Source: Cylindrospermopsis raciborskii Cr2010 (GTDB lineage Bacteria > Cyanobacteriota > Cyanobacteriia > Cyanobacteriales > Nostocaceae). Taken from it: DNA of 32,000 nt. The DNA lies in the NCBI RefSeq assembly GCF_003367075.2, contig NZ_CP065936.1:150001-182000 (forward strand), given 5' to 3'. Both the position numbers and the translations under genes were made by a program. Positions 1 through 32,000 of the stretch are shown in pieces. Position 1 is the first letter of the stretch. Every line of letters begins with the position of its first letter. The notes beneath the pieces were generated by a model. That model saw only the letters and a program-made list of their open reading frames with translations, did no database searches and was not told the DNA's origin.

Positions 1-56
1 CTGCTGCCTATATTACTGGACAAGTATTTAACGTGGATGGGGGTATGGTAATTTAA
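1..56 (+). CDS. 3' end of a short-chain dehydrogenase/reductase (FabG-like) gene, cut by the window edge
   Basis: Frame 3 reads AAYITGQVFNVDGGMVI then stop at 54-56. The ITGQ..VDGG tail is the typical SDR C-terminus. Confidence 0.6.
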   Translation, partial: AAYITGQVFNVDGGMVI

Positions 57-122
57 AATTCAGAAGATAGGGCCTGCGTCATAGCAAGCCCAAATTGAGT
101 AATAGGATTCATGGATACCCAA

Positions 123-1205
123 TCAAGAGTTACTATGAACCCGTGGAATTAAAGTAGAGGACATAAATAAAACAATAGCGGATGCGGAAGCAAAAATTAC
201 AGGTAAAGTCATAGCTTGTATAGACATAGCTAAAATATTAAAGAACAAGGTTAATGACCATAATATCAAGCTAGCGCGTCGTTGAGAAAAACCCCAAGCC
301 AATAGACGATGATGTAAATGATCCTTACCAGGAGTACTGAGAGGGTTTTTTCCTGCTAGGAGGCGTTTAATAAAAACCTGGGTAGTATCTAAAACTGGCA
401 ACATCAAAAACAAAACCGTTGGTATAAGAGAATAAATGGTACTTTCCTGTAATTTACCTAATATACTTGTAGCAGCTAGCACATAACCTAAAAAATAGGC
501 TCCAGCATCACCCATAATAATGCGGGAGGGGTAAAAGTTGTGGCGTAAAAAGCCAAGAGCTGCCCCCGACAGTGCAGCCAATACCAGAGTTGCTGCGGCT
601 CGATTATCAAACTGGGCAGAGACCCCCAACAAACTCATGGCAGTAATAAAACTAATGCCACCAGCTAAACCATCCATACCGTCCATGAGATTAACGGCAT
701 TGGTAATGCCAACTATCCATAAAACAGTGAGAGCTGTAGACAAAAAGGAATCAATAGGAGTACCAAACATCACCTTGATACTCATACCATTAGCCACCAA
801 TAACAGGGCAGTAATAATTTGTGTCCATAACCGAATAAATGGAGGCAGACCAAACTGGTCGTCTATAAACCCAACCAAAACAAGAATAGATCCACCCAAA
901 AGAATTGTGAGAACCTGGGCTAAAACCCCCTGGAGTTCGATAGGTCGGAAAAGACTGGCAAAGACCACAGCAGCAATTACGCCGGCATAGATAGCCAGGC
1001 CTCCCGCATTGGGTAAAGGTTCCCGATTGAGTCGTCGGGCATTAGGTTGGTCAGCCCAACCGACCCGGAGGGCAAATTGACGAACAGTGGGAATTGAACC
1101 CCAGGTTATGAGCCAAGCCAAAATAAAAGTAAATACCACTGCTAACCAGCCGGTGCCACTAGGGTTAGCAATACCAAGAGCCTTAAGAGAGTTGTCTATA
1201 TTCAT
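123..1205 (-). CDS. Glycosyltransferase family 4 polyprenyl-phosphate sugar-1-phosphate transferase (WecA/TagO-like, MraY superfamily)
   Basis: 360-aa polytopic membrane ORF. Motifs NAVNLMDGMDGLAGG and DQPNARRLNREPLPNAGGLAIY fit the WecA-type signature better than the MraY one. Confidence 0.85.
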   Translation of the reverse strand: MNIDNSLKALGIANPSGTGWLAVVFTFILAWLITWGSIPTVRQFALRVGWADQPNARRLNREPLPNAGGLAIYAGVIAAVVFASLFRPIELQGVLAQVLTILLGGSILVLVGFIDDQFGLPPFIRLWTQIITALLLVANGMSIKVMFGTPIDSFLSTALTVLWIVGITNAVNLMDGMDGLAGGISFITAMSLLGVSAQFDNRAAATLVLAALSGAALGFLRHNFYPSRIIMGDAGAYFLGYVLAATSILGKLQESTIYSLIPTVLFLMLPVLDTTQVFIKRLLAGKNPLSTPGKDHLHHRLLAWGFSQRRASLILWSLTLFFNILAMSIQAMTLPVIFASASAIVLFMSSTLIPRVHSNS

Positions 1206-1375
1206 TTCCCCCCATAACCATAACCATTAGTTTGCCAGACCAGTACCAACTGTAATAGTATAGCCTTAGCCAAAACGCTCAGGACAAAGTTGATCGGTAA
1301 AAGTGAGTGCCAGATAGGCGTTCTGGCTTACCTCCCACAGCTGCACCCATTTTTGGTAACTATTTGCTAAATTGA

Positions 1376-3133
<1,758 letters not shown>

Positions 3134-3162
3134 TTGCCGCCCTTTAAGGTAAAATTTTTCAT

Positions 3163-3200
3163 AGTTTGTCTTTTTTATAAGACAAACTTTTTTGTTTTTT
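3163..3200 (+). terminator. Rho-independent terminator of groEL
   Basis: Perfect 8-bp stem AGTTTGTC / GACAAACT (3163-3170 and 3181-3188), a 10-nt loop, then a T-run TTTTTTTGTTTTTTT. Confidence 0.75.
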
Positions 3201-3236
3201 TCACCACTTGTCACTAAAAATTAGGTGAAATTTCCG

Positions 3237-4409
3237 ATGAATAAGAAACATGCTCGCTCTGGGAATAACAGGAGTAATCGAGGTATAGATGGTGCAAAAA
3301 CCGGTAAATCCTTTACTCAGGAATATTATCATCAACCAGGCACTATTCCAGGGACGATTATCATTCATGAGGATGCCCAACAACCACAAATTGTTTTAAT
3401 GGATTACAACTCAACTGATTTAGTCGAAAGGCGAATCATCAATCCAGAAGAATGTAGTGATTACCTCCGGACACAGTCCGTTTCTTGGGTGGATGTCCAA
3501 GGTTTAGGAAATCGGGATGTAATTCATCGCTTGGGACAAACTTTTGATTTACACCCGTTGATTTTGGAAGACGTAGTCAATATGGCAGAACGACCCAAGA
3601 TTGAAGATTATGAAGAACAACTGGTGATAATTGCCCGAATGGTTGTGCCAAATACCAATAATCGTAGTTTTTATAGTGAACAGGTTAGCTTAGTCCTAGG
3701 AACCCATTATGTTTTAACCATTCAAGAAGAATCAGAGCATGATTGTTTCGACAGTGTCAGGGCAAGAATTAATAAGAATAAAGGTATTATCCGGGGAGAG
3801 AAAAGTGATTATTTGGCTTACTCTCTATTAGATGCCATTATTGACGGTTTTTTTCCAGTCTTAGAATTGTATGGGGAGCGTATTGCTGAGCTGGAGGAAG
3901 AAGTAATTACTAATCCTACATCAGAAACTTTAAAGCAAATATATCAAGTTAAACGAGAGTTATTACAACTAAGAAGAGGAATTTGGCCCCAAAGGGATGC
4001 GATTAGTTCCCTCATTCGTGATGGTAGCCACTTGATTAGCCAAGAGGTAAGTATTTACCTAAGAGATTGTTATGATCACGCAGTCCAGGTCCTGGATATG
4101 GTAGAAAATTACCGAGAATTGGTTTCGGGCTTAATGGATGTTTATATGTCGGCTGTGAGTAACAAAATGAACGAAATTATGAAGCTACTCACGGTAATTT
4201 CATCTATTTTCATCCCCTTGACATTTGTTGTAGGAGTATATGGCATGAATTTTAGTACCGAAAAATCGCCCTATAATATGCCAGAACTAAACTGGTATTG
4301 GGGGTATCCCTTTTGTCTGGGATTAATGGCAGTGATTGCCAGTAGTTTAATGTTGTTTTTTTGGCGTCGAGGTTGGTTAACTAATTCATTTGAAATTAAT
4401 CAAAAATAA
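3237..4409 (+). CDS. corA: Magnesium/cobalt transporter CorA
   Basis: C-terminal two-TM region with the YGMNF (GMN) signature and a long acidic cytoplasmic N-domain. The ATG at 3237 is preferred to the GTG at 3225. Confidence 0.9.
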   Translation: MNKKHARSGNNRSNRGIDGAKTGKSFTQEYYHQPGTIPGTIIIHEDAQQPQIVLMDYNSTDLVERRIINPEECSDYLRTQSVSWVDVQGLGNRDVIHRLGQTFDLHPLILEDVVNMAERPKIEDYEEQLVIIARMVVPNTNNRSFYSEQVSLVLGTHYVLTIQEESEHDCFDSVRARINKNKGIIRGEKSDYLAYSLLDAIIDGFFPVLELYGERIAELEEEVITNPTSETLKQIYQVKRELLQLRRGIWPQRDAISSLIRDGSHLISQEVSIYLRDCYDHAVQVLDMVENYRELVSGLMDVYMSAVSNKMNEIMKLLTVISSIFIPLTFVVGVYGMNFSTEKSPYNMPELNWYWGYPFCLGLMAVIASSLMLFFWRRGWLTNSFEINQK

Positions 4410-4440
4410 GTCTGATTTATTGGTGAGGATAGATAATTCT

Positions 4441-5157
4441 ATGGTGTTACAAAGTGGTGATCAAAATCTGATTTTGTTGATGGTTTATATTCTATGCCTA
4501 TATTACACCTTCAACCGGATGATCACATCAATTGATGATATGATCATGCTCAAGTTTGAGAAAGAATCTGTCGCCCAACAATTAAAGGAGCAAAACCTAG
4601 ACAACGAAATAGCAATTTCCTGTGGAGGGGGAACCTATTCCTTGGAGAAAGTTAAAGATAATTTAAGACAATTACCCATCAGCATTGAAAACAAGTCAGA
4701 AACTTTTGCTGTATATGTGGACTGGGATAATAGTTCCTGGGTATTTGAACAGAGTAAAAAATCCCGTCGTGTTATTCGCCAATCTCCAGATATGATCCGA
4801 GACCTAGCTATTCCCCAGGTTCCCACAATTATCGCGCCTAAGAAAACTATGTCTGAAACAGTAACTGCTGAGGATATTTTAAAACGAAATAAGGAAAGCG
4901 GAGTATATGAGGTTAGCAAACCATTAGTTGATATAGCGGTAACCAAGGGACAGAGAAATCTCCAGGGTTGGTACAAGGAGTTTATGGAAGGGAAAAAGAA
5001 AATAGAATTCTCCCTGCAGTTGGTATTAAGAATATCGGAGTTACGTACTGGTTTAGCTTCTGGTACAAATATACCACCTGTGTCTATCATAAACTGTCCC
5101 TTTACCATTGAAAAACTACCGTGGACTTATGCTCTACCTTGGAATAAGAGACGTTGA
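4441..5157 (+). CDS. Hypothetical protein (orphan, no family recognised)
   Basis: Long open frame. The TTG at 4390 overlaps corA, so the ATG at 4441 is the more plausible start. There is a hydrophobic N-terminal segment (LILLMVYILCLYYTF). The antisense ORF 4635-5108 has a non-protein-like composition. Confidence 0.4.
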   Translation: MVLQSGDQNLILLMVYILCLYYTFNRMITSIDDMIMLKFEKESVAQQLKEQNLDNEIAISCGGGTYSLEKVKDNLRQLPISIENKSETFAVYVDWDNSSWVFEQSKKSRRVIRQSPDMIRDLAIPQVPTIIAPKKTMSETVTAEDILKRNKESGVYEVSKPLVDIAVTKGQRNLQGWYKEFMEGKKKIEFSLQLVLRISELRTGLASGTNIPPVSIINCPFTIEKLPWTYALPWNKRR

Positions 5158-5189
5158 CCTTAAAGGTAAATAAAAGGTTAAACTGGTAG

Positions 5190-5568
5190 GGGAGAGAGTA
5201 GACGTAGGTGGTTGCAGATTGGTGATTAACACCGGTTTGAGGAAAGTCCGGGCTCCCGAAAGACCAAACTTGCTGGATAACGTCCAGTACGAGCGATCGT
5301 GAGGAAAGTGCCACAGAAAAATACCGCCAGTTTTCAGAATGCTAATTCTAGAGTTGGTAAGGGTGCAAAGGTGCGGTAAGAGCGCACCAGCAGTATCGAG
5401 AGGTACTGGCTCGGTAAACCCCGGTTGGGAGCAAGGCCAGAGAAACTATGGTTGGTCTTTTACCAGTTTCGGCAAATTAGAGCCGCTTGAGGTAGTTGGT
5501 AACAACTATCCCAGACAGATAACTACCCTCGCAAGAGAACAGAACCCGGCTTATGTGCTGCTCTCTCT
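5190..5568 (+). ncRNA. rnpB: RNase P RNA, bacterial type A
   Basis: Universal blocks are present: GAGGAAAGTCCGGGCTCC (P4 5' strand), ACAGAAAATACCGCC, GGTAAGGGTGCAAAGGTGCGGTAAGAGCGCACC, GGTAAACCCCGGTTGGGAGCAAGGC and ACAGAACCCGGCTTA (P4 3' strand). P1 pairs GAGAGAGTAG (5192-5201) with CTGCTCTCTC (5558-5567). The ends are approximate. Confidence 0.92.
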
Positions 5569-5599
5569 TTTTTAAAACTTGTAATTCTATTTTTTACTA

Positions 5600-6316
5600 A
5601 TGTCCCGCGTTTACCCTCGCCGTCAACGGCAACTTGAAAGTTTAATCCAAAAGTTGGGATTATCAGCAAATAGTCCTATTAAGTGGCCACTGCTGGACTT
5701 GGCACTTACTCACCCTACTGTTTCTGAATCGGCAAATTATGAACAGCTAGAATTCGTCGGTGATGCTGTTGTTCGTTTAGTAGCAGCTGTTGTCCTGTGG
5801 GAAAGCTATCCTGATTGCTGTGTGGGTGACTTTGCTGCTATCCGTTCCGTTCTAGTGAGCGATCGCATTCTTGCTAGATTAGCCAGGGAGTATGGTTTAG
5901 AATTATATTTGTTAGTGGCAGGTAGTGCCACAGCGGATAATGTTGGGCAGGAGTCTCGTTTAGCAGACGCATTTGAAGCATTATTAGGTGCTCTTTATCT
6001 TAGTACCCAGAATTTAATCCTAATTCGTCCTTGGTTGGATCCTCATTTTCAGGAACTAGCAGAGCAAATTCGTTTAGATCCAGCTAAGCTAAATTATAAA
6101 GCTGCTCTACAAGAATGGACTCAAGCGGGATATAAGGTGTTACCGGAATATCGGGTCGTGGAAGTTAATCAACCCCAGAATCCCCATGAACGTTTTTTGG
6201 CCCAGGTTTGGTTACATGAGAAAATTCTCGGACAGGGGAAAGGAAGATCAATCAAAGCAGCTGAACAAGAAGCAGCTAAGGTAGCCTATTTAGCAATTAC
6301 TCAAAGCGTTACTTGA
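5600..6316 (+). CDS. rnc: Ribonuclease III
   Basis: RNase III signature EQLEFVGDAVVRL, a second acidic cluster DAFEALLGALY, and a C-terminal dsRBD (KAALQEW...GKGRSIKAAEQEAAKVAY). Confidence 0.93.
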   Translation: MSRVYPRRQRQLESLIQKLGLSANSPIKWPLLDLALTHPTVSESANYEQLEFVGDAVVRLVAAVVLWESYPDCCVGDFAAIRSVLVSDRILARLAREYGLELYLLVAGSATADNVGQESRLADAFEALLGALYLSTQNLILIRPWLDPHFQELAEQIRLDPAKLNYKAALQEWTQAGYKVLPEYRVVEVNQPQNPHERFLAQVWLHEKILGQGKGRSIKAAEQEAAKVAYLAITQSVT

Positions 6317-6389
6317 AAACACGATTGTGTACATTTTTAGGATATATTTTTATCAGTTTGCCGATTTTTATAGTTCTTAAGGTGCAATT

Positions 6390-7166
6390 ATGACGGGTAA
6401 CCCCCCTGCAATCAATCCGAAAGAGATTAGGTCTCTAAGTGAGTTTGTCAGACTGAAAGCTCCAGCCATATTTATTATGGATGCCCATCCAGACTTAGTG
6501 AAAGAAATCCAATCACTACTCAAAATAGATCCAGATGGTTTAGTTGGACCAGTGACTAAACAAGTATTCTCAGAATTTAAAACATTAAATCAATTACAAT
6601 ACCCATTAGGTTTAGGCATAGGTACTGCTCAGGAACTACTAGAATTAAAAGACAAAGAAGAAACAGAAGCGATCAGAGAAGACCTGATTAAATTAGACCT
6701 AAAAGTTAATCCAGATGCAGGTTCTCCCACTGGTCGTAGCATGACCTTACCCGATGGTAAAATAGTTTATGCCAACCAGTATATAGTTGAGGGTATACCC
6801 TTAACTTGGGGAGAAGCAACCAAAGACTGTACTCGTGTTCCTACTAGTGCGGAATATGTAGCCAATGCCATCCGAGTGGCAAAAACCTGGGGGCCAGTGA
6901 GGGAGAAATTTGGCTCACCCATCAGAATTACATCCGGGTATCGCCCACCTGCAGTTAATAGTTCCGTAGGTGGTGCGCGTAATAGTCAGCATCTTTACTT
7001 TCGTGCCATAGATATGATTCCCATGAATGGAGACTTCAAGAAACTGTGGGAGGTCTTAAAGTCTTCCAATTTTTCCGGGTTGGGAGATGCGGTCTTTATG
7101 GGGAAAAACAAGGGGTTTTTTCACGCTGATGTAAGACCCGGTGGTAGGGTAATCTTCCCCTATTAA
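6390..7166 (+). CDS. Peptidoglycan-binding domain plus peptidase M15A-type (LAS family) zinc D,D- or L,D-peptidase
   Basis: PG_binding_1-like segment (IQSLLKIDPDGLVGPVTKQVF). Zinc ligand pattern H-x6-D (SQHLYFRAID) and a distal H (FFHADV), preceded by ITSGYRPPAVN. I see no N-terminal signal peptide. Confidence 0.8.
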   Translation: MTGNPPAINPKEIRSLSEFVRLKAPAIFIMDAHPDLVKEIQSLLKIDPDGLVGPVTKQVFSEFKTLNQLQYPLGLGIGTAQELLELKDKEETEAIREDLIKLDLKVNPDAGSPTGRSMTLPDGKIVYANQYIVEGIPLTWGEATKDCTRVPTSAEYVANAIRVAKTWGPVREKFGSPIRITSGYRPPAVNSSVGGARNSQHLYFRAIDMIPMNGDFKKLWEVLKSSNFSGLGDAVFMGKNKGFFHADVRPGGRVIFPY

Positions 7167-7272
7167 GTTGTAAGTAGTTATGGTTTAGGGGGATTACAGG
7201 GAAAGACTGTAATGGTTTTATCTCCACCCCCAGTGGCTAAAAGTAATTGAAATGGCATCTTCGGTACATTTG

Positions 7273-7335
7273 TTCGTTCCTCAGCTCAACCTACGTTCAT
7301 CTTGTGTTTAATTACACTCACCCACTTAAATTATC
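7273..7335 (-). repeat. Dispersed hairpin-repeat family, copy A (5' part only, hairpin arm degenerate)
   Basis: The reverse complement, gataatttaagtgggtgagtgtaattaaacacaagatgaacgtaggttgagctgaggaacgaa, matches copy C (21225-21282) with a few substitutions. The AACCCAAC arm and the CCCCCATGGG tail are missing. Confidence 0.7.
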
Positions 7336-7618
7336 CTTTTAGAATCTCATTTACAGTTAACTTCACCTCAGAAAACAAAGGGGAAAAAATCACCTCATCA
7401 CCCGTAAAAACCTGCTCCTCATATAAACCTTCCAGCCACTCCAAAACAGTCACCTTTTGTGCCATCGGATCGACAATCCAATATTCATTAATACCCCGTG
7501 CTGCATACTCAGAACGCTTGTAACGATAATCTCGCTTTTCTTGATTAGGACTTACCACTTCAATCACCAATAAAGGATGGGGCATATCCATTTTTACTAT
7601 TTTAACAACTGATGTCAC
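7331..7618 (-). pseudogene. Uma2-family (DUF820) PD-(D/E)xK endonuclease remnant, C-terminal half only
   Basis: The 95-aa frame with LLVIEVVSPNQEKRDYRYKRSEYAARGINEYWIVDP matches the (D/E)xK half of Uma2 proteins, which as I recall run about 180-200 aa. It has a GTG start and an in-frame stop immediately upstream, and no N-terminal half in any frame. Confidence 0.65.
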
Positions 7619-7993
7619 GATCTATTTTTGTTCAACTTTTACTCAACAAGCATCAATTATAACCTATGCAAACTTGGAAAGGTCAAGTATCGTTACAAAA
7701 ATTCGTGAACTACAAGAATAAGGTATGCGCATTGCACTCGTGCACTACTTCTATTCCTTTCTTATGGGTGGCTGTCTGATGCGATCGCATGTAGATGATG
7801 AAGTTCGTTCCCCAATCCAAACTACATTATCCTCTCCATTGCTGTTGCACTACCAACTAAACTATACTGGAACGTGCTGGATTAATCGTTCAAAACCGCA
7901 TTTGTCGCTTTTAACTATCACAACTTGCTATTCCCGATTTAATATCAATCTAATTTTAGTGGAATCAACAGGATTTTCCCGGAGACCAACACC

Positions 7994-10900
7994 ATGAATG
8001 ATCTAGAAAATATTCCCAATCATCACTATGAACCGATCAAAACTATCCTACGAGTAATTGATTTTTCCCAAAGTCAATTTTCCCTGATTTTTTTGCACTG
8101 TAATGATGCTGAATTACGCGAACAAGTAGCAGCGCAATTGCGGGAAAGATCGCCCAACAAAATTGAGGAGATTACTCTACCTCATTCCGCCATAAGTCTC
8201 TATGATAATATATCCCTAACGTTGGATAGACATCCAGAAGTTTTGATGGTCTTTGGACTGGAGACTGTTAACAACCTGGACTCTATCTTACAGTTCTCCA
8301 ACCAAATTAGAGAAGAATTTAGAAAAAACTTTACCTTTCCCCTATTGATTTGGATAGATGATCAAATACTGAGAAAAATTTTGAGAGTTGCACCAGATTT
8401 AGAAACTTGGGGTAGTATTATTGGCACACCTAATTACTACAATGGAGAAAACCAAGTGAAAAGTTTGGCTCAAATTCACAGGTTTTTGGCAGAAGCGGCT
8501 TTAGAAAATCAACAATGGTCAGAAGCTAAAAAGCAGGCACAGTATGCACAAGAAATCTTAACCAGTGTTGACCACATAATTTTACCAGATGATGGTTTAT
8601 ATCACTTGTTGATTGCTCGTTCCCAAATTGGTTTAGGAGAAACTAGCACGGCTATTAAAAATTTAGAAATCGCTAAAACTCATAGTGCGCCTCCCCAGGA
8701 TCCCCAACTCTACATTGAGATTTTAAAAACTTTGGCCAGTTTATACTTTGATCACGGTAATTATTTAGAGGCGTTCTATGTTAGACAAGAGCAACTACAA
8801 GTTGAACAACAGTATGGGTTAAGAGCATTCCTGGGATCATCCTATTTAAATCCCCAACGCCCAATCATGAACGGGACTAATGGTTCCAATGGTCGTTCTA
8901 TGGCATTTGGTAGGGAAGAAGATATCAAAAGGTTATGGCAAAGAATATCAGACAATGAACATCCATTAGTCGTGATTCACGGACAATTTGCAGTGGGTAA
9001 AACCTCAATTATTCAGGGGGGACTAGTTCCTATTCTGGAACAGGAACTTATTGATGATAGACAGCTGTTACCTATTATTCTGCGGGAGTACACAAACTGG
9101 TTAGAAGAATTATGGGAGCAATTATTAAATAAACTAGAGAACAAGTTACAATCAACTATAGCCATAGAAACATTTAATGGATTATCTCCACAGGAGAGAA
9201 TTATTAAACTATTAAACATCAGTGGCGATAAAAATTTATTAACGGTTTTGATATTTGACCAACTTGAAGAATTTTTCTTTGTTGCCAATAACCTAGAGCA
9301 AAAAAGAACATTTTATCAATTGTTACGCTCTTGCCTAGATATTCCATTTGTTAAAATTATCCTTACCCTGCGGGAGGAATACTTACATTACTTACTGGAG
9401 ATAGATAGACTAGTAGATTTAAGAGTTACTAATAATAACATTCTTGACAAAACTATTCGTTACTACTTGGGTAACTTCTCTAAAGCAGTGGCTAAGAGGA
9501 TTATTCAAACTCTAATGGTCAAAGACCAATTTGAGTTACAGATGGAATTAATTGACCAATTAGTTGAAGAGTTGGGGGACAATTTAGGAGAGGTTAGACC
9601 CCTAGAACTACAAATTGTTGGTGCACAATTAGAAAAGGAGGGAATTGATACTTTAGAGCAATATGAACAATTTGGTGGTAAACAGAAACTACTAGAAAAA
9701 TTCTTGCAGGATGTGATTAAAAGTTGTGGACCTGAGAATGAGTCAACAGCTCAATTGGTTTTATACTTGCTCACAGGGGAAAATGGAACTAAACCCTTGA
9801 AAACTCAAGCGGAAATAATAACACAGTTGTCAGTGGAAAGTGATAAACTAGATTTGGTTTTGAAGATTTTCGTTGGTTCAGGTTTAGTATGGCTAGTGCG
9901 AGAATCACTGAGGGATAGATATCAACTGGTTCACGACTGTTTAGTGCAGTTTATTCGTTATCAGTATGCACGTTCATATTATACTCAGTTATCAGCACAA
10001 TTAGAGAGAATTCAAGCAGAGCTTAGACAAGAAAGGGAAGCTGAAGAACAAGCTCAGCTGGTAACTAAGCTGGAAGAAGATGCACTAATTGCTTTAGACC
10101 AGTTTCAAACTGACCCTCTACTATCCCTGGTTACTGCTGTGGGTAATGCTAACTTATTAAAATCCATAGTTCAAAACAATCCTCTGGATAAGTACCCAAC
10201 CGTTCGTCCCATTTATACATTAAATACTATTCTTGACACCATCAGCGATCGCAACATCATCAAAGGTCATGAAGGTGGAATTACAAGTGTCTGTTTTAGT
10301 CCCGATGGACAAAGTATAGGGACTGGTTCCTGGGACAAAACAATTCGGTTATGGAATTTGCGGGGTGAAAACATCCAGCAGTTTCGTGGTCATGAAGGTG
10401 GAATTACAAGTGTTTGTTTTAGTCCCGATGGACAAAGTATAGGGACTGGTTCTGAGGATGGAACAGCTCGGTTATGGAATTTGCAGGGGAAAAACATCCA
10501 ACAGTTCCGTGGTCATGAAGGTGGAGTCACAAGTATCTGTTTTAGTCCAGATGGACAAAGTATAGGGACTGGTTCTGAGGATGGAACAGCTCGGTTATGG
10601 AATTTGCAGGGGAAAAACATCCAACAGTTCCGTGGTCATGAAGGTGGAGTCACAAGTATCTGTTTTAGTCCAGACGGACAAAGTATAGGAACTGGTTCTG
10701 AGGATGGAACAGCTCGGTTATGGAATTTGCAGGGGGAAAACATCCAGCAATTTCATGGTCATGAGGACTGGGTTACAAGTGTGAGTTTTAGTCCCGATGG
10801 TCAAATCCTAGCTACCACCTCTGTGGACAAAACAGTTAGATTATGGAACTTGCAGGGAGAAACCATTCAACAATTTCATGGTCACGAGAACTGGGTCACC

Positions 10901-12019
10901 AGTGTGAGTTTCAGTCCCGATGGTAAAACCATCGCTACCACCTCTGTGGACAAAACAGCTAGATTATGGAACTTGCAGGGAGAAACCATTCAACAATTTC
11001 ATGGTCACGAGAACTGGGTCACCAGTGTGAGTTTCAGTCCCGATGGTAAAACCATCGCTACCACCTCTGTGGACAAAACAGCTCGGTTGTGGGGGTTAAA
11101 TAGACACAAAATTCAGGAGATTAGAGGTCATGAAGATTGGGTTACCAGTGTGAGTTTTAGCCCAGATGGTCAAAATATTGCAACTGGTTCCCGAGACAAC
11201 ACAGCTCGGTTGTGGAACTGGGAAGGTCGTCTGATTCAAGAATTTAAAGGTCATCAAAGTCGAGTCACAAGTGTTAATTTCAGCCCAGATGGACAAACCA
11301 TAGGGACTGGTTCTGCTGATAAAACAGCTCGGTTGTGGAATTTGCAGGGTGATATCCTTGGAGAATTTCAGGGTCATGAGGACTGGGTTACAAGTGTCAG
11401 TTTCAGTCCCAATGGCCAAATCCTAGCTACTGGTTCCCGGGACAAAATAGCCAGGTTATGGAGCTTGCAGGGTGACCTCCTTGGAGAATTTCTAGGTCAT
11501 GAGGACTGGGTTACAAGTGTCAGTTTCAGTCCCAATGGCCAAGCTCTAGCTACTGGTAGTGCTGACAAAATAGCTAGGTTATGGAACTTGCAGGGTGACC
11601 TCCTTGGAAAATTTCCAGGTCATGAGGGTGGGGTTACAAGTGTGAGTTTCAGTCCCGATGGCCAAACTGTTGTTACCGGTTCAGTTGACAAAATAGCTCG
11701 TTTATGGAATTTAAAGGGTTATCTGATTCGGGAATTCAAGGGTCATGATAGTGGGATAACAAATGTGAGTTTCAGTCCTGATGGACAAACTCTCGCTACC
11801 GCTTCTGTTGATAAGACAGTCCGGTTATGGGACTTAAAGGGTCAGCTAATTCAAGAGTTTAAGGGTTATGATGATACAGTTACAAGTGTGAGTTTTAGCC
11901 CAGATGGCCAAACTCTTGCTACTGGTTCTTTGGATAAAATAGCCCGCTTATGGCCTGTACGGTATTTAGATAGAGCGTTGAAAGATGGCAACACTTGGTT
12001 AATTGATACTAATTTTTGA
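7994..12019 (+). CDS. STAND-class (NLR-like) P-loop NTPase with an N-terminal uncharacterised module, TPR-like helices and 14 C-terminal WD40 repeats
   Basis: Walker [10 protein letters not shown] (nt 8981-9007) and Walker [13 protein letters not shown] (nt 9236-9271). A coiled-coil segment [20 protein letters not shown] is followed by 14 units of [27 protein letters not shown] lies 9 nt upstream of the ATG. Confidence 0.9.
10265..11986 (+). repeat. In-frame tandem array of 14 x 123-bp (41-aa) WD40 units with very high internal nucleotide identity
   Basis: The period is exactly 123 nt (GGTCAT at 10265, 10388, 10511, 10634 ...). 10838-10960 is identical to 10961-11083. 10427-10551 is identical to 10550-10674. 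Confidence 0.95.
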
Positions 12020-13061
12020 TGATCCCCCCACCTAATACCTTATCTCCCTCATACCAAACTGCTGCTTGTCCAGGTGTGATGCTGAATTGGGGTTCATCAA
12101 ATACCAGTTGTACACAGTCGGTTTCCCCAGGGATAATTGTTGCCAGTACAGGTTGAGAACGGTAACGTATTTGCACTTCCCCACGAATAGTACCTCTGGG
12201 TTCTGCCATGGATACCCAGTTTACTCGCTCAACCGTACACTCTTTCTCTGTACCTTTCGTGCGATCGCCTACTACGACAAGATTATTAACTGTGTCTAAC
12301 TTTATGACATATAGTGGTTCAGCTGCGGCAATTCCTAAGCCTTTGCGCTGTCCTATAGTGTAATGGTGAACACCATCATGCTTGCCTAAAATTTTGCCGT
12401 TACTGTCCACAATATCACCAGGTTTAGGAGCTAAATATTTGTCTAGAAATGCCCGCATGGAACCATTGCTCTCTACTAAGCATAAGTCCTGGCTCTCGGG
12501 TTTATCGGCGGTTTTTAAGCCATATTCGGCGGCAATTTTACGAGTATCATTTTTATTTAACTCTCCCAGGGGAAAGATAGTACCTGCTAGTAGTTCTTGG
12601 GATAAATCATATAAAAAGTAGGATTGATCTTTGTTGCGGTCAAAGGCACGTAGTAACTGATAACGTTCAGTCCCATGGTCGTAAGCAATTCGGGCATAAT
12701 GACCAGTAGCAATAACATCAGATCCCAGTTTTTCTCTTGCATATTCTAACATGGGACCAAATTTCACAGTTCTGTTACATTGGGAACAGGGTAAGGGGGT
12801 GATTCCCGCGCTGTAACCGGAAACCAGATAATCCACAATGTTAGTTTGGAACACATCCCGCATATCAACAATTTCATGGGGAATACTTAGTTGTTGGCAA
12901 ATAGTAGCTGCATCCACCATACCCTCGGAGCAGCACTGACCCTTCCCTTTCATTAACCAAAGGGTCAAACCAATGACATCATAGCCCTGATTGTGTAGAA
13001 TGGCCGCTGCTACGGAACTGTCAACGCCACCAGAAAGACCAACAACAACTTTTTTCATCAT
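12009..13061 (-). CDS. mnmA: tRNA-specific 2-thiouridylase MnmA
   Basis: [20 protein letters not shown]-loop, catalytic Cys context ([10 protein letters not shown]), 350 aa. Its 3' end overlaps the convergent WD40 gene by 11 nt. Confidence 0.95.
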
Positions 13062-13333
13062 TAATCTTTTTCATAGTTGAGATTTACAACATATAGACAC
13101 TTTTCTAGGGTAGCACAGGTTTTGCGTTAGTGGTTGACGGTTGTTGACTGGAAGTTTATGGTGTGTTTGGTAGGTTGTGGTGTTCAATCAATCCAAGACT
13201 ATCCTGATTAAAATGATAAATGATAGAAATTTAAAGCAAAACTTCATCTTTTGGTAAAGTATGTTGAAGTTAGGGCTACTTTACCTTTGGATTTTTAGAT
13301 TCGGTTTGATTGATTAAAATTCTCCTACTCTAC

Positions 13334-14074
13334 ATGACAAATATGGCGAATTTAAATAGTACTACCTCTTTATCTATGCTCTTCTTGTTGGCATCTAGTA
13401 ATTTAGTGATAATGTGCCAACAAGCTTTAGCCAAAACGCTTGATACACAGTTTATGGGTCAGGGTGAGGTGGTTATTCTCTCCCAACTAGATCCCCGTGG
13501 CTATGCTAGCAGAAACTCGGACAGGTATGTGGTCTATGTTGAAACTGATAGTCAATATGTTTTACAACAAGTCCGTCGAGTTGATAGTAATGCTTATATT
13601 CGCCCTTTTGGTGGACGTAGTGTTATTCAGTCAGGTGTTTTTAGTGAATCCTATTATGCTGCTGAACGGGTAAGGGACTTAGAGTTAAATGGTGTAAGTG
13701 GTATTCGTGTTATGGTTGTCTCCCCTCCAGGACAAATATCATCTTCTGTCTCTACCACTACATCCAACTTGGGTTATGATGGTGGTGCTGCAACCTCTTC
13801 TGACAACTCTGCTAACATTGACCTGACAAAACAAGCTCACTACTATGTTGAGTCTTATTATGTGGTTGTTCCCACAAGTGCTGAGAATTTACGAACCATC
13901 TGGCAACAAATTCGACACAAAGTAAAAGGGAGAGTTCATGTTCTGATGAGAAGCGAACCTAGAGGATTTCACGTAGCTCTGGGTAAATTTAAAGATCGCT
14001 ATCAAGCGGAGCAATGGAGTAACTACTTGAAAAGACTGGGTTATGGTAATGCTAGGGTATATTATGGGAGATAA
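13334..14074 (+). CDS. Secreted protein with two SPOR-like (peptidoglycan-binding) repeats
   Basis: Signal-peptide-like N-terminus (LSMLFLLASSNLVIMCQQALA). The C-terminal segment YYVVVPTSAENL...GFHVALGKFKDRYQAEQWSNYLKRLGYGNARVYYG resembles the SPOR fold pattern. The start is ambiguous (13310 TTG, 13334 ATG or 13343 ATG). Confidence 0.5.
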   Translation: MTNMANLNSTTSLSMLFLLASSNLVIMCQQALAKTLDTQFMGQGEVVILSQLDPRGYASRNSDRYVVYVETDSQYVLQQVRRVDSNAYIRPFGGRSVIQSGVFSESYYAAERVRDLELNGVSGIRVMVVSPPGQISSSVSTTTSNLGYDGGAATSSDNSANIDLTKQAHYYVESYYVVVPTSAENLRTIWQQIRHKVKGRVHVLMRSEPRGFHVALGKFKDRYQAEQWSNYLKRLGYGNARVYYGR

Positions 14075-14084
14075 AATTTGACTA

Positions 14085-15671
14085 ATGAATAACCAGGATT
14101 TGAAGCATCTAAAGGAAATATTTGTTGTCACTGCTGCTCAGATGCGGGATGTGGAATCAAGAGTTTTCGCCGCAGGAATGCCCATTCCAGCTTTGATGGA
14201 AAAAGTAGGTAGGCTCATTTGCGATCGCCTTTTATCTATGACATTAAAAGGTTCTAGGGTTGGTATTTTAGCTGGGCCTGGTCATAATGGTGGTGATGCT
14301 TTGGTGGTGGGAAGGGAATTACATTTTCGTGGTTATAATGTTTGGATTTATCAACCTTTTGGTCAACTCAAGGAGTTAACTAACCAACATTTTCACTATG
14401 CTCAAAGTTTAGGAATTCCTTGTTTTTCTCAACTAGCTGAATTGCCAGATTGTGATTTTTTAATTGATGGGTTATTTGGCTTTGGTTTAGAAAGAGAAAT
14501 CACTGGCAACATTGCTGAGGCTATTAATCATCTTAATCTGTGGAACAAACCAATTTTTAGTATTGATTTACCTTCGGGAATACACACCGATACGGGAGCG
14601 GTTTTAGGAACTGCTATTTGTGCTTCCCACACTTTTTGTTTGGGTTTGTGGAAACAGGGTTTATTACAAGAACAAGCAATAAAATATGCAGGAAAAACAG
14701 AGTTAGTTGATTTTGATATTCCTCTGGCTGATATTCAGGCAGTTTTGGGGGAAGTTCCCACCATCAAACGCATTACCCAAAGTCTAGTAATTAATACTTT
14801 ACCCCTACCTCTTTCTCCCATCGTGCATAAATATAAATCTGGACATCTGTTACTAATTTGTGGCTCTAAACGCTATGCAGGGGGAGCAATTTTAACTGGT
14901 TTAGGTGCTAGAGCATCTGGGATTGGCATGTTATCTATTGCCGTGCCAGAAAGTATTAAACCTTTATTAGTTTCCCACTTACCAGAAGCTCTCATTATTG
15001 GTTGTCCAGAAACAAATAATGGAGCAATTTCCCATTTACAATTGCCTGGAGAAACCACTTTAAATTCCTTTACTGTTATTGCGTGTGGACCTGGATTAAC
15101 TACAGAAGCAACTCCTATTGTGGAGCAAGTAATAAAAAGTGAAGTTCCCATAATTCTGGATGCAGATGCTCTCAATATTCTAGCACAATTGGGCACAATT
15201 ACCACTTTAAAAAACCGCCATCAACCTACTATTCTCACTCCCCATGGAGGAGAGTTTCATCGCCTATTTCCTGAGATTGATATCACAAATAGAGTCAAAG
15301 GAGTGCAAACAGCAGCATCACAAACTAGAGCCATAGTTCTATTAAAAGGAGCAAGAACTGCGATCGCTAAACATCAGGGAGTTACTTGGATAAACTCTGA
15401 AAGTACACCAGCTTTAGCTCGGGGTGGGAGTGGTGATGTATTAACTGGACTAATGGGGGGGATTTTAGGACAGGTGGTTAACAGACAAGTTAATATGGAG
15501 GATGTGGTAGCAACAGCAGCTTGGTGGCACTCTCAAGCTGGTATTTTGGCAGCAAAGGAGAGAACGGAGTTAGGAGTTGATGCTTTTACCTTGACCCAGT
15601 ATTTAAACAGAGTTTTGGCTCAAATCCAAACTGATGAGATAAGTAAGTGGGTGGAATTAAATATAAGATGA
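14085..15671 (+). CDS. nnr: Bifunctional NAD(P)H-hydrate repair enzyme (epimerase plus ADP-dependent dehydratase)
   Basis: YjeF-N domain (GPGHNGGDALVVGREL) followed by a carbohydrate-kinase-like domain (GGSGDVLTGLMGG). The last roughly 11 codons and the stop lie inside repeat copy B. Confidence 0.92.
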   Translation: MNNQDLKHLKEIFVVTAAQMRDVESRVFAAGMPIPALMEKVGRLICDRLLSMTLKGSRVGILAGPGHNGGDALVVGRELHFRGYNVWIYQPFGQLKELTNQHFHYAQSLGIPCFSQLAELPDCDFLIDGLFGFGLEREITGNIAEAINHLNLWNKPIFSIDLPSGIHTDTGAVLGTAICASHTFCLGLWKQGLLQEQAIKYAGKTELVDFDIPLADIQAVLGEVPTIKRITQSLVINTLPLPLSPIVHKYKSGHLLLICGSKRYAGGAILTGLGARASGIGMLSIAVPESIKPLLVSHLPEALIIGCPETNNGAISHLQLPGETTLNSFTVIACGPGLTTEATPIVEQVIKSEVPIILDADALNILAQLGTITTLKNRHQPTILTPHGGEFHRLFPEIDITNRVKGVQTAASQTRAIVLLKGARTAIAKHQGVTWINSESTPALARGGSGDVLTGLMGGILGQVVNRQVNMEDVVATAAWWHSQAGILAAKERTELGVDAFTLTQYLNRVLAQIQTDEISKWVELNIR

Positions 15672-15713
15672 ACGTAGGTTGGGTTGAAGTATGAAACCCA
15701 ACACCCCCATGGG
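15638..15713 (+). repeat. Dispersed hairpin-repeat family, copy B
   Basis: gataagtaagtgggtggaattaaatataagatgaacgtaGGTTGGGTTgaagtatgaAACCCAACacccccatggg has an 8-bp stem GTTGGGTT/AACCCAAC. Over about 66 aligned nt it differs from copy C by 6 substitutions and one 4-nt indel. Confidence 0.8.
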
Positions 15714-15725
15714 TCTCGGATAAAA

Positions 15726-17306
15726 CTATACAATTATGGCATCCAATTGCTTGTTACACCATTTTCCCTCAATTAATTCCGTTACCAGTGGTGTAATTAC
15801 AAATTGAGGAGGAATACCAGCTTTAACATCCACACGCACACAAGAATAGGGTTTTCTCGTCTCTAAATCATAACCGGTACGTCCCACATACAACAAAGAA
15901 TCGGCAACTTTTCGCGTGTGGGCACTATCATGCTCGCTAAAATCCTCTAACAACTCAGTTCCTTCCTCTCGCTGACGACGAGGACGACGACCACTACCAC
16001 CACAGACAATATAGTTAATACCAGAATCTCCATATCCAGTGTCTGTAGTTTTTAAAAACTCCAAACAGTGGGCGTGACCATTAAACACCAGATCTACCAA
16101 GGGTCTTCCCCCAGTTATTTCTCTCCCCATATTTCCTAAAGCTACCCTTACCTGTTCCAATACCTCCCGTAATCGATGACGAACTGCTAAAGTTTGTCCC
16201 TGTTGCCATTTGGTTGCTTCTGTAACGTAGGGAGGATGATGAAAAAATAACACCCTTCCCCTAACATTTAAATCTTGCCAGGATGCAATTAATCTATCCC
16301 TTAACCATTCCAGTTGCTCAAAATCTGTATCCGCATTAGTGTGACTTTCTAATTGTTTCTCAATATCAAGTTTGACTTCATTTAATTGATCCAATTTACC
16401 CGCTAAATCTGCTAGAAGATCTGATTCTCGCGGATTTTTTGAGTCTAACTTCTCATATACCGCTAAAATTTCTAACTCCTCCCGCTCCAAAGAGCGACGA
16501 CTTTCCCACAATTTTTGACGAATATCCTGGGCTCGACTTTTTGGTAAAGGTTCTGGAGTATTAAAAGTGTTAGAATCCAAGGCAAAAAAATCTATTCCCC
16601 CATAATTAAAACTATAGTATCTATTGGGTAACCTCGTAAATTCACCTGGTTGGTAATTTAAGCATCTACCTGTATTAACTTTCCCAGTATAATATTTATT
16701 TAGGTGAGCTACCAAATCAGAGGAACCAATAGCAGCTAGATAATCAATAAAAGCTCTAGCGTAAGTATCTCCTTGGTTGGAACCATGCCAACCAATTTCA
16801 ATATCTTTATAACGTAACATTTGTCGTAGAGGTAAGGTTGAACCTGTAATCAAACGATATAATAAAGGTACATCATAATAATCATGATTGCCGAGAACTG
16901 GTAATATGGGCAACTTAAAGGTCATGTGATTATAAGCTATGTTTTCTGGATTCTCTCCACCAAGTAAAAATTCCCGGTAAGGTTGAATGAAATTGGCTGG
17001 ATAATATTCACGAGAACCTACAACATAAACCACATCTCCGGTATGTAGAATAAAACGACAATCATCAAGATGATTTAACATCATTTCAGTTACTTGACGT
17101 TGCGGATGGGAGCCATAATTTGATTTCGTCCCACTGTCACCCATAACCATAAAGGAAAATTCTTGATTTTTTTCCCTACCTTGATCATCGAATTTCATCA
17201 CGGTTTGGTCAATATTATGCTCCAAAATAGCTGGATGTCGCCATCTAACTCTTTGTTTCATTCTCTGAATTTTGGTGGGAACCGAGGGTTCAGAAATTAA
17301 TTTCAT
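15726..17306 (-). CDS. Calcineurin-like metallophosphoesterase with a coiled-coil insertion
   Basis: MPE motifs GDSG, HTGDVVY, GNHDYY and GHAHCLE. An insertion rich in E/L/K/R lies between the motifs. The start overlaps the murJ stop by 4 nt. Confidence 0.85.
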   Translation of the reverse strand: MKLISEPSVPTKIQRMKQRVRWRHPAILEHNIDQTVMKFDDQGREKNQEFSFMVMGDSGTKSNYGSHPQRQVTEMMLNHLDDCRFILHTGDVVYVVGSREYYPANFIQPYREFLLGGENPENIAYNHMTFKLPILPVLGNHDYYDVPLLYRLITGSTLPLRQMLRYKDIEIGWHGSNQGDTYARAFIDYLAAIGSSDLVAHLNKYYTGKVNTGRCLNYQPGEFTRLPNRYYSFNYGGIDFFALDSNTFNTPEPLPKSRAQDIRQKLWESRRSLEREELEILAVYEKLDSKNPRESDLLADLAGKLDQLNEVKLDIEKQLESHTNADTDFEQLEWLRDRLIASWQDLNVRGRVLFFHHPPYVTEATKWQQGQTLAVRHRLREVLEQVRVALGNMGREITGGRPLVDLVFNGHAHCLEFLKTTDTGYGDSGINYIVCGGSGRRPRRQREEGTELLEDFSEHDSAHTRKVADSLLYVGRTGYDLETRKPYSCVRVDVKAGIPPQFVITPLVTELIEGKWCNKQLDAIIV

Positions 17307-18919
17307 CTGGATATCCTCAAAAATTTCTGTTTCATTTTGGTGACAAAACTATTGACTTCTGGTATTTTCATTGTCCCCACAATCATGGCAAATATAGCAA
17401 TTCCCACAATAGCAGTAACGGACAATTCAAGAATCAAAACTACTAAATTTTGGCTGGGTATTAGCAGTTGACAAGTAACAAAGGTTTGATAGCTACTAAC
17501 ACCAGCAACCACACTGCCAAAAGTTAAACCCAAAATTGGCCAAGTCCATTCTCTCAGGGGTAAACCATTGAGTTTACGGTTTAACAACCACAATAACATT
17601 AACATAGAACTACAATTAACACCCACTGTGGCTAAAACCAAACCAGGAGCGCCAAAAGGTTTCACGAGGACAAAATCCAAAACTGCATTCAGAAAAATAT
17701 TAAACGTACTGATTTTGAATGGAGTTTGTCCGTCACCTAAAGCGTAAAATACCCTCACTAAAACATCTCTCCCCAAGTAGACAAACATTCCTATGCCATA
17801 GGCTATTAATAGGGAAGCAACTAACTCGGTAGCTTCTTGATTAAATGCACCCCGTTGATAGACTACCTGAACAATGGGTGTAGATAAACCTATCATTAAA
17901 CCACCTAAAGGTAGCATGGTCACAGCAGTTAATATAATCCCCTGACGAATGCGTAATTTTAGATCTGGCCAAGATTGCGGTTCAGCTAATTTGGCGAACA
18001 TTGGTAATAGGGGAAGTAAAATAATATTAGAAATAATTCCTAGTGGTGTTTGAACTAGTAAATTAGCGTAATTGAAAGCTGCTGCTGCACCTTTGATGGG
18101 ACTTGCAAAAAATAAATCAGTTGCTACATTAATTGGCATCATACCAGAAGAAATAGTAGCAGGAATCATTATTTTAATTACTTCTTGAACTGCAGGAGAT
18201 TTAAAATCAAACCTCAGTTTTAATTTTCCTAAACCTAACCTCCACTGAAAAATTAATTGTACGGACCATTGTAAAATTGCTCCGATTAAGGTTCCCCAAG
18301 CTAATACCATCCCTCCCATAAATGCAAATTCTGGCTGAATTATTTGTTTACCATATTCTAACGCTAAAATACCAATACCAATAACTACTGTAATACTGGA
18401 TAACAGGGGACTAATTGATAATAGCCAATATTGGTTTGCTGCATTGAGGGTGCCAAAACCAAGACCAATTAAACCAGAAAATAAGGCCATTGGTGACATG
18501 ATTTGTAGCTGACGAACAGCAATTTCTCTGGTTTTTACATCTAATCCATAACCAACCAGATCAATTAAGGGTTCCGCTAAAAAAATTTGAGCGACTGTTA
18601 CTACTAATAATAATCCGCTAACTAGGGTTGTTACTGTTTCTACAATAGGAGGCGCTTCTTCTCGTTTACGTTTGGCTAAGACGCTGACAAGGGCACTATG
18701 TAGAGGACCGTTTACTCCACCAAGTAAAATCAATAAAAATCCAGGAATAATATAAGCGTAACTATAAGCAGTAGCAGCAGCACCAACACCAAAAGCAGCT
18801 GCTATAGCTTGTTGTCTAATTAACCCGAATATTTTACTAATTAAAGTTGCAGCAGCAACTATACCAGCAATACCAGCAAAGGAACGGGATGATTTCTGCT
18901 TCTGTGGTTGTTCAGTCAC
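17303..18919 (-). CDS. murJ: Lipid II flippase MurJ (MviN)
   Basis: 538-aa polytopic protein with the MurJ N-terminus (SRSFAGIAGIVAAATLISKIFGLIRQQAIAAAFG) and about 14 predicted TM segments. Confidence 0.92.
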   Translation of the reverse strand: MTEQPQKQKSSRSFAGIAGIVAAATLISKIFGLIRQQAIAAAFGVGAAATAYSYAYIIPGFLLILLGGVNGPLHSALVSVLAKRKREEAPPIVETVTTLVSGLLLVVTVAQIFLAEPLIDLVGYGLDVKTREIAVRQLQIMSPMALFSGLIGLGFGTLNAANQYWLLSISPLLSSITVVIGIGILALEYGKQIIQPEFAFMGGMVLAWGTLIGAILQWSVQLIFQWRLGLGKLKLRFDFKSPAVQEVIKIMIPATISSGMMPINVATDLFFASPIKGAAAAFNYANLLVQTPLGIISNIILLPLLPMFAKLAEPQSWPDLKLRIRQGIILTAVTMLPLGGLMIGLSTPIVQVVYQRGAFNQEATELVASLLIAYGIGMFVYLGRDVLVRVFYALGDGQTPFKISTFNIFLNAVLDFVLVKPFGAPGLVLATVGVNCSSMLMLLWLLNRKLNGLPLREWTWPILGLTFGSVVAGVSSYQTFVTCQLLIPSQNLVVLILELSVTAIVGIAIFAMIVGTMKIPEVNSFVTKMKQKFLRISR

Positions 18920-18993
18920 GAATAATACCTAAAGATTCACACTAGACCAAGATAATATCAAAAATATAGCTAAAGATATAGAAAGCTATAGGA

Positions 18994-19743
18994 TTAAAAT
19001 TTTTGACCAATCAGTTTTTTCAAAAATTGCAAAATCTTACCGGAAAAGGAACTAATAAAACGATAGGACTGACGAACCTGGTTGAGTAAGGAATAGGGTA
19101 CTCGTAACTTAAAAGGATAAAAAATTGGTAAGTATATCAAATAATAAGCCTTTTTTAAATCCTCCCATTTGGAACATTTATCCTCATGGAGAAAATCAGA
19201 AATGTCTACCACTAAACCTCTCCCCTCAAACATCATGACATTTTTACCATGAACATCGTGGGGAAATAGACCTCGACTACGTGCATAATCCAACGCTCGA
19301 TCAATATCTTTAATTACCCTAACAGGAATGCGTAATCCACGATTCAGACAATCATAGAGGGTTACACCAAATAATCTTTTTAGAACTAATAGACCATTGT
19401 AGGCATAAAAGCATTGCGAATAGGCTGGATGAGAGCCTATGCGATTGTAAACTTCTAATTCCTCATCAAATCCAGGACGACCAGGAGCGTAAATCTTGAC
19501 CACCACATCGGGAAAATCAGGATGACAAACCACTGCTGCATAGTTACCCGTACCTATTAGCTCCCAGGGAGGTGGTAGATGGTGAACCACTGCTGGATTA
19601 TGGGGGTGCACACTTTCCACCACTAACTGGGGTAATAGTTCTTGATGAATGATGGTAACTAATGGTTGAATACTTGCTTGATCTATAGAATGTGTACCCA
19701 TACATACAAAATTGAGTAGTATTGCATTTATTAAATGTACCAC
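18994..19743 (-). CDS. Small atypical protein-kinase-like fold protein
   Basis: Gly-rich loop-like GTGNYAAVV, VVKIY (VAIK-like Lys), catalytic-loop-like HDVHGKNVM and DFG-like VVDISDF. The start may instead be the ATG at 19701. Confidence 0.55.
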   Translation of the reverse strand: MVHLINAILLNFVCMGTHSIDQASIQPLVTIIHQELLPQLVVESVHPHNPAVVHHLPPPWELIGTGNYAAVVCHPDFPDVVVKIYAPGRPGFDEELEVYNRIGSHPAYSQCFYAYNGLLVLKRLFGVTLYDCLNRGLRIPVRVIKDIDRALDYARSRGLFPHDVHGKNVMMFEGRGLVVDISDFLHEDKCSKWEDLKKAYYLIYLPIFYPFKLRVPYSLLNQVRQSYRFISSFSGKILQFLKKLIGQKF

Positions 19744-19771
19744 TCAATTAGGATCCTCACTCCTAAAAAAA

Positions 19772-21142
19772 TTATTTCTTTGCTGTTTGAGCAACCTGGT
19801 CTAAGATTCCTAATACTTCTCTCTCAAAGGTAACTTGGGCCCGGTTAGTTTTTCCACCCACGTATAAGACATCACCATGTTGTAAGGCCCAAATTTGAGA
19901 ATGAGAAAAATAACTCATGACCACTCCTAGCATTAATAGGGCAAAACCTGTATACACAATAGGAATTCCTGGATCATATTTAATTTGTAAACCCGTGCTA
20001 CCGACAACATCAAGAATTTTTAAATTCACCCCGTTAACAGGTATGGACATTCCTGCGCGCACGGTATTTACTAATTTTCCTTCGTTATCATAGATTAAGA
20101 CCATACCTTGTAGATCTTTTGCTAACAGGGAAACTCCCGCACTTAAATCTGGTTTGGTTGGTATCCAGGTTCCCCATAATCTACCTTGGCCATTAGTATT
20201 TAGTAATGCCATGGGTAATTGAAAAATAGGACTGTTATTAATTTTGACTTTAACCGCAGCAATTCCCCAATCTGTTTGATAGAAGACTACACCATGATAG
20301 CGTAATGGTTTATTAACATAAATATTTTCATGGTTAACTTCTTCACCTTGGTAATTTAAAACTGATAGATCGGAGTAAAATTGGTCAATTCCCCCTTTGG
20401 GAGTATAATCAATCCAAAATCTGTTAACTTTAACAGACCAGTTTTTTAACACATCCTGAGAAGACCAAGCTCCCGCATCAATGATATTTTTCACCTGGAA
20501 GGTGTCACCGGAGGTAATCATTTCCTGGGCCATAAAGCCCGTCATTGCGCCCCATATTCCTCCTAGCAATATCATCACAATTCCAATATGTACAACAATA
20601 GGACCCATCTTACCAATTATCCCCTTACGAGCATAAAGTAGATGATTGCTTTCCTCTTGCTGGAAAATTTGATATTGGCTTTTCTTTAATAGGGCAGTGA
20701 TGGAATTTAAGTTAACATTATTTAATTCAGCACTAAGAGCTAGTTTATTAAACTTTCTTGGCTCGTCATAATATTGCCACTTTTGAGCGGTTTTTAAAGC
20801 TGGTAGTTGTCGTGTGAAGGTACACGCTGTTAAACTCACACCAAATAGGACCAGTAAGGACAAAAACCACCAAGTGCGATAAACATGATCTAACCCTACC
20901 ACCTGAATCACCTTCCAACTGAGAAAACCAAATAAAGCTGGATGTTCAGGATAATTGGCCTGATAAAAAGCAGGAGTTTGTCCCTGTTCGATTACGGTGC
21001 CACTAACACTAAAAACAGCAATGACTAATAATAAAACAATTGCTAATTTCAAATCGGTAAGTACGGGTAAAATTTCCTTTCTTATAAAACGAATCGGAAG
21101 GGAAACTAAGTTAAATTCTGGAGATGAAGAATCGAGTGTCAT
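19772..21142 (-). CDS. ccs1: Cytochrome c biogenesis protein Ccs1/CcsB (ResB family, system II)
   Basis: 456 aa. N-terminal TM helices, a large lumenal domain and a C-terminal TM, with ResB-like sequence ([38 protein letters not shown]). Confidence 0.9.
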
Positions 21143-21177
21143 TGCTGAAAGGTTTGAGGTTTACATTAATCAAGAGT

Positions 21178-21300
21178 GATAAGTAAGTTGGCGTTAAAAA
21201 ACCAAACTATGTAAAGATAAATAGGATAAGTGGGTGAGTGGAATTAAACACAAGATGAACGTAGGTTGGGTTGAGGAACGAAACCCAACGCCCCCATGGG
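21178..21300 (+). repeat. Dispersed hairpin-repeat family, copy C (longest copy)
   Basis: The core at 21227-21300, taagtgggtgagtggaattaaacacaagatgaacgtaGGTTGGGTTgaggaacgaAACCCAACgcccccatggg, contains the 8-bp stem GTTGGGTT/AACCCAAC. The 11-mer gataagtaagt at 21178-21188 also begins copy B, which suggests a longer unit with an internal deletion in B. Confidence 0.75.
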
Positions 21301-21331
21301 CATCCTACAAATAATTGTGCCTCCCTACTTA

Positions 21332-22072
21332 CTAATAAATACCAATAGGTAATCGAGAAAGCAAGGAAAAAACTCCAAAACCTACTAATAATACACCACT
21401 AACCGGGTTTATCCAACCCGACCACCGACGGAATTCCAGCAGTTTTTTAATGGTCGCAGTAAAGGTACCTGCTAAAATTAATGGTGTTACATATCCAGCT
21501 GTATATGCTAGTAGCAAAAATGCCCCTAATAAGAAATCTTGACTGTTGGCAACCCAACCTAATAAACTGGCTAGTACAGGGGTGCTACAGGGTGAAGCAA
21601 CTAACCCGAAGGTTAATCCAATACAATAGGAGCGAACCCCAGATGGCATGTCATTTGATATCCAATTGGTTTCACCCCAGGATGGAAATTGTAAGGGTAG
21701 AGCTTCTAATAGGTTTAAACCCATAATAATCGCCAAAATACTCACAATGATTGGTAGTCCCATTCCTACCTGACCATAAATCTTTCCTACTAAACCAGCT
21801 AGGATCCCTAAACCCGCTAATGTGGTTGCTAGTCCTAATGCAAACCAGGTAGATTGTGCAGCGGCTTGTAATCGGCTTTTAGCTTCATATCCTCCAATAT
21901 AACCAATGGTAATTGGCAGCATAGATAACATACAAGGAGTCAAACTCGTTAACAAGCCAGCAAGAAAGATGATGGCAATACTAATGATTGTTAGATGACT
22001 TAGTTGTTGGGTAACTAGGATGTTAGCGAATTGTTCCAGATGATAAATTTGGGTTTGCAGGTTCTCCAGCAT
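21332..22072 (-). CDS. ccdA: Cytochrome c biogenesis thiol-disulfide transporter CcdA (DsbD family)
   Basis: 246-aa six-TM protein with the two conserved Cys motifs LTPCMLSMLP and ASPCSTPVLA. Confidence 0.9.
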   Translation of the reverse strand: MLENLQTQIYHLEQFANILVTQQLSHLTIISIAIIFLAGLLTSLTPCMLSMLPITIGYIGGYEAKSRLQAAAQSTWFALGLATTLAGLGILAGLVGKIYGQVGMGLPIIVSILAIIMGLNLLEALPLQFPSWGETNWISNDMPSGVRSYCIGLTFGLVASPCSTPVLASLLGWVANSQDFLLGAFLLLAYTAGYVTPLILAGTFTATIKKLLEFRRWSGWINPVSGVLLVGFGVFSLLSRLPIGIY

Positions 22073-22263
22073 GGTTTATCTTTTTATCAAGTTATGAAGT
22101 CTTTCCCTATATCTTAGCTTAATTCTTGCCAAAAGGGGGAGAAGAGGAAGATAAGAGAGAATTGATTATTGGGGGAGGTTTGGTTTATAATGTGGTCACG
22201 CTTCTGATATTTTTTGGGCTTCTCTGGGTAAATTACCAAAAAATACAGACAGGAAGAAAAATC

Positions 22264-25200
22264 ATGACTAAATCATTTGCTGCAATTGATGGTAATGAAG
22301 CAGTAGCACGGGTGGCATATAAGTTAAATGAGGTGATTGCTATTTATCCAATTACTCCATCATCAAATATGGGTGAATGGACTGATGGCTGGATGGCAGA
22401 AAATAAACCCAATTTATGGGGGACAGTTCCCCAGGTGACTCAAATGCAAAGTGAAGGTGGTGCAGCTGCTGCTGTACATGGTGCCTTACAAACAGGGTCT
22501 TTAAGTACAACTTTTACTGCTTCCCAGGGTTTATTATTAATGATTCCCAATTTGTTTAAAATTGCAGGGGAATTAACTAGTTTTGTTCTTCATGTTTCTG
22601 CTCGTTCTTTGGCTACCCATGCTCTATCCATTTTTGGAGATCATAGTGATGTCATGGCAGCTAGAACTACTGGTTTTGCCTTACTTTGTTCAACTTCTGT
22701 ACAAGAAAGCCATGATTTTGCTCTGATTGCTCAGGTGGCAACTTTACAAGCTAGAGTTCCCTTTTTACATTTCTTTGATGGGTTTAGAACTTCCCATGAG
22801 GTGCAAAAAATTGAGTTGTTATCTGATGAAGTTTTACGAGAATTCCTACCTATAGATTTAGTATTATCCCATCGTCAAAGGTGTTTAACTCCCGACCAAC
22901 CAGTGTTAAGAGGTACAGCACAAAATCCAGATGTTTATTTTCAGTCCCGTGAAGGTGCTAATCCCTATTATCAAACCTGTCCAGAAATTGTGGAGAGGAT
23001 TATGAATAGGTTTGCCCAAAAGACGGGGAGACATTACAAACTATATGAATATCACGGTCATCCTCAAGCCCAACAAGTAATTGTTCTCATGGGTTCTGGT
23101 TGCGAAACGGTTCATGAAACTGTTGATTATCTCAATCAACAAGGAGAAAAATTAGGTGTTGTCAAAGTCCGACTTTTTCAACCTTTTGATGTGGGAAGAT
23201 TTATTGAAGCTCTACCCAATAGTGTAAAATCCATTGCTGTTTTGGATAGAACCAAAGAACCAGGAACTGTAGGAGAGCCTTTATATTTACAGGTAGTTAC
23301 TGCTATTCATGAAGGGTGGAAAAAATCCTCATTCCCTAAAATTGTTGGCGGAAGATATGGCTTATCTTCTAAAGAATTTACTCCAGCAATGGTCAAGGCA
23401 GTTTTTGAAAACCTGACTCAGCCCAAACCCAAAAATCATTTTACCATCGGGATTAAGGATGATGTGACTTTCACTTCCCTCAGTTTTGATCCTAGTTTTT
23501 CTACTGAACCAGATACTGTGGTGCGGGCCATGTTTTATGGTTTGGGTTCCGATGGCACAGTTGGTGCTAATAAAAACTCTATCAAAATTATTGCCGAGGG
23601 GACAGAAAATAATGCTCAGGCTTATTTTGTGTATGACTCTAAAAAATCTGGTTCTATGACCGTTTCTCATTTACGTTTTGGCATGGACAAAATTCGCTCT
23701 ACCTATCTCATTAATCAAGCCAATTTTATTGGTTGTCATCATTGGGGGTTTCTGGAGAATATTGATATCCTAAAAAATGCTGCTCCTGGTGGAGTGTTTT
23801 TACTCAATAGTCCCTATCAACCAGAGGAGGTTTGGCAATATTTACCTAGGAAAGTGCAACGGCAAATTCTTGACAAACACCTGAAAGTTTATGCTATTAA
23901 TGCCAATCTAGTGGCTAAAAACAGTGGTATGGGAAGAAGGATTAATACTATTATGCAGGTGTGCTTCTTTCAATTGGCGGGGATATTACCAGAAGTGGAA
24001 GCTATTGCCAAAATTAAACATTCCATTGAAAAAACCTACGCCAAAAAAGGTAATGATGTGGTGAAGATGAATTTGCAAGCGGTTGATAACACCCTAGCAA
24101 ATCTTCATCAGGTGTTAGTTCCTACAGTAGGAATTGTTGATGATAACCCGGTGAATTACCAATCATCCATGGGTAAACCTGAATTTATCCAGGGGGTTCT
24201 GAACAAAATCATGGTGTGGGAAGGGAATGATCTACCTGTGAGTGCTTTACCTGCTGACGGAACTTTCCCCACCGGTACCGCAAAGTGGGAAAAACGTAAT
24301 ATCGCGGAGGAAATTCCCGTTTGGGATGAAAATGTTTGTGTCCAGTGCGGGAAGTGTGTCATGGTTTGTCCCCATGCTACCATTCGTGCCAAAACTTATG
24401 CACCACACCAATTGCTAAATGCACCAGCAACTTTCAAGTCCACGGATGCTAAAGATAAAAGTTTTGCTGGGCAAAAATTTACTATTCAAATTGCACCTGA
24501 AGACTGTACAGGTTGTAGTTTATGTGTGAATATTTGTCCTGCTAAAAATAAAGCAGAACCCACAAAAAAGGCTTTGAATATGCACCCTCAAATACCTTTG
24601 AGAGCGCTGGAAAAAGAAAATTGGGAATTCTTTTTGAATTTACCCAATCCTGACCGCAGAAAGTTGAAATTAAATCAAATTCGTCAACAACAATTGCAAG
24701 AACCATTATTTGAATTCTCCGGAGCTTGTGCAGGATGCGGAGAAACTCCATATTTGAAATTACTCACCCAATTATTTGGAGACCGCGCCCTCATTGCTAA
24801 TGCTACCGGTTGCTCTTCTATTTATGGCGGTAATCTCCCAACTACTCCATGGACTAAAAACCAAGAAGGTCGAGGTCCTGCATGGTCTAATAGTTTATTT
24901 GAAGATAATGCGGAGTTTGGTTTTGGCTATCGCCTATCTATAGATAAACAGACAGAATTTGCAGTGGAACTATTGCAAAATTTACGTGGTCACATAGGCG
25001 ATCGCCTGGTTAATGACATAGTGCGAAACAGTCAAAAAACAGAGGTAGATATTTGGGAGCAAAGGGAAAATGTGTCCCATCTCAAACAGAGATTGAGTGA
25101 AATTCTAGCACAAACCCAGGAAGAAAACCTGGGAGTAAAAATCCAGAATTTGCAATCTTTAGCTGATTTTTTGGTCAAAAAGAGTGTGTGGATAGTAGGA

Positions 25201-25821
25201 GGCGATGGATGGGCTTATGATATTGATTTTCATGGCATTGACCATATTTTAGCCAGTGGTAAAAATGTGAATATTTTAGTCATGGATACGGAAGTTTATT
25301 CCAACACGGGGGGTCAATCTTCCAAAGCTACTCCCACTGCTGCGGTGGCAAAATTTGCTGCTAGTGGTAAACCAGCAGGAAAGAAAGATTTGGGTTTAAT
25401 GGCCATGACATATAATAATGTTTATGTTGCTAGTGTTGCTTTAGGTGCTAGGGATGAGCAAACATTAAAAGCCTTTTTAGAAGCAGAAGCTTTTGATGGT
25501 CCATCCCTAATAATTGCCTATAGTCATTGTATTGCTCACGGGATAGATATGACCAATGGTTTACAACAGCAAAAAGCCTTAGTTGAGTCTGGTAGATGGT
25601 TGTTATATCGCTATAATCCCACATTACAAAAGGAGGGAAAAAACCCCCTACAATTAGATATGAAAGCTCCCAGCGAACTGGTAGAGAAATCCATGTATCA
25701 GGAGAATCGGTTTAAGATCTTAATGAAGAGTAAACCGGAAATTGCCCAACAATTGTTGATACAAGCTCAACAGGAAGTTAATACCAGATGGGGTGTATAC
25801 CAATATTTGGCTAATAAATAA
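22264..25821 (+). CDS. nifJ: Pyruvate:ferredoxin (flavodoxin) oxidoreductase
   Basis: The canonical PFOR N-terminus MTKSFAAIDGNEAVARVAY starts at ATG 22264. There are two 4Fe-4S ferredoxin motifs (CVQCGKCVMVCP, CTGCSLCVNICP) and a TPP domain (GGDGWAYDIDF). Length is about 1185 aa. Confidence 0.95.
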   Translation: MTKSFAAIDGNEAVARVAYKLNEVIAIYPITPSSNMGEWTDGWMAENKPNLWGTVPQVTQMQSEGGAAAAVHGALQTGSLSTTFTASQGLLLMIPNLFKIAGELTSFVLHVSARSLATHALSIFGDHSDVMAARTTGFALLCSTSVQESHDFALIAQVATLQARVPFLHFFDGFRTSHEVQKIELLSDEVLREFLPIDLVLSHRQRCLTPDQPVLRGTAQNPDVYFQSREGANPYYQTCPEIVERIMNRFAQKTGRHYKLYEYHGHPQAQQVIVLMGSGCETVHETVDYLNQQGEKLGVVKVRLFQPFDVGRFIEALPNSVKSIAVLDRTKEPGTVGEPLYLQVVTAIHEGWKKSSFPKIVGGRYGLSSKEFTPAMVKAVFENLTQPKPKNHFTIGIKDDVTFTSLSFDPSFSTEPDTVVRAMFYGLGSDGTVGANKNSIKIIAEGTENNAQAYFVYDSKKSGSMTVSHLRFGMDKIRSTYLINQANFIGCHHWGFLENIDILKNAAPGGVFLLNSPYQPEEVWQYLPRKVQRQILDKHLKVYAINANLVAKNSGMGRRINTIMQVCFFQLAGILPEVEAIAKIKHSIEKTYAKKGNDVVKMNLQAVDNTLANLHQVLVPTVGIVDDNPVNYQSSMGKPEFIQGVLNKIMVWEGNDLPVSALPADGTFPTGTAKWEKRNIAEEIPVWDENVCVQCGKCVMVCPHATIRAKTYAPHQLLNAPATFKSTDAKDKSFAGQKFTIQIAPEDCTGCSLCVNICPAKNKAEPTKKALNMHPQIPLRALEKENWEFFLNLPNPDRRKLKLNQIRQQQLQEPLFEFSGACAGCGETPYLKLLTQLFGDRALIANATGCSSIYGGNLPTTPWTKNQEGRGPAWSNSLFEDNAEFGFGYRLSIDKQTEFAVELLQNLRGHIGDRLVNDIVRNSQKTEVDIWEQRENVSHLKQRLSEILAQTQEENLGVKIQNLQSLADFLVKKSVWIVGGDGWAYDIDFHGIDHILASGKNVNILVMDTEVYSNTGGQSSKATPTAAVAKFAASGKPAGKKDLGLMAMTYNNVYVASVALGARDEQTLKAFLEAEAFDGPSLIIAYSHCIAHGIDMTNGLQQQKALVESGRWLLYRYNPTLQKEGKNPLQLDMKAPSELVEKSMYQENRFKILMKSKPEIAQQLLIQAQQEVNTRWGVYQYLANK

Positions 25822-25828
25822 ATGATAA

Positions 25829-25844
25829 GGGGGGGAAACCCCCC
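25829..25844. terminator. GC hairpin between convergent nifJ and infC (candidate bidirectional terminator)
   Basis: GGGGGGG-AAA-CCCCCC, flanked by ATAAG...CTTAT. It lies in the 33-nt gap between the two stop codons. Confidence 0.5.
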
Positions 25845-25854
25845 GCCCCATATC

Positions 25855-26388
25855 TTATTTTTTAGGAGAAATGAGCATCATCATATTTCTCCCTTCTTTT
25901 TTAGGAGCTTGTTGAACCTCACCAAAGGGTTCTAGGTCTGTAGCCATACGATTTAGTAAGGTCTCCGCTAAATCACTGTGCTGAATTTCTCGACCCCGGA
26001 ACATTACAGTGGCTTTAACCTTGTCCCCATCTTTAAGAAAGCGTTCCGCCTGCTTCACACGCACATTATAGTCGTGCTCCTCTATTTTGTAGCGCATTTT
26101 TACTTCCTTAACATCAGCCGTGTGCTGCTTTTTCCGGGCTTCCCGCGCCTTTTTTTCTTGCTCAAACTTATATTTCCCGTAGTCCATGATTCGACAAACC
26201 GGTGGGTCTGCTTTATCACTGAGCAAGACCAGGTCTAGCTCTTTTTCTTCTGCTAGTCGCAGAGCTTCTAATGGTGCCATGATACCCAATTGGGCACCTT
26301 CACTGTCAATGACTCGAATTTTTGGGAAACGAATACGTTCGTTAATTTGGGGGAGATCGCGAGTTCTTTTTTTCTCAATCACAGGCAT
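25855..26388 (-). CDS. infC: Translation initiation factor IF-3
   Basis: [37 protein letters not shown]..., 177 aa from ATG 26388. The longer frame back to 26511 adds 41 residues that do not look like IF-3. Confidence 0.93.
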
Positions 26389-26630
26389 TATGATTTTTAA
26401 GAGATCCTTTGTTAGAGATTTGGATTGGTCTTGGCTTACTTGGTTGCGTTTACTATGGAAATTTTTGAACCACGAAGGAAAAAGTTTAACTTGTTTCCTG
26501 ACCGTTTTCACATTCTAGTTTAGCACAAAACCTGTCGTCAAACGACTAGTTGCGAAACCAACAACAATTCTCATTTTAAAACATTTGTACTAAAAATCCT
26601 TGGATTTTTCCCCTTGGTGTGCCCTAACTA

Positions 26631-26966
26631 TCACATACGTGTAAGAGCTGATACTTTAGCTATCTTATTCACTTCTAGTCCCTCTAGATCTTTAATATGT
26701 AGCCAACCTTCCCTGACCAATTGGGCAAAAACAAATATCAACACAGAGTATCTATAGTCGTATTTGCCATCAATCTGATGCCTTCTTGCACTCAGGAAAT
26801 CGTGTAATTGCCATATCTCATCTAGTTTTGTAATCGTGCCGGCTTGTTCACGAACTGTTTCTATTAAGGCATTAATCTCTCGCTCATAAGCTAGATCAAA
26901 GGCTTTTCGAGCTAACTCCTTCTCTGTTGTAGACCACTCAATGTCATTCACTTGAACCATCCCCAT
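26631..26966 (-). CDS. frp: Fluorescence recovery protein (OCP regulator)
   Basis: 111 aa. IWQLHDFLSARRHQIDGKYDYRYSVLIFVFAQLVREG matches the FRP core as I recall it from Synechocystis slr1964. It sits directly downstream of ocp. Confidence 0.85.
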   Translation of the reverse strand: MGMVQVNDIEWSTTEKELARKAFDLAYEREINALIETVREQAGTITKLDEIWQLHDFLSARRHQIDGKYDYRYSVLIFVFAQLVREGWLHIKDLEGLEVNKIAKVSALTRM

Positions 26967-27071
26967 ATTAACTGTTAGTTCTCAAAATTAGTTGTCAAAA
27001 TTAAAAATCACTTCCCAGGAGAAAGTGCTAAAGACCATATAACTCGTCTGTTGCAAGTGAGCGTACAAAGA

Positions 27072-27107
27072 TTGTGTAAGCAAGAATACTAACCCCCACT
27101 TACACAA
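27072..27107 (-). terminator. Hairpin downstream of ocp (candidate terminator separating ocp and frp transcripts)
   Basis: 9-bp perfect inverted repeat TTGTGTAAG / CTTACACAA (27072-27080 and 27099-27107), 15 nt after the ocp stop. It is followed on the minus strand by TCTTTGT. Confidence 0.45.
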
Positions 27108-27121
27108 GCTAAAAAACTGCC

Positions 27122-28081
27122 CTATCGCATCAAGTTGAGCAGTTCCTTAGGAGAAGCTAATAAGTCAATTGCAACAAAGAAGATCTTACCCTGAGGATTA
27201 AGCAAGAATCGCCAAGCGATATTCATTCCCACGGACGAGCCAAACCAGGGAGTTTGTACTTTACCGGTCACCTTTATTTGGGTGTAACCATCTTCTACAG
27301 GTTCAGAAACTCCTCTTTCTGGAACCAGTGTCAGATTTTGACATTCCTCATTGAAAAATCTCAGAATGGCATCTCTGCCAACTATAGGTTTTTGAAAAGG
27401 GGGTTGGAGGGCACCGTCAGGAGCAAACAGATCGATTAAGGCACTGAAGTCATTAGCATTCAAATTATTTACGTAGCTTAGCACTGTTGAGTTAGTTAGC
27501 CCTTCAATGGTAACTTGAGTCCGCTTTGACATTTCCGTAGGAACAACAACAGGTTCAGATACTCTGGTATAATCACCCAACTTGTTTGGGTCAAATCCCA
27601 TATCCACTACAGTACTGCGTAAGGTTGTAATTTGCTGTCCCTGGTCCATTTCCCTCAGTGCTTGTAACACTGCTGCTGCATTAGCAGAAAGTTGGTATCC
27701 CGCTGGGATCGGAGCAACAATACCCTGTTCCATCCACTCACCCAGTTGATTCCAAAATCCTAGCTTGATATTAGGAGACCATGCTGCGTAGGTGCGGCAA
27801 ATTGGGGTATCGGCATTATTCGCCAAGTCACACATAGCCTGTGTTTGTTCAGGAAAAGACATTTGACGAATTTGATTCAACGTAGGTTCTGCGAACTGCA
27901 TGCTAGCAGCTCCTGGTGCGGCAATTGTAACGGTCTTGCCCATTTCAAGATAGGCAAACCAAATCCATGCTAGTTGATCTTCTGCACTGAGCTGCTTAAA
28001 TCGGGCGATTGTAGCTGGTACTGCATCAGCGGAAAGAGTTTGTGGAAAAATCCCACGAGCCGAGTCAATTGTAATTGCCAT
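27122..28081 (-). CDS. ocp: Orange carotenoid protein (OCP1 type)
   Basis: Near-colinear with Synechocystis OCP as I recall it (MAITIDSARGIFPQTL...IWFAYLEMGKT...NIAWRFLLNP...). The equivalents of R155, Y201 and W288 are present (TLRSTVVDMGF, LSYVNNL, IAWRF). Confidence 0.97.
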   Translation of the reverse strand: MAITIDSARGIFPQTLSADAVPATIARFKQLSAEDQLAWIWFAYLEMGKTVTIAAPGAASMQFAEPTLNQIRQMSFPEQTQAMCDLANNADTPICRTYAAWSPNIKLGFWNQLGEWMEQGIVAPIPAGYQLSANAAAVLQALREMDQGQQITTLRSTVVDMGFDPNKLGDYTRVSEPVVVPTEMSKRTQVTIEGLTNSTVLSYVNNLNANDFSALIDLFAPDGALQPPFQKPIVGRDAILRFFNEECQNLTLVPERGVSEPVEDGYTQIKVTGKVQTPWFGSSVGMNIAWRFLLNPQGKIFFVAIDLLASPKELLNLMR

Positions 28082-28199
28082 AGTGTAAACCCATATCTTG
28101 AATTACATCACACAAGATTAAGGATCCCACAAAACTGAACCCAATTATCCTTTTAGACAAATAAAACTTAACTTTTTTCTGCCAATATGGCAACGCCAC

Positions 28200-28667
28200 C
28201 TAGATGTCTTTTAATAACCAAAAACCAGTGAAAGTTATTCCTGAGTGGTCAGGTTGCACTAATAAAAAATGCACTCCCCCACTTACTTTTTTACGTTGTT
28301 GATAAACTTTACCAGCTGCTGTGACATCAATGTCTGTAAAAGTGGCTACTATCCAGGGATTCGTTGAACTAGACTGTAAAATCAATCCATCAGGGGCACC
28401 AGGAATATAGTTTAAACTAACTGGATTATTTTCATTTAACCATCTTGCTAAACGTAAAGACTGTTTACCACCATAAATTATCACTCCAGGTATGGAAACA
28501 GTCACAGCCAAACTAAGCTTAGCTGGTACAAAGGAGTCTGGTATTTTCTTAAATGGAATTGAACGACTACCAAACTCTTCGAGGATATCACCAGCACTAA
28601 CACTTGCAAAACACCACTGCTCCCCCCAAAGGCTCTCTGGTAATGGCATTGGTGGTAGCTGATTCAT
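28200..28667 (-). CDS. Protein resembling only the C-terminal domain of the Tab2/DUF1092 family
   Basis: 155 aa. LPESLWGEQWCFASV..., IPGVIIYGG...LARWL, DGLILQS...WIVATF and GVHFLLVQPD...FTGFWLL fit my recollection of the Tab2-like C-terminal half. GGGAG lies 7 nt before the ATG, and an in-frame TAA lies 7 codons upstream. Confidence 0.5.
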   Translation of the reverse strand: MNQLPPMPLPESLWGEQWCFASVSAGDILEEFGSRSIPFKKIPDSFVPAKLSLAVTVSIPGVIIYGGKQSLRLARWLNENNPVSLNYIPGAPDGLILQSSSTNPWIVATFTDIDVTAAGKVYQQRKKVSGGVHFLLVQPDHSGITFTGFWLLKDI

Positions 28668-28710
28668 ACCGAGACTCCCTACAACTTATGAACTATCGAA
28701 CTATATTAAA

Positions 28711-28784
28711 TGGCTCAGGTCGGATTCGAACCAACGACCCCAGGCTTATGAGTCCCGTGCTCTAACCTACTGAGCTACTGAGCC
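28711..28784 (-). tRNA. Elongator tRNA-Met (anticodon CAU), no encoded CCA
   Basis: The minus strand reads GGCTCAGTAGCTCAGTAGGTTAGAGCACGGGACTCATAAGCCTGGGGTCGTTGGTTCGAATCCGACCTGAGCCA. It folds as a cloverleaf with G1-C72 and is close to E. coli metT outside the anticodon stem, although tRNA-Ile2(CAU) is not formally excluded. The anticodon stem ends in an A31/G39 mismatch. Confidence 0.88.
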
Positions 28785-28856
28785 TAACTTTTTATTTGTC
28801 TAACCTATCCTAGCACAGTATTTCCTCCATGACAACTCCCCAAAAGAAATTTTTTG

Positions 28857-28897
28857 GTCCTGATTATCCCGCAGATTTTGGTCAGGATAATCAGGAC
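28857..28897. other. Strong perfect hairpin between the M23 peptidase gene and the tRNA
   Basis: 13-bp perfect stem GTCCTGATTATCC / GGATAATCAGGAC (28857-28869 and 28885-28897) with a 15-nt loop. Confidence 0.6.
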
Positions 28898-28977
28898 GTG
28901 CTGGGTATTGGCAGCTTTTAACCATAAGCTTATCTTAAATAACCAACAAGCAAAGTGGTTAAACATCAACCAAATAA

Positions 28978-30897
28978 TTACAAACGTGCCTGAGAAGGTA
29001 AAAAGGCGATGGGATTAACCGCACCTTTCCCTGTGGGATGGATCTCAAAATGGGTGTGAGGACCAGTGCTAAAACCAGTGCTACCCATGGCGGCAATGGT
29101 TTCTCCCTGTTGCACTTCCTGACCTACCCGCACTAAAATACGGCTGTTATGGGCATAACGGGTCATACTGCCATCCTCATGGCGTATTTCCACCAACAGT
29201 CCATAACCTCCATTATTCCAACCTGCTCTTTCTACTCGACCTGGAGCAGAGGCGTAAATTGGAGTTCCCACACCATTGGCAATATCAATACCTCTGTGCA
29301 TTCTACCCCAGCGCCAACCATAACCGGAAGTTAGAACGCCTTTAGCAGGCCAAATGTGACCCGTAAGAGCAGGACTATTATTTTCTTCCTCTGTATTTCT
29401 GGGTAAATATATATCCACTGCAGCCAAAGGAGGTAAAGCTGGAGATACGGTTGTACCCCGCAATTTACCCAGAGAATCCCGGGCGTTCATCCTCCTGGGA
29501 GGCACATTTAATCTAATACCCGAAGGATTCCTTCTGGTATTTCCAGGAACAAACTGAGGGTTGACAGGCTCATCATTGGGAGCGATCGCATCTACACCCA
29601 ATTGAGAATTAACGGAAACATTACCATTTTCCCCGAGCCTGGGTACGGTAATTGTTACTGCTTTGATTTGAACACCTGGTGAAACTTTGACGGGATCAAT
29701 ATTTCCTCCTCCCAATGGGGATGGAGTATTCTCAACCTTGCCAGAGTTAGCCAGGGTAATGGCAGATCTTTGATCGCGATACTTTTGGCGTAGTCTTTCA
29801 ATTTCTGCTTGTAAGCTACGAATGCGATCGTTGTTTGGCGTAACCTTTTCTAACTGAGTTGGAACGGTTTTTGGGGTTATTGCCACACTAGTGGTAAACC
29901 CATCTGTAGAGCCACCTATTCCCCGTGTATTGGGGGTAATTGATCCAGCTTCGGGCACTTGGGGGAGATTTTTGCCAGCCACAGGTACGCTTATGGCAGA
30001 TCCACTGCTTGGTGATGGGATCTGAGGTACTGCAATGGCAACTCCCTCATTGCTCGCTGATGTTGGCAAAGGTAACTCAGCCGCATTAGGCAGATTAACT
30101 TCCCGGTCAGGGGGAACTAAAGGAGAAATAGCAACTTGGGCAATTCTTTTGGGTGGAATAACAACCGGACTGGTTGGAGTAGGTAGCTCTTGTATACCCG
30201 TCCCAGACTTAACTTGAGGAATGATCAGTTTCTGATTGACCCGCAAATCATGAGGATCACTCAGACCATTAGCCTGAATTAGCTCAGTCACAGAAGTTCC
30301 ATAGCTACCAGCAATTTCCTCCAATGTATCACCTGGCTTCACCTGGTAGTTAGAAATTTCCTTTGGAGCCACAACTTGGGGAGTTGTCAGTGCTGTCAAG
30401 GATTTTTGTTCTGAGAAGTTGTTATTGTTGATACTACTTGATTCTTGTGCCTTTTGAGGCAAGGAATTCAAATTGGTTTTTAAACGTTCCGATTTTTCTT
30501 TTAGCTGGTTGAGTGCAAACTCTTGTTGTTCCCTTAGCTGGTCATCAGCAGTATTGTCAACCTCGGTAGGCGCTTCAATACTTTCTGGCACGCTTGCTAA
30601 AGTGGGAGTTTGGACATCCAACTTTTCTGCCGTGATTTTTTCCACATCGGTTTCAGTCGTAGCTGAACCTACGAAGGCTGCTTTTTCACTGCCAACTGGG
30701 GCTGCTGCTTGCGCTTGGTCGCTTTTTTGGGTGACAAAAAGGCTGGTGGCACCCATAGAAATTGCTAAACCAATCATGGCTGCTCGTGGTATTGCCCGGC
30801 AATTACCCTTTTGATTTGTTTCATTCAAGGCAAATTGGAAACTGTCAGAATTATTTTTAACCACAGCGTTTACCCTCTTGTTTAATGCTCGATTCAA
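28978..30897 (-). CDS. LysM plus M23 (LytM) peptidase-domain protein with a long Pro/Ser-rich linker (NlpD-like)
   Basis: LysM (YQVKPGDTLEEIAGSYGTSVTELIQANGL). M23 motifs HRGIDI and GSTGFSTGPHTHFEIH. An N-terminal TM or signal segment (MIGLAISMGATSLFV). The start is a TTG at 30897, so the true start is uncertain. Confidence 0.88.
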   Translation of the reverse strand: MNRALNKRVNAVVKNNSDSFQFALNETNQKGNCRAIPRAAMIGLAISMGATSLFVTQKSDQAQAAAPVGSEKAAFVGSATTETDVEKITAEKLDVQTPTLASVPESIEAPTEVDNTADDQLREQQEFALNQLKEKSERLKTNLNSLPQKAQESSSINNNNFSEQKSLTALTTPQVVAPKEISNYQVKPGDTLEEIAGSYGTSVTELIQANGLSDPHDLRVNQKLIIPQVKSGTGIQELPTPTSPVVIPPKRIAQVAISPLVPPDREVNLPNAAELPLPTSASNEGVAIAVPQIPSPSSGSAISVPVAGKNLPQVPEAGSITPNTRGIGGSTDGFTTSVAITPKTVPTQLEKVTPNNDRIRSLQAEIERLRQKYRDQRSAITLANSGKVENTPSPLGGGNIDPVKVSPGVQIKAVTITVPRLGENGNVSVNSQLGVDAIAPNDEPVNPQFVPGNTRRNPSGIRLNVPPRRMNARDSLGKLRGTTVSPALPPLAAVDIYLPRNTEEENNSPALTGHIWPAKGVLTSGYGWRWGRMHRGIDIANGVGTPIYASAPGRVERAGWNNGGYGLLVEIRHEDGSMTRYAHNSRILVRVGQEVQQGETIAAMGSTGFSTGPHTHFEIHPTGKGAVNPIAFLPSQARL

Positions 30898-31539
30898 AGA
30901 TGACCTCCTATGATCAAACTTCGCTTAACTGATTTTGATCTTTCTTTTAAATGTCCGATGTTAATTCACGATTGGAACTACATCAAACCATAAGTCAAGA
31001 TCACATTCAAGTCACACTTACCAGAGATATTGACCCAAGATTAACCTGTTTCTCTGATTTAGACAAGTTCATAGTTGTTAGTAAATCTTAATTTTTTCTT
31101 GGTCTGCTCTGTTAATACACCTCACAAAATTCAAGATTGTTGCAATCAGGCGGTTTATGTAGTTACTGGGACTACCAAGAAACCATCCCCTTTACATCCT
31201 TAATACCCGGTTTTTTGTTCCCATCCGTTCTACCAATATCAAACTTTATGTCCTTGTTCCCTAAAAAACAACCGTACAAGTTTTTACTAGTTTCCCCACC
31301 TGATAAACCGTGTCTTAGATCACAATTTCCTAAAAGACTTGATGGTACTTACTTTCCACAATTTTACTCTCGAGAAAAAACCCTCTCAACAGGCTAAAAT
31401 CTAGAAATCAACAAGTGCAGGGAAACTAAGTTTGCTATATAAATTTCTTATATGTTGTTACTGCTACATATTACTACCTTCACCCTGAATATTACTGTGT
31501 AGTGGAAAGTCGTCTTTTGGTCATGCCTTCATTTTACTA

Positions 31540-32000
31540 TTATTTTAAATATCCCAACTGTCGTCGTGACTCAAATAAAGCTACAGCTACGCTCACTGAT
31601 AGGTTTAAGCTACGAACACCAGGTTGATCCATAGGAATGTAGAGGGTAGAGTCACAAATATCGAGAATATTTTCCGGTATACCCGTTGTTTCACTGCCAA
31701 ACAATAACCAGTCATCAGGGCGAAATTCGTACTGAATATAGTTAATATTGCCCCTGACGCTGAACCCTAGCAGTCTACCCCCTCTTTGCCGATGGACTTT
31801 GAGGAATGTGTGATATGATTCATGGTAGTTAAGTTTTACATGGGGCCAATAATCTAACCCTGCTCTTTTGAGGTAGCGGTCAGTGATTTCAAATCCTAAA
31901 GGGCCAACTAAATGCAGTTCGGTGGCCGTAGCAGCACAGGTACGGGCAATATTGCCTGTATTGGGGGGAATTTGTGGGTTAATTAAAACTACCTGAGGCA
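31540..32000 (-). CDS. trmL: tRNA (cytidine/uridine-2'-O)-methyltransferase TrmL (SpoU/TrmH family); the start codon straddles the window edge
   Basis: The minus frame reads PQVVLINPQIPPNTGNIARTCAATATELHLVGPLGFEI...GVRSLNLSVSVAVALFE, with a stop at 31540-31542. The codon preceding P is ?TG at the window boundary. Confidence 0.85.
   Translation of the reverse strand, partial: PQVVLINPQIPPNTGNIARTCAATATELHLVGPLGFEITDRYLKRAGLDYWPHVKLNYHESYHTFLKVHRQRGGRLLGFSVRGNINYIQYEFRPDDWLLFGSETTGIPENILDICDSTLYIPMDQPGVRSLNLSVSVAVALFESRRQLGYLK

Follow-up and report, generated by a model that had tools for sequence, protein, structure and literature searches.

Nostocales are rich in STAND NTPases that carry WD40 arrays (PMC5587647, PMC9218822). 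One of these proteins is Npun_R6612 of Nostoc punctiforme, a STAND ATPase with a 14-blade WRAP WD40 region (PDB 2YMU; Dunin-Horkawicz et al., 2014; Pereira and Lupas, 2022, PMC9218822). The nSTAND1 clade (PF20703) was defined among predicted counter-invader systems of multicellular prokaryotes (Kaur, Iyer, Burroughs and Aravind, 2021, PMC8195603), and most contexts published for it are predicted conflict systems (PMC8195603), the described examples combining death-like/EAD adaptors with caspase, TIR or trypsin effectors. The gene analysed here lies in a 32-kb stretch of DNA from Cylindrospermopsis raciborskii, which we call the window. Its product resembles the nSTAND1 proteins in its profile match, its C-terminal repeat sensor and its origin in a multicellular prokaryote, but it has a P-loop-less AAA+-like N-terminus and no linked effector. 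Like Npun_R6612, it is a Nostocales STAND NTPase with 14 WD40 units of the same subfamily at its C-terminus, and the two share tandem blade amplification and an evolutionarily labile blade number; the structural comparison covers the WD40 region, which is what PDB 2YMU contains. The blades of Npun_R6612 are near-identical, whereas those of the window protein share 56-96% nucleotide identity, with differences rich in synonymous changes; and Npun_R6612 has a coupled TIR-STAND gene, whereas none was found in the window, and in relatives the conserved partner gene encodes a KAP-family ATPase.

The coding sequence is complete, with 1341 codons and a stop, and is the sole long frame in its interval, the reverse strand opposite it carrying stops throughout (Table 1). 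NCBI holds an identical C. raciborskii protein under the name 'nSTAND1 domain-containing NTPase / WD40 domain-containing protein', so the nSTAND1 label is already public, and the protein is an ordinary one for filamentous cyanobacteria; what is new here is the fold of the N-terminal module (N-mod), the pairing with a KAP-family ATPase, the split of that pair in C. raciborskii and the polymorphism in blade number from 11 to 14. An earlier note had presented the gene as a candidate single-gene conflict or immune sensor in an accessory patch. The frame and each region listed for it there were borne out by the frame analysis, Pfam, AF2 and WD40 matches, as were the neighbouring rnc and mnmA genes, the lysin-like peptidase gene (M15) and the decayed Uma2 gene, which is truncated by a deletion of ~333 bp. 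The coding sequence and mnmA are convergent, their 3' ends overlapping by 11 nt. A small ORF at 7725-7997, overlapping the STAND start codon (ATGA), was considered as an operon partner and rejected; we treated it as non-coding because Pfam does not match it, no other strain has it called and the surrounding sequence is divergent among strains.

Table 1. Features in and around the STAND-WD40 gene, in window coordinates.
Feature	Protein positions	Window position	Strand	Evidence
nSTAND1-family STAND NTPase with WD40 array		7994..12019	+	ORF, WD40 and Pfam matches
N-mod	aa 1-147	7994..8434	+	AF2, Foldseek, profile search
TPR-like helical region	aa 151-273	8444..8812	+	AF2
nSTAND1 NOD	aa 304-652	8903..9949	+	Pfam PF20703, AF2, Foldseek
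Walker A, GQFAVGKTS	aa 330-338	8981..9007	+	
Walker B, LIFDQLEE	aa 419-426	9248..9271	+	
Long helix / coiled-coil linker	aa 648-756	9935..10261	+	AF2: H648-705, H708-728, H739-756
14 WD40 units	aa 758-1331	10265..11986	+	WD40 matches, 123-nt periodicity
rnc		5600-6316		
M15 peptidase		6390-7166		
Uma2 fragment		7331-7618	-	
mnmA		12009-13061	-	
Dispersed repeat (three copies)		7273-7343, 15625-15724, 21225-21311		

Profile matches and structure models identify the protein as a genuine STAND NTPase of the nSTAND1 clade with NLR-like logic. The PF20703 profile matches the proposed NTPase core with E=2.1e-28 (100.5 bits, cut-off 27.1), and AF2 divides this core into a nucleotide-binding domain (aa 304-495), a helical domain (aa 497-576) and a winged helix (aa 580-645), modelled together with a pLDDT of 78. 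Both Walker motifs are intact: G330, V334 and G335 of Walker A and D422, Q423, E425 and E426 of Walker B are invariant among 36 homologues, K336 is nearly so, and both motifs are kept in all eight C. raciborskii alleles examined. Foldseek searches with the NOD model returned ORC/Cdc6, Apaf-1, CED-4 and the plant resistosomes (ZAR1, NRC3) with E-values from 2e-8 to 3e-6. The Pfam NACHT profile stayed below threshold on the protein (E=0.17), a PDB sequence search with aa 1-757 gave no match, and NCBIfam names neither the non-WD40 part nor the partner ATPase described below. The predicted coiled coil after the NTPase is present in the AF2 model as a long helix followed by two others, joining the NOD to the propeller region. 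Apaf-1 and CED-4 share the NBD-HD-WHD fold with the window protein (3sfz, E=2.6e-8), and Apaf-1, whose WD40 region was also matched by sequence, has two WD40 propellers as C-terminal sensor, as the window protein probably does. By contrast, the window protein has no CARD, carries a putative alpha/beta adaptor at its N-terminus and has a NOD of the nSTAND1 rather than the AP-ATPase/NB-ARC type.

The 14 WD40 units of the earlier note were all recovered, with an exact period of 41 aa per unit. By similarity, units 1-4, 5-7 and 10-11 form groups, and unit 6 combines parts of units 7 and 5, a hybrid that shows unequal crossover within the array. C. raciborskii alleles have 11, 12, 13 or 14 units, four of these alleles being on contigs longer than 3 Mb, and unit number differs between strains through unequal crossover. 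The closest PDB relative of the array is 2YMU (E=4.7e-184), and by analogy with this structure of Npun_R6612 the 14 blades probably form two seven-bladed propellers; however, alleles with 11-13 blades cannot close two such propellers, which calls the strict two-propeller model into question. Synonymous change dominates between similar units (pN/pS 0.11-0.64), and no diversifying selection was seen at WD40 ligand-contact positions by this small and crude pN/pS test. The most variable positions include 4, 5, 23 and 41 on the top face, but also 17, 35 and 36. Fungal HET-E/HET-D/NWD NLRs likewise combine a NOD with internally conserved WD40 units whose number varies by unequal recombination (partly PMC10907252). 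They differ from the window protein in that its NOD is of the nSTAND1 rather than the NACHT type, it lacks a HET or other death domain, and its alleles differ mainly in unit count rather than at hypervariable contact positions, with no nonsynonymous excess.

The alpha/beta module that had been placed at aa 1-145 was modelled by AF2 with a pLDDT of 83.8 as five beta-alpha units. The model has a five-stranded alpha/beta fold that is AAA+-like without a P-loop; the Walker A position reads HCND here and RCNY in the family consensus, and the Walker B strand reads LMVFGLE. Foldseek matches in the PDB were mostly AAA+/P-loop ATPase cores, the best and the only one with E<=0.001 being 7z6h_K (E=5e-4, TMq 0.61). 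The model is also weakly like the ATPase core of the antiviral protein Avs4 (PDB 8DGF), as it is like many AAA+ cores. We interpret the N-mod as a probable degenerate AAA+-like fold, a likeness of fold only, with TMq no higher than 0.61 and identities of 7-18%. Pfam found nothing in it (aa 1-145 searched), and the idea that it is a copy diverged from the ATPase domain of the partner, or from the NBD of the same protein, was rejected, with hhalign probabilities below 1%. A profile of the module matched 1577 representative proteins; all members of at least 800 aa among the best 150 matches carry a TPR region and then an nSTAND1 NTPase, and the module is N-terminal in nearly all of them. Compared with N-mods from other genera, the window module shows 48-63% identity. 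The N-mod marks a large cyanobacterial subfamily with a constant N-terminal half (N-mod, TPR and nSTAND1) and a variable C-terminal half, which may consist of WD40, CHASE2, TPR, Ser/Thr kinase, His kinase, dynamin-like GTPase, NACHT or pentapeptide-repeat domains. The TPR-like helices assigned earlier to aa 150-285 are six in the AF2 model, forming three hairpins within slightly narrower limits (Table 1); homologues from other genera have ~180 aa more here, and their corresponding region matches PF13424 (TPR_12).

The proposal of a single-gene system does not agree with the arrangement in relatives. At all seven loci inspected in other genera, which come from Nostocales and Coleofasciculus and cover three C-terminal variants of the STAND protein, the STAND gene is the second of a pair, directly preceded in the same orientation by a conserved gene for a KAP-family ATPase of ~433 aa (KAP_NTPase, 30 bits, cut-off 20). 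The ATPase is 70-95% identical across these taxa, and 16 further pairs were found on shared contigs, six of which are shorter than 20 kb. The ATPase gene is absent from the window and from the 8 kb on either side of the STAND gene in assembly L001. In C. raciborskii CENA303, the partner (P0357) lies at a different locus, where it is followed, with an overlap of 8 nt, by a gene for a free-standing N-mod of 149 aa that is 60% identical to the window N-mod. This free N-mod gene is kept across Cylindrospermopsis and Raphidiopsis (29 cluster members), and it co-occurs with a 1341-aa STAND allele on one contig of 4.01 Mb. The STAND and ATPase loci are unlinked in C. raciborskii, which makes functional coupling there a matter of conjecture. 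In the literature searched, we found neither a report that KAP-family ATPases pair with N-mod-nSTAND1 proteins nor a characterised Anabaena orthologue.

The explanation we favour, with confidence that is about evenly balanced, is that the gene encodes a ligand-gated nSTAND1 switch of this large filamentous-cyanobacterial subfamily. We propose that the WD40 blades, probably as two seven-bladed propellers, bind a protein or peptide ligand, and that binding frees the NOD, with its intact Walker motifs, for nucleotide exchange and oligomerisation. This would bring the N-mods together in a cluster, which would act as an adaptor rather than an enzyme and dock onto the KAP-family ATPase. In C. raciborskii the pair is separated, with the ATPase elsewhere and translationally coupled to the free N-mod, and the full-length STAND-WD40 gene standing by itself between the Uma2 remnant and mnmA. 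A role in trans, as a bridge or as a competitor, is conceivable for the free N-mod. More ambitiously, the pair could constitute an undescribed, lineage-wide two-component STAND system of filamentous cyanobacteria, in which a P-loop-less AAA+-like adaptor, through homotypic or heterotypic docking, links nSTAND1 proteins with variable sensors to a highly conserved KAP-family ATPase; the system would be naturally split in C. raciborskii, and blade number would tune recognition. We regard this fuller version as a long shot. If it were true, the division in C. raciborskii between ATPase plus free adaptor and adaptor-STAND-WD40 would show the adaptor acting in trans, and the strain-specific number of blades would tune recognition, for example of cyanophage or non-kin proteins. 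The pair offers a defined, testable system for a family without an assigned function, and its split is a natural experiment on N-mod action in trans in a streamlined, bloom-forming toxin producer. Blade number could also serve to mark strains and, should phage or non-kin proteins be what the product senses, could set strain-specific susceptibility.

Synteny at this locus holds across all three C. raciborskii assemblies that were compared, namely the window, L001 and L090. In one pairwise comparison, between the window and L001, dS was 0.185 for the STAND gene and 0.135-0.183 for its neighbours, and dN/dS was 0.25 for the STAND gene and 0.10-0.18 for its neighbours. The gene is under purifying selection. 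The earlier note described an accessory-looking patch between rnc and mnmA. Placement beside mnmA is specific to Cylindrospermopsis: at 80 other Nostocales mnmA loci, no STAND homologue, rnc or M15 gene lies within 10 kb. Accessory status is not supported, as the gene itself keeps the same locus in the three assemblies, with a dS that matches its neighbours. Allelic replacement or horizontal transfer, considered as the source of an 86% blastn identity between strains, was rejected because that value stems from misregistered repeats and, outside the repeats, dS from the codon alignment is the same as for the neighbouring genes.

It is very improbable that the gene is an orphaned, decaying remnant, separated from its partner ATPase by genome reduction and now without a role, its repeat variation reflecting relaxed constraint. 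Such a history would fit the loss of the partner from the locus, the shortened TPR region, the cut Uma2 gene alongside, the 11-13 blades that misfit two seven-bladed propellers and a dN/dS above that of every other local gene in the comparison. Nonetheless, the 4-kb frame is intact with Walker motifs kept in all alleles, and the dN/dS, which ranges from 0.19 to 0.36 across sub-domains at a dS of ~0.19, indicates clear purifying selection that extends to the repeat units; moreover, the species has also conserved both the partner and the free N-mod. An N-terminal truncation in one allele product, P0014, was rejected as a sign of decay and is probably an indel-error artefact, since the same assembly also splits rnc, mnmA and yjeF.

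A rather unlikely, if more serious, alternative to the ligand-gated switch is that the protein serves innate immunity or conflict as a sensor of the Avs/NLR/HET-E type, in which the propellers would recognise a cyanophage or other non-self protein and oligomerisation would lead to abortive infection or cell death, the effector being the trans-encoded KAP ATPase or another factor. The tripartite STAND logic, shared with Avs antiviral STANDs and bacterial NACHT proteins, speaks for it, as do the predicted counter-invader systems within which the nSTAND1 clade was defined and the tie of KAP ATPases to phage immunity (PMC8195603). The strain-polymorphic WD40 number recalls both fungal HET-E/NWD proteins and the fast-turnover WRAP propellers of cyanobacteria (PMC9218822); the locus is non-syntenic outside the genus; Uma2 and PemK genes are found repeatedly in the vicinity of family members in relatives; and the dN/dS is somewhat higher than that of neighbouring genes. 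Against this, no effector domain (nuclease, TIR, protease, pore-forming or other) was found by Pfam in aa 1-760 or aa 1-145, the N-terminus being instead the AAA+-like module. PADLOC-DB matched no defence system: the full protein and aa 1-760 gave only a WD40-driven HEAT-ARM_XIII match and a P-loop-only LeoA match (E=6e-4), the partner ATPase gave only weak PDC-S20 and mad8 matches, and a STAND homologue gave only weak matches that were WD40-driven or P-loop-only. Compared with Avs, the window protein lacks an N-terminal nuclease or other effector and has a WD40 rather than a TPR-like sensor, and compared with both Avs and NACHT proteins it has no PADLOC or NACHT match and appears to be chromosomally fixed rather than part of a defence island, all other identified genes in the window being housekeeping genes. 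Synteny in the compared assemblies and a neighbour-like dS fit vertical inheritance; the mostly synonymous differences between repeat units show no diversifying selection; the kinase, His-kinase and CHASE2 C-termini in the family are typical of ordinary signalling; the family locus is syntenic across four Anabaena/Trichormus genomes; and only 198 of 589 STAND clades were defence-associated in a 2026 survey (PMC13581612). The NTPase region matched a STAND-type profile, and the gene is not a strictly syntenic housekeeping orthologue in all relatives; the opposite of either result had been named as fatal to the immune idea, which is therefore weakened rather than refuted. We consider an immune role possible but unsupported, and the evidence agrees better with a lineage system for signalling or cell fate that is fixed in the chromosome than with a mobile antiphage gene. 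Lastly, the dispersed repeat reported near the STAND gene is real, with its three copies at the positions given in Table 1.

A single long ORF on the plus strand of the window encodes the STAND protein, and an ORF scan found the opposite strand closed by many stops. An earlier note on this DNA had read the ORF as an NLR-like protein in which an N-terminal module, TPR-like helices, an NTPase core with Walker motifs and a coiled coil precede 14 WD40 units. All of these domains were recovered by Pfam, motif inspection and structure modelling. Pfam matched 14 WD40 repeats (E = 1.4e-178); when the repeats were removed, the profile search for which the note had called matched nSTAND1 (100.5 bits, cut-off 27.1), with only sub-threshold matches to AAA_16, nSTAND6, nSTAND3 and NACHT. 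An AF2 model of aa 1-757 (pLDDT 78) consists, in order, of the N-terminal module (aa 1-147), TPR-like hairpins, a disordered linker, the NOD (nucleotide-binding domain, NBD, plus helical domain and winged helix), and a long helix followed by two helices. Foldseek, also recommended in the note, grouped the NOD fold with ORC/Cdc6, Apaf-1, CED-4 and plant resistosomes (E 2e-8 to 3e-6). Since profile, motifs and fold all agree, the note was right to see a STAND/NLR-like architecture. The nearest proteins in a homologue search come from Cylindrospermopsis (Raphidiopsis) raciborskii, and the identical 1341-aa sequence is already on public deposit as "WD40 domain-containing protein" or "nSTAND1 domain-containing NTPase". 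Domain identity therefore brings nothing new, and the gene is a further member of an already known class.

Features of the window (nt) and of the STAND protein (aa)
Feature	Position	Strand	Details
Chaperonin (Cpn60/groEL) ORF	nt 1409-3133
9/18-nt tandem repeat TGGCATGGG	nt 3070-3123		3' end of the chaperonin ORF
rnpB (RNase P RNA)	nt 5194-5569	+	just upstream of rnc; Rfam RF00010, 259.8 bits
78-codon ORF	nt 5339-5575		inside rnpB
Dispersed intergenic repeat	nt 7273-7343, 15625-15724, 21225-21311		56-87 nt; copies 76-95% identical, first inverted
Uma2-family gene	nt 7331-7618	-	5'-truncated to 95 codons
90-codon ORF	nt 7725-7997	+	overlaps STAND start codon (ATGA)
STAND ORF	nt 7994-12019	+	1341 aa
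TPR-like region	aa 151-273		six helices forming three hairpins (AF2 model)
NOD	aa 304-645		five-stranded NBD, helical domain, winged helix (AF2 model)
nSTAND1 (PF20703)	aa 304-652		E = 2.1e-28 (Pfam, repeats removed)
Walker A	aa 330-338		motif in sequence
Walker B LIFDQLEE	aa 419-426		motif in sequence
Post-NOD helix			58 residues, then two further helices running into the propellers (AF2 model)
WD40 array	nt 10265-11986	+	14 units of 123 nt / 41 aa, exactly periodic
Hybrid unit 6	nt 10880-11002		first 81 nt identical to unit 7, last 42 nt match unit 5
tRNA gene	nt 28711-28784	-	Rfam RF00005, 65.7 bits

The N-terminal module was modelled separately (AF2, aa 1-150, 22 homologues, pLDDT 83.8) and has five beta-alpha units. 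Its Foldseek matches in the PDB are mostly AAA+/P-loop ATPase cores (RAD17-RFC, RuvB, Hda, ORC, TnsC, NSF and the Avs4 NTPase), at 7-18% identity and with E<=0.001 for one match alone, the best (E = 5e-4, TMq 0.61). A P-loop is absent from the module's sequence; HCND follows strand 1, where the family consensus is RCNY, and the strand at the expected Walker B position is LMVFGLE. From the fold alone, we read the module as a putative catalytically dead AAA+-like domain. With hhalign, we detected no relationship of the module to the STAND protein's own NBD or to the partner ATPase described below.

A profile search with the N-terminal module identified 1577 representative proteins, 528 of them at E<=1e-30. 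Among the best 150 of these 1577 matches, nearly every protein has the module at its N-terminal end or close to it, and in all those of at least 800 aa TPR and an nSTAND1 NTPase domain come next. The C-terminal halves vary: most have 14-21 WD40 blades, in proteins typically of 1600-1700 aa, while others have CHASE2 plus TM helices, TPR arrays, a Ser/Thr kinase, HisKA+HATPase_c, a dynamin-like GTPase, a second NACHT or pentapeptide repeats. By the standards of this family the C. raciborskii protein is short, its TPR region being ~180 aa smaller than in homologues from other genera. In all seven STAND loci inspected outside Cylindrospermopsis (Anabaena azotica, Trichormus variabilis, Anabaena sp. 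UHCC 0253, A. sphaerica, and kinase, WD40 and His-kinase variants from Nostoc, Coleofasciculus and Calothrix, respectively), the STAND gene is directly preceded, on its own strand, by a gene of ~433 aa that sometimes overlaps it. This partner scores above the KAP_NTPase threshold (30.1 and 27.0 bits, cut-off 20), has the Walker A motif GHIGCGKST, and is 70-95% identical across the inspected taxa, far above the conservation of the STAND protein. Two homologue lists yielded 16 more pairs with STAND and partner on one contig, which in six cases is <20 kb long. In one family member, P0176, the nSTAND1 core is followed by a fused, complete PEP carboxylase (PF00311, 982 bits), and a PEP carboxylase gene (L086 1-841) lies ~8 kb from the KAP-ATPase locus of C. 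raciborskii CENA303 (L086); this link may be due to chance or to genes fused in gene calling.

The partner gene is absent from the window, and from within 8 kb of the STAND orthologue in another strain. C. raciborskii does encode the partner (P0357, 72% identical, in a cluster of 46 member sequences). In CENA303 this partner, a KAP-family ATPase gene of 444 aa, is translationally coupled through an 8-nt overlap to a 149-aa ORF downstream (both within L086 9001-10777). The ORF is a free-standing copy of the N-terminal module, 60% identical to that of the window. This locus, between cbiMNQO and cupin/recQ genes, is unrelated to the STAND locus. The free module gene is conserved, in a cluster of 29 members that covers C. 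raciborskii, R. brookii D9, R. curvata and a Cuspidothrix MAG, and one 4.01-Mb contig carries both it and a 1341-aa STAND allele. Since partner and free module sit apart from the STAND gene, the gene pair in C. raciborskii consists of two unlinked pieces that have the N-terminal module in common. We found no description of the pairing or the split in the non-subscription literature searched, and we do not claim priority. We propose that the STAND protein may be a ligand-gated nSTAND1 switch, whose WD40 propellers would sense a protein ligand and whose clustered N-terminal modules would recruit the KAP-family ATPase. In C. raciborskii, the ATPase would be supplied in trans together with the free module, which may bridge or compete.

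The structure nearest to the WD40 half is 2YMU (E = 4.7e-184), the WRAP domain of Nostoc punctiforme Npun_R6612, which likewise has 14 units; the 14 blades of Npun_R6612 form two 7-bladed propellers (PMC5587647, PMC9218822). C. raciborskii alleles have 14, 13, 12 or 11 units, in the 41-aa register throughout, with differences confined to the first half of the array. All four sizes occur on contigs >3 Mb, and frameshift-type gene splits in two of these assemblies suggest a long-read origin, in which case the 1.7-kb array would fit inside single reads; the polymorphism is therefore probably real. Hybrid unit 6 is the signature of an in-register unequal crossover separating 14-unit from 13-unit alleles. 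DNA identity between units of the window array is 56-96%. Variation is greatest at a set of unit positions to which 4, 5, 23 and 41, expected on the top face, belong along with others. Because similar units differ largely by synonymous changes (pN/pS 0.11-0.64), the window units, unlike the repeats of fungal HET-E, give no sign of diversifying selection.

The flanking genes named in the earlier note were confirmed: rnc, an M15 peptidase gene and a decayed Uma2 gene precede the STAND gene, and the convergent mnmA overlaps its ORF by 11 nt at the 3' end. The remaining identified genes of the window are housekeeping genes (groEL, corA, an Nnr/YjeF gene, murJ, ccsB/resB, a DsbD-type gene, PFOR and an M23 peptidase gene). 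The note had described an accessory-looking patch and proposed a synteny comparison. Within the species accessory status was not supported, as two further assemblies have the same gene order, corA-orf-rnc-M15-Uma2-STAND-mnmA-orf-yjeF, and the locus is fixed among the three compared. Beyond the genus the position is not kept: across 80 Nostocales species the mnmA-orf-yjeF side persists, but the 10 kb 3' of mnmA contain no homologue of STAND, rnc or M15. The four closest Anabaena/Trichormus homologues have a common context of beta-lactamase-like gene, KAP ATPase and STAND, with NlpC/P60, GT2, MFS and MoaC downstream in two of the four, which does not look like a mobile island. In codon alignments of the window with assembly L001 (GCA_002321945.1), STAND aa 1-757 has a dS of 0.185 (0.135-0.183 for five neighbour genes) and a dN/dS of 0.25 (0.10-0.18 for neighbours; 0.19-0.36 per STAND sub-domain). 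This pattern indicates vertical descent under somewhat relaxed purifying selection; that the gene is in decay we consider highly improbable.

These results also bear on the suggestion, made in the note, that the protein is a conflict or immune sensor. In a 2026 prokaryotic survey that used effector and context as criteria, only 198 of 589 STAND clades were classed as defence-associated (PMC13581612). A conflict role would fit with the origin of the nSTAND1 definition, which came from counter-invader systems predicted in multicellular prokaryotes, and with the link between KAP ATPases and phage immunity (PMC8195603), and a small domain common to the STAND protein and a separate protein recalls the coupling principle of effector-associated domains (Kaur et al., 2020; PMC7159879). 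Moreover, blade number is labile in cyanobacterial WRAP proteins, which Lupas and co-workers proposed as innate-immunity analogues (PMC9218822). However, Pfam found no effector domain in the repeat-removed protein, PADLOC, suggested in the note, returned no defence-model match, the surrounding genes are housekeeping genes, synteny of the locus holds in the assemblies compared, the gene is vertically inherited, and the C-termini of relatives are typical of ordinary signal transduction. The immune-sensor claim is therefore not supported by the usual criteria, and we regard a conflict or immune role as doubtful.

Two other C. raciborskii assemblies carry an intact Uma2 gene (181-189 aa), and comparison with L001 6939-7508 indicates that a ~333-bp deletion (L001 7201-7533) removed its start from the window. 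The 90-codon ORF before the STAND gene has no Pfam match and no gene call in other strains, and its 3' part (~7791-7959) shows little conservation from strain to strain; the stretch probably does not code for protein but serves as 5' leader or promoter. In L001 and L090 (GCA_002321935.1), both with megabase contigs, each of rnc, mnmA and yjeF is broken into two ORFs, suggesting uncorrected indel errors, and apparent truncations in these assemblies, such as the STAND allele P0014 without its first 130 aa, should not be taken for pseudogenes. The 78-codon ORF is spurious because it lies inside rnpB. The dispersed repeat, which had no Rfam match at gathering score, holds a hairpin (GTTGGGTT...AACCCAAC) and resembles small elements of the MITE or REP type. 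The tandem repeat in the chaperonin ORF probably encodes the Gly/Met-rich C-terminal tail typical of GroEL.
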